A stretch of 41,168 nucleotides of DNA from a phage. The notes under the pieces were generated by a model. That model made no database searches. It had not been told where the DNA came from and saw only the letters and a list, made by a program, of their open reading frames with translations. The first letter of the stretch is position 1; every line of letters starts with the position of its first letter. The translations under genes and the position numbers were made by a program. Positions 1 through 41,168 of this stretch are shown in pieces. The stretch lies in the NCBI GenBank assembly GCA_013027745.1, contig GCA_013027745.1_4329.1; one strand, 5' to 3'.

Positions 1-1462
1 GCGGCTGCTTAATCTCCGCGGCCCGCGGCGTCTGCTTACGCGCAGAGTGTACTGTGGTACGATTGCCATAATGCGGCGTAGTGTCGCGGATCTGCCCATA
101 AAGGTTGATGTAGGAAACCTCGTCTACCACGGTCCCCCCGAAACTAAGGTCAAGGTTAGTAACACGGCGGGCGCGCACTCTAACTTTAGACCGCACGGGC
201 AAGTCGGCGTAAATAGTAACACCTGTGTAATCCGCAGAACGACCTGATATAACGGCCTGTTTTGAGTAAACATCCCCGTACGGCACGCCAGTTTCATCAA
301 GGAGTTGATACTGAAGCTCGACAGTTACCGACGTGCGCAATTTACGGCCGTTGTCTTTATACATACCATTCGCGGCCGCGATGTTGGCTACTACGCGTTC
401 AATTTCCAGGCGGTTTAAAGTGGTCCAGTCCGTTAACGACTTATCGTAGGTGTTAGATGGTGAAATCCATGCTTCGGTACCTTGCGTTAAAGGAGTGAAT
501 CCTGATGGCAATTTTTGCCATTCTGACAACATCCCTCCGGCGGCTACTCTTACCTCAAAGTCATCTACGTATGTAACGGTATAGCTACCACTGACGTTAG
601 CCACGTCTTTTACCAGAATAAGGTTAAAAACAGCTATGTCCCCAACTGATAAAATCTCAGAGAAAGCAGAGTCGCCAGTGTTATCGCGGACGACACCAGT
701 CGCCCCCTGCAATGAAATCTCCCCGGTATCACTGGGATTAACCCTGATGTCATTCTGCGCTTTAAGAACGACCCCATCTACCTCGTTCGAGGCAATAGTT
801 ATGAATAGATTTTGATTAATAGGATCCCCTACCAGAAGCTGAGGCGTATTTGTGTTGTTAGGGGACGTAAATGGGGCGTATACCGCTACAGAAGTTCCTG
901 TAATCTCCTGTACTTTAGTATCGCCGTCGGTGATGTCTTCGGCTTTAATATCAAGATACCCGCGACCGGCGTCATAGTAGCCGTATTCAACTACCACACC
1001 TGCGTCGTTGAAGACCTTATACGTAGTCATGAGGTCATTAGGGATAGTCTGGACCCTGCCGCAAATATCATACGACCGTTCATACGGACGCGGTTTATTG
1101 TTTCGGTCCGTCAAGCTGTTGTTGGGGGACTCCGCCTGCTGGTTCGCTAAACTCGTTTTAGGCGTTTTCTGCGACGGAGAAATCAACTTGGTAACAAATT
1201 TAAGCACACCCAAAGGGTCCAGGAGTTTACCCAGAAAACCACCGCCGCCGCCAGCGCCCTCGATGATATGGAAAACGTCATCTTCTTTCAGCGCTTCGAA
1301 GTTTTCCGTTACGTCTGTATCATCACCAATCTCGCCGCGGTAAATACGCACAGGTACCCCGTCTGGGATGTTAGCAACGACGTATTCCATCGGGGGTACG
1401 TTATACCGTTTGCGGTCAAAAGTACCGTCTTCGTTACGGGTGTAATGTAATATCAGCGCCAA
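1..1462 (-). CDS. tail tip/fiber-associated structural protein, N-terminal part (gene runs off the window start)
   Basis: Hand translation of the minus strand shows an open frame from 1462 down to position 1 (MEYVVANIPDG...GGGGGF...). ATG at 1390 has no SD; in-frame TTG at 1462 has GGAG 6 nt upstream. Last gene of the tail module. Not in the ORF track because its stop lies outside the window. Confidence 0.55.
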   Translation of the reverse strand, partial: MALILHYTRNEDGTFDRKRYNVPPMEYVVANIPDGVPVRIYRGEIGDDTDVTENFEALKEDDVFHIIEGAGGGGGFLGKLLDPLGVLKFVTKLISPSQKTPKTSLANQQAESPNNSLTDRNNKPRPYERSYDICGRVQTIPNDLMTTYKVFNDAGVVVEYGYYDAGRGYLDIKAEDITDGDTKVQEITGTSVAVYAPFTSPNNTNTPQLLVGDPINQNLFITIASNEVDGVVLKAQNDIRVNPSDTGEISLQGATGVVRDNTGDSAFSEILSVGDIAVFNLILVKDVANVSGSYTVTYVDDFEVRVAAGGMLSEWQKLPSGFTPLTQGTEAWISPSNTYDKSLTDWTTLNRLEIERVVANIAAANGMYKDNGRKLRTSVTVELQYQLLDETGVPYGDVYSKQAVISGRSADYTGVTIYADLPVRSKVRVRARRVTNLDLSFGGTVVDEVSYINLYGQIRDTTPHYGNRTTVHSARKQTPRAAEIKQP

Positions 1463-1818
1463 AATTCTATCTCCGCATAAGTTTCGCGCAAGTCTTCCAG
1501 TCGGTCTAACCGTACCTGGCGACTTGCTAGCTCGCAATGACTGACCATACCATCATAATATACGCCAGCGTGCCAGATTACACGGTTTCTGTGCCGTGTC
1601 GCCATCAGCACGGCATCAAAGTTTTGCGGAGTTTCTACGCGTACGAGGCCTTTGGCGTTTTTATGGCCTTCTTCAAATGCATCATTAATCTGTGTTGGCG
1701 ATGCGACGTTAAACTCAGGCGTGGACAGGCCCGCGTCCGCACGGACGTTACGCACATGGTGCCAGCAATTACGGCGGCGAAAGTCGTACGGAAGTCCGGT
1801 GTATACATTAATGTTCAT
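1453..1818 (-). CDS. minor tail protein
   Basis: 121 aa ORF, ATGA start/stop overlap with upstream gene, position in tail module after tape measure. Confidence 0.55.
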   Translation of the reverse strand: MNINVYTGLPYDFRRRNCWHHVRNVRADAGLSTPEFNVASPTQINDAFEEGHKNAKGLVRVETPQNFDAVLMATRHRNRVIWHAGVYYDGMVSHCELASRQVRLDRLEDLRETYAEIEFWR

Positions 1819-2330
1819 GTAGACAAAACACCCCGTAACAATGGGATTACTGAAGGGGTCATTAACTCGCCAGTGGCTCTTTGGTTCAACATAGGAACGC
1901 CGACGTCGGCGGTAAATAGCCCCTTTTCCTGGTTGATCGACTGCAACTCGTACACAACAGGACCATCAGCCGGATAGGTTAAGTCCGTGCTAACGAAACG
2001 GCGGAATATAAACTTAGGCAACACGGTGTTATCGGGTGGTATACGGTCCATCTCATCGTCTAACTGGTTGCCGATGTCAGGTAATGCGAAGGACGCCCGC
2101 TGGTCCATATCGTTATTGTTGGCGGCCCCTTTAGCCTCCATAGGTGTAGCTTCAAACGTAACGACTTCGCCCGTCTCTAATGTCGCCGTCAAGTCGGAAG
2201 TTCCGCGCACAAGCAACCACCGCTTCGAGAGAAGCGGGTGCGTTATTTCAAGAGTAATGTAATCCAGTTCGCCATCTGGGTTTGATGCCAGCTTACGGCG
2301 ATAGGCTGCTTCTACTGATTCCTGGCTCAT
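1815..2330 (-). CDS. minor tail protein
   Basis: 171 aa ORF in tail module, translationally coupled to neighbours. Confidence 0.55.
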   Translation of the reverse strand: MSQESVEAAYRRKLASNPDGELDYITLEITHPLLSKRWLLVRGTSDLTATLETGEVVTFEATPMEAKGAANNNDMDQRASFALPDIGNQLDDEMDRIPPDNTVLPKFIFRRFVSTDLTYPADGPVVYELQSINQEKGLFTADVGVPMLNQRATGELMTPSVIPLLRGVLST

Positions 2331-2333
2331 AAA

Positions 2334-3710
2334 TTAACCGTCCACATTAAAGTCGATACGAGTGATGTATTTACTGCCCCACGCAGAATCCGCTTGTGGG
2401 ATGGTGGCGTAACCGTCAACAGCCTGAACGTTTATCACAGTGCCGTCGGAATAGGTGATGTCGATACTTGCGGCTCCGCTCATTACTACTTTTGCCGTGG
2501 CGGCGGTACGGTTGGCTGAGGTTACAGGTGTAGCGATATAAGAAGACCTGGTGCCTCCAGTCTCCAACTGCATCATTTGCGCTTTGAATACCGTCCCTAC
2601 AGGGATGTTGTCGTCACCAACCGCGGCTCTTACCCGCATTTGAAGCAGGTAAGTATCATCCCCAGGGGCAGTAAATGTGGCGTCAAAGTTTATATACCCG
2701 TCGCTTTCTGTTATGACATTAGCGGTGAAATTGCTTGTGTGACTTTCCCCCGCAGACGCTAATTCAATATCACATGAATCACTGAATGCCCCCGCCTTCG
2801 CAACACGACAGCGCATTCTCCCGTAAACTCCGGCTACTCTCCCTGAAAATGTGACTTTATCCCCTGTGGCCATCTGCATCTCGTGCACCAAAAACTGAGC
2901 GTCAACCCTTGACTGCACGGTGGTAAGCACCCCCGTTGTCAAATTTGTATCCCCGTCGTTGATGGTTGCGACTGAAAGTTGACTGGAGCTATATGGCCAC
3001 GCATTAGGCGTTGCGCTCTCCGTGTAAAGGTTGGTAGAGAGGTTTTCCGGGGGCACACGCCCGACGGCGACCCCGCCAATAAACGTAAGAGGCCATTCAT
3101 TGTCGGCGGACTGCACAAGATTGCCGTTGCGGTTGATATAGTAAACCTGTGGCCCCTCATAAACAATGCGGCTATCAAGAGTCGACGCCAGAAGGTTAAT
3201 AGGCGGGTATCCGGCGGGGCCTTCATTGCTCCAAATTCGCGGAAACGTTGATTGCGCGGTTCCGTATGCTTTAAGGAATCCACCTAAGCAATCCCCATAA
3301 CAACCGAACAAATCCGGTAGATTCTTCGTAAGGCAGGTATCTTCCTGAATCGCAGTCCGCTCCGCGGTTGCTGTGAAAGTAATTACCCAGTTTTTACCAT
3401 CGTCGGTGCTGTCACTAATGTCCGACGTAATAAGTACCTGGTGGTCTTCGATACCTAAACCCGTATCGTGCGGCATGATAAATGAAGACGCACCGCCATC
3501 TATGTTGTTCAGGAAGCTATAGAACGCCTGTCGCCCGAGAGAAGATACGACAAGCGTAACGCTAATCGGCACTGGTTCAAAGTACGTGTCCCGCCCTTGA
3601 CGGGGAACGCCGCCCTGAACTTCTGTACGCCAGATATTACTCCCTCGCGTCTGGGAGTACCCCTTCGACACTATTGGTCGAAGGGACATTGGGAACCTTA
3701 AAGAAGACAT
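2334..3710 (-). CDS. tail protein downstream of tape measure (distal tail / hub-like)
   Basis: 458 aa ORF immediately after the tape measure gene on the same strand. Confidence 0.6.
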   Translation of the reverse strand: MSSLRFPMSLRPIVSKGYSQTRGSNIWRTEVQGGVPRQGRDTYFEPVPISVTLVVSSLGRQAFYSFLNNIDGGASSFIMPHDTGLGIEDHQVLITSDISDSTDDGKNWVITFTATAERTAIQEDTCLTKNLPDLFGCYGDCLGGFLKAYGTAQSTFPRIWSNEGPAGYPPINLLASTLDSRIVYEGPQVYYINRNGNLVQSADNEWPLTFIGGVAVGRVPPENLSTNLYTESATPNAWPYSSSQLSVATINDGDTNLTTGVLTTVQSRVDAQFLVHEMQMATGDKVTFSGRVAGVYGRMRCRVAKAGAFSDSCDIELASAGESHTSNFTANVITESDGYINFDATFTAPGDDTYLLQMRVRAAVGDDNIPVGTVFKAQMMQLETGGTRSSYIATPVTSANRTAATAKVVMSGAASIDITYSDGTVINVQAVDGYATIPQADSAWGSKYITRIDFNVDG

Positions 3711-3713
3711 AGT

Positions 3714-5984
3714 TTAATACCCCGGCTGGTTTCGTGTAGCACGGCGTGACTTAGAGATTGCGCTGTTGCTGTCTTGTAACGCCGCCGATACTGTTTCGCT
3801 GATGATAACACGTAACCGTCCTTCGTCGTCACGCTCAGTAACGGCAGAATCAACTCGCCCGGTGGTGTTGTTGACTATTGTCACGCTGTCACCTCCGGAG
3901 TTTCCGCCGTTTTGCCCCATAATCTCTTTCATCTGCTGCGCAGTGCGCACACGCGATGCCCCTGCGGGCATGATAACCTCTGGTTTACCGCGTTCGGCTA
4001 TGGTGGAAGCCTGCCCCGCAGATAACTGGCCGCCCTGCTCACGTGCAGAACGAATCTTGCCGATGTTCGCCAGACCTGCGGCGACGGCGGCGGCGGCGGC
4101 TACAGGCCCAAGCACCCAGCCAACAATAGGGATAGCCGATGCAGATTTATACGCCTCGATGGCAGAGGTGTATGTGGCTATTGTAGCCTGCGCAATGGCA
4201 AACGCTTTGTATGCAGCGGACGCCTCCCCTAGTGAGGCCTTCATGTTATCCGCCATCATGCCGAATGCGTTACCAGTAGCGTTGGCACGTTTCAAAGCAT
4301 ACTGGTCGTTTATGGCATTAACCGCGGCCTGGTACTGCTCCTCGTTAATAAGATTCTGTTCGCGATACCGGTCCGCAACGTCCAGTTTTTGTTGCTCCTG
4401 AATTTCCAGAAGCTCAAGCTCAGAGGCGTTCTGCCCCATAATCTGAGCCATGAAGTCTTCACCTTTCTGGTTCTTTTCCTGCCGTTCTTTCTCTCGCTTA
4501 TCCAGCTCTTCTTGCCGGGCTTGTCCGGCTTCGAGGACGATAGCCGTTTTTGCTTGCTCGTATTCTTTCAGAGCCAACGCGCCCTGGTTGTAGAACTCTT
4601 TTGCCTTGGCCAGTTTCTGCTGTTCCTGTGCGTCAATAGCCTTTAATTCGTCGTTGTTCTGACGGGCCAAAGTGTCGAGGTAATCCTGGGCCTGTTTACG
4701 CAATTGCTCCGCTTTCTTAGCGGCGGCTTTCGCGTCTTTGTCGTTGGTATTTCCGGTTCCACTAGTTCCACCCTTCCTGTTAACAAGGCTGGCTAAGTCA
4801 ATTTCTTGCTGCTTGCGCTCATTATACTGCTTGCGCTGTTCCTCAATTTCTTTCTTACGCTGCTTAGACCTGTTGGTAATGGCCTGCGACTCCGCTTCGG
4901 CGCGTTTTATGCTGGCGGCGTATGCGGCGTCGGCTTCTGCGGTCAGGTTTTTAAATGTGAGCGCCGCCGTTTTGCTCGGGTCAAACACGTCGGCAAGGGT
5001 CTGGCCAAGCGCTACGGCGTAATCGTCAATGCGCTGGAACCACGCAATAACCTCGTGGAATGTCTGCTGGATGTCAGGCAACCACTCACGAATAGCGTCC
5101 GGGATAGTCCCCAGCGAGTCGGACATATCCACGGATTTGTCCTCGGTATCGTATGCCAGGTCGTTTAAGGCATCAGAAATAAACTTGAACGACTCATTGA
5201 ACAGCGTCACCCAATCCTGGAGCGTGGCTGCTATCTCATTAGACGCTATGGCGTCGGTGAGTGCTGTAATAGCATCTTCCGCTGTTGCCGCTTGTTCGCC
5301 TACCGCGTCGCCGAAACCTGATTGCGCCACCGCAAGTACAAGACCGTCGAAGGAGTCCGCGAGGCTAGATAACTGCCCGTCAAGGGTTTTCGAACGCGTT
5401 TCCATCGCTCCGGCGAAATCAGTGTTACCAATATTCAGGAGGTATTTCTGAATCTCTTCGGAGTTCTTTTTAACAGTGGTCGTTACACCACGGAACGTGA
5501 ACGAAACTGTATCTGCCTGTTGCGACGACTTGATGCCGAACTCTTTTAAACGCTCAAACTCGAAGGTACTGGCGTCCGCCACGGCCTCAATCATCTGATT
5601 AAGGTCTTTACCCATAGCCGCCGCGGTGTTGCCGTAGGATATCAGCGCCTCTTTGCTTGGGTTCAGACCGAGGGCTACAAGTTTAGTGAAGCCCTCAACA
5701 GCCTGGTTAAGTCCGTATGGGGTTTCTTTTGCAAACTGTTGCAGGACGCTGAAAGCCTTAGCAGCGTTCTCAGCGCTCCCGGTCATCGTGATGAGGCCGG
5801 AGTTCAGCTTATCGAAGTTGCGCTGGGAGTCCACCAGCGCACTGAACACCTGTTTAGCGGTTTCCAGACTGACAACGGCGGCGGCGGCGGCCCCCGCCGC
5901 CTTAGTAAGCCCGTTCAGTTGTGATGTGGTTTTATCGACGCCGGTCGATGATACTCGTACTATCAAGCTAGCGGTATCAGCCAT
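3714..5984 (-). CDS. tail tape measure protein
   Basis: Largest structural ORF, Ala/Gln-rich and coiled-coil-like with a long helical central region, located after the chaperone pair. Likely start ATG at 5984 (MADTASL); track start 5999 is TTG. Confidence 0.8.
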   Translation of the reverse strand: MADTASLIVRVSSTGVDKTTSQLNGLTKAAGAAAAAVVSLETAKQVFSALVDSQRNFDKLNSGLITMTGSAENAAKAFSVLQQFAKETPYGLNQAVEGFTKLVALGLNPSKEALISYGNTAAAMGKDLNQMIEAVADASTFEFERLKEFGIKSSQQADTVSFTFRGVTTTVKKNSEEIQKYLLNIGNTDFAGAMETRSKTLDGQLSSLADSFDGLVLAVAQSGFGDAVGEQAATAEDAITALTDAIASNEIAATLQDWVTLFNESFKFISDALNDLAYDTEDKSVDMSDSLGTIPDAIREWLPDIQQTFHEVIAWFQRIDDYAVALGQTLADVFDPSKTAALTFKNLTAEADAAYAASIKRAEAESQAITNRSKQRKKEIEEQRKQYNERKQQEIDLASLVNRKGGTSGTGNTNDKDAKAAAKKAEQLRKQAQDYLDTLARQNNDELKAIDAQEQQKLAKAKEFYNQGALALKEYEQAKTAIVLEAGQARQEELDKREKERQEKNQKGEDFMAQIMGQNASELELLEIQEQQKLDVADRYREQNLINEEQYQAAVNAINDQYALKRANATGNAFGMMADNMKASLGEASAAYKAFAIAQATIATYTSAIEAYKSASAIPIVGWVLGPVAAAAAVAAGLANIGKIRSAREQGGQLSAGQASTIAERGKPEVIMPAGASRVRTAQQMKEIMGQNGGNSGGDSVTIVNNTTGRVDSAVTERDDEGRLRVIISETVSAALQDSNSAISKSRRATRNQPGY

Positions 5985-6309
5985 GATTTCTACCTTCAAA
6001 GATTGCTTCTAAGCCCATGATAATGTCTATCTCGAACAGGCTAAGCTGTTTTTGTGTAACATCGAGATAGGCTTTCAGGTCTTGCCACGTAACGGATTCT
6101 CTTGCAAACAATACTACAGCGTCCTCGCGCACGTGTCGCGTAAACTTAATGTCGCAATACGTCTCAAAGGTGGATATAAAAAGGGGCGGGCATTCTGGCC
6201 CACCCCGTCGCGCTGCACGTTTTTTCTTATCGATTACACCCATCGCGATAAGCGCCTGTTCGTGTCCGTCAGCTATAGAATCAAACTCTCTGATTTTATG
6301 CTTATCCAC
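5977..6309 (-). CDS. tail assembly chaperone -1 frame extension (T-like ORF)
   Basis: ORF lies in the -1 frame relative to the upstream chaperone; the -1 frame is open back into the last ~10 codons of that gene; sits between chaperone and tape measure. Confidence 0.5.
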   Translation of the reverse strand: MDKHKIREFDSIADGHEQALIAMGVIDKKKRAARRGGPECPPLFISTFETYCDIKFTRHVREDAVVLFARESVTWQDLKAYLDVTQKQLSLFEIDIIMGLEAIFEGRNHG

Positions 6310-6341
6310 GAACTCGTAGGTGGCGAACCTGTACAGCGCGT

Positions 6342-6758
6342 CTACTTTTCCTGTAATGCTTTGCGCTCGGCGTTATGGAACGCCGCCACCTGTGTACCTA
6401 ATGCCTTGAACTGGTCGAGCAATTTGCTAAACGCTTCCTTAGAGAAAGGCTCGTCAAAGCTCCAGCCGTTTACTACTTCTGCTGCAAGTTGCCGGTTGAG
6501 GTCTTCGGCCAGTTCGTTAACAGCCAGGTTATATTCAGTATAGTCGCCGGATTCTTTGGCGGCTTTTTCCAGTTCTTCGAAACGCGCCAGCCCGCGACGG
6601 TACGCGATAATGAAGGCACGCCCCGCTTTAACGGCGGCATCCGCATCCGGATTTACAACATTAAGCCATTCCCCTGAGTCTTCACCATTCGGCAGGAGAA
6701 TCGGCATCTTCTTGCCTACCAGTGCTTTCTCTTCGAAATAAAAATCAGAAAGTTTCAT
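6342..6758 (-). CDS. tail assembly chaperone (G-like)
   Basis: 138 aa acidic ORF directly upstream of the frameshift ORF and tape measure; AGGA SD upstream of ATG. Confidence 0.6.
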   Translation of the reverse strand: MKLSDFYFEEKALVGKKMPILLPNGEDSGEWLNVVNPDADAAVKAGRAFIIAYRRGLARFEELEKAAKESGDYTEYNLAVNELAEDLNRQLAAEVVNGWSFDEPFSKEAFSKLLDQFKALGTQVAAFHNAERKALQEK

Positions 6759-6865
6759 TCTTTAATCCTTTGGTTAAGAGGTTACAGGTTAAGGAAAATG
6801 CGCCAGACGGGAACCACCCGCTTTTCGTGTGCGACACTAGGCGCAAAATAATTCTAACACATTAC

Positions 6866-6894
6866 TTGCACACCCCAACATAATAGGATACTAT
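6866..6894 (+). promoter_or_regulatory. sigma70-like promoter, class I (TTGCAC-N17-TACTAT) with AATAG-N4-CTATT palindrome
   Basis: -35 TTGCAC 6866-6871, -10 TACTAT 6889-6894; extended identity ccccaacataataggatactattca shared with three other promoters. Confidence 0.6.
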
Positions 6895-6935
6895 TCACTT
6901 ACACCAACAATGTTAACTCAAACAGGAGCTACACC

Positions 6936-7127
6936 ATGACTGGCATTACTATGTTCTTCTTAATCATTATCGTTTTAGTTTATTTTATCCCGTTTTTAGT
7001 AGCCCATATGCGTGGCCATAAAGCGAAACTAGCCATATTCATGGCTAATCTGTTTCTTGGCTGGGTTCTGCTGCCATGGATATTTATTTTAATCTGGGCG
7101 TGCAACTCGAATGTCAAAGAGAAGTGA
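6936..7127 (+). CDS. superinfection immunity (Imm-like) small membrane protein
   Basis: 63 aa, two TM segments; motif YFIPFLVA...RGH...ANLFLGW...W...LIWA resembles T4 Imm-type proteins. SD aacaggag upstream. Confidence 0.65.
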   Translation: MTGITMFFLIIIVLVYFIPFLVAHMRGHKAKLAIFMANLFLGWVLLPWIFILIWACNSNVKEK

Positions 7128-7165
7128 GCTAGTATAGGACAAATCCTAAACACGAGGAAGTAAGC

Positions 7166-8296
7166 ATGGCCCGGAAGAAAATAACCGACGAACAATTACA
7201 GGAAGAATTGAACGCCGGGATGAAGAATATAGATATAGCCCGTAAATACGGCATCTCAGACCGCGTAATTCGTATACGTAAAGCGAAACTGGCTAAGAAA
7301 GGCGTAGGTCACGGGCGTGACGTTAGCCACCTTGTACCAGACGGATACAAGATTAAAGGCACATCGTCGCTGGTGGACGAGTTCGGCAACACTAAGTTGC
7401 AATGGGTTAAGACTGATACCGATGCCGAACGTCAGGTCGAGTTGATGAAAGCCGTAATCGAAGGCATGAAGTCAGAGATTACCCCGGTTGCACCTGTTAA
7501 AGCCGTTCGCACCAAACGAGACGACAAGCTACTTAATCTTTACACTGTGTCTGATTTCCATCTCGGTATGCTGGCTTGGGCCGACGAGAGCGGCGACGAC
7601 TGGGACATGAAGATTGCAGAAGACCTGTTCTCCCGATGGTTCGATGCAGCATTTCAGAAAGCACCAGATGCCGGAACAGGAGTTATTAACCTGCTTGGGG
7701 ACTTCGCACACTTCGATAGTCTTGATGCCGTCACCCCTGAGTCGCGCAATGTATTAGACGCTGATACTCGCTATCAGAAACTGGTCCGCTACATGATTCG
7801 TATGGTCCGACGTGTTGTTGATATGGCGCTGGTTAAACACAGGACTGTGAAACTTCTTGTCGTACAGGGGAATCATGACCCTGTAGGCTCTGTGTGGCTG
7901 GCTGAGATGTTCAGTACGCTGTACGACAATGATCCTCGTGTGCTCGTCGATACGTCGCCGGATGTTTACAAGATGGTCCAACACGGCAAAACTACGCTGT
8001 TCTTTCACCACGGGCATAAAGCCCGATTCGACGCTATTGAACCGGTTATGATTGCCAAGTTCCGTAAAGCATTCGGAGAGAGCGTTTACAGCTACGCCCA
8101 CGTAGGCCACCTGCACCACCAGAAGATTGTAGAAAGCCGTAACATGGTTGTTGAGCAGCACCGCACCCTAGCGGCTAAAGATGCCTACGCCTCCCGCGGC
8201 GGATGGATGTCAGGCCGTAGTGCAAATGTAATTACTTATAGCGCCGAATATGGTGAGGTCGCACGTTTAACTATTTCACCGGAGATGCTGGGATGA
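7166..8296 (+). CDS. HTH-fused calcineurin-like metallophosphoesterase
   Basis: N-terminal HTH (IDIARKYGISDRVIRIR), then phosphoesterase motifs DFHLG, GDFAHFD, GNHD, FFHHGH, GHLHH. Confidence 0.75.
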   Translation: MARKKITDEQLQEELNAGMKNIDIARKYGISDRVIRIRKAKLAKKGVGHGRDVSHLVPDGYKIKGTSSLVDEFGNTKLQWVKTDTDAERQVELMKAVIEGMKSEITPVAPVKAVRTKRDDKLLNLYTVSDFHLGMLAWADESGDDWDMKIAEDLFSRWFDAAFQKAPDAGTGVINLLGDFAHFDSLDAVTPESRNVLDADTRYQKLVRYMIRMVRRVVDMALVKHRTVKLLVVQGNHDPVGSVWLAEMFSTLYDNDPRVLVDTSPDVYKMVQHGKTTLFFHHGHKARFDAIEPVMIAKFRKAFGESVYSYAHVGHLHHQKIVESRNMVVEQHRTLAAKDAYASRGGWMSGRSANVITYSAEYGEVARLTISPEMLG

Positions 8297-8523
8297 CTTC
8301 AAAATACAACCGAACAATGACAAACATTCACGGCAGCACTATGACAGTAGACGTTTATGATGTTCTCCGTGCTTTCGACATCCGGGACCCGGCACTACAG
8401 CACGCATTGAAGAAGCTATTGTGTATGGGCCTTCGCGGACATAAAGACACCGGAACCGACTTAGCGGAAGCAATTGAAAGTCTGGAGAAGTTACGGGAGT
8501 ACCGGAGTAATATTGATGAGTGA
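8293..8523 (+). CDS. hypothetical protein (moron operon)
   Basis: 76 aa ORF, ATGA overlap with the phosphoesterase stop. Confidence 0.45.
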   Translation: MTSKYNRTMTNIHGSTMTVDVYDVLRAFDIRDPALQHALKKLLCMGLRGHKDTGTDLAEAIESLEKLREYRSNIDE

Positions 8524-8689
8524 AAATATTATGAAAACAATATATGTAATCCGAGTATACGACGAAAAATGGGACGAGTGGGTTGATATTTGCGCCGTAG
8601 GTAGCAATGAAGAGGCCGTCAAAGAGATGGCAGAACGAAGTGGACGAGGTCAGTTAACTAGCTTCGACGAAATACCATTCAAAAGTTAG
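8516..8689 (+). CDS. hypothetical protein (moron operon)
   Basis: In-frame ATG at 8516 (MSENIMKTIYV...) with GGAG upstream; overlaps the previous stop. Confidence 0.4.
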   Translation: MSENIMKTIYVIRVYDEKWDEWVDICAVGSNEEAVKEMAERSGRGQLTSFDEIPFKS

Positions 8690-8695
8690 TAAGAA

Positions 8696-8715
8696 AAGGC
8701 CCCTTTCGGGGCCTT
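8696..8715. terminator. bidirectional rho-independent terminator (conserved cassette copy 1)
   Basis: aaggcccc-tttc-ggggcctt hairpin flanked by A-run and T-run; between convergent genes. Confidence 0.7.
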
Positions 8716-8719
8716 AGTT

Positions 8720-9892
8720 TTATGCGTAGGTGATACGCTGGATAACAATAGACGACTGGTATTGGTTGCCGGTAGCCTGGCCTTCAATGGACTGAGTGAT
8801 TGACTCAGGTCCGCCAATCTCAGGCGTAACCGCCGTAAGTTCCGCACGTTTCAAACTGAAAGACATAGCACCATTTACCCCTGCCAGAATAGAGTTAATC
8901 TCTACCTGCTGTTCATTGATAAACTTCTGAATCATCGCCATGTCGTACAGCTTGCCGGAGATGGAGAAGGTGTTAGCCGCGCGACCTCGTTCCACGAACG
9001 CAACGCTGCTGTTGCCGAGTTCGAACTGAGCAGATGCGCCGTTGTCGTTGGTGATGGTCAGAGTATCGCAACGCAACGGCGTAGAACCGTCGAACACAGA
9101 CACATCTACAGAGGAGAACGGCTCATCAGTAAACGTCACCTGAGAGAAATCAGAACCTGCTGGCGGTGTGGAAAGAATTTCCTGACTCAGACCGATGAAC
9201 GGGAAGCTGCCTGTCACCATCGCGTTTACGGCCTGTTCAATGGTGAAACCGGAGATTTCCACGCCTTTGGTCAACATGTACGCGTCAGGGTTCCCGCACT
9301 GTCCTTTGAACCATGTCAGGATGGAGAACGTCTTACATGCGTTACCGGTTTCCAGTTTGTCGCCGGTTTTAGCGTCGGTGGTTACAGTCTCTGCTGTCAG
9401 CGTGTGCTGAATGCCCGCGCCCGTAACTACAAGAGCAGAAACCGCGGTCACGATAAACGGTTTTGCGTTGTCGCCGGTTAAGTCGGTGAACGCAATCAGG
9501 TCGCCAACTTCTACACCGTCGGTAATGAAGCTACCAGCGGCGCGGGTGAATGTTTTACCTGCGGGGGCGACCGTAATTTCTGCACCCGTAATCTCTACCC
9601 CATCCTGCCACGTAGATGTCATCGCACCAGCGAGGAAATCATCCTGACTACGGGAGCTAAGCTCAATGGCATACTCTCCGCTGACCTGCTTGTTACCAGT
9701 GCGGATGGACGTAGTTTCACGGCTGCCGTCCAGTTCGTTGGAGGTCAGCGCATCGCGGGTTACCGCAGGAACGCCGCCAGTGTTGCGCAACGGCGACCAT
9801 ACCGGGTTACTTGGTGTTACGCCCGGGGTCACTTCCGCCACATAGAATTGCGCGGTATTCGCGCCCTTAAAAGGAGTTGTAGCCATATTCAC
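8720..9892 (-). CDS. major tail protein
   Basis: 390 aa Thr/Gly/Ser-rich ORF upstream of the chaperone and tape-measure block; followed by a terminator. Confidence 0.6.
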   Translation of the reverse strand: MNMATTPFKGANTAQFYVAEVTPGVTPSNPVWSPLRNTGGVPAVTRDALTSNELDGSRETTSIRTGNKQVSGEYAIELSSRSQDDFLAGAMTSTWQDGVEITGAEITVAPAGKTFTRAAGSFITDGVEVGDLIAFTDLTGDNAKPFIVTAVSALVVTGAGIQHTLTAETVTTDAKTGDKLETGNACKTFSILTWFKGQCGNPDAYMLTKGVEISGFTIEQAVNAMVTGSFPFIGLSQEILSTPPAGSDFSQVTFTDEPFSSVDVSVFDGSTPLRCDTLTITNDNGASAQFELGNSSVAFVERGRAANTFSISGKLYDMAMIQKFINEQQVEINSILAGVNGAMSFSLKRAELTAVTPEIGGPESITQSIEGQATGNQYQSSIVIQRITYA

Positions 9893-10305
9893 AGCCTCTT
9901 GGTGAATGCAATAAAGTTAATTGACAATGGTCGTTTGGCCCATCCGTTTTCTACAATCAGTGGCCCCAGGCTAACCGATTGAACCTCGGCGCAGATGTCG
10001 TTACGTGAAAATGACTTACCTGCTTTAAACGCCGTGTTAAGTAAGTCTGCCATTTTATTGATTGGCGCGCTACCTTTCACCGATGCGTAGTTAATGTCGA
10101 CCTGATAAACACCTGAGCGTTGTTCCGTGAAGAACAAATCCGCCTGCTCCGTATCAGCGAGCAACATGTAACTTGCCAGATACGGGGTATTGGTTGACGT
10201 TGGCGCGTCGATGTTTTCAAGCGCAACCTTGATGCCGTTGGCGGTTCCGAACGATACCAGCGGCACGTCAAACGCTTTTGTTAAGTCCTCAAAGTAGCCC
10301 ATCAT
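9889..10305 (-). CDS. head-tail joining / tail completion protein
   Basis: 138 aa ORF, ATGA coupling, position between capsid and major tail genes. Confidence 0.5.
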   Translation of the reverse strand: MMGYFEDLTKAFDVPLVSFGTANGIKVALENIDAPTSTNTPYLASYMLLADTEQADLFFTEQRSGVYQVDINYASVKGSAPINKMADLLNTAFKAGKSFSRNDICAEVQSVSLGPLIVENGWAKRPLSINFIAFTKRL

Positions 10306-10697
10306 TTCACCTTGTTGGCTTCTTCGTTAATTAGTTGCTGGAAGCGAGACACGTTAGTCCTGACCATCCCGGCTGGGGCCTGTTGTGACCAACCGTACTC
10401 CAGCCGTTGCGCATACGGCAGGTTATTTGTCAGCGTGAACTCGCGCCCGTCAGCGGCTTTCAGTACGAAACTTGTAGCGTTTCCGATAGCTATATTTCCT
10501 GATTTATCCGTAGCGTCTGTAGTTCCGGAGGCAGGAGTCCCGCCAGACGCCATCCAGTTCATACGAAAGCGGCCTGTATCTACCGGACTCGCCTTTATGA
10601 TAGCGGAAAACAGTTTGATAGACACCTGACGCATCACTTTCTCAGGGTTCTTCTTCGCCTTTTCCACGAACTTAGAGACATCGAGCGCGAAACTCAT
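10302..10697 (-). CDS. head-tail joining protein
   Basis: 131 aa ORF in the neck module. Confidence 0.5.
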   Translation of the reverse strand: MSFALDVSKFVEKAKKNPEKVMRQVSIKLFSAIIKASPVDTGRFRMNWMASGGTPASGTTDATDKSGNIAIGNATSFVLKAADGREFTLTNNLPYAQRLEYGWSQQAPAGMVRTNVSRFQQLINEEANKVK

Positions 10698-11053
10698 TTT
10701 CTCACCTGGATAAAGTAGGCCACGACATCATCGTTAACCATCTTCTTCTCGATTGCTACGACAGACCATTGCTCGCCGCCGAATTGCACCTTGTCTTCCA
10801 TCTTCGGAACGACGCTGTAATCGGCTTTAACAATCATGTCGCCCGCCTGAATCGTCGTACCGTTTACCAGTCCCGCGTTTACCGGAACCGGAACGGCCCT
10901 CAACGGCAACACTTCATCGTCAGACCAGACGTGCTCACCGAGAACTTCATCCCACACTTTTGAGCCAGCGCGAACCAGAGATACCGTGCTGCCGAATTTG
11001 GTTAACAGGCGTGTACCCACGCCTTGCATACGTTTACTGAAAGCTGTGCTCAT
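10694..11053 (-). CDS. head-tail joining protein
   Basis: Likely start ATG at 11053 (MSTAFSK), overlapping the upstream stop by 1 nt (TAATG). Confidence 0.5.
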   Translation of the reverse strand: MSTAFSKRMQGVGTRLLTKFGSTVSLVRAGSKVWDEVLGEHVWSDDEVLPLRAVPVPVNAGLVNGTTIQAGDMIVKADYSVVPKMEDKVQFGGEQWSVVAIEKKMVNDDVVAYFIQVRK

Positions 11054-11667
11054 TACGCGGCCTCCAGTCTCGAAATAACCAGTAATGCGGGCGGTGCAGT
11101 ACCCCATGCAGTTACGGTCGCCGCTTGCGGGTATACACCACCGAAGTTGCTTCCTGCGCTATCTCGCATAATCTGAACGGCAAACGTCTGGCCTGCGGTT
11201 GGGTTAATAACGACGCGGGATTCAATCGGGATGGTCACGTCCGCGCTTACCAGCTTAGTTGCTGCGGGAGAGCCGTACTGAGCGCCATTAAGAAGAATCC
11301 GCGATAACAGGATGGACGTTCCGCTAGCACCCGTGCGACCTGCCTGTAACTTGATGCGAACGGCGTAGTTACCCGCGGGGTTGAACGTAACAAGCCCAGC
11401 GGCATTAATCATTACCGGGTCTGATGCACTTCCCTGAGCGGAGCCGAAAGTTAACTGCAGTGCCGTATCTGCTGCGGTTGGCGCTTGTGTTACTGTTGAT
11501 GCAGCGCGGAGAACTTCAACTTCTTTAACTCCTGGAGTGGCGTAGATAGGTGAGTCCGCCATCTGCGTCATTACTTCGCGTAACTTCGCGGGGGTAATAA
11601 GTCCGGTGGTGTTATCGGGGATGTTCGCACCGATAAGGGTGAACATCTCTGTTTTAGTTTTCGCCAT
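11053..11667 (-). CDS. virion structural protein
   Basis: 204 aa ORF in the neck module. Confidence 0.5.
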   Translation of the reverse strand: MAKTKTEMFTLIGANIPDNTTGLITPAKLREVMTQMADSPIYATPGVKEVEVLRAASTVTQAPTAADTALQLTFGSAQGSASDPVMINAAGLVTFNPAGNYAVRIKLQAGRTGASGTSILLSRILLNGAQYGSPAATKLVSADVTIPIESRVVINPTAGQTFAVQIMRDSAGSNFGGVYPQAATVTAWGTAPPALLVISRLEAA

Positions 11668-11669
11668 TT

Positions 11670-12182
11670 TTAACCCCGGTACACGTTAAACGAGAAGCCA
11701 TTGTTAAGACCCCCACACAGCAACGGGCGCAAGGCGTCGTCCGCAGCAGTAATAGCGGTAGTAGCCCCACTGCTGCCGTTGTTGAAGTATGTCACGGTCA
11801 CTGCACCCTCAACACGCTCGGTCTGCACAGAGCGCCCGTCTGAGTTGGCCCGCACTTCTGTACCCGCACCATATGTAACAGCGGCGATTACCTGCGCGAG
11901 AATTACCTGTTTCGGAATGACATTGTTTGCTACAGGGAACCCATTCAACGTCACCCCGGTACGAGGGTACGCCAGAGACTGTTCGGCGGATACACGGCGA
12001 CCGCACATCTGCGGCTCCGCAAGCCCGACATAAGTAGCGCCGTTGCGCAGAGCTACCTCTGCCGCGGTATCGTCTTCCGGCAGCTCAAGGCCATAATTAG
12101 CCGCTAACGCGCGGGCGTCCGCTAGTGAGATGTACGAATCAGCATTCGGGACGATTGCCCCCGTTTCCACGATTAGCGGCAT
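11670..12182 (-). CDS. virion structural protein (head-tail connector region)
   Basis: 170 aa ORF in the neck module. Confidence 0.5.
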   Translation of the reverse strand: MPLIVETGAIVPNADSYISLADARALAANYGLELPEDDTAAEVALRNGATYVGLAEPQMCGRRVSAEQSLAYPRTGVTLNGFPVANNVIPKQVILAQVIAAVTYGAGTEVRANSDGRSVQTERVEGAVTVTYFNNGSSGATTAITAADDALRPLLCGGLNNGFSFNVYRG

Positions 12183-12185
12183 AAA

Positions 12186-12365
12186 TTATTCCTCTGACTT
12201 ACGGCGACGACGCTTAGTACCACCACCGTTGTTGTGCGCTTCTTCGTTGTCCGGTTGGGTCGCAACCAGTTCATCCGCTTCTACAACACCGCGAACAGGC
12301 ATCACCTGACCGTCAACAACGTCAACGTGGGTGTACTTTTCGCGGATTACATAGTTATCTGCCAT
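12186..12365 (-). CDS. small basic-tailed protein
   Basis: Hand-translated 59 aa ORF (MADNYVIREKY...TKRRRRKSEE), SD aaggaaagg upstream; below the track size cutoff. Confidence 0.35.
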   Translation of the reverse strand: MADNYVIREKYTHVDVVDGQVMPVRGVVEADELVATQPDNEEAHNNGGGTKRRRRKSEE

Positions 12366-12401
12366 GACCTTTCCTTATTACGGCCCCGAAGGGCCGTTGT
12401 A

Positions 12402-12752
12402 TTAAGACACAGTTGCTACGGTGCTACTGGAGATAATATTACCATATACGTCGTGAACAACCACTTTATACGTACCGGAGTCGGTAGTAGCGAGTGAAGT
12501 TTTCTCGTAGGTGGTGGCGTTAGCTCCAGGGATAGCGTTGTTATCCTTGTACCACTGGTAAGAGTACGGCTCAAGGCCGCCAGTTACAACTACGGTAAGG
12601 GTCATCGTCTGCCCGGTAGACTTGGTAGTGGTGGCCGCAAGGGGGGTAGAGAAAGACGCTGGTGAGATATTTGCCATGTCGATTTCTACCTGACCATCAG
12701 CCGGGGAGTCGTCAGAAACACCGGTAATGCGACGTTTGATTACATCAACCAT
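12402..12752 (-). CDS. Ig-like domain protein (putative capsid decoration)
   Basis: C-terminal Ig-like signature YSYQWYKDN...DSGTYKVVVHD. Confidence 0.6.
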   Translation of the reverse strand: MVDVIKRRITGVSDDSPADGQVEIDMANISPASFSTPLAATTTKSTGQTMTLTVVVTGGLEPYSYQWYKDNNAIPGANATTYEKTSLATTDSGTYKVVVHDVYGNIISSSTVATVS

Positions 12753-12764
12753 TTTTAAGCTCCT

Positions 12765-13064
12765 TTAGCTTACAGTTCCTGCGTTTTTAAGCGCAGTCAA
12801 CAGATTTGCTACGGTAGTGCGCAGCGCGGTAACATCGGTTCGGAGTTTGTTGTACTCCGCCACAAGGGCGTCGAACTCTTCCTTAGTTGGAGCGGCGGCG
12901 GACTGCACCCCTGCACCAGCGGTAATGGCCGCGGGCGCGGCTACAGTAGCTGACTTTTTAACACCACCAACTACGCTGGTAGTAGCAGGCGTGACTGGGA
13001 TATCAAAGTCGCCGAAGTCGACATTCTGAAGGCTGCGCGGCAAGCCTTTTCCGGTCTTGGCCAT
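12765..13064 (-). CDS. small head-associated protein
   Basis: 99 aa Ala-rich ORF just downstream of the capsid gene; SD GAGGT. Confidence 0.5.
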   Translation of the reverse strand: MAKTGKGLPRSLQNVDFGDFDIPVTPATTSVVGGVKKSATVAAPAAITAGAGVQSAAAPTKEEFDALVAEYNKLRTDVTALRTTVANLLTALKNAGTVS

Positions 13065-13080
13065 AATTTACCTCTTAGTA

Positions 13081-13107
13081 AATGAAAAGAGGGACCGAAG
13101 TCCCTCT
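13081..13107 (-). terminator. rho-independent terminator after major capsid gene
   Basis: agagggac-cgaa-gtccctct hairpin; T-run on the minus strand. Confidence 0.6.
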
Positions 13108-13123
13108 CGATTATAGCTTAACC

Positions 13124-14173
13124 TTAAGCACCTACACCAGTTACCAGGAAGGCAATCGGCACGTGCTTACGGTCAACCACACGGTTCCAGTTGGAGGCGT
13201 TCGCCAGGTCCTGCCAGGAAGCGGAGCGTGCGACGGTCTCGGTGCCGTTGCCAGTGATTACTGCGCTGGTGAAGCTGTAGCCCAGTGGGTGCAGCAACCA
13301 GGTCTTACGGGTCCACAGGGTTTCTACACCACCGCCGTTGCCGCGAGACGCTTCACGTTCGTATTCCAGCGGGTTGGACGGGCTGCCTTCACCATAACCG
13401 ATAGCGCCGTTGCCGAAGATGATGGAGATGAACTTACGGCCCGGGCCAGTACCGACTACGGTCATGCTGTCGTCAACAATCACGCGGTAGCCCTGGTAGG
13501 TGGCGAACATGGTGTTGTTGTCGGCGTCGCGGATGAAGTCAATAAGCTGCTGCTTACGAGCCTGCGCATAAACGAAGCTGTGCATCGCGATAGCACCTAG
13601 CACTTCGCCGCCGTTGCCCATCAGCGCATCACCCATAGTCTGGGTAGCGTCGATGAATGCGCCGGAGTCGAAGCCCAGAGTAGCAGACACGTCGATTACC
13701 ATGTCGTTCTGCTCGTGGTATGCGTCGGTAGCAGCTACGTTGTCGTTGTACAGACCGAGCGCGGTAGCAATCAGACGGCGTTGCGCCTGACGCTGCCAGA
13801 AGTTATCCAGACGAGATGCCACGGATTGCAGAGGGTTCTGGCTGGTCAGTTCTACAGTCAGGTCTGCCTGACTGAAACCTTCGTTCAGATACGCAACGCG
13901 CGCCATCATCTCGCCGGTCTGCACGTTACGCGGGGTAGCGATGTCCTGATATACGTCGTTCGAGTAGTTTGGCTCGATAGAGGTATCAATCGCTTTCCAG
14001 AAAGGAATATTAGCGACGTTGGATGGGCCACGAGCAATCTCGGCAGCGTACGGAGTCGGGGTAAGGATACCAGACTGGAAGAACGCGGTTTTTTCTACCG
14101 GGTCCTCGGTCATGTAAGACGCCAGGACCGGGATGTTGCCAGTTACGATATCGCCGATAGTGGTAATTGCCAT
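13124..14173 (-). CDS. major capsid protein
   Basis: 349 aa ORF immediately downstream of the scaffold gene and followed by a terminator. Confidence 0.75.
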   Translation of the reverse strand: MAITTIGDIVTGNIPVLASYMTEDPVEKTAFFQSGILTPTPYAAEIARGPSNVANIPFWKAIDTSIEPNYSNDVYQDIATPRNVQTGEMMARVAYLNEGFSQADLTVELTSQNPLQSVASRLDNFWQRQAQRRLIATALGLYNDNVAATDAYHEQNDMVIDVSATLGFDSGAFIDATQTMGDALMGNGGEVLGAIAMHSFVYAQARKQQLIDFIRDADNNTMFATYQGYRVIVDDSMTVVGTGPGRKFISIIFGNGAIGYGEGSPSNPLEYEREASRGNGGGVETLWTRKTWLLHPLGYSFTSAVITGNGTETVARSASWQDLANASNWNRVVDRKHVPIAFLVTGVGA

Positions 14174-14175
14174 TA

Positions 14176-14877
14176 TTATTTCCTCAGGGCTTTAAGTTGC
14201 CGTTCAAATTCGGTAGGGTTCGATTTATACAGAGCTAAACGCTCCGCTTCGCTCATGTCTTTAAACGCTGGTGCGGCCCCGCCGCCTTTGCTACCGGAAG
14301 CCCCGCCGCCGGAAGCTGCATTTGCTTTAATCAAATGCGAAAACGCTTTGTGTTCACGCAGGTATTTGCGGAACTGTTCCGGGTCAGTCGTGATTACGTT
14401 GCCGTCTGCGCCGACAAACTTAGTAACCACGTCATCGCCTTCAAACTCAGTCTTAACGAACGGAGCCAGGATGTCCACTGCTTCCGGGGTGATAAAGTCA
14501 CCCGCGAAAGAGCCTAACACCGCTTTACGTTCGCTGCCGAGGATGCGCTCTGCCATTCTGGAGATGCGACCATCTTTCTCGGCTAACACCGGGTCATACT
14601 GGCTACGAATCGTTTTTTCGAACTCGTCCATCTTACCAGCGGCTTTTAACGCCTCCTGGTGTGCGCGCTGCCGTTCTTCTTCGGCCTCTTTTGCTTTGCG
14701 AGCGGCTTCTTTCTTCTCCGCCAGCAACGCTTCCTGATTAGCCTTAAGCCCGGCGACTTCTTTCTCAATCAGCGCCTGAACTTCTTCAGCGGTGAACATT
14801 TTCGGTGCGCCACCGCCACCGGCTTTATCTTCTGCCCCAGCTTCTTCCTGGAACGGATAACGTAAAAAACGATTCAT
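14176..14877 (-). CDS. scaffolding protein
   Basis: Charged Ala/Glu/Lys-rich helical protein directly upstream of the capsid gene; likely start MNRFLRY at 14877. Confidence 0.65.
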   Translation of the reverse strand: MNRFLRYPFQEEAGAEDKAGGGGAPKMFTAEEVQALIEKEVAGLKANQEALLAEKKEAARKAKEAEEERQRAHQEALKAAGKMDEFEKTIRSQYDPVLAEKDGRISRMAERILGSERKAVLGSFAGDFITPEAVDILAPFVKTEFEGDDVVTKFVGADGNVITTDPEQFRKYLREHKAFSHLIKANAASGGGASGSKGGGAAPAFKDMSEAERLALYKSNPTEFERQLKALRK

Positions 14878-14959
14878 AGTCAGTATGTCCCCTGGACGTT
14901 GGAACCCGGGCCACCCGGATTTACATGTCAAGAATAAATTATTCCAACATGCAAGGCAA

Positions 14960-15223
14960 CTATTCCAGAATATTCCTCACGTAATCCTGCAACATGAACA
15001 CTTTCAGTCTCAGTTGCCGTACGCATTCGGCGTTCTGAACGTCGATAGCCAAATCCTCGTCCGCGTCGCTACTTGGCGGTGCCAGCTTGCACGGCGGCTG
15101 CATCATTGTCGTATCCGGGGATGGAATTGGCGTTGGTGACGGCGCGGGACTTGAGCAGGACGCGAGCATCGTCGAAAGTGCACACGCTGCGGCCAGGCGT
15201 TTTAATGTACTTAACGACTTCAC
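14960..15223 (-). CDS. o-spanin (Rz1-like lipoprotein)
   Basis: Signal peptide with lipobox LASC, proline-rich body; starts inside the i-spanin gene in another frame and runs past its stop. Confidence 0.6.
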   Translation of the reverse strand: MKSLSTLKRLAAACALSTMLASCSSPAPSPTPIPSPDTTMMQPPCKLAPPSSDADEDLAIDVQNAECVRQLRLKVFMLQDYVRNILE

Positions 15224-15455
15224 GGGTAATTACCTCTGATTTCGTCTTGCCTTCGTTGTCAGCGGCTGCGGCCTTTGATTCGTCCTGCTGCTGCCGTTGT
15301 GTTTTCTTCGCTAACTCAGCCTGTGCTTTCTGCTGTTGCTGCGAAACGAGATTCGCCCGGCCTTCGTTCCAGCCGCTGCGGTACTGATAGATGCCGTGTG
15401 CGTAAGCCAGGATGATGAAACATGCTCCCGCTACGACAGTTGCTTTAAGATTCAT
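15069..15455 (-). CDS. i-spanin (Rz-like)
   Basis: N-terminal TM helix then charged coiled-coil region; overlapping partner lipoprotein ORF. Confidence 0.6.
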   Translation of the reverse strand: MNLKATVVAGACFIILAYAHGIYQYRSGWNEGRANLVSQQQQKAQAELAKKTQRQQQDESKAAAADNEGKTKSEVITREVVKYIKTPGRSVCTFDDARVLLKSRAVTNANSIPGYDNDAAAVQAGTAK

Positions 15456-15565
15456 GTTTCTCCTTTCTCGATAAGTAAAGCCCCGCCATAAAGCGGGGCG
15501 CTAGTCCTTATCATTTAAACATAGAAACGGCGTAATCTCAGTAAACCAGTTACTTTTTACACAAG

Positions 15566-15712
15566 CAATAGAGTATGGCCCTTCCGAACGCGTCAGCGTA
15601 ACTACACTCAGGACTTACGTCCCGCTCCGTTACCTGCCCGCGCCGCGGTCGCTTGTTCATACTTCACAAGCTCAGGTGGAGCTTAGCACATTTTTAGTGA
15701 AAAGTCAACTAT
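15566..15712. repeat. ~147 bp intergenic repeat, copy A (copy B at 28382-28529)
   Basis: Conserved 5' block (caatagaNtatggcccttccgaa) and 3' block; 34 nt identical core ccgcggtcgcttgttcatacttcacaagctcagg at 15643-15676. Confidence 0.7.
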
Positions 15713-15774
15713 TCGAATAGTTTATTCCAACATTTACAATTCGGTGGAATAACTGGAATGGGTAAATAAATAGT

Positions 15775-15803
15775 TTGCGTACCCCAACATAATAGGGTAC
15801 TAT
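15775..15803 (+). promoter_or_regulatory. sigma70-like promoter, class I, with operator palindrome
   Basis: TTGCGT-N17-TACTAT; accccaacataatagggtactattca; drives the 15831 moron. Confidence 0.55.
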
Positions 15804-15830
15804 TCAGTTAACTTAAACAGGAGGTGTAAA

Positions 15831-16115
15831 ATGACACACAAATTTAAAGGTACAGACGGTGAATGGGTTAATCGTGGAACGGCTATCTGGGCGGGTGATG
15901 TTTATGTGGCGGAGGTAATGAGTATGCGGGAGAAGGCCTCAGTGAAATTGGCTAACGCAAAACTTATTTCCTCAGCACCTGAATTAATTGAAGCCCTTCG
16001 CCAGCTTCGCGATTACGTTGAGGATGTTTGTGTAGTATCCCCTGAGGATTGTCATAAGGACCACCCATTAAATCTGGCAAACAGAGCAATCGAGAAAGCA
16101 TTAGGAAAGAAATAA
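15831..16115 (+). CDS. hypothetical protein (moron with own promoter and terminator)
   Basis: 94 aa ORF, SD aggagg, opposite orientation to the surrounding head genes. Confidence 0.55.
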   Translation: MTHKFKGTDGEWVNRGTAIWAGDVYVAEVMSMREKASVKLANAKLISSAPELIEALRQLRDYVEDVCVVSPEDCHKDHPLNLANRAIEKALGKK

Positions 16116-16119
16116 AACT

Positions 16120-16140
16120 AAGGCCCCGTAATGGGGCCTT
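16120..16140. terminator. bidirectional rho-independent terminator (conserved cassette copy 2, inverted)
   Basis: aaggcccc-gtaat-ggggcctt followed by tttta. Confidence 0.7.
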
Positions 16141-16143
16141 TTA

Positions 16144-16605
16144 TCATTCGGGCTTAGTGACCTTCGCCGCTTTACTTACGGCCTCTACACCATCGGCATC
16201 GGTGACTTTAACGAAGTATTCACCTGCTGCATTAACCGTCAGAGACAAAGCCTCTTCAGGGGCGTTGACCACTTCCTTACCGTCTTTGTACCAGGTCAGA
16301 GCATACGGCGCTTTACCGGCCTTAACTTCGACAGTGATAGTTGCGTTGCCGTCCGTCAGTTCGGCGTCTTTTGGTTGTACGGAGAAATATACATCGCCTG
16401 CGTCCGCCAGATACGGAATCTCGTAAAGCATACCCGCTGCGGGTAGTGCAATACCGGTTTTATCTGCAAAAGGCATGTCGTCTACTGGTGTACCTAGTAC
16501 ACTTTCGTCCCCAATAGACACCACGTTCTCACCGGAGCCAGACACACGAGCAAACTGGACTACACGACGTGAAGGCACATCAGTTACTTTGAAAAAGCCC
16601 ATCAT
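16144..16605 (-). CDS. Ig-like domain protein (putative virion decoration)
   Basis: C-terminal Ig-like signature YALTWYKDGKEV...GEYFVKVTDADG. Confidence 0.55.
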   Translation of the reverse strand: MMGFFKVTDVPSRRVVQFARVSGSGENVVSIGDESVLGTPVDDMPFADKTGIALPAAGMLYEIPYLADAGDVYFSVQPKDAELTDGNATITVEVKAGKAPYALTWYKDGKEVVNAPEEALSLTVNAAGEYFVKVTDADGVEAVSKAAKVTKPE

Positions 16606-18496
16606 TAACCCCTTTCAGATAATCAGCGACACGTTTATCGAGTTCCGCCATCTGCTTAAGCGTGAGCGGATTCCCGAAACCATCTACAGATATTACGCGA
16701 AACTCTTCCGGCGATATACCGCTGTTGCGGAAAATCTTACCACGAACAGGGCCGAGGGCCTGGTCCTGGAACCATGCAGGTTGTTGTTTCAGGAACTCGT
16801 AATAGGTTGTGTCCGCGCTTACCTGAGTGCCGCCGTCCGCGCCCTTAGCCGCGCGTTTTGCGCCTTTATCTAGGAAATCGAACTCTGAGCTGATTACGGG
16901 TGCGGTTGTGGAGCGACAGTTATGTGCTATAATTCCATTTGCAAGATACCAGTTCTGTTCATTTTCGAGGTTATAAACATGCCCGCAAAAATCAGCTTCA
17001 CTAAAGACCAAATCGACAACATCATCAAGCTCTACGCCGACGGCATCGGACCAGTTGAAATCGGAAAGATTATCGGCGTTTCGTGCAGCCCAGTTATACG
17101 CGTTCTCAGAGAGAACGGCGTTAGGATCCGCGGCGGCAGCGACGCTATGTTTATCAGAATGGCTAAAGCTACTCCTGAGGAGCGCCTCGCTCTCTCCGCC
17201 GCGGCGCATGAAGCTGTCCGAGGGAGAAAGGCCGACCATGCTGAACTGCTTCGCAGAGCCAAAGCCAGGGAGGGAGTCATCAACGCCGGCAGTCACTGGG
17301 AGTTCCTTGTCAATGATTTGCTTATTCAGACCGGACTTGACTTTATTCCAGGAAAGGCGGTCGACAAGTATAATCTCGACTTCGCCGTCGGTTCCGTCGC
17401 CGTGGAAGTCTTCGGGGGAGGTTGGGCTTGTACTGACCGCCGCCGGATTGACCGCTACATTAGCCGCACTAAACAAATCGGAGAACTTGGCTACAACGTT
17501 GTGTTCCTTATGCTTGAGAGAGAGCGCAGAGTCCTTAGCGCACACGAGCTTGTCGCCTATATTGAGAAGGCCGGAAGCAACCCAACCACGGGCAGTCAAT
17601 ACCTGGTGGTTTGGGGTGATAGACAAGGTGCGACCGGACTTTGTAGAGACATAGACTATAGGGCCTTTGTACGTCCGTTTAAAAATGTTAGAAACAGGGC
17701 TACCGGTAGATACTACAGTGTCCCCAAGTAAGCAATTAGGATGGGCCGGAGGCATCGGCCCTTTACCGATTTCCCACGTCATCCCGTCCCTGGCTCTGCA
17801 AATCGTGCTGGTACGGCTGTCCAGCGTTGACACCCACTCGTACTTCTCAATGATATCGTCGTTCTGGCGGTACGTCTCGTTACGGGCTTCGTTGGATACG
17901 TGGGACAGCGCGGTGCGAATTACCGTAGCCGCGTTACGTTCAGAGATGTCCGCCAGCCCACCGGCACCAACAACATTCTTAACAATCTGCCGTGTTGTCT
18001 GGCCTTGTACGAAACCCATCTTAACGCCAGTTACCAGGCGCGCGACCTCCGCTTCGCCCCAGCCAGACATCAGTTTAGTGAAGTCAACAGGCTTGTCGCT
18101 TAACGATAGGGGTTGAAACTCGGCAGCAGACCACACCTGCTCAGCGGTCGGGATAACAAATTCAGCGTTGACGTTAGCCGTGAGTGTTTTCACATTCCAC
18201 TCAGCCTCATACGCTGCCAGTTCCTTAAGGTCTTCGGTCAGCTTTGTTTGCCAGTCTCCGGCTAGCCCTGTCAGTGCTTCTTCTAAGTCGCGTAACAGTT
18301 TATTGAGACGCGCGGTGCTTCTCCCGTCGTCGCCGAACAACAGCACCTGCCGTTTGATTTCATCCCGCATCTCCTGAATGAACGGTGCGAGGTCTTTCAC
18401 TTCGCCAGATGCGTTGCGTTGCAGCCAAATCTGGTGGCTGATTAGTGATGTCAGTAAGCTCATAAATAAACCCTGTGGCGCTAAAGTTAATAGCAT
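16580..18496 (-). CDS. head morphogenesis protein (MuF/SPP1 gp7-like) containing an intein
   Basis: 638 aa ORF between portal and scaffold; conserved AHPN-C site split by a Hint domain; predicted spliced product about 366 aa. Confidence 0.8.
   Translation of the reverse strand: MLLTLAPQGLFMSLLTSLISHQIWLQRNASGEVKDLAPFIQEMRDEIKRQVLLFGDDGRSTARLNKLLRDLEEALTGLAGDWQTKLTEDLKELAAYEAEWNVKTLTANVNAEFVIPTAEQVWSAAEFQPLSLSDKPVDFTKLMSGWGEAEVARLVTGVKMGFVQGQTTRQIVKNVVGAGGLADISERNAATVIRTALSHVSNEARNETYRQNDDIIEKYEWVSTLDSRTSTICRARDGMTWEIGKGPMPPAHPNCLLGDTVVSTGSPVSNIFKRTYKGPIVYVSTKSGRTLSITPNHQVLTARGWVASGLLNIGDKLVCAKDSALSLKHKEHNVVAKFSDLFSAANVAVNPAAVSTSPTSPEDFHGDGTDGEVEIILVDRLSWNKVKSGLNKQIIDKELPVTAGVDDSLPGFGSAKQFSMVGLSPSDSFMRRGGESEALLRSSFSHSDKHSVAAAADPNAVLSENAYNWAARNADNLSDFNWSDAVGVELDDVVDLVFSEADFCGHVYNLENEQNWYLANGIIAHNCRSTTAPVISSEFDFLDKGAKRAAKGADGGTQVSADTTYYEFLKQQPAWFQDQALGPVRGKIFRNSGISPEEFRVISVDGFGNPLTLKQMAELDKRVADYLKGVNDGLFQSN
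16919..17734 (-). mobile_element. intein (Hint domain, 272 aa, residues 255-526 of the host protein)
   Basis: Block A CLLGDTVV, block B GRTLSITPNHQVLT, blocks F/G VYNLENEQNWYLANGIIAHN followed by +1 Cys; no in-frame LAGLIDADG/HNH motif seen in the central region. Confidence 0.8.
16979..17731 (+). CDS. HTH plus PD-(D/E)xK (Vsr/DUF559-like) endonuclease-like protein encoded antisense inside the intein
   Basis: 250 codons from ATG 16979 (GAGGT SD 7 nt upstream) to TAA 17729-17731; HTH IGPVEIGKIIGVSCSPVIRVLRENG; core YNLDFAVGSVAVEVFGGGW...DRRRIDRY...GELGYNVVF. Confidence 0.5.
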   Translation: MPAKISFTKDQIDNIIKLYADGIGPVEIGKIIGVSCSPVIRVLRENGVRIRGGSDAMFIRMAKATPEERLALSAAAHEAVRGRKADHAELLRRAKAREGVINAGSHWEFLVNDLLIQTGLDFIPGKAVDKYNLDFAVGSVAVEVFGGGWACTDRRRIDRYISRTKQIGELGYNVVFLMLERERRVLSAHELVAYIEKAGSNPTTGSQYLVVWGDRQGATGLCRDIDYRAFVRPFKNVRNRATGRYYSVPK

Positions 18497-18506
18497 ACTA
18501 TAAGAA

Positions 18507-18522
18507 AGCCCCTTTCGGGGCT
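18507..18522 (-). promoter_or_regulatory. intercistronic hairpin between portal and head morphogenesis genes
   Basis: agcccc-tttc-ggggct stem-loop followed by a weak T-rich tract on the minus strand. Confidence 0.35.
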
Positions 18523-18532
18523 ACAGGTGAAC

Positions 18533-20014
18533 TTATTGCTGAGTGGCGTCCTGCTGTTGCGCCGACTGCGGAATATCGCCAGTTACCTGAGTAACAGCGC
18601 CTAACGGCACAGGTGCGTCCTCAATCGCCGTTGTAATCTCCTCGTCGGTCCAGTCAGTTACCCCGGCCTTACGCAGCGCGGAGTAGTAGGCGGTTGCTGG
18701 CAGTAAACCAGCGTTAATGTCTGCCATCCACTGTGCGCGGTCTTGCGCCGTCATCGGTTGCAGGAAGAACTCCATGTTCAGCTTGAACTCAATTTCCGTG
18801 CCTTCGCGCAAGCCCAGCATAGCAGCCACCCAACGCAACGCCTCTGTGTATGCCATGCTTACGTTACGCGCAATGGTTGCCATTACGGATGTATCAGCGC
18901 CACGTTGCAGGCGGGCTGATTCAGCGGTAATCTGCTGCGTCGGCGTGATAAGCTGCGCACCAATCTGGATGGCCTGATTCTCTTTATCCAGCATGTTCTG
19001 TTTGGCGAGGTTGTTCTCTCCGGCCTGAACCAGAAACGCATTGCCGCCGTAACCGATGTTATGGCCTGAGCGCGACCCCATGCGCACGCCGTGAGGGTTG
19101 GCTTCCGCCCACTGTTCCATGCTCATGTTCTCGCCCGGGGCAATAAACAGAGTCGGCTGGCCTACGACAAAGCTGGATTCCTCATTATCTGCGCTGTTGC
19201 GGAAATGCCCAATATTAAGCTCCGCCAACGGCAGCAAAGGGGCGTCGTCGATAGTAGCGTCGTTGTTGCTTGCGCCAATGAACGTGAACGGGATTTTGCC
19301 GCGTAACTGTTCGCCGAGTTCCGGGAAGATTTCGATTACTTCGTCCTGAGCGCCACCCTCGGCATCGAAGCGGTAAATGCGCTGGCGGTAGCGACCATCA
19401 ATCAGGTCGAGGACACGATATTGCTCACCGAACTTGGTTTCGAACTCTGCACCAGGTTCTGAGTATTCCCATACTTCGCGCAACACTACCATCGTAACGC
19501 GGTTAACAGAACCCACGCGAGTGAGTCGCCAGTTGATGATATTCTCTGCAGTATAGAATGCAATGACCGGGTTTAATAACCCAGCGTTCTGTTCGGCTGC
19601 CGTTGCTGCGGCTGTCTCCGGCGCATCCACCAGCAGCCCACCACGACCTACTGAGTCAATTTCCATAAGCGTATCCTGCGCGTGCTGCCACAGGCCGACA
19701 CCAGAGCCATCTGCATTGCGCAACAGGTACTCCAGTTCAGGCGGAATAATCTGTTCAGGGTCTTTGCGCATCACCGACCCAACCATCCCCGCCAGGGTAC
19801 GTTTGGTGAAGTTGTAGCAGATAGCGCCGTTCTCGTATTCTTCCTGGCGCTGCGCCGCGTAGGTAGGGTCAGGCTCGTTCTTCCCGACATTGCGCAGATA
19901 ACGAATAAGGTCGCCTTCCAGCGCATGACGTACCTTCTGCCATTTATCGAAGTGATGCAGCCATTCCCGGTGTTTTGTCTTAACACCCTGATTCTGACCG
20001 TTCATAGTTAACAT
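18533..20014 (-). CDS. portal protein
   Basis: 493 aa ORF immediately downstream of the terminase large subunit and upstream of the MuF-like gene. Confidence 0.75.
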   Translation of the reverse strand: MLTMNGQNQGVKTKHREWLHHFDKWQKVRHALEGDLIRYLRNVGKNEPDPTYAAQRQEEYENGAICYNFTKRTLAGMVGSVMRKDPEQIIPPELEYLLRNADGSGVGLWQHAQDTLMEIDSVGRGGLLVDAPETAAATAAEQNAGLLNPVIAFYTAENIINWRLTRVGSVNRVTMVVLREVWEYSEPGAEFETKFGEQYRVLDLIDGRYRQRIYRFDAEGGAQDEVIEIFPELGEQLRGKIPFTFIGASNNDATIDDAPLLPLAELNIGHFRNSADNEESSFVVGQPTLFIAPGENMSMEQWAEANPHGVRMGSRSGHNIGYGGNAFLVQAGENNLAKQNMLDKENQAIQIGAQLITPTQQITAESARLQRGADTSVMATIARNVSMAYTEALRWVAAMLGLREGTEIEFKLNMEFFLQPMTAQDRAQWMADINAGLLPATAYYSALRKAGVTDWTDEEITTAIEDAPVPLGAVTQVTGDIPQSAQQQDATQQ

Positions 20015-20026
20015 TGAATAATCCTC

Positions 20027-21277
20027 TTAAAGTGCGAAAGTCACCGGGATGTTGATTACTGGTTTAACCACCGGCATCTCGTAAACTACAGGATAGCCGA
20101 GAGCATCCGCCATATGGTCGATGATGCCGTCTTTGGACGGCTCCCCGTTATCGTCGTAAGCCTGCTGCTCCAGCGTCTTGGCTATCTCAGGGCATAAGTG
20201 GTCGTTAACCCACAGCTTACCTTTTTCCAGCGCTGTATTCACGGCCAAAACACGGTCTTTAACCGGGGGGTTGGCAGATTTAGCGCGAACATCGAACCCG
20301 GCCTGCTGGAGTAACGCAATATCAGAGATTGACGCCGAGTTGGTTTTGCGGTTCTTGCCACTTGCGTCAGGGTAAACGACGATGCGGTGACCTTGCGACT
20401 TCCACTTCTCGGTAATTACGCGCACGGTGTCCGGCGTATCGAACAGGCCTTTCAGTTCTGCCACCGCGTGCCAGCCGTCTTTACGCTGCACATACACGGC
20501 GCTGGCGTTCTTCGTAACGTTGAAGTCCTGCCCGATGTACAGCGTGTCGCCAGGTTGAATTGTCTCTTTGCTGCGGTGCTTACGGCGGTCGTACGCGTAA
20601 TACACGCTGCCGGATGTCAGGTTGACGAACTCACCGTTCAGATATGCGTTAATCAACTGCGCCGGGTAAGTCTCTGTCAGCGAGCTAATGTAATCCGGCG
20701 GCAGGAATCGCGCGTTCTCATGAGTTGATGCCTGCACCATCGAGTAGCTCGGCGTCGGATTCTCTTTGAACTTGGCGTAGACGAACTTGAACCCTTCCGG
20801 CGTCGTGGTTACAGAGATGTGGTTGGTTACGCCAGGAATAACAAGACGCATACGGGCTACGATTTTGTTCCACGCCAGCTCAGCTTTCTCGCGGCTCAAT
20901 ACGTCCAGCTCATCCACGACCGCCGCGGCGATTTTGAAGCCGACGATAGAGCCGGGGTTATCCATCGAACGGCAGATAACTGTCCCCAGCACTGTCTTAC
21001 CGCGAGTAACCACGACTTCTTTGTCGCCGGATTTAACCAGCACATCAAGGCCGAGCAGGTTAGCTGCTTCCTCGAATGTCGGGTAGAAGATGTCACGGAT
21101 AGCGGGGTATGTGGGGCCGAAGTAGCCCAGGCGCGTACCGGGGTGCTTGAGCATGAACGTAAGCAGGTCCAGACAGCCGACAAATGTCTTGCCGCTGCCG
21201 AAGCCCCCGACATAGGCTTTATATTTGTTATCGCAATTCAGGAACAACGCCTGTGGTGCGGATAGCTGGATACTCAT
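20027..21277 (-). CDS. terminase large subunit
   Basis: Walker A GGFGSGKT near the N-terminus; size and position typical. Confidence 0.85.
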   Translation of the reverse strand: MSIQLSAPQALFLNCDNKYKAYVGGFGSGKTFVGCLDLLTFMLKHPGTRLGYFGPTYPAIRDIFYPTFEEAANLLGLDVLVKSGDKEVVVTRGKTVLGTVICRSMDNPGSIVGFKIAAAVVDELDVLSREKAELAWNKIVARMRLVIPGVTNHISVTTTPEGFKFVYAKFKENPTPSYSMVQASTHENARFLPPDYISSLTETYPAQLINAYLNGEFVNLTSGSVYYAYDRRKHRSKETIQPGDTLYIGQDFNVTKNASAVYVQRKDGWHAVAELKGLFDTPDTVRVITEKWKSQGHRIVVYPDASGKNRKTNSASISDIALLQQAGFDVRAKSANPPVKDRVLAVNTALEKGKLWVNDHLCPEIAKTLEQQAYDDNGEPSKDGIIDHMADALGYPVVYEMPVVKPVINIPVTFAL

Positions 21278-21819
21278 TCCTCTACCTCACCCATGTTCGT
21301 TGTTACGATTTTACCTACAGGCTCCGCGACACTGAAAATAATCTCAGTCGGTGCTGTTTCTTCGGCGGATTCAACCGGTTTCTCTTTGCTGAGGCCCAGC
21401 TTAGCCGCAGCGAAGGTAGCAGAGATACCCGCCGCGCCTGTCTCAGTGAAGTATGCCTCTTCCAGCGCCTGTGCGGTCTCCCAGGCTTCTGCAAATGCGG
21501 GAATCTCGCGCAGCCACAGCTTAATAATCGGGATAGTGACGCCGATGTGTAAGGCGAAGCGGGCCAGTGACGGTGGCTTATCCTGAATCAGCGGGCGTTC
21601 GTCACCCTTAGACGTAGGCACAAGTTCCCACGACGTGCGGTCGAAGAATCGAATCAATTCGTCGCAATAGTCCGGGTCCCACAACGCGGCGGAATTACGG
21701 GATGATTGATAAAGGCTCTGTTTGCCGCGCGGTCGTCTACGGCGGCGGTTTGCACTAACAGCTTCTTCATGTGCAGCTTGCACCACCTCTGGCGATGGCT
21801 GCTTGAGTTTCAGCTTCAT
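21274..21819 (-). CDS. terminase small subunit
   Basis: HTH-like segment ARFALHIGVT...LWLREIPAFAEAWETAQALEEAYF; ATGA overlap with TerL; likely start MKLKLKQ at 21819. Confidence 0.7.
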   Translation of the reverse strand: MKLKLKQPSPEVVQAAHEEAVSANRRRRRPRGKQSLYQSSRNSAALWDPDYCDELIRFFDRTSWELVPTSKGDERPLIQDKPPSLARFALHIGVTIPIIKLWLREIPAFAEAWETAQALEEAYFTETGAAGISATFAAAKLGLSKEKPVESAEETAPTEIIFSVAEPVGKIVTTNMGEVEE

Positions 21820-21916
21820 AGAATCCCCTTGCATATGCGTCTGACCATCAGAGCGCACCAGACGCGCCCTACGCGTCTAAAGGGATTATATAAGGGGATT
21901 GGGCGGGATGTACAGA

Positions 21917-21938
21917 AAAGCCCTCCGTAGAGGGCTTT
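21917..21938. terminator. rho-independent terminator upstream of the terminase operon
   Basis: aaagccctc-cgta-gagggcttt followed by ttg on plus and ttc on minus. Confidence 0.6.
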
Positions 21939-22038
21939 TGTCAGTTATATAGGCCATGTCGGGGTGCTCTTTTACCATCACCGCCGTAGTGGTCGTTAGC
22001 TACGGCGATAGCCCAGGCGTTTGGTATGATTAGTAGTC

Positions 22039-22257
22039 TCATATATGTTCCAGTGATTCTCTCCAGTCTGTATCTTGGTTCTCTACACACCCGAGGCATT
22101 GTACTTCTCCATACTCGCTCGACCACACCCATTCAAGACCCTCGATAACGGGTTCGTACTCGAAGCCGTACACGGCCCCGTCTTCATCCGTGGCAACATA
22201 GTTTATATTATCCCACACATGAAAATGTTTACCTTTATATTCTATAGTACGACTCAT
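22039..22257 (-). CDS. hypothetical protein
   Basis: 72 aa ORF, last gene of a translationally coupled small-gene operon. Confidence 0.45.
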   Translation of the reverse strand: MSRTIEYKGKHFHVWDNINYVATDEDGAVYGFEYEPVIEGLEWVWSSEYGEVQCLGCVENQDTDWRESLEHI

Positions 22258-22490
22258 TTACCACTCTCCTCTTTAGCAATGCGTTGCTCAGTTTTAGTGA
22301 TACCACGGCGCGTGAATAACACCGGGCTTGTCTTAACGTGCGTCATGAGGCGGTTGTTATAAATTACGTGGCGCTCGCAATCAACGTCTTTACTGTACTT
22401 GGCAATCGTCATTTCGTTGATGCCGGTTTGTCGGCATGTCTCCGCCATCGTGCCAAATTCTTTAATCAGGTTCGGAATGCTGGTAATCAA
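22254..22490 (-). CDS. HTH DNA-binding protein
   Basis: 78 aa; helix-turn-helix-like segment MAETCRQTGINEMTIAKY. Confidence 0.5.
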   Translation of the reverse strand: MITSIPNLIKEFGTMAETCRQTGINEMTIAKYSKDVDCERHVIYNNRLMTHVKTSPVLFTRRGITKTEQRIAKEESGK

Positions 22491-22774
22491 TTTGTCTCTC
22501 CTTTAGTGACAGTAATATCTTTCTTGTTAAGGTCTACGAACACCGTATGGTTGCCGTTAGTAAGAACGAGGCACCGGGGGACCAACCCCTCCGTAGTCCA
22601 TATGAACTCTTGCGGCCGACAGGCGCGCACTCTGCGTGTTTCGAACATACCATTTACCGAGATAACACCGTAGTTCTGTGTTTCACTGGTGTTTGCATAT
22701 TTACGGTACACGGCCTCTTCTATCGCCGATTCAATATCCGTAAATTTCGATGTTACGGTACGCGCCATAATCAC
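22487..22774 (-). CDS. hypothetical protein
   Basis: 95 aa ORF, ATGA coupling. Confidence 0.45.
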   Translation of the reverse strand: MIMARTVTSKFTDIESAIEEAVYRKYANTSETQNYGVISVNGMFETRRVRACRPQEFIWTTEGLVPRCLVLTNGNHTVFVDLNKKDITVTKGETN

Positions 22775-23004
22775 CCCACTATCTCATCGCCCAACCACGC
22801 CGTTTCGCGTATATCGTCAACCACACAAGCGGCATGCTCACGGCTAATCGCAAAAATGTAGAAGCTGAACTTCTTCCCGTCGGCGTCGATGTGATTAACC
22901 GAGTATGGTTTCCACAGGGCACCATCAATGACTACGGGTTTAGGCGACTCCATATGCTTTACCACATTTAATGCACGTGGCTCGATGTAATCCACCAACC
23001 ACAT
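22771..23004 (-). CDS. hypothetical protein
   Basis: 77 aa ORF; true start may be the internal MESPKP near 22953. Confidence 0.4.
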   Translation of the reverse strand: MWLVDYIEPRALNVVKHMESPKPVVIDGALWKPYSVNHIDADGKKFSFYIFAISREHAACVVDDIRETAWLGDEIVG

Positions 23005-23188
23005 GTAGGTAGTAATCGTGCTCGCAAGGCTTTTCGTCTGCCTTCAACTTATCAAGAAGCAACTTAAACGCCTCCAGTTGAAACTCACCGTTAATTGACA
23101 GTTGCCCGCTTAACGTCTGTTTCTCCGACTCAAGCACCAGGATACGGCGCTCGAGTGATGCGATTGTTATTTTAGGCATTGCTGTCAC
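22940..23188 (-). CDS. coiled-coil / zinc-binding-like small protein
   Basis: 82 aa; C-terminal C-x-H...H...C-x2-C pattern. Confidence 0.45.
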   Translation of the reverse strand: MTAMPKITIASLERRILVLESEKQTLSGQLSINGEFQLEAFKLLLDKLKADEKPCEHDYYLHVVGGLHRATCIKCGKAYGVA

Positions 23189-23357
23189 CTTTGTTCAGGT
23201 TGAAGCGGTTAACCAGTTCACGGCGTGTCTCGTAAAGCGACTCAACCATTTGCTCAGCTACCGCAATTTTAGTATTCAGGACGTGCATCACATGGCCGAT
23301 GTCTACGCCGGAGTTAACAGCCTCTACCATCATCTTTTCGTATTCACGGTCAGTCAT
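23172..23357 (-). CDS. hypothetical protein
   Basis: 61 aa ORF in the coupled operon. Confidence 0.4.
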   Translation of the reverse strand: MTDREYEKMMVEAVNSGVDIGHVMHVLNTKIAVAEQMVESLYETRRELVNRFNLNKGDSNA

Positions 23358-23512
23358 TCTTTACGCTCTCCCCACATGCGATTAAGATACTTGTTCTTGT
23401 CCGGCCCCGGGAAACTGTTGCGTTCCATCAGTTCCTCGCGTGTCGGGAAAGGGGTGTGACTGACTTTACGGCCTACTCGTAATGGTTGGCTTACTTGACC
23501 TTGTTCGCTCAT
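23354..23512 (-). CDS. hypothetical protein
   Basis: Hand-verified 52 aa ORF (MSEQGQVSQPLRVGRK...) with ATGA overlaps at both ends. Confidence 0.4.
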   Translation of the reverse strand: MSEQGQVSQPLRVGRKVSHTPFPTREELMERNSFPGPDKNKYLNRMWGERKE

Positions 23513-23703
23513 TCTACAATCTCCCATTTAACGCCGTGGTAGCACTCGCCTTCGTCGCTAAAGTCTATGAGAATAGAATCGCCAACATCATCTACCACCC
23601 AACCTAGACCACTGGTTGTTGGGTTGTACACATCATATACTTTACCCTCTGTCACATAGTCCAGGGTATGTAACCCCGTAACTTTAGTTGCTTTAACTTT
23701 CAT
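23509..23703 (-). CDS. hypothetical protein
   Basis: 64 aa ORF in the coupled operon. Confidence 0.45.
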   Translation of the reverse strand: MKVKATKVTGLHTLDYVTEGKVYDVYNPTTSGLGWVVDDVGDSILIDFSDEGECYHGVKWEIVE

Positions 23704-23849
23704 TTCTTCTCTCCTGCGTAAGCTGCTTTAAGTGCCTGCATTGCGGCGAACCAGAACGCGTCTGCCGGAATGCTGTTGCTCAGGTTACTAACGGCGATGC
23801 GAGCCATCAGTTGCGCGTCTTTGAATGCTTCGATATCTGTGATTCTCAT
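23700..23849 (-). CDS. hypothetical protein
   Basis: Hand-verified 49 aa ORF (MRITDIEAFKDAQLMAR...), GGAG upstream, ATGA overlap with the next gene. Confidence 0.4.
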   Translation of the reverse strand: MRITDIEAFKDAQLMARIAVSNLSNSIPADAFWFAAMQALKAAYAGEKK

Positions 23850-23882
23850 CTTCTCTACTCCGTTCTCGTTGTCGATGGAGAA

Positions 23883-23911
23883 AATATAATAGGGTCGAGG
23901 GTAGTAGTCAA
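23883..23911 (-). promoter_or_regulatory. sigma70-like promoter (TTGACT-N17-TATATT) for the 23849-22039 operon
   Basis: On the minus strand: ttgact, 17 nt spacer, tatatt; just downstream of the lysis terminators. Confidence 0.5.
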
Positions 23912-23933
23912 CTAGTCATTACAGAAAATAGAT

Positions 23934-23966
23934 AAAAAAAAATCCCGGCTGGGTCAGGGCCGGGAT
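23934..23966 (-). terminator. rho-independent terminator (lysis operon, distal)
   Basis: atcccggc...gccgggat hairpin followed by nine T on the minus strand. Confidence 0.75.
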
Positions 23967-24040
23967 AAAACTGGAGAGCAGAGGGATGGAACAGGAGGTG
24001 ATTTAAGTATCGTCGGATTAGTCTTAGGTGTCAATTGGTA

Positions 24041-24069
24041 AAATAAAACCCGGATTCGCGGTCCGGGTT
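24041..24069 (-). terminator. rho-independent terminator (lysis operon, proximal)
   Basis: aacccgga...tccgggtt hairpin followed by ttttattt on the minus strand. Confidence 0.6.
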
Positions 24070-24197
24070 TCGGTCATAAGCCCCTGAACCCTACGCAGTC
24101 TCCACCGCTTGGGCTGCTGCTTCAGGTTTACCAGGGCTTAGTATGCAAGCACAAGCAGCGTGGATGTAAGTTTACTAAACGCCTTCATATTCGTCCA

Positions 24198-24683
24198 TCA
24201 TTTAACGGCCCTCCCAATAGCCTCAGCCTCTTGCCACGGTTTACCGTCAAATAATGCCAGTCTCCCGGCTGTACGGCGACGCAGGCCAAGTAACGGTTTG
24301 CCGTTCTGGTTGATGAACAGCGTCAGCTTAGCCCGCAGCGTCGAAATATCACCGGAACGCAGGGCCTTACCCGCGCCTGTAGTAGCCGCAATGGCACCAG
24401 CACCAGCGTTATACACCAGGTCGCACACTGCATCGAACTGCGCCTGTGTTAGTGAATGGTGTGCTGCCGCATCAACCGCAGCCACCGCCTTAGCCATATC
24501 GCGGTTCAGTAACAGGAGGCCTTGCCCGGGCGTGATGGTCTTACCTGGGGTTACGTCAGGCCCATAATGCCCGTAGCCTACAGTCAGGTACTTCTCGTTC
24601 GGCGTAGCGCGATACGCGGTTCCACGGAATCCCTCAAACGCAGCGGTAAAATGCAATCCATTATCTGAAATATTTCGAGACAC
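24198..24683 (-). CDS. endolysin (GH24 lysozyme family)
   Basis: EGFRGTAYRATPNEKYLTVGYGH catalytic-region signature; likely GTG start at 24683 with GGAGGA SD 7 nt upstream. Confidence 0.8.
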   Translation of the reverse strand: MSRNISDNGLHFTAAFEGFRGTAYRATPNEKYLTVGYGHYGPDVTPGKTITPGQGLLLLNRDMAKAVAAVDAAAHHSLTQAQFDAVCDLVYNAGAGAIAATTGAGKALRSGDISTLRAKLTLFINQNGKPLLGLRRRTAGRLALFDGKPWQEAEAIGRAVK

Positions 24684-24933
24684 GCTTATGTCCTCCGTAT
24701 GACAGCCACGCCTGACGAATCTGGCGCAGCGCAACTAATGTGATTAAGGTTTCTGGCAGCGTAGGTGACATGCTGCCCTGTAACAGGTGGATACATCCGG
24801 CGGCGCAGACGATAGCAGTCAGGATATAGAGCACCCGACCGGATAGCCCGTCGTCAACACATTCATTATACACGTTGAACAGGGACGAAGCGCCCATCGC
24901 CAACATTACGGCGAACCAGAATAACTCATTCAT
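24661..24933 (-). CDS. small membrane protein (holin/antiholin-like partner)
   Basis: About 90 aa with two hydrophobic segments; start MNELFWF overlaps the holin stop (ATGAATGA). Confidence 0.5.
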   Translation of the reverse strand: MNELFWFAVMLAMGASSLFNVYNECVDDGLSGRVLYILTAIVCAAGCIHLLQGSMSPTLPETLITLVALRQIRQAWLSYGGHKRVSKYFR

Positions 24934-25234
24934 CCGGGCCTCCTCGACGTGAGATGTATTCTCCGGCAACAATACCGGAGAGACGGGAATAAATAGGCAT
25001 CCAGAGAATAGCGATGATAAAGCCCAGGCCAGCGATTTCACGGTCGCCCGTGATACCGAACCATTGAGCTGCAAGAGGGGCGCCAAATACGGCGCAGGTG
25101 AAGCCGGTTGCGATAAAGCAGAAGCCATCGATAGGGCCAGAAATAACGGACTTATGTTGTCGTAGTCCGATGACCCCTCCGGCGAGTGCGGCAGCGAGAA
25201 GCCAGCCTGTCACTGTTTCAGTAAATTTATCCAA
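24926..25234 (-). CDS. holin
   Basis: 102 aa, multiple TM segments, charged C-terminus, directly upstream of the endolysin. Confidence 0.6.
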   Translation of the reverse strand: MDKFTETVTGWLLAAALAGGVIGLRQHKSVISGPIDGFCFIATGFTCAVFGAPLAAQWFGITGDREIAGLGFIIAILWMPIYSRLSGIVAGEYISRRGGPDE

Positions 25235-25309
25235 GATGAATCCTCCAGGTGCGTATTAAGTATGCAGTAACTGGAGGATACCACGGGTAGGAATTATCCT
25301 AATAACGGT

Positions 25310-25636
25310 TTATTTGTGTCTCCAGATGTATTGCCGTCTCTGCGGTTTCGTCGGAATATCATCGTACCCCAGCGATTTCCAGTAATTAAATAGCCGATTA
25401 GCGATAGCTGCGCGTTCCTGTGTTTTAAACTCACCGAGATTCACGGCCTTCCCGTTCTGGAATCCACAGGCGCGGACAGCTTTACGCCGTTCTGCCAGTT
25501 CATTGTAAGTTGCGTTACGCGCTCGCGTCTTAACTTTAGGCGACAGCGGCGCAAGGCCGCTTCGTTTCAGGATGTCAGTTGCTAACGACATCACTCCACC
25601 CCTTCCACATGTGTAACTGACCCACAGTTCGCGCAC
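25310..25636 (-). CDS. hypothetical protein
   Basis: Track ORF; the start may be the internal MSLATD at 25591. Confidence 0.4.
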   Translation of the reverse strand: MRELWVSYTCGRGGVMSLATDILKRSGLAPLSPKVKTRARNATYNELAERRKAVRACGFQNGKAVNLGEFKTQERAAIANRLFNYWKSLGYDDIPTKPQRRQYIWRHK

Positions 25637-25869
25637 TCGACGTAATCCGGGAACTGGTCTTTGTATTTCTGTAACTCAGCGTTTACTTCTGCCAGTCTTG
25701 ACACAAGCCCCTCGATTTCCATGTCCGTAGCGGTTATGTAGTCCTGGAAACTGCCGTCCAGTTCCTTGTAGTCCCCATAACGCACCCAGTCACCGTCTGC
25801 GTCTTTCTCTAAGTCAATATGCCCTGTAACACAGTCTTCTTTTAAATCGTATCTCTGCACCATAATCAC
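25591..25869 (-). CDS. hypothetical protein
   Basis: 92 aa acidic ORF, ATGA overlap with the upstream gene. Confidence 0.45.
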   Translation of the reverse strand: MIMVQRYDLKEDCVTGHIDLEKDADGDWVRYGDYKELDGSFQDYITATDMEIEGLVSRLAEVNAELQKYKDQFPDYVECANCGSVTHVEGVE

Positions 25870-26087
25870 TTCTCCTGTTTACCAAGTCGCTTAGGTGAGC
25901 AGATAGCGCGTACCTCTGAATCGTTGGGCTTATCGCCCTGAAACAGAAAGTGCGCGTTCTCTGCGGCGCGTGCTGCTGACTGGCACGCCTCTAATGAATA
26001 AAACGTTTCTGATGCCGCCAGTTGCATCTGGCCTGCGGACAATACCCAGATAAATAAGATGCTGGTCATCAGAAGTATTTCCCGCAC
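25866..26087 (-). CDS. small secreted/periplasmic protein
   Basis: Signal-peptide-like N-terminus (MTSILFIWVLSAGQMQLAAS) if started at 26069; three Cys. Confidence 0.45.
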   Translation of the reverse strand: MREILLMTSILFIWVLSAGQMQLAASETFYSLEACQSAARAAENAHFLFQGDKPNDSEVRAICSPKRLGKQEK

Positions 26088-26497
26088 GTTTTACATACTT
26101 TCGTACCGAACGGCGCGGAGCCATCTGTTATTACATAATAGAAACTGTGGGGGCATTCCTCGGCTTTAGTCTCACCGCAATTAATACATACCGCGGGTGA
26201 CTTACCCATAACGAATCGCCAGTTATGGTGGCATTCATGAGTATCGTCCTTACGGCAACCAGATTGCTCAGGTCCGTGTTCACCTTTGCGGATAAGTTTG
26301 TACGCCTCCACGTCACCAGTAGCTTGGGCCAACGCAATACGCAACTCCTTAATCTGCACCGAAGCATCACGTAACTGATTCTTAAGTGACTGCACCTCAT
26401 GCGCCAGGTCTTCACACTGTTGCTTGTACGGGTTGTTAGTTAACTGCTGCCGTAGTTGGTTAAGCAGGAACTCGATTACTGCGTCGTTGTTACTCAT
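26069..26497 (-). CDS. coiled-coil protein with Cys/His-rich C-terminal region
   Basis: 142 aa; C-terminal CxxC...C...CxxC pattern. Confidence 0.5.
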   Translation of the reverse strand: MSNNDAVIEFLLNQLRQQLTNNPYKQQCEDLAHEVQSLKNQLRDASVQIKELRIALAQATGDVEAYKLIRKGEHGPEQSGCRKDDTHECHHNWRFVMGKSPAVCINCGETKAEECPHSFYYVITDGSAPFGTKVCKTCGKYF

Positions 26498-26645
26498 CGC
26501 CGTTCTCCGACTTCTCGGTCAATACTATTTCGTCGCCTACTGTCTGTACGTCGAACCCTTGCAGCTTAGCGAAATGTAATGTTTGCTCTAACATACTTTT
26601 TGCCATTTCCTCAGCGTACATTGCTTGCACCACGAAATTATTCAT
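26490..26645 (-). CDS. hypothetical small protein
   Basis: Hand-derived 51 aa ORF overlapping neighbours at both ends. Confidence 0.3.
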   Translation of the reverse strand: MNNFVVQAMYAEEMAKSMLEQTLHFAKLQGFDVQTVGDEIVLTEKSENGDE

Positions 26646-26775
26646 CGTCTTCACCCCTTTTCTCATCGACCCCGACTAGCAGCGATTTAGTGTCACCGTC
26701 GCACACCGAAGTGCTACCCATTATTTCGTAAGCGTCTACCAGTTCACCTAATGCCCAGCTACCGTACCAGCCCAT
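26638..26775 (-). CDS. hypothetical small acidic protein
   Basis: Hand-verified 45 aa ORF (MGWYGSWALGELVDAYEIMG...), SD gagaggagag upstream, first gene after promoter. Confidence 0.35.
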   Translation of the reverse strand: MGWYGSWALGELVDAYEIMGSTSVCDGDTKSLLVGVDEKRGEDDE

Positions 26776-26804
26776 CTTCTCTCTCCTCTCGTTTCGATAA
26801 CTGA

Positions 26805-26833
26805 ATAGTAGTCTATTATATCTGTGTGTGCAA
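26805..26833 (-). promoter_or_regulatory. sigma70-like promoter, class I, minus strand
   Basis: Reverse complement reads TTGCAC-N17-TACTATTCAGTTATCGAAACGAGAGGAG; palindrome aatagtagtctatt at 26804-26817. Confidence 0.55.
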
Positions 26834-26840
26834 GTAAATT

Positions 26841-27014
26841 TTATTGGTGTGTTATTGAATCGATGAACGCCTGTAACTCGCGCTCCGCTTCTGCTTCTCT
26901 TTCTTCAAGCGACCAGGTACTGGATTCCTCTGTTGCCGTTGCTGAATCGGTTTTCACATCAATCATCGTGTCGATTAACGTGATTAGTCGTTCGGCCTGT
27001 TCTTTAGTAACCAT
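26841..27014 (-). CDS. hypothetical small acidic protein
   Basis: Hand-verified 57 aa ORF (MVTKEQAERLITLIDTMIDV...), SD gcaggaga. Confidence 0.35.
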   Translation of the reverse strand: MVTKEQAERLITLIDTMIDVKTDSATATEESSTWSLEEREAEAERELQAFIDSITHQ

Positions 27015-27147
27015 TATTGCATCTCCTGCAATAGTCGCTTCGATTGTCGCGTTTGGTGAAATAGAACAAAAATAAGAAAAATGATACGCTGCTGTGTAGC
27101 AGCGTAAGTCACTCAGTAAAATCCCAAACTATTGTTACAATATAACA

Positions 27148-27342
27148 TCACACATCAGGCGGCTCTGGTAACGGCATCCAGTGCGTCACTTCATCTCGCG
27201 AAAACCACCCAACCCCTGTGACATACCAGGCGCCATTTCTATCGTTGAACCATGCCACTCTGGAAACCATATCCATGTCGGTTATTATCACGTCACGGCA
27301 CGCCGTAGGCATCCGCTTACTACACTTAATCCACTTGCTCAT
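27148..27342 (-). CDS. DUF551-like protein
   Basis: 64 aa; C-terminal THWMPLPEPP motif. Confidence 0.55.
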   Translation of the reverse strand: MSKWIKCSKRMPTACRDVIITDMDMVSRVAWFNDRNGAWYVTGVGWFSRDEVTHWMPLPEPPDV

Positions 27343-27345
27343 AAA

Positions 27346-27489
27346 TCACCTCGTATTCATCACAGTTCTAACACCAGCTTTCCACGCCCGCCACGCGAGA
27401 CGCGTCTTAACATTCAGGTACTCTTTCTTTGAACCCTTGTTAACCGGCAGACCCTCGACTACCGCCCACCGTTCGAATGCTTCTCTCAT
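27346..27489 (-). CDS. hypothetical small protein
   Basis: Hand-derived 47 aa ORF between two track ORFs. Confidence 0.3.
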   Translation of the reverse strand: MREAFERWAVVEGLPVNKGSKKEYLNVKTRLAWRAWKAGVRTVMNTR

Positions 27490-27492
27490 AAC

Positions 27493-27693
27493 TTAGTCCT
27501 CCAGAACTTCGCATTCACGGTCGCGTATTAACAGTTCCTCGCCACGGTGTTCAACTAGGTGACCATAAACATTACTGAATGTGACCTCGAACTCATCTCC
27601 GACTGAGATACCGAAGTCACGTAACGAAGGGTCGCCATAATCCGGCGGCGGAACATAATCAACATCAGTTATACGAATTCTCATTAACGGCAA
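27493..27693 (-). CDS. hypothetical protein
   Basis: 66 aa ORF in the early minus operon. Confidence 0.45.
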   Translation of the reverse strand: MPLMRIRITDVDYVPPPDYGDPSLRDFGISVGDEFEVTFSNVYGHLVEHRGEELLIRDRECEVLED

Positions 27694-27977
27694 CCTCCCT
27701 CAGAGTCGTCGGCCCGAGCATCATGATTCGATGCCGTTCTCATAAACAATTTGCCCTTGCGCTGTAACAAGTCCATCGTTACCGCGCCAGCCCCTGACTT
27801 ATTAGGGCGACGCAGTATGCTAAAGTTCCATACCCTGGCCTTTGTTACGTCTCTGGCGTTACACACCCACAGAGCACCATTTTCTCTTAGTTCCAGTAAA
27901 TCAGAAATGTTGAAATTATTTACCGGGATAAACCCGTTAATGAACTGGAGTTCGCATTGAGGTAATTCTTCCATCAC
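27684..27977 (-). CDS. hypothetical protein
   Basis: 97 aa ORF in the early minus operon. Confidence 0.45.
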   Translation of the reverse strand: MMEELPQCELQFINGFIPVNNFNISDLLELRENGALWVCNARDVTKARVWNFSILRRPNKSGAGAVTMDLLQRKGKLFMRTASNHDARADDSEGGCR

Positions 27978-28165
27978 TTCGCCCCTTTGAATTTAAAATT
28001 GTTGCCGATGAGTTTCAGATTATCGCGTAAGGCGAACCCGGGTTTCTTTCTTACCAGACCCCATACGTCAACCAGCTTATCCTCGTCATACTCGTTCTCG
28101 TCCTGCAACACTATTACGTACTGTTCGCCTCGCTTCGATTTAACCAACTGACCACGTTTAAACAT
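27974..28165 (-). CDS. hypothetical protein (first gene of early minus operon)
   Basis: Likely ATG at 28165 (MFKRGQLV) with GAGGAG SD; directly downstream of the class I promoter. Confidence 0.5.
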   Translation of the reverse strand: MFKRGQLVKSKRGEQYVIVLQDENEYDEDKLVDVWGLVRKKPGFALRDNLKLIGNNFKFKGAK

Positions 28166-28199
28166 AACCCTCACTCCTCTGTCTCGTTTCGATAAGTGA

Positions 28200-28228
28200 A
28201 TAGTATCCTATTATGTTGGGGCGTGCAA
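28200..28228 (-). promoter_or_regulatory. sigma70-like promoter, class I, minus strand
   Basis: Reverse complement reads TTGCAC-N17-TACTATTCACTTATCGAAACGAGA; palindrome aatagtatcctatt at 28199-28212. Confidence 0.6.
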
Positions 28229-28381
28229 GAGAATAGTTACGTTGCCGTTGTGATTCTTCAGGTTTAATAGGATAGCGAGCGAAACGAAACGAACGGGGTG
28301 CCGAAGGCACCAAGAGTGAGTGAGTGAGCTTGCGGTTCTAACCTACGGCAAATCAGTAACTTAGATACTTAGGCGGGAATT

Positions 28382-28529
28382 ACAATAGACTATGGCCCTT
28401 CCGAATGCGCCAGCGAGGCTCACTCCACACGTCGAGACGTGCTCGTTTCGCCTGCCGCGCACCGCGGTCGCTTGTTCATACTTCACAAGCTCAGGACGAG
28501 CTTACCATATTTCTTAGTAAAAGTCAATA
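28382..28529. repeat. ~147 bp intergenic repeat, copy B
   Basis: Matches copy A at 15566-15712; identical 34 nt core at 28461-28494; variable middle. Confidence 0.7.
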
Positions 28530-28574
28530 TCAGTAGCATCTTTTGCATCTTAGTAACTTTGTGCGGTGTTTTGG

Positions 28575-28603
28575 TTGCTTTTACATTCCCGCTATCCTAT
28601 ACT
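28575..28603 (+). promoter_or_regulatory. sigma70-like promoter (TTGCTT-N17-TATACT) for the AlpA-like gene
   Basis: -35 at 28575-28580, -10 at 28598-28603, then SD aggag and ATG 28635. Confidence 0.5.
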
Positions 28604-28634
28604 CGTTTTCACCAAATCAACAGGAGATATAAAA

Positions 28635-28817
28635 ATGCAGCATTACATGACACAGAATGAGGTAGCCGAACGTATCGGGGTGACACGCCAGACAATTAAC
28701 AACTGGTTGCGCAGTGGTAAATTCCCGGATTGTTGTATTAAAGTTATGGGCCGCCGTTTGCCTGGTACATTTGACCGTAATAAAGTTGAAGCGTGGATTA
28801 AGGAGAACGTGGAATGA
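28635..28817 (+). CDS. AlpA/excisionase-like HTH DNA-binding protein
   Basis: MTQNEVAERIGVTRQTINNWLRSGKFP...VEAWIKE resembles AlpA-family winged HTH regulators. Confidence 0.65.
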   Translation: MQHYMTQNEVAERIGVTRQTINNWLRSGKFPDCCIKVMGRRLPGTFDRNKVEAWIKENVE

Positions 28818-29026
28818 TTGGGCGTATGGGTTGTTACTTTGAGAACGGTAAAGTTAAATACTGGTTTAAGTTTGCGTCAGAAATTACTGACAGTGGATTC
28901 TACGCAGAAATATGTAAGCCTAATCATTTGTCGGAACCGACGCGCATTATTAAGATGCCAGTAGACGTGTTAAGTAAATGTCGTTTCTATGATTCAGCGC
29001 ACGCGTGGTTTTCTGGCGGTAAATAA
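28814..29026 (+). CDS. hypothetical protein
   Basis: 70 aa ORF, ATGA overlap with the upstream gene. Confidence 0.45.
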   Translation: MIGRMGCYFENGKVKYWFKFASEITDSGFYAEICKPNHLSEPTRIIKMPVDVLSKCRFYDSAHAWFSGGK

Positions 29027-29094
29027 AAGAAACCCCAACGCCAGAACGTCGGGGCCGAAGCACAAATCATCAAAGTAAGCACAAGGATTATACA

Positions 29095-29223
29095 ATGACG
29101 AAGTTAATAGTTCCACAGCTACGCCGTCAGAAACACGGCGCTGACTTCTTCGCACCGGTAAAGATGAACCGCGCAATGCGCCGTATGCAGGAAGCCTTAG
29201 AACGTGCGGAGAAAAAGAAATGA
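29095..29223 (+). CDS. small basic protein
   Basis: Hand-verified 42 aa ORF (MTKLIVPQLRRQKHGADFF...AEKKK); its TGA overlaps the primase ATG. Confidence 0.35.
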   Translation: MTKLIVPQLRRQKHGADFFAPVKMNRAMRRMQEALERAEKKK

Positions 29224-31481
29224 ATATTGTTTTTGCAACGCTGCGCAACACATTCGATAAAAACCCAGTAGCGCGTGAGATGCCGCTGGGGCAGTTTGTG
29301 GAGTATGTCTGCGACACATCGAAGCGTTTATCCGTGGATCCGTCGTGGTCTAAGGAAGAGTACGACGCTGCCAAGATTAAGCAGAAAGCTATTGCGCCTG
29401 TTGGGGGCCGCCGTAAAAACGCTATCCTGGAAGACAGTGTGGTTAAGTTCGACTTCGACCATCTCAACCGTACTCAGTACCGAGACCTGACACGCAAATT
29501 CAAGAACGCGACGTTCTTCAACATTCTGCACACAACGGCATCGCATCAGCATGCGTGTAAAAACGGGGATTACGCATTCCGCGTTCTGGTTCCGGCTCGC
29601 ACTCCGTTTAACTCTAACGATGCGTGGATGGTGCAACGGGCTATTTGTGCAGAGTTAGAAATAGACGAAGCGTTGCGCGACCACTGCACGGAAGATGGCA
29701 ACCGCCTTATCTACCTGCCGCACAAAGAGTCGAAGATAACGGTTACAGAAGGGCGTGTTATCCGTGCCGAGCGGTACATCAAGAAAGCCGAAGAGATGGG
29801 GTTGCGTAAACGCGAATCTAAGACACTTGCCGCCGATGAGCATGGGCTTAACGCTGACATTGCGCATTTCTGCGAAGCTGAGCTCGGCCTTGACGCTTTA
29901 TCCTCCGGCCGAGGGTATGAAGTGCCATGCCCCAACGAGCATCTGCATACAGGCAAAGGCTCCACCAGCATCATGCTCGATGGTAAAGAAGTGCGCTTTG
30001 TATGCCAGCACACAAACAATGGCGCTTGCACTGAGCTTAACCGTCGGCAACATTTGGCCCTGCGTATGTGCGGCCTTCCGGATGAGCTTAACGTAGACAA
30101 GCAACCTATCAGTATTAACAGCATTCGTGCGGCTTTGCCTGACTTGCCTGACGAAGAGATTGAAGAACTGCACCGCACAGAGAACGAGGCGCCTGTAACT
30201 TGCACGCTGGAAGACCTTGAAGACGAGCCGGAAGTAGAAAAAGAACCCGCTTACTCCGTCGTAGATGGCCTTATGCAGACTAACGAATCGTTCTACATTT
30301 GCGCAAAGTCTCACACGGGTAAGTCAACATTTAGTATGGCGATTGACGCTGCTATAGCTGCCGAAAAGAGATATGCGTTCGGCGGGGCTGAGGTTGCAGA
30401 AGGACACGCATTTATCTTCGCCGGTGAAGGTGCGCAGTCGTTCGAGAGGCATAAAAAATCTTTGCAGATTGCTCTTGGCGATAACCTGGACCGCTTACAC
30501 ATTATCGATTGTGTTGCGGATGGTTGTAACTTACTTGACGAAGCATGGCGGCGTCAGGCGGTGAGAATGATGCGCCGTGTTGCCGGTGAAGAGAAAATTG
30601 TAAAGGTTACGTTCGACACCCTACAAACCTGTATACCTGGCTTCGACGAAAACGACAACCGGTCTATGAAAGAAGCGGCGCAGGCTCTTAATGAAATAGC
30701 ATCGATGCTTAATGCTGCGGTGGGGGCTATGGTGCACCCGACTAAAAATATCGACGAAACAGTACCGTCGGAGAACGGCATGATGCCGAAGGGTGGAAGT
30801 GACTTTCACAACTCCATCGATAACGGTATGTTCCTGCACAAGCCGGACAACGACAATAATTTAGAGATAAACCTGTATCACATAAAGAACCGAAACGGAG
30901 AACGGCAGAAAGCCAGAGGATTCGTAATACAGAAGATTCAGATAGCGGAACCACCAGAAAAGAAAGAACCAACTCACAACTTTATGGGACTCCCGGAAGG
31001 GTACAGTAGTGACGATGTCCGCGATTTTGACGCAGGAAACCCGCACATCGATGTCTTTGTTAACTTCAACGCCTTCTCTGTTTTCGTGAAGAAAGTAGAA
31101 GGCATGACCGACGAACAGAAGGAAGCCGTTAAAGAAAAGGTAGGCCAGTTCGAGAAAATGGACACCAAAGAGGCTACGGTTATTTACGCATTGGGTAAAT
31201 TGCAGGAACAGGGCGACGATAAGCGAGGGTTCTCTATGTCGGCTATCGTCAAAGCCGCGAAAGAAGATAGTTACGGCGTACCGATTAACGCTAATAACGA
31301 CCTTCGAAAGAAACTTGAAGAGATGCACGAGGCCGGGATTATCGTCTCGGGTCTGGATAACAACAACAGACCCATACCTAAGCAGTACCGACTGCCGTGG
31401 GGCATAAACGACAACAAGATTCCGAAGACAATATACGAACCGAATGAGATGTTAACAGTGACCGAGGAGGATTTAGAATAG
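29220..31481 (+). CDS. DNA primase/helicase (AEP-type primase-polymerase domain plus P-loop helicase domain)
   Basis: N-terminal AEP motifs FDFDH and ASHQH; central Walker A AKSHTGKST; 753 aa; ends in VTEEDLE. Confidence 0.7.
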   Translation: MNIVFATLRNTFDKNPVAREMPLGQFVEYVCDTSKRLSVDPSWSKEEYDAAKIKQKAIAPVGGRRKNAILEDSVVKFDFDHLNRTQYRDLTRKFKNATFFNILHTTASHQHACKNGDYAFRVLVPARTPFNSNDAWMVQRAICAELEIDEALRDHCTEDGNRLIYLPHKESKITVTEGRVIRAERYIKKAEEMGLRKRESKTLAADEHGLNADIAHFCEAELGLDALSSGRGYEVPCPNEHLHTGKGSTSIMLDGKEVRFVCQHTNNGACTELNRRQHLALRMCGLPDELNVDKQPISINSIRAALPDLPDEEIEELHRTENEAPVTCTLEDLEDEPEVEKEPAYSVVDGLMQTNESFYICAKSHTGKSTFSMAIDAAIAAEKRYAFGGAEVAEGHAFIFAGEGAQSFERHKKSLQIALGDNLDRLHIIDCVADGCNLLDEAWRRQAVRMMRRVAGEEKIVKVTFDTLQTCIPGFDENDNRSMKEAAQALNEIASMLNAAVGAMVHPTKNIDETVPSENGMMPKGGSDFHNSIDNGMFLHKPDNDNNLEINLYHIKNRNGERQKARGFVIQKIQIAEPPEKKEPTHNFMGLPEGYSSDDVRDFDAGNPHIDVFVNFNAFSVFVKKVEGMTDEQKEAVKEKVGQFEKMDTKEATVIYALGKLQEQGDDKRGFSMSAIVKAAKEDSYGVPINANNDLRKKLEEMHEAGIIVSGLDNNNRPIPKQYRLPWGINDNKIPKTIYEPNEMLTVTEEDLE

Positions 31482-31498
31482 GTAAAAAGAAAGGGGCG

Positions 31499-31714
31499 TT
31501 AAGCCCCTTCGCCTAACGCCAGCCACTTGGCATCTACTTGCAGCACTTCCGCCAGTTTAAACAGCGTCGTCGGACGTACGTCCTGAGTTACTCCAAGTGC
31601 CAGCTGGTTAATCGCGCCCTGGGAAACGCCAGCCAGGACCGCCAGACGGCGCTGGGAGATGCCGAGTTCTTTGCGGCGTTGTTCTACACGGATGCCTAGT
31701 TCAGATGGTTGCAT
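31499..31714 (-). CDS. Cro/CI-type (XRE family) HTH transcriptional regulator
   Basis: 71 aa; RRKELGISQRRLAVLAGVSQGAINQLALG HTH; SD AAGGAG; divergent from a plus promoter. Confidence 0.75.
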   Translation of the reverse strand: MQPSELGIRVEQRRKELGISQRRLAVLAGVSQGAINQLALGVTQDVRPTTLFKLAEVLQVDAKWLALGEGA

Positions 31715-31744
31715 GTCAGTTACTCCTTAGTCAGTTGATATGTG

Positions 31745-31758
31745 AATAGTACCATATT
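31745..31758 (-). promoter_or_regulatory. -10 region and near-palindromic operator for the HTH regulator gene
   Basis: Reverse complement contains TACTATTCA (-10) in aatagtaccatatt; no good -35 found. Confidence 0.4.
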
Positions 31759-31778
31759 AATTATTTTAGAAAAGCCCA

Positions 31779-31808
31779 TTGACAACATGAATAGTTCGCT
31801 ATTATAGT
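31779..31808 (+). promoter_or_regulatory. sigma70-like promoter, class II (TTGACA-N18-TATAGT) with operator palindrome
   Basis: TTGACA 31779-31784; aatagttcgctatt 31790-31803; TATAGT 31803-31808. Confidence 0.6.
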
Positions 31809-31840
31809 TAGCCTATATCAAACGAGAGGAGAGAAACAAA

Positions 31841-31990
31841 ATGACCAATAACCGCAAAGCGAAGATTCTGTTAGGCCTTGATATTGCATTTGGGGCTAAA
31901 GAAACCGCACGATACCGCGTAAGCAACAATCGCGTTGGCTTCTTCGACAAAGCTACAGGTCAGTTAGTTAAAACCGTTAAGTATAAATAA
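31841..31990 (+). CDS. small basic protein (first gene of plus early operon)
   Basis: Hand-verified 49 aa ORF (MTNNRKAKILLGLDIAFGAKE...); SD gagaggagag. Confidence 0.4.
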   Translation: MTNNRKAKILLGLDIAFGAKETARYRVSNNRVGFFDKATGQLVKTVKYK

Positions 31991-32005
31991 ACAGGAGAGA
32001 AACAA

Positions 32006-32473
32006 ATGTTAGAGAAATTCTTAGTATTACTGGAACGTTTCGTAGTTGCACATGAACTGATTGCTGCGAACAGTGCGAAACAGGTTGTCGTTGCGGAAAC
32101 TGCAACAATCGAGCCTACTGTTGCAAAAGAAGCAACAAAAGAAATACCGGTCGAAGGTGAAGACATCGTCGACACTAAACCGGCAGAAGAAGAGAAGCCG
32201 AAACGCAAGCCGCGTAAAGCTAAAGTAGAGGAACCAACGCCAGAGCCGGAAGAGAAGGAAGAAGTCGATTATCAGTCTCTGCGTGACCAGATTCAGGCTA
32301 TCGACGATGCGATTAACGAAGGTCCGAGCGATGCCGCGTGCGATGATTCTGACGAACTGCTGGAAGAGTTCACCGGTAAGAAAATGAAGATTGCTGCGAT
32401 TAAAGACGAAGACCTGGCCGAATATCTTGAGCGCCTGACGGCAATCAAGAACAAGTATTTCGAAGAAGAATAA
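32006..32473 (+). CDS. strongly acidic protein (candidate DNA mimic / anti-restriction)
   Basis: 155 aa; my count gives 41 D/E versus 22 K/R; SD aggagag; second gene after the switch promoter. Confidence 0.55.
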   Translation: MLEKFLVLLERFVVAHELIAANSAKQVVVAETATIEPTVAKEATKEIPVEGEDIVDTKPAEEEKPKRKPRKAKVEEPTPEPEEKEEVDYQSLRDQIQAIDDAINEGPSDAACDDSDELLEEFTGKKMKIAAIKDEDLAEYLERLTAIKNKYFEEE

Positions 32474-32500
32474 CTATCTCGCGGCCTTCGGGCCGCTTTA
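32470..32500 (+). terminator. possible rho-independent terminator / attenuator
   Basis: gcggcc-ttcg-ggccgc hairpin followed by tttaact; coordinates approximate. Confidence 0.4.
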
Positions 32501-32516
32501 ACTGAGGGTCGGAATT

Positions 32517-32804
32517 ATGAAATACGAAGATATGAGTGATTTTGAAATTAACTGCCGTGTGCACGCAGAGGTTATGCAAATTTCAGGATTGAATTCGTTT
32601 AAGGCCAAAGACTACTGCAACAACCCATCTGATGCATGGCCTGTAATAATTGATAATCACATATCAATTGAATGCGTTACGGTTAACCGACATACGTTTA
32701 CATATCGCGTGTATCACTCGGCATCATTCACCAAAAGTACGCACGAAAACCCCCTTCGTGCCGCCATGATTGTCTTTCTGAAAATGCAGGAGAAGGCGCA
32801 ATGA
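32517..32804 (+). CDS. hypothetical protein
   Basis: 95 aa ORF, SD-like gagggtcgg upstream. Confidence 0.45.
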   Translation: MKYEDMSDFEINCRVHAEVMQISGLNSFKAKDYCNNPSDAWPVIIDNHISIECVTVNRHTFTYRVYHSASFTKSTHENPLRAAMIVFLKMQEKAQ

Positions 32805-33073
32805 TTTACCAACTCTACCGCGCCGTAGACAGGCGGGATAACACAGAGGCGCTATGGCTATTGCGTGCGCCGTCCGGTGCGCACCAGATGGAAGAGATGG
32901 CGTACTTAGGCAAAGTACCGCAGCCCAAAGATATAGGCCGTCACGTGTCGCAGATTAAGCGCACGACTTTCGCCAAGCCAGACTTTTATGTCTTCGAGTC
33001 GATGTATGGGTGGGCCATGCACTGCGAACATAAGACACGGCATTTAATTGACCAATGGGAGAACAGGGTATGA
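32801..33073 (+). CDS. hypothetical protein
   Basis: 90 aa ORF, ATGA coupling at both ends. Confidence 0.45.
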   Translation: MIYQLYRAVDRRDNTEALWLLRAPSGAHQMEEMAYLGKVPQPKDIGRHVSQIKRTTFAKPDFYVFESMYGWAMHCEHKTRHLIDQWENRV

Positions 33074-34344
33074 TTTTAAAGGAACGCGGTGGCAATAATG
33101 ATGTGCACGCCTTACTGTCACCGTCTGGTGCTAAAAAGTGGCTAAGCTGCGCCGCATCACTGGCCTGTGAAAAAGATATTCCTAACACGTCCGGTAAATC
33201 CGCCGTTACAGGAACTGCATGTCACACCATAGCCGAGGTACATCTCAACGCCTATATCCGCGGCACTGCGCTGCCGTTAGAGCGTGAAGTTGGCGCTTAC
33301 GTGCTGGATGAAGGCAAAGGCCAGATTAAGGCACTAATTAGCCCAATGAAAGGCGCGGTACTTATTACGGCGGACATGATTGAGCAGGTGCGCAAGTACA
33401 CCGACTACTGCAAACCAATTATCGATGTAGCGACTTACGCCAAGCTGGAAATGCGCGTCAATCTTACTGAGGTATTGCACCCGGGTTACGAAGGCGTTGA
33501 GACGTTCGGGACCGCTGACCTTGTTGCCGTACAGGAACTGGCGAACACCGACGAGCACATGTTAATTATCGGTGACCTGAAAACAGGGCGACATCGTGTT
33601 GAAGCAAAAGAAAACAAGCAGCTTATGCTTTACGCTCTCGGTGTTTATCGCCGACTCAAGAGACGTTACAACATCACAGTTGTGCGTCTGGTTATCTTCC
33701 AGCCGTATGCTGGAGGTGCGTCGGAGTGGGACATCTCGGTTGAAGGTCTGGAACTGTTCGCTAAGTTCGCACAGAAACGTGCGCTGTTAGCGCTTGATGC
33801 TTATTTCCGTGGCAAGAAGAATCTGAAAGCATCTGACTTCAGGCCGTCGGTAGATGGTTGTCAGTGGTGTCGGTTCGCTGAACAATGCGCTGCGCGTACA
33901 AAAACCGTTAACTCGGTACTGGCGGAAGAACTGGAAGACGACTTTGCGCTGGAACTGACGCCTGAGCAACTCGTAGCTGAGTATGAGAAGTTGCCGTTGC
34001 TGCGACAGCACATTGATAAGGTCGAGAAAGCTATGGCTGCCGCGTTGCATTCCGGTAAGAAAGTGCCGGGGTACAAGTTGGTAGAAGGACGCCCAGGCAA
34101 TCGTGCGTGGAAAGATGAAGACGCAGTAAATAAATTCAGAGAAAACCATGTAAACGGCTACTTATTAGATAAACTAGTGCCAGTTACCCCAACAGAAGCA
34201 GAAAAAACCATAGGTAAAATTGACCCAGAACTGTGGGAAGAATTGGCTAAACTCGTGACCCGTAAGCCAGGCGCGCCATGCGTTGCAACAGCAGACGACA
34301 AACGTCCTGAGTGGAATCAGGTAACAGAGGAGGATTTAGAATGA
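33070..34344 (+). CDS. Cas4/RecB-like PD-(D/E)xK exonuclease (DUF2800-like)
   Basis: N-terminal Cys, IGDLKTGRHRV (D-x-K), C-terminal CQWCRFAEQC cluster; likely start MILKERGG at 33070; ends in VTEEDLE. Confidence 0.65.
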   Translation: MILKERGGNNDVHALLSPSGAKKWLSCAASLACEKDIPNTSGKSAVTGTACHTIAEVHLNAYIRGTALPLEREVGAYVLDEGKGQIKALISPMKGAVLITADMIEQVRKYTDYCKPIIDVATYAKLEMRVNLTEVLHPGYEGVETFGTADLVAVQELANTDEHMLIIGDLKTGRHRVEAKENKQLMLYALGVYRRLKRRYNITVVRLVIFQPYAGGASEWDISVEGLELFAKFAQKRALLALDAYFRGKKNLKASDFRPSVDGCQWCRFAEQCAARTKTVNSVLAEELEDDFALELTPEQLVAEYEKLPLLRQHIDKVEKAMAAALHSGKKVPGYKLVEGRPGNRAWKDEDAVNKFRENHVNGYLLDKLVPVTPTEAEKTIGKIDPELWEELAKLVTRKPGAPCVATADDKRPEWNQVTEEDLE

Positions 34345-34592
34345 TTCGTAAAATGTTCAGGGCGCTTGGTGGGCTTATAGCGTGTATTGTTTTCTGGGTT
34401 CTTATGCTGCCGCTAACGCTACCAACATTTATCTTAATGTGTATTACAGTATGTATCGCACAAACTCGCGACATCGAAGCCATCCTGAGCGATAAATCGT
34501 GGAAGACACAGGCGCTTCGATTCATAAACAACATGAAATGGCCAAGCAAGTATATTGAGATAGTTGAGAAAATAACTGGCTGGAAGGGTTGA
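34341..34592 (+). CDS. small membrane protein
   Basis: 83 aa, two hydrophobic segments; ATG overlaps the nuclease stop with GAGGAGG SD inside the nuclease 3' end. Confidence 0.5.
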   Translation: MIRKMFRALGGLIACIVFWVLMLPLTLPTFILMCITVCIAQTRDIEAILSDKSWKTQALRFINNMKWPSKYIEIVEKITGWKG

Positions 34593-34617
34593 CACCTGAA
34601 TAGTTAGCTATTATAGT
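34589..34617 (+). promoter_or_regulatory. sigma70-like promoter, class II (TTGACA-N17-TATAGT) with operator palindrome
   Basis: TTGACA 34589-34594; aatagttagctatt 34599-34612; TATAGT 34612-34617. Confidence 0.65.
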
Positions 34618-34671
34618 TCTAATCACTGGCCGGGCAGCTTCCCGGAGTAAACTGAAAAGCGAGAAATCACG

Positions 34672-35298
34672 ATGGGTATTAAACTGAATCTGCGTAAAGT
34701 AAACACTGCATGGGTTAACGTATTCGAACGCGAAAAAGACCGTGAAAACGATGATGGCTCAATTACTAAAGGCCAGTACAGCGCGACTATCATCCTGCCG
34801 TCTGACCATGCTCAAATCGATGCACTCTACGACACTGTTTATGCTGTAGTTGAAGAAGCATTAGGTGCAGCAGCCGCCGAGAAGTGGATGAAGTCCAACT
34901 ACGGCGAAGGCAAGCACATGGATAAATGCGCGATTAAAGACATTGCCGAGCGCGACAATCCGTTTGAAGACTTCCCGGAAGGCTTCTACTTCAAAGCGAA
35001 AGCACAGAAACAGCCGCTGATTGTAACCTCTAAAAAAGGTGAGACTCAGGTAGAGCAGGACTTCAACGTAGACGGCGAACAGATTGAAGGCGAACAGGTT
35101 TACAGCGGCTGCGTAGCTAACGTAAGCGTCGAAATCTGGTTCAGCCAGAAATACAAAGTTCTCGGTGTTAACCTGCTGGCAATTAAATACGTCGGCGAAG
35201 GTAAAGCGTTTGGTGGTTCTAAAGTCGCCGCAAGCGTCAATGACCTGGAAGACGATGAAGAAGATGTAGCACCGCGCCGTGAACGTCGCCGCCGCTAA
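34672..35298 (+). CDS. DUF2815-like protein, possible ssDNA-binding protein
   Basis: 208 aa, acidic/basic C-terminal tail (DDEEDVAPRRERRRR); sits between the Cas4-like nuclease and the polymerase. Confidence 0.5.
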   Translation: MGIKLNLRKVNTAWVNVFEREKDRENDDGSITKGQYSATIILPSDHAQIDALYDTVYAVVEEALGAAAAEKWMKSNYGEGKHMDKCAIKDIAERDNPFEDFPEGFYFKAKAQKQPLIVTSKKGETQVEQDFNVDGEQIEGEQVYSGCVANVSVEIWFSQKYKVLGVNLLAIKYVGEGKAFGGSKVAASVNDLEDDEEDVAPRRERRRR

Positions 35299-35304
35299 TA
35301 TCTG

Positions 35305-35340
35305 AATCAATTTAACTAAGGCCCTTCATTGGGTCTTTTT
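35305..35340 (+). terminator. possible rho-independent terminator / attenuator before the polymerase gene
   Basis: Imperfect aggccc-ttcatt-gggtct hairpin followed by tttttact; coordinates approximate. Confidence 0.35.
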
Positions 35341-35357
35341 ACTAAGGGTCAAAAATA

Positions 35358-37631
35358 ATGAGTTACCTGTTCTTAGACTTTGAAACATTCTCCGAAGCCG
35401 ATTTAAAGAAAGTCGGTTCCTACGCTTACGCCGAACACCCAACTACCGAAGTACTTATCTGTACATACGCTTTTGACGACGAGCCTGTGCGGGTATGGGA
35501 TTGCACCGACGGCAGCGACATGCCGGGGGATTTGCATCGCGCGTTACGCCGTCTGGTTAAGCCGAACAGCCGTATTAAGATGGTATGGCACAACGGCTCA
35601 ATGTTCGACAGGCTCATCATGAAACACTGCTGGGGCTTTGACATTCCTGTAAGCAACACCATTGATACGATGATTTGGGCGTTTCGACACGCGCTTCCGG
35701 GTTCGCTCGAAGCATTGTGTGAAGTGCTGAGCGTATCCGCGGACAACGCGAAAGATAAACGCGGTAAGGCGCTGATTAAGCGTTTCTCTAAACCGACGCC
35801 GAAGAACTACAAAATCCGCCGCTACACCGCCGAAACACACCCGGACGAGTGGGCGCTGTTCATCAAGTACGCCGTGAGCGACATCACTGCGATGCGTGAA
35901 GTCTTCCATAAGCTGCCGCGGTGGGGTAACTCTGAGTTTGAGGACCGTGTACTGGAGCTGGACCAGTTAATCAATGACCGAGGCTTCTTTGTTGATACGG
36001 CTCTTGCCGAGGCAGCGGTAGCGGCAGTTGAACGCCACAAGCAAGAGCTGAAAAACGAGGCCCGCGCGAAATTCGGGGGGAAACTAACGGGCAAAGACTT
36101 CCTGCCAATCCTTCGGGAACTGGCACCGGCTTACAATATCTATAATGCGCAAAAAGCAACGCTCGAAGGTTTGCTAGAGGACGACGACTTACCTGATGAT
36201 GCGCGCACAATCATTGAGATGCGCCTCGGCGCAGCCTCCACGGCGTCGACAAAATACAAACCGCTCCTGCTAGGACGGTCCAAAGATGGACGCCGCCGCG
36301 GTTGCATCCAGTACGGGGGGGCAAAGCGCACTTTACGATTTGCGGGTAAAGGGTTCCAACCGCAGAACCTGTCGCGCGGGTACTATCATGACGACCCAAC
36401 TAACGAGGAAAAGAAACTTGTACGCCAGCCGTGGGAGTCTGATGAAGACTGGAACCGCAGGCTTAACCCGCTATCATTTGGCATCAATTTGCTTTTAAAG
36501 GGCCGGGCGCATCGCCGTTTCGATGTGTCTAAACTGACGGCCTCAACTGTCCGCAGTTGCATCATCCCGGAAAAAGGTAATAAGTTGCTCGTTGCCGACT
36601 ACTCAAACGTGGAAGGGCGTGGGTTAGCCTGGGCGGCGGGGGAGACGTCCGCCCTTGAGACGTTCCGTGCGGGGATTGATATTTATTGCGCCACTGCGGG
36701 CAAGATGTTTGGTATGGACCCCGTAGAACTGAAAGCCACCCGTAAAGACCTGCGACAGGTCGGGAAATGTTGCGAGCTAGGCCTCGGCTACGAGGGGGGC
36801 GTAGGGGCCTTCATGACTATGGCTAAAACTTACGGGCTGGACCTCTTTAAAATGACGGAGACAATGCGGGGAACATTCCCTGACCATATATGGGCCGCCA
36901 CTGCCCGAGGCTATGAATGGGCACGGATTCAGGAGGCTAAGCGGCCCCCAAAACCCGGTAAAAAGGATGAACGGGCCTCTTATGTGTTGCCTAAGGAAGT
37001 GTGGCGCACCTGCGATGCTATCAAGCGCATGTGGCGGGAAGCCCATCCGGAAACAGTGAAATTCTGGAACGACCTTAAGGATTCGGTAATTGCCGCAATC
37101 AGAAATCCGGGACGAGAGTTTTGGGCGGGGGCCAGAGTCCGCCTTAACGGCGACAGAGCTATTCGCATCTGGCGTACTAAAGAGAAAGATAGTCAGGGTA
37201 GATTTGTGCCGGGTTGGTGGTTGTGTGTAGAACTGCCGTCAGGGCGCGTCATGTCGTACCCCGGCATAGGTCTGAGCGTTACTAAAGAAACTGACGAGGA
37301 TGGGCGCGTAACAACTAACGTTCGCATTAAGTACCAGGGCGAAAACCAGACCACCCGCCAGTGGACAACTTTGTACACACACGGCGGAAAATTGTGTGAA
37401 AACATCATCCAGGCGTTGTGCCGTGATTTACTGGTTAACGGACTCCTGACGGTCGAGACGGCGGGCTACCCAATTGTACTCCACGTACATGACGAATGTG
37501 TTGCCGAAACGCCAGACACGCCAGAGTACACGGTTAAAGAGATGGGTGACCTGCTATGCTCATTACCCGAATGGGCCGAAGGGTTCCCGTTAACATGGGC
37601 TGGGGAAGAGGTGTACCGTTATGCTAAGTAA
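35358..37631 (+). CDS. DNA polymerase I (family A) with 3'-5' exonuclease domain
   Basis: Exo motif LFLDFETFS near the N-terminus; polymerase motif A DYSNVEGRGLAW and motif C LHVHDECV. Confidence 0.9.
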   Translation: MSYLFLDFETFSEADLKKVGSYAYAEHPTTEVLICTYAFDDEPVRVWDCTDGSDMPGDLHRALRRLVKPNSRIKMVWHNGSMFDRLIMKHCWGFDIPVSNTIDTMIWAFRHALPGSLEALCEVLSVSADNAKDKRGKALIKRFSKPTPKNYKIRRYTAETHPDEWALFIKYAVSDITAMREVFHKLPRWGNSEFEDRVLELDQLINDRGFFVDTALAEAAVAAVERHKQELKNEARAKFGGKLTGKDFLPILRELAPAYNIYNAQKATLEGLLEDDDLPDDARTIIEMRLGAASTASTKYKPLLLGRSKDGRRRGCIQYGGAKRTLRFAGKGFQPQNLSRGYYHDDPTNEEKKLVRQPWESDEDWNRRLNPLSFGINLLLKGRAHRRFDVSKLTASTVRSCIIPEKGNKLLVADYSNVEGRGLAWAAGETSALETFRAGIDIYCATAGKMFGMDPVELKATRKDLRQVGKCCELGLGYEGGVGAFMTMAKTYGLDLFKMTETMRGTFPDHIWAATARGYEWARIQEAKRPPKPGKKDERASYVLPKEVWRTCDAIKRMWREAHPETVKFWNDLKDSVIAAIRNPGREFWAGARVRLNGDRAIRIWRTKEKDSQGRFVPGWWLCVELPSGRVMSYPGIGLSVTKETDEDGRVTTNVRIKYQGENQTTRQWTTLYTHGGKLCENIIQALCRDLLVNGLLTVETAGYPIVLHVHDECVAETPDTPEYTVKEMGDLLCSLPEWAEGFPLTWAGEEVYRYAK

Positions 37632-37752
37632 ACTGATTATCGCAGTACTGGCGGGATTTGCCGCCGGTGTCTACTGTCACGAGGGCCAATACGGCATGAT
37701 TGTAGCCGTATTAGGTATGTTCATCGCAATTTATCTGTGGGTGCTGGAATGA
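37621..37752 (+). CDS. small membrane peptide
   Basis: Hand-verified 43 aa ORF overlapping the polymerase stop; hydrophobic. Confidence 0.3.
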   Translation: MLSKLIIAVLAGFAAGVYCHEGQYGMIVAVLGMFIAIYLWVLE

Positions 37753-37838
37753 AAATCTACTGGTTCTATGAAGAAGATTGCCGAATCTGCCCGCGCTGCG
37801 GGATTGAGCATACGAAACGTGAGGGGTGTGTATTGTGA
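37749..37838 (+). CDS. small zinc-ribbon-like peptide
   Basis: 29 aa, CRICPRC...C pattern; ATGA overlap. Confidence 0.3.
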   Translation: MKIYWFYEEDCRICPRCGIEHTKREGCVL

Positions 37839-37840
37839 CA

Positions 37841-37987
37841 ATGTTTGTATTTTGGACGATAGTAACCATGTCCGCACTGCTACTCGGTGCGGGAATAGCT
37901 GCGATGTTCTGTTATGGTCTGTTATTTAAGTTTGTTGGCGTTGCCGTTCTAGGCGGGGCTTTCCTTACCTGGATTCTGCGCTCATGA
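37841..37987 (+). CDS. small membrane peptide
   Basis: 48 aa hydrophobic ORF; its TGA overlaps the VRR-NUC ATG. Confidence 0.3.
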   Translation: MFVFWTIVTMSALLLGAGIAAMFCYGLLFKFVGVAVLGGAFLTWILRS

Positions 37988-38268
37988 CCCCGGAAGGCAA
38001 GATTCAGAAATACGCAAAAGAGCGATTCGAGGCCCTGGGGGGCCTCGTACGCAAATTGTCGTACGAAAATAGAGTGGGCGCTCCTGACCTGCTGGTACTT
38101 CTCCCCGGCGGCATCGTCTGGTTCGTTGAGGTTAAGAAAGACGAAAACACGAAGCCAGACCCGCACCAGTTACGCGAGCACGAGCGGATGCGTAAACGTG
38201 GTGCAAATGTTTTTGTCGTTGGTTCGTTTAAACAGGTTGACGACCTAATAGCGAACTATTATAGTTAG
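37984..38268 (+). CDS. VRR-NUC domain nuclease
   Basis: 94 aa; GAPDLLVL...VEVKK...Q matches the PD-(D/E)xK VRR-NUC pattern. Confidence 0.7.
   Translation: MTPEGKIQKYAKERFEALGGLVRKLSYENRVGAPDLLVLLPGGIVWFVEVKKDENTKPDPHQLREHERMRKRGANVFVVGSFKQVDDLIANYYS
38237..38265 (+). promoter_or_regulatory. sigma70-like promoter, class II (TTGACG-N17-TATAGT), embedded in the VRR-NUC 3' coding end
   Basis: TTGACG 38237-38242; aatagcgaactatt 38247-38260; TATAGT 38260-38265. Confidence 0.55.
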
Positions 38269-38298
38269 TCCTACACCAACAATATAAGGAATTGAGAA

Positions 38299-38490
38299 AT
38301 GAAATACGAATATGACCGCAAACCAGCACGTGACATCGTACCGGGCGACATGATTTTCAACGTTAAGACACGTCGCCCCGTTGCCGTTGATACGGTGTTC
38401 GTCGAGTCTAACGGTAAACTGGTTATCGAGGACGTAACTGGCAACGTTACGGCGTTCGGGCGGAAGGAATTGGTGTTGGTGGTGAAATGA
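38299..38490 (+). CDS. hypothetical protein
   Basis: 63 aa ORF, SD aaggaattgag, ATGA overlap with the HNH gene. Confidence 0.45.
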   Translation: MKYEYDRKPARDIVPGDMIFNVKTRRPVAVDTVFVESNGKLVIEDVTGNVTAFGRKELVLVVK

Positions 38491-38984
38491 GTAAATTCAG
38501 TAGAAGACCCGATATTGAAGAGGCGAAACGTCTTCTTAACTATGACCCCGAAACAGGTATATTTACACGAAAAGTAAGCATAAAAGGTAGAAATGCGGGG
38601 GAGGTAGCCGGGGGGCCAAACGACAAAGGATACATAGTTATCACAGTATCTGGTGTAAGAATAAAAGCCCACCATCTGGCATGGGCTTTCGTCTACGGAG
38701 AATACCATAATGGTGAGCTTGGCCATAAAGACCGTAACAGGGCCAATAACGCCATAAATAATATAAGGCCTGCAACCAGGAGCCAGCAGATTCAGAACCG
38801 CGAATGCTCATCGTATAACACTAGCGGCGCGATAGGGGTTTACCAAATACCATCGGGCCGGTGGCGCGCCAGAATAGGCGTCAATAACAAATACATCCAC
38901 CTTGGCTATTTTGACACTATAGAAGAAGCGTCGCGCGCATACCAAAGAGCCGCGGAAATATACTTCGGGGAGTTCAAGCCATGA
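38487..38984 (+). CDS. HNH homing endonuclease with AP2 DNA-binding domain
   Basis: HNH region HHLAWAFVYGEYHNGELGHKDRNRANNAINNIR; AP2 region GVYQIPSGRWRARIGVNNKYIHLGYFDTIEEASRAYQRAA. Confidence 0.8.
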   Translation: MSKFSRRPDIEEAKRLLNYDPETGIFTRKVSIKGRNAGEVAGGPNDKGYIVITVSGVRIKAHHLAWAFVYGEYHNGELGHKDRNRANNAINNIRPATRSQQIQNRECSSYNTSGAIGVYQIPSGRWRARIGVNNKYIHLGYFDTIEEASRAYQRAAEIYFGEFKP

Positions 38985-40405
38985 GTAAGTTTAGGCGCAG
39001 GGAATACCAGAAAATAATGACGTCGTTTATGTTACAGCATCCGCGCTGCAATATCTGGTGTGGTATGGGTGGCGGTAAGACCTCATCAACGATGTGGGTG
39101 CTTAACCGCCTGTTCCGCAACGGACAACTTAATGACGACGACCGAGTGTTAATCCTCGCCCCGCTGCGCGTTGCATCCGGCACATGGCCCGCAGAACAAG
39201 AGAAATGGCGATTCCCGTGCCTGCGTGTCGTAGATGCGACAGGTTCAGAGAAACGCCGCATCGCGGCGCTGGAGTCAGATGCTAACGTGGTGTGTACCAA
39301 CTACGAAGTTATCGAGTGGCTGATTGACTACTACGGCAAAGACGACTGGCCTTTTACGGTTATCGTTGCCGATGAAAGCACGAAACTTAAATCTTTCCGT
39401 AGCCGTTCTGGTGGCAGCAAGCGCGCGAAGGCACTCAGCAAAGTGGCGTTCGGCAAGGTTAAGCGGTTCATTAACCTGACAGGTACGCCGTCGCCAAACG
39501 GCCTCAAAGACCTGTGGGGTCAGAACTGGTTTATCGACGCTGGTGAGCGCCTCGGTTCTTCCTACACAGCATTCACCGACCGCTGGTTTAACTCGGTACA
39601 GAAAGGTAAGTCGGCGATGGCGCGGGAGTACCACGCACGCCCGGGCGCGGATAATGAAATTCACCAGAAGATGAAAGACATAAGCCTCACGATTGACGCC
39701 GCTGAGTGGTTCGGGTGTGAAGCGCCGATTATTGTTCCGGTTGAAATCGACCTGCCGAAGAAGGCGCGTCAGGCGTACATCGATATGGAGGAGAAGTTAT
39801 TCGCGGAACTGGAGAGCGGAGAAGTTGAAGCGGCTAACGCGGCGGCGAAGACGTCAAAGTGTTTGCAGATTGCCTCCGGTGCCGTATATGTGTCGGGGCC
39901 AGACGGTGAGGCAACCAAAGACTGGGAGAAAGTGCACGACACGAAACTGGATGCGCTGGAGTCTATCGTTGAGGAGTTACAGGGCGCACCGTTGCTTGTG
40001 GCTTATCAGTTTAAGCATGAACTGGAGCGCATCCTTAAGCGATTCCCGCAGGCGCAGGCGTTTGCAAAAGGCGCCAAGGGTAATAAGCAGATGGAAGCGT
40101 GGAACCGCGGCGAAATCGAAATCTTATGCGTGCATCCTGCGTCGGCCGGGCATGGTTTGAATTTACAGGACGGCGGACATCATCTGGCATTCATCTCGCA
40201 AGGCTGGAACCTTGAGCACTATTTGCAGGTTGTCGAGCGTATAGGCCCGGTCCGCCAGAAACAGGCAGGCCACGAGCGCCCAGTGTTCCTCTATCATATC
40301 GTTGCCAAAGACACGCTGGATGAGGTTGTTGCCGCGCGTACGGACGAGAAGAAATCTGTACAGGAAGAGTTGCTTAATTACATGAAGAGACGAGGTAAGA
40401 AATGA
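38981..40405 (+). CDS. SNF2/DEAD-like helicase
   Basis: Walker A GMGGGKTS, DExx box VIVADESTKLK, LTGTPSPNGL motif, C-terminal helicase domain. Confidence 0.8.
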   Translation: MSKFRRREYQKIMTSFMLQHPRCNIWCGMGGGKTSSTMWVLNRLFRNGQLNDDDRVLILAPLRVASGTWPAEQEKWRFPCLRVVDATGSEKRRIAALESDANVVCTNYEVIEWLIDYYGKDDWPFTVIVADESTKLKSFRSRSGGSKRAKALSKVAFGKVKRFINLTGTPSPNGLKDLWGQNWFIDAGERLGSSYTAFTDRWFNSVQKGKSAMAREYHARPGADNEIHQKMKDISLTIDAAEWFGCEAPIIVPVEIDLPKKARQAYIDMEEKLFAELESGEVEAANAAAKTSKCLQIASGAVYVSGPDGEATKDWEKVHDTKLDALESIVEELQGAPLLVAYQFKHELERILKRFPQAQAFAKGAKGNKQMEAWNRGEIEILCVHPASAGHGLNLQDGGHHLAFISQGWNLEHYLQVVERIGPVRQKQAGHERPVFLYHIVAKDTLDEVVAARTDEKKSVQEELLNYMKRRGKK

Positions 40406-40539
40406 ACATCATAGCCCCGATTCCGGCATTGCAAAAACGTATCAAGGAACTCGAAGAGGAGGTTCTCCGACTACGTCAGCAACGTGATGCCGCTAATGCA
40501 CAACTGGCGTTTGTACTGGAGAAGTTATCAGAAGAGTAG
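40402..40539 (+). CDS. small coiled-coil protein
   Basis: Hand-verified 45 aa ORF (MNIIAPIPALQKRIKELEEEVLRLRQQ...), ATGA overlap with the helicase stop. Confidence 0.35.
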   Translation: MNIIAPIPALQKRIKELEEEVLRLRQQRDAANAQLAFVLEKLSEE

Positions 40540-40543
40540 AGAA

Positions 40544-40563
40544 AAGGCCCCAAACGGGGCCTT
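40544..40563. terminator. bidirectional rho-independent terminator (conserved cassette copy 3)
   Basis: aaggcccc-aaac-ggggcctt followed by agtttta; between convergent helicase operon and tail fiber gene. Confidence 0.7.
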
Positions 40564-40567
40564 AGTT

Positions 40568-41168
40568 TTATACGCTAACTGCGTCAGCCGTTGCCATCCC
40601 AACAACACACCAGTAGCCGTAGTTGGCATCATAGACCAGGGAAATACCACGATGTCTCCCGGCAGCGGGGTGGGTAAAACCTGCAACCCTGAACGCAGAA
40701 GACCAGTTTATAACTAAGCTATCCGACCCAGTTACATTATGGATTACCAAATCCATTCTTGCACCATCCAGTGGTGTAGTTGAGGACACAATATTAATAG
40801 GGCTACTTGTTGCGGTAACAACAGTAAGATTATCTCGGTAAGGGTCAATCGTTGCGGTGGCATTCGCAGCAAGAACATTATTACCGCGGTTTGGGTAAGG
40901 GTTTGTTGATACAGAGATTGCTGAAGTGGATATGTTAAAACAATCAGTGTATTTGTTGCGGACCCCTGCATCTGTTATTACAGCCCCTGCGCCTAACAGG
41001 GAAACACCATACACTCTGTTATCATGGGACGCGCTATTAAAATCAATACCAGCACAGGTACCGCCAAGCCACTTATTCCCAAAAGAACCTTGTACCTGGA
41101 TGCTAGGTGAGTTGTACCCTGATTTCAAACCAATAAAGTCATTAGAGTAAGTATTTGAGTGCAGTAGG
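40568..41168 (-). CDS. tail fiber / tailspike-like protein, C-terminal part (gene starts beyond the window end)
   Basis: Minus frame open to the window edge with no in-frame stop in the last 40 nt; Ser/Thr/Gly/Asn-rich sequence; track start is an internal TTG. Confidence 0.5.
   Translation of the reverse strand, partial: LLHSNTYSNDFIGLKSGYNSPSIQVQGSFGNKWLGGTCAGIDFNSASHDNRVYGVSLLGAGAVITDAGVRNKYTDCFNISTSAISVSTNPYPNRGNNVLAANATATIDPYRDNLTVVTATSSPINIVSSTTPLDGARMDLVIHNVTGSDSLVINWSSAFRVAGFTHPAAGRHRGISLVYDANYGYWCVVGMATADAVSV

Follow-up and report, generated by a model that had tools for sequence, protein, structure and literature searches.

A heptapeptide at the C-termini of a phage nuclease and helicase-primase matches the acidic tail core of the phage's own single-stranded DNA-binding protein

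Why should two replication proteins of one phage, with nothing else in common, end in the same seven residues? The window analysed here, a stretch of 41,168 nt of phage DNA, is that of a Kagunavirus-type siphophage. As the initial annotation had claimed, and as the translations of both ORFs confirmed, its helicase-primase and its RecB/Cas4-like nuclease both terminate in V-T-E-E-D-L-E (Table 1). The claim that two proteins share this tail was correct but incomplete, because a third carrier, the DUF2815 single-stranded DNA-binding protein (SSB), had been missed.

The helicase-primase has a Pfam AAA_25 domain spanning residues 335-510, and its relatives are annotated alike. The nuclease scored 237 bits against Pfam DUF2800 (cut-off 21) and 34 bits against PDDEXK_1 (cut-off 22). 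Its cysteines C32, C269, C272 and C278 were invariant in 30 diverse sequences and are of the type that holds an Fe-S cluster, although the metal binding is putative. An AF2 model of the nuclease (mean pLDDT 89) gave Foldseek matches to AdnA, AddAB, Dna2, MGME1, Exo5, RecE and Cas4. When the helicase-primase and the nuclease were compared by BLASTP, no similarity was found outside the seven residues, which ruled out a broader homology of their C-terminal regions. They were also the only real gene pair with the same last five residues among the 177 ORFs of at least 60 aa in the window.

Table 1. Coordinates of the features discussed, in order along the window
Feature	Position	Strand	Remarks
Replicative helicase-primase gene	29220..31481	+	753 aa; PHROG 3228 'replicative helicase-primase', full-length, E=2.5e-295
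Conserved DNA island of ~65 nt, 3' end of helicase-primase gene, mosaic joint	31417..31481	+	left boundary approximate
Heptapeptide V-T-E-E-D-L-E, helicase-primase C-terminus, motif copy 1	31458..31478	+	ORF translation
GC-rich hairpin between convergent helicase-primase and repressor genes	about 31490..31510	.	terminator-like site, scored on minus strand
HTH transcriptional repressor gene, convergent with helicase-primase	31499..31714	-	PHROG 4, 5823, 8; DicA-like in relative
DUF2800 / PD-(D/E)XK RecB-Cas4-like exonuclease gene	33055..34344	+	429 aa; Pfam DUF2800 E=3.9e-70, PDDEXK_1, PHROG 69 exonuclease
Heptapeptide V-T-E-E-D-L-E, nuclease C-terminus, motif copy 2	34321..34341	+	ORF translation
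GAGGAGG in nuclease tail codons, likely Shine-Dalgarno of next gene	34327..34333	+	7 nt upstream of ATG 34341
Small hydrophobic ORF, ATGA overlap with nuclease stop	34341..34592	+	83 aa; same overlap annotated in phage L AB-2017
Gp2.5-like ssDNA-binding/annealing protein gene (DUF2815)	34672..35298	+	208 aa; PF10991 Enc34_ssDNA-bd E=9e-16
A-S-V-N-D-L-E (residues 187-193), SSB disordered tail, motif copy 3	35230..35250	+	DDEEDVAPRRERRRR comes next

The initial annotation had named conservation in orthologues as a check on the tail, and we found that the tail is kept in both families across several phage genera and co-varies within genomes. Across at least five lineages, some 60 related genomes kept the pattern [AVT][ST][DE]xDL at the C-terminus of both proteins. 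In the helicase-primase, [VAT][ST][DE][DEG]DL followed by zero to two residues was present at 67 loci and in 119/120 database homologues, and was kept even in alleles of only 33-61% identity. The nuclease tail was conserved at 69 loci, and essentially all of the 120 homologues nearest to the nuclease, like the 119 of the primase, had [VA][TS]E[ED]DLE-like ends. In the nuclease the tail comes after a family-wide D(K/P)RP(A/E) motif that closes the fold. Part of the helicase-primase conservation across Kagunavirus alleles is due to a shared mosaic island of about 65 nt, not to independent selection: this island is about 95% identical to Kagunavirus genomes that have 33%-identical primase alleles and different downstream genes, while the DNA on either side of it could not be aligned to those genomes.

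The two tails drift in parallel from clade to clade. In Kagunavirus both read VTEEDLE, while the nuclease and primase tails, respectively, are VTEDDLEA and TTEGDLE in the L006-type clade, ASDEDLS and ASDEDLNS in Klebsiella VLCpiS11a-like phages, and ATDEDLSNE and ATDDDLKD in Dhillonvirus. When tails from 74 loci were paired by genome, the mean similarity to the nuclease tail was 24.3 for the primase, compared with 3.8 for the polymerase, 2.3 for the SNF2 helicase and 1.9 for the extreme C-terminus of the SSB. The within-genome nuclease-primase score lay above 2000/2000 permutations, which were made without regard to phylogeny and drew on roughly eight independent lineages. Of 3657 ORFs with 80 aa or more at 75 loci, only nucleases (69) and primases (67) had the motif near the C-terminus.

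The third copy lies within the SSB, which is of the gp2.5 type by its match to PF10991, by its assignment to PHROG 112 ('Gp2.5-like ssDNA binding protein and ssDNA annealing protein', E=2.7e-41) and by OB-like beta structure in an AF2 model. In that model, which was built from an alignment of database homologues only, without close relatives, the OB fold extends to about residue 178, and pLDDT falls below 50 over residues 183-199, placing the motif in a predicted disordered tail. It reads ASVNDLEDD and is internal, with an acidic run and then an Arg-rich end (…DLEDDEEDVAPRRERRRR). A loose form of the motif pattern matched only three proteins in the window, i.e., the SSB, the nuclease and the helicase-primase. 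Counted in the enterobacterial clades, with patterns that were adjusted after the data were seen, the motif occurred in 52/58 SSBs, 49/58 nucleases and 51/52 primases, compared with 20/1073 unrelated ORFs as background control. It was never present in the polymerase or the SNF2 helicase of these clades (0/54 each).

Distant DUF2815 SSBs have the tail core A-S-x-D-[DE]-F-D-D, with which the SSB motif aligned at every column, and A-S-E-D-E-F-D-D-[ILV] stood at the same position in 113/120 of those proteins. Position by position, the V of the heptapeptide corresponds to A, T to S, the first E to itself, the second E to D, D to E, L to F and the last E to D. The SSB motif also followed those of the nuclease and primase clade by clade; in L087, for example, the SSB and the nuclease share ATDSDLDD. 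Distant DUF2800 nucleases have DDFxDL tails, whose last four residues scored 1.29 with the cognate SSB and 0.84 in permuted pairs (0/5000 permutations, phylogeny uncorrected). Some D5_N/PriCT-2 primases also bear the element, and the nuclease was its most constant carrier across the wider family. Judged by these alignments, the heptapeptide is a conserved copy of the acidic tail core of the phage's own SSB.

What might such a copy do? We consider it probable, at about 0.7, that VTEEDLE is an SSB-type acidic docking motif and that the SSB, the nuclease and the helicase-primase share a common partner. The motif would be built as an acidic stretch about a single hydrophobic anchor, Leu in these phages and Phe in the distant SSB consensus A-S-E-D-E-F-D-D. 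In this lineage the SSB would display it on its disordered tail, and the nuclease and helicase-primase, onto which it would have been copied, at their extreme C-termini. By analogy with known tails, the three proteins would bind, and compete for, one basic site on the common partner. With this tag in common, both the nuclease and the helicase-primase would be tethered to the machinery of replication and recombination. Both the binding by the motif and the identity of what is bound we infer; the likeliest partner would be either the family-A DNA polymerase of the phage or the SSB, through its OB groove.

The nearest precedent is T7, where a gp2.5-family SSB and the helicase-primase of one phage likewise carry acidic tails that resemble each other and include a hydrophobic anchor. 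The T7 tails need an aromatic residue (Phe) at the C-terminus, whereas here the anchor, Leu, stands at position -2 with Glu after it; the Phe of distant clades is internal, and the anchor is not the terminal residue. There are other differences: here a third, unrelated protein, a resection nuclease, carries the motif, the SSB copy is internal with an Arg-rich extension after it, and the helicase-primase is AAA_25/RepA-like and not of the T7 gp4 family. The two T7 tails bind basic patches of the gp5 DNA polymerase (PMC5997990 for that of the gp4 helicase), and the tail of gp2.5 has both the polymerase and the helicase-primase as partners (PMC5686142); in the phages studied here, a counterpart of this polymerase binding is only predicted.

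A second relative, of solved structure, is Enc34 ORF6, which belongs to the same Pfam family as the window SSB and also has an OB fold, beyond which the C-terminal segment is unstructured and acidic (PMC5686142). The Enc34 tail is purely acidic (D/E at 16 of the last 29 residues), whereas that of the window SSB is acidic and then basic (…DLEDDEEDVAPRRERRRR), and the Enc34 paper reported no tail motif shared with a nuclease or primase. Our own search of the literature for the motif strings, or for descriptions of tails in these genera, found nothing relevant. We also considered P0253 (758 aa), a nuclease with an N-terminal extension, as a 'Rosetta stone' fusion that might betray the partner, and rejected it when the extension gave no Pfam match.

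The most serious alternative is that the tails act independently in cis. Each would fold back onto the protein that bears it, as a mimic of DNA or an autoinhibitor, and so regulate the DNA binding or activity of that protein; there would be no common partner, and the likeness of the tails would reflect a shared physico-chemical requirement. Precedents exist, because the tails of T7 gp2.5 and of the Enc34 DUF2815 protein fill the DNA-binding groove of an SSB (that of gp2.5 its own groove, that of Enc34, in the crystal, the groove of a neighbouring molecule), and the Enc34 tail tunes discrimination between ssDNA and dsDNA (PMC5686142). In the model of the nuclease the last nine residues have a mean pLDDT of 81, with a helical turn at 425-428, so that this tail may be packed on its own domain instead of being free. 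However, a position-by-position match is not what generic negative charge would lead one to expect, and the parallel clade-wise drift of three non-homologous proteins around an invariant hydrophobic anchor would be left unexplained. On balance we regard purely cis-acting tails as unlikely, and a docking motif with a common partner as the preferred reading. Whatever the nuclease tail does should be non-essential in the laboratory, because the Dhillonvirus orthologue is dispensable for plaque formation (bioRxiv 10.64898/2026.07.14.737667).

A docking motif might instead be directed at the host, copying the acidic tip of bacterial SSB and so recruiting or titrating the proteins that are clients of host SSB. 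The bacterial tip (…DDDIPF) is likewise an acidic peptide with hydrophobic anchors; it terminates a disordered SSB tail and has many partners. The E. coli SSB tip reads ...MDFDDDIPF, and both the distant D-E-F-D-D-[ILV] form and the enterobacterial xDDDL forms resemble its DFDDDI; moreover, one of the carriers here is itself an SSB tail. However, the terminal Pro-Phe, which is the main binding determinant in SSB-Ct complexes, was missing in every clade. We therefore rejected identity with the SSB-Ct motif (DDDIPF), which calls for a terminal Ile-Pro-Phe with a free carboxylate after Asp residues; only the acidic-hydrophobic character is common to the two. The module also has its own polymerase, primase-helicase, SNF2 helicase and nuclease, and the motif is alike in phages of very different hosts. 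The arrangement differs as well, in that one bacterial SSB serves many clients, whereas here several proteins carry the same peptide. Taken together, these points make host mimicry slightly less probable still than action in cis. Inspection of the tails also eliminated the beta-clamp-binding motif QL[SD]LF, which starts with Gln and closes with a hydrophobic pair: no Gln lines up in the tails, and they end in acidic residues.

Is it the peptide, or the DNA beneath it, that is conserved? The codons are gtg acc gag gag gat tta gaa in the helicase-primase tail, with a TAG stop at 31479-31481, and gta aca gag gag gat tta gaa in the nuclease tail, with a TGA stop at 34342-34344. The exact 16-mer GAGGAGGATTTAGAAT is common to both, at 31464-31479 and 34327-34342; the initial annotation had rightly seen this identity, although its coordinates (31463-31478 and 34326-34341) were one base low. 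There was no further match to the 16-mer in the window even at 3 mismatches (0.15 expected), and two matches were obtained in 0/100 shuffles. Because the two copies use different codons for V and T, the peptide is identical over a longer stretch than the DNA.

A function at the DNA level would make the peptide a by-product, either of a Shine-Dalgarno (SD) or translational-coupling cassette or of a recombination joint homogenised by gene conversion. The proposal that the nuclease GAGGAGG, 7 nt before the overlapping ATG, serves as the SD of that gene was supported, in that SD-forming codons went with an overlapping ORF in 17/17 nuclease tails, compared with 0/17 for tails with other codons. The 83-aa ORF in question has similar N-termini in relatives, those of the VLCpiS11a-like clade included, but it gave no match in Pfam or PHROG. 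In different genomes, unrelated small genes of several kinds are joined at the ATGA junction at both sites, which would suit a DNA-level function, and the island at the 3' end of the primase gene looks like a mosaic joint. The statement that no gene follows the primase copy holds for the window, because the hairpin and the convergent minus-strand repressor gene lie there; some relatives do have an ATGA-overlapping gene at this site.

The peptide, however, was kept where the DNA differs. Haplotypes with gaa gaa...TAA retain the tail with neither an SD nor an overlapping gene, and Dhillonvirus and the Klebsiella phages use other codons. Tail codons are free to vary, D being GAT or GAC and L being TTA, TTG, CTG or CTT, from two codon families. 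In the primase copies of relatives, there was no association between the SD and a downstream ORF (p = 0.28), and the SSB copy lies inside its gene, with no start codon close by. These observations ruled out the SD as the cause of peptide conservation. Gene conversion or duplication was ruled out by the synonymous codon identity of the two tails, 0.582 within genomes versus 0.579 between them, and by the identity of the last five codons in only 3/31 distinct genome pairs. The weight once placed on the near-identical DNA is thus not justified, the 16-base identity being a coincidence of codon choice. A promoter-like TTAACA-16-TAGAAT over the primase tail (31452-31479) was likewise put down to chance, with 6 such sites in place of the 4.1 expected. 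From these codon comparisons we conclude that selection acts on the peptide and not on the DNA. A ribosome-binding role of the nuclease GAGGAGG is likely but secondary, in that it would shape the synonymous codons and leave the peptide unexplained; a DNA-level origin of the shared tail is largely refuted and highly improbable.

That two acidic C-termini are alike by chance can be dismissed, for although acidic C-termini are common and the peptide is of low complexity as well as short, only ~7e-6 C-terminal 7-residue matches were expected among 73 non-overlapping window ORFs, and a modified match returns in every related lineage.

Replisomes are largely held together by short tails that dock on hubs, T7 being the textbook case. 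In a broader and more tentative reading, which we would place at worse than even odds, the acidic-hydrophobic peptide may be a general 'address tag' of the DUF2800-DUF2815-PolA-SNF2 phage replication and recombination module, with one receptor site. This module is very large, with 11,854 cluster representatives at E <= 0.001 from a DUF2800 search by itself; it is present in Kagunavirus and its L006-type relatives, in Dhillonvirus and Klebsiella phages, and in metagenomic relatives by the thousand. Under the address-tag reading, the SSB, the nuclease and, in some lineages, the primase-helicase would compete for that site, providing a hand-off switch between progression of the fork (helicase-primase), coating of ssDNA (SSB) and end resection and annealing (nuclease). 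In the enterobacterial siphophages the tag would have moved to a new, unrelated helicase-primase, while the SSB copy became buried under an Arg-rich extension. This would document the migration of a linear motif between non-homologous replisome proteins while the receptor stayed constant. Apart from the address-tag reading, a shared docking motif would itself extend the principle of the T7 tails to another phage replication module, one that is far more widespread. Two elements would be new: a recombination nuclease that belongs to the tag system of the SSB and helicase-primase, and a tag present on non-homologous primase-helicases in different lineages.

Inclusion of the nuclease recalls lambda Exo and Red-beta, where the gene for a resection exonuclease also adjoins that for an ssDNA annealing or binding protein. 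Exonuclease/annealase pairs form specific complexes (PMC6393309), and a contact between DUF2800 and DUF2815 proteins through the tail would be the counterpart of the Exo-Red-beta complex. However, what lambda Exo binds is a folded domain at the C-terminus of Red-beta and not a short acidic tail, and the lambda proteins are not homologous to those studied here save for a distant PD-(D/E)XK fold.

The tag also touches a nuclease known to trigger a retron defence system. The retron type IX trigger Bas14_0045 (B14T), the DUF2800 nuclease of Dhillonvirus Bas14, belongs to the orthologous family, in the class of about 47% identity; the work on B14T did not mention the terminal motif or its copies in the helicase-primase and SSB. 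For annotation, the locus illustrates that identical ends of phage genes need not mean duplication or gene conversion. For experiment, a 7-residue peptide with one invariant Leu/Phe offers a precise and cheap handle that could be used in phages of the BASEL collection and in Dhillonvirus Bas14. BASEL-collection phages are among the relatives of the window.

Both the replicative helicase-primase and the nuclease of the window, a Kagunavirus-type siphophage genome segment, end in the heptapeptide VTEEDLE, as the initial annotation had reported. Nucleotides 29000-36000 of the window matched 462 phage records by megablast, the top ones being Escherichia and Raoultella Kagunavirus genomes (90-93% identity). 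The labels first given to the two proteins (primase/helicase and Cas4-like nuclease) were borne out by PHROG and Pfam matches and by a confident predicted structure of the nuclease (mean pLDDT 89), which matched AdnA, AddAB, Dna2, MGME1, Exo5, RecE and Cas4; the nuclease family has four invariant cysteines. No similarity between the two proteins was found outside the seven C-terminal residues. Chance would give about 7e-6 such C-terminal matches among the 73 ORFs of the window; the shared heptapeptide is real and far beyond chance. The 16-mer GAGGAGGATTTAGAAT is common to both copies, exactly as first claimed, although its coordinates had been placed one base too low. It had no further match in the window, even at three mismatches (expected 0.15), and the Val and Thr codons of the two copies are not the same.

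Coordinates of the features discussed (window positions unless stated)
Feature	Position	Strand	Details
Helicase-primase	29220-31481		753 aa; full-length PHROG 3228 match; Pfam AAA_25
Island at primase 3' end	about 31417-31481		last ~20 codons
Sigma-70 consensus match in tail codons	31452-31479	plus	TTAACA, 16 nt, TAGAAT; 10/12
16-mer, primase copy	31464-31479
HTH repressor	31499-31714	minus	convergent with helicase-primase
Sigma-70-like promoter match	31779-31808		upstream of 32006 gene cluster
PHROG 3127 protein	32006-32473		155 aa; between repressor and nuclease
Three small function-unknown genes			between HTH repressor and nuclease
DUF2800/PD-(D/E)XK nuclease	33055-34344		429 aa
16-mer, nuclease copy	34327-34342
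Hydrophobic ORF	34341-34592		83 aa; overlaps nuclease stop codon
Sigma-70-like promoter match	34589-34617		upstream of SSB gene
gp2.5-like DUF2815 SSB/annealase	34672-35298
SSB extension	35251-35298		residues 194-208
Family-A DNA polymerase	35358-37631		C-terminus 37600-37631
SNF2 helicase	38981-40405		further downstream; C-terminus 40375-40405

Conservation of the tail in orthologs, the check proposed with the original observation, was clear: it was near-invariant in the best 120 database homologs of each protein, including helicase-primase alleles merely about 60% identical to that of the window. When tails were paired by genome in 74 viral contigs (nuclease identity 100% down to 44%), the motif was always present on both proteins and drifted in parallel. 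Of the 3657 ORFs with 80 aa or more in the relatives' loci, only those of the nuclease (69) and the helicase-primase (67) carried the motif near the C-terminus. Mean tail similarity to the nuclease was 24.3 for the primase, versus 3.8 for the polymerase, 2.3 for SNF2 and 1.9 for the extreme SSB end, and the within-genome nuclease/primase score exceeded all 2000 cross-genome permutations in a test that ignores phylogeny. Two natural variants lack the terminal motif: the nuclease ORF of locus L045 stops early in unrelated sequence (...SHGVCF), probably through a frameshift or truncation, and in L014 a stop codon has been lost, lengthening the tail to ...DDLEALTS.

C-terminal motifs by clade or locus
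Clade or locus	Nuclease	Helicase-primase	SSB
Kagunavirus	VTEEDLE	VTEEDLE
L006-type	VTEDDLEA	TTEGDLE (just ~26% primase identity to the window)
Klebsiella VLCpiS11a-like	ASDEDLS	ASDEDLNS
Dhillonvirus, genome-paired	ATDEDLSNE	ATDDDLKD
Dhillonvirus, SSB comparison	ASDEDLNDE	ATDDDLKD	CSDEDLGDD
L087	ATDSDLDD	SEEDDLEN	ATDSDLDD
L106	VSDDDLSN	AEDDDLAD	ATDDDLDD

The primase tail sits in an island of about 65 nt, about 95% identical in DNA to Kagunavirus genomes, which is kept despite primase alleles 33% identical, different downstream genes and unalignable flanks on both sides. It has the appearance of a mosaic recombination joint. The genus contains at least three highly divergent helicase-primase alleles (98%, 61% and 33% identity), the nuclease there being at least 85% identical. 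Because of this location, conservation of the primase tail inside Kagunavirus partly reflects the shared joint; it is the comparisons across genera that independently indicate selection on the peptide.

In the best 150 of 11,854 DUF2800 family representatives (E ≤ 0.001), the fold ends with a conserved D(K/P)RP(A/E) motif, from which a short linker leads to a tail of acidic and hydrophobic residues, typically ...DDFEDLT...DL[VIA]. An unbiased search of some 150 additional loci surrounding distant DUF2800 genes identified as the most similar C-terminus not that of the primase, but that of an ORF of about 180 aa immediately downstream. These ORFs are DUF2815 proteins, the L162 example by Pfam and the whole set by an iterated HMM that started from the SSB of the window. 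The distant SSBs end in ...ASEDEFDD[ILV]xEGAxADDLV, and A-S-E-D-E-F-D-D-[ILV] occurred in 113 of 120 SSBs from an independent database set. In an all-clade alignment, enterobacterial SSBs, including that of the window, have A-[ST]-x-[DN]-D-L-[DE]-D in precisely these columns, immediately following the conserved DG(D/E)AFGGG with which the OB fold ends. The window's version is ASVNDLEDD (residues 187-195), with Leu in place of the Phe of the distant SSBs; in the AF2 model the OB fold runs to near residue 178, and residues 183-199 are disordered. The SSB motif tracks the tails of the nuclease and helicase-primase clade by clade, and VTEEDLE thus matches the SSB tail core ASEDEFD conservatively at each position.

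SSBs of the window's clade extend past the motif, first with a stretch of acidic residues and then with an end rich in Arg, APRRERRRR. Dhillonvirus and Klebsiella VLCpiS11a-like SSBs have this extension (DDEEDVAPRRERRRR in the window) expanded into several alternating acidic/basic repeats, e.g., DEDEDEKPRKRRKPR, and these repeat-expanded SSBs (L059:11748-12503, L054:11614-12366) reach about 250 aa. The tails of distant DUF2815 SSBs, including that of phage Enc34, are purely acidic.

Using a counting pattern built from the observed variants and chosen after seeing the data, we found the motif in 52/58 SSBs, 49/58 nucleases, 51/52 primases, 0/54 polymerases and 0/54 SNF2 proteins of the enterobacterial clades; the corresponding figures in distant clades were 62/68, 74/93, 10/59, 0/74 and 0/68, against a background of 20/1073 unrelated ORFs of at least 150 aa. 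Over all loci it was never seen on the polymerase (0/128) or SNF2 (0/122). Comparing the final four residues of nuclease and SSB in distant genomes gave 1.29 identities within a genome versus 0.84 when permuted (0/5000 permutations). Judging from these comparisons, the heptapeptide is a gp2.5-type SSB tail motif that is displayed too by the resection nuclease. The helicase-primase carrying it in enterobacterial siphophages is of another family than the distant clades' primase carriers, which include D5_N/PriCT-2 primases.

The best-supported reading, to which we give a probability of about 0.7, is that SSB, nuclease and helicase-primase would bind one receptor via a shared docking peptide and compete for it, the leading candidates being the polymerase and the SSB groove. 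We favor it because the motif is that of the SSB tail on three proteins, and because of precedents in T7 and Enc34. The acidic tail of T7 helicase-primase binds two basic patches on the polymerase (PMC5997990), the gp2.5 tail interacts with polymerase and helicase-primase, and that of the Enc34 DUF2815 protein inserts into the groove of a neighboring SSB (PMC5686142). The docking peptide first suggested by analogy with T7 is thus well supported by comparative evidence, more so with the SSB copy recognized, and it is from this evidence that we infer binding. The motif would work like the T7 gp2.5/gp4 tails but lacks their terminal aromatic residue, a defining feature there; we set it beside those tails, on sequence comparison, without counting it as a member. 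That the tails are independent, cis-acting DNA mimics is unlikely, given that three non-homologous proteins match residue by residue and have drifted in parallel. Mimicry of the tip of host SSB, recruiting host proteins, is also rather improbable, since the terminal Pro-Phe is missing and the module is self-sufficient.

The emphasis of the initial annotation on identical DNA doubling as a ribosome-binding site was misplaced. GAGGAGG of the nuclease copy does lie 7 nt upstream of the overlapping ATG, and its ribosome-binding role is real but secondary. The codons vary freely, and the 16-base identity is incidental. Synonymous differences separate the two copies in relatives, and from clade to clade the codon is GAT or GAC for Asp and TTA, TTG, CTG or CTT for Leu. 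Positions with the same residue used the same synonymous codon in 58.2% of cases within a genome versus 57.9% between genomes, and the last five codons were identical in only 3/31 distinct genome pairs, so that there is no sign of gene conversion. SD-forming GAG-GAG codons occurred in 17/17 nuclease-tail variants having an overlapping downstream ORF, and in 0/17 variants that use other codons. Of the latter, 15 have TAA as the stop and then promoter-like TTGACA...TATTAT, a haplotype in which no gene overlaps. All these variants may represent just two haplotypes, and the peptide is identical in both. No such association was found among relatives for the primase copy (p = 0.28), downstream of which some genomes have a hairpin and others an ATGA-overlapping gene. 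A purely DNA-level cassette, contradicted by the codon variation and by the same peptide occurring with or without SD and overlapping ORF, is highly improbable, and the recurring tails in paired relatives make chance practically negligible.

At the ATGA stop/start overlap of the nuclease (equivalents in loci L001-L058), at least five unrelated small genes are attached across relatives, and the ATGA-overlapping genes 3' of the helicase-primase tail are also unrelated. The conserved DNA of the tail may be a site to which variable small genes become attached.

In the searchable literature we found neither the motif nor its sharing described. The Enc34 paper describes the acidic tail of the SSB only (PMC5686142), and a 2026 preprint on the Dhillonvirus nuclease ortholog, which is active, dispensable and triggers retron IX, notes a "C-terminal disordered region" with no mention of the motif (bioRxiv 10.64898/2026.07.14.737667). 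The underlying principle is already established in T7; notable for specialists, and readily testable, is that three proteins share the motif and that it was apparently transferred to a helicase-primase that is not homologous.

The C-termini of the polymerase (...KRYAK or ...YRYRK[DE]) and SNF2 (...YMKRRGKK or ...AMKRK...) are conserved and basic in every clade, possibly as counterparts to the acidic tails, possibly for structural reasons alone. The PHROG 3127 protein has another acidic tail, ...KNKYFEEE. Database protein P0253 (758 aa) is a fusion of an N-terminal extension of 350 aa, for which Pfam gave no match, and a DUF2800 nuclease (residues 354-756) with the tail ...TDDDLSD; it may point to a partner or be an artifact of gene calling. 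The promoter-like match in the helicase-primase tail codons is probably due to chance, the region having 6 sites versus 4.1 expected. The two strong sigma-70-like matches (TTGACA, 17-18 nt, TATAGT; 11/12) suggest, from their positions, separate transcription units for the nuclease and the SSB/polymerase genes.
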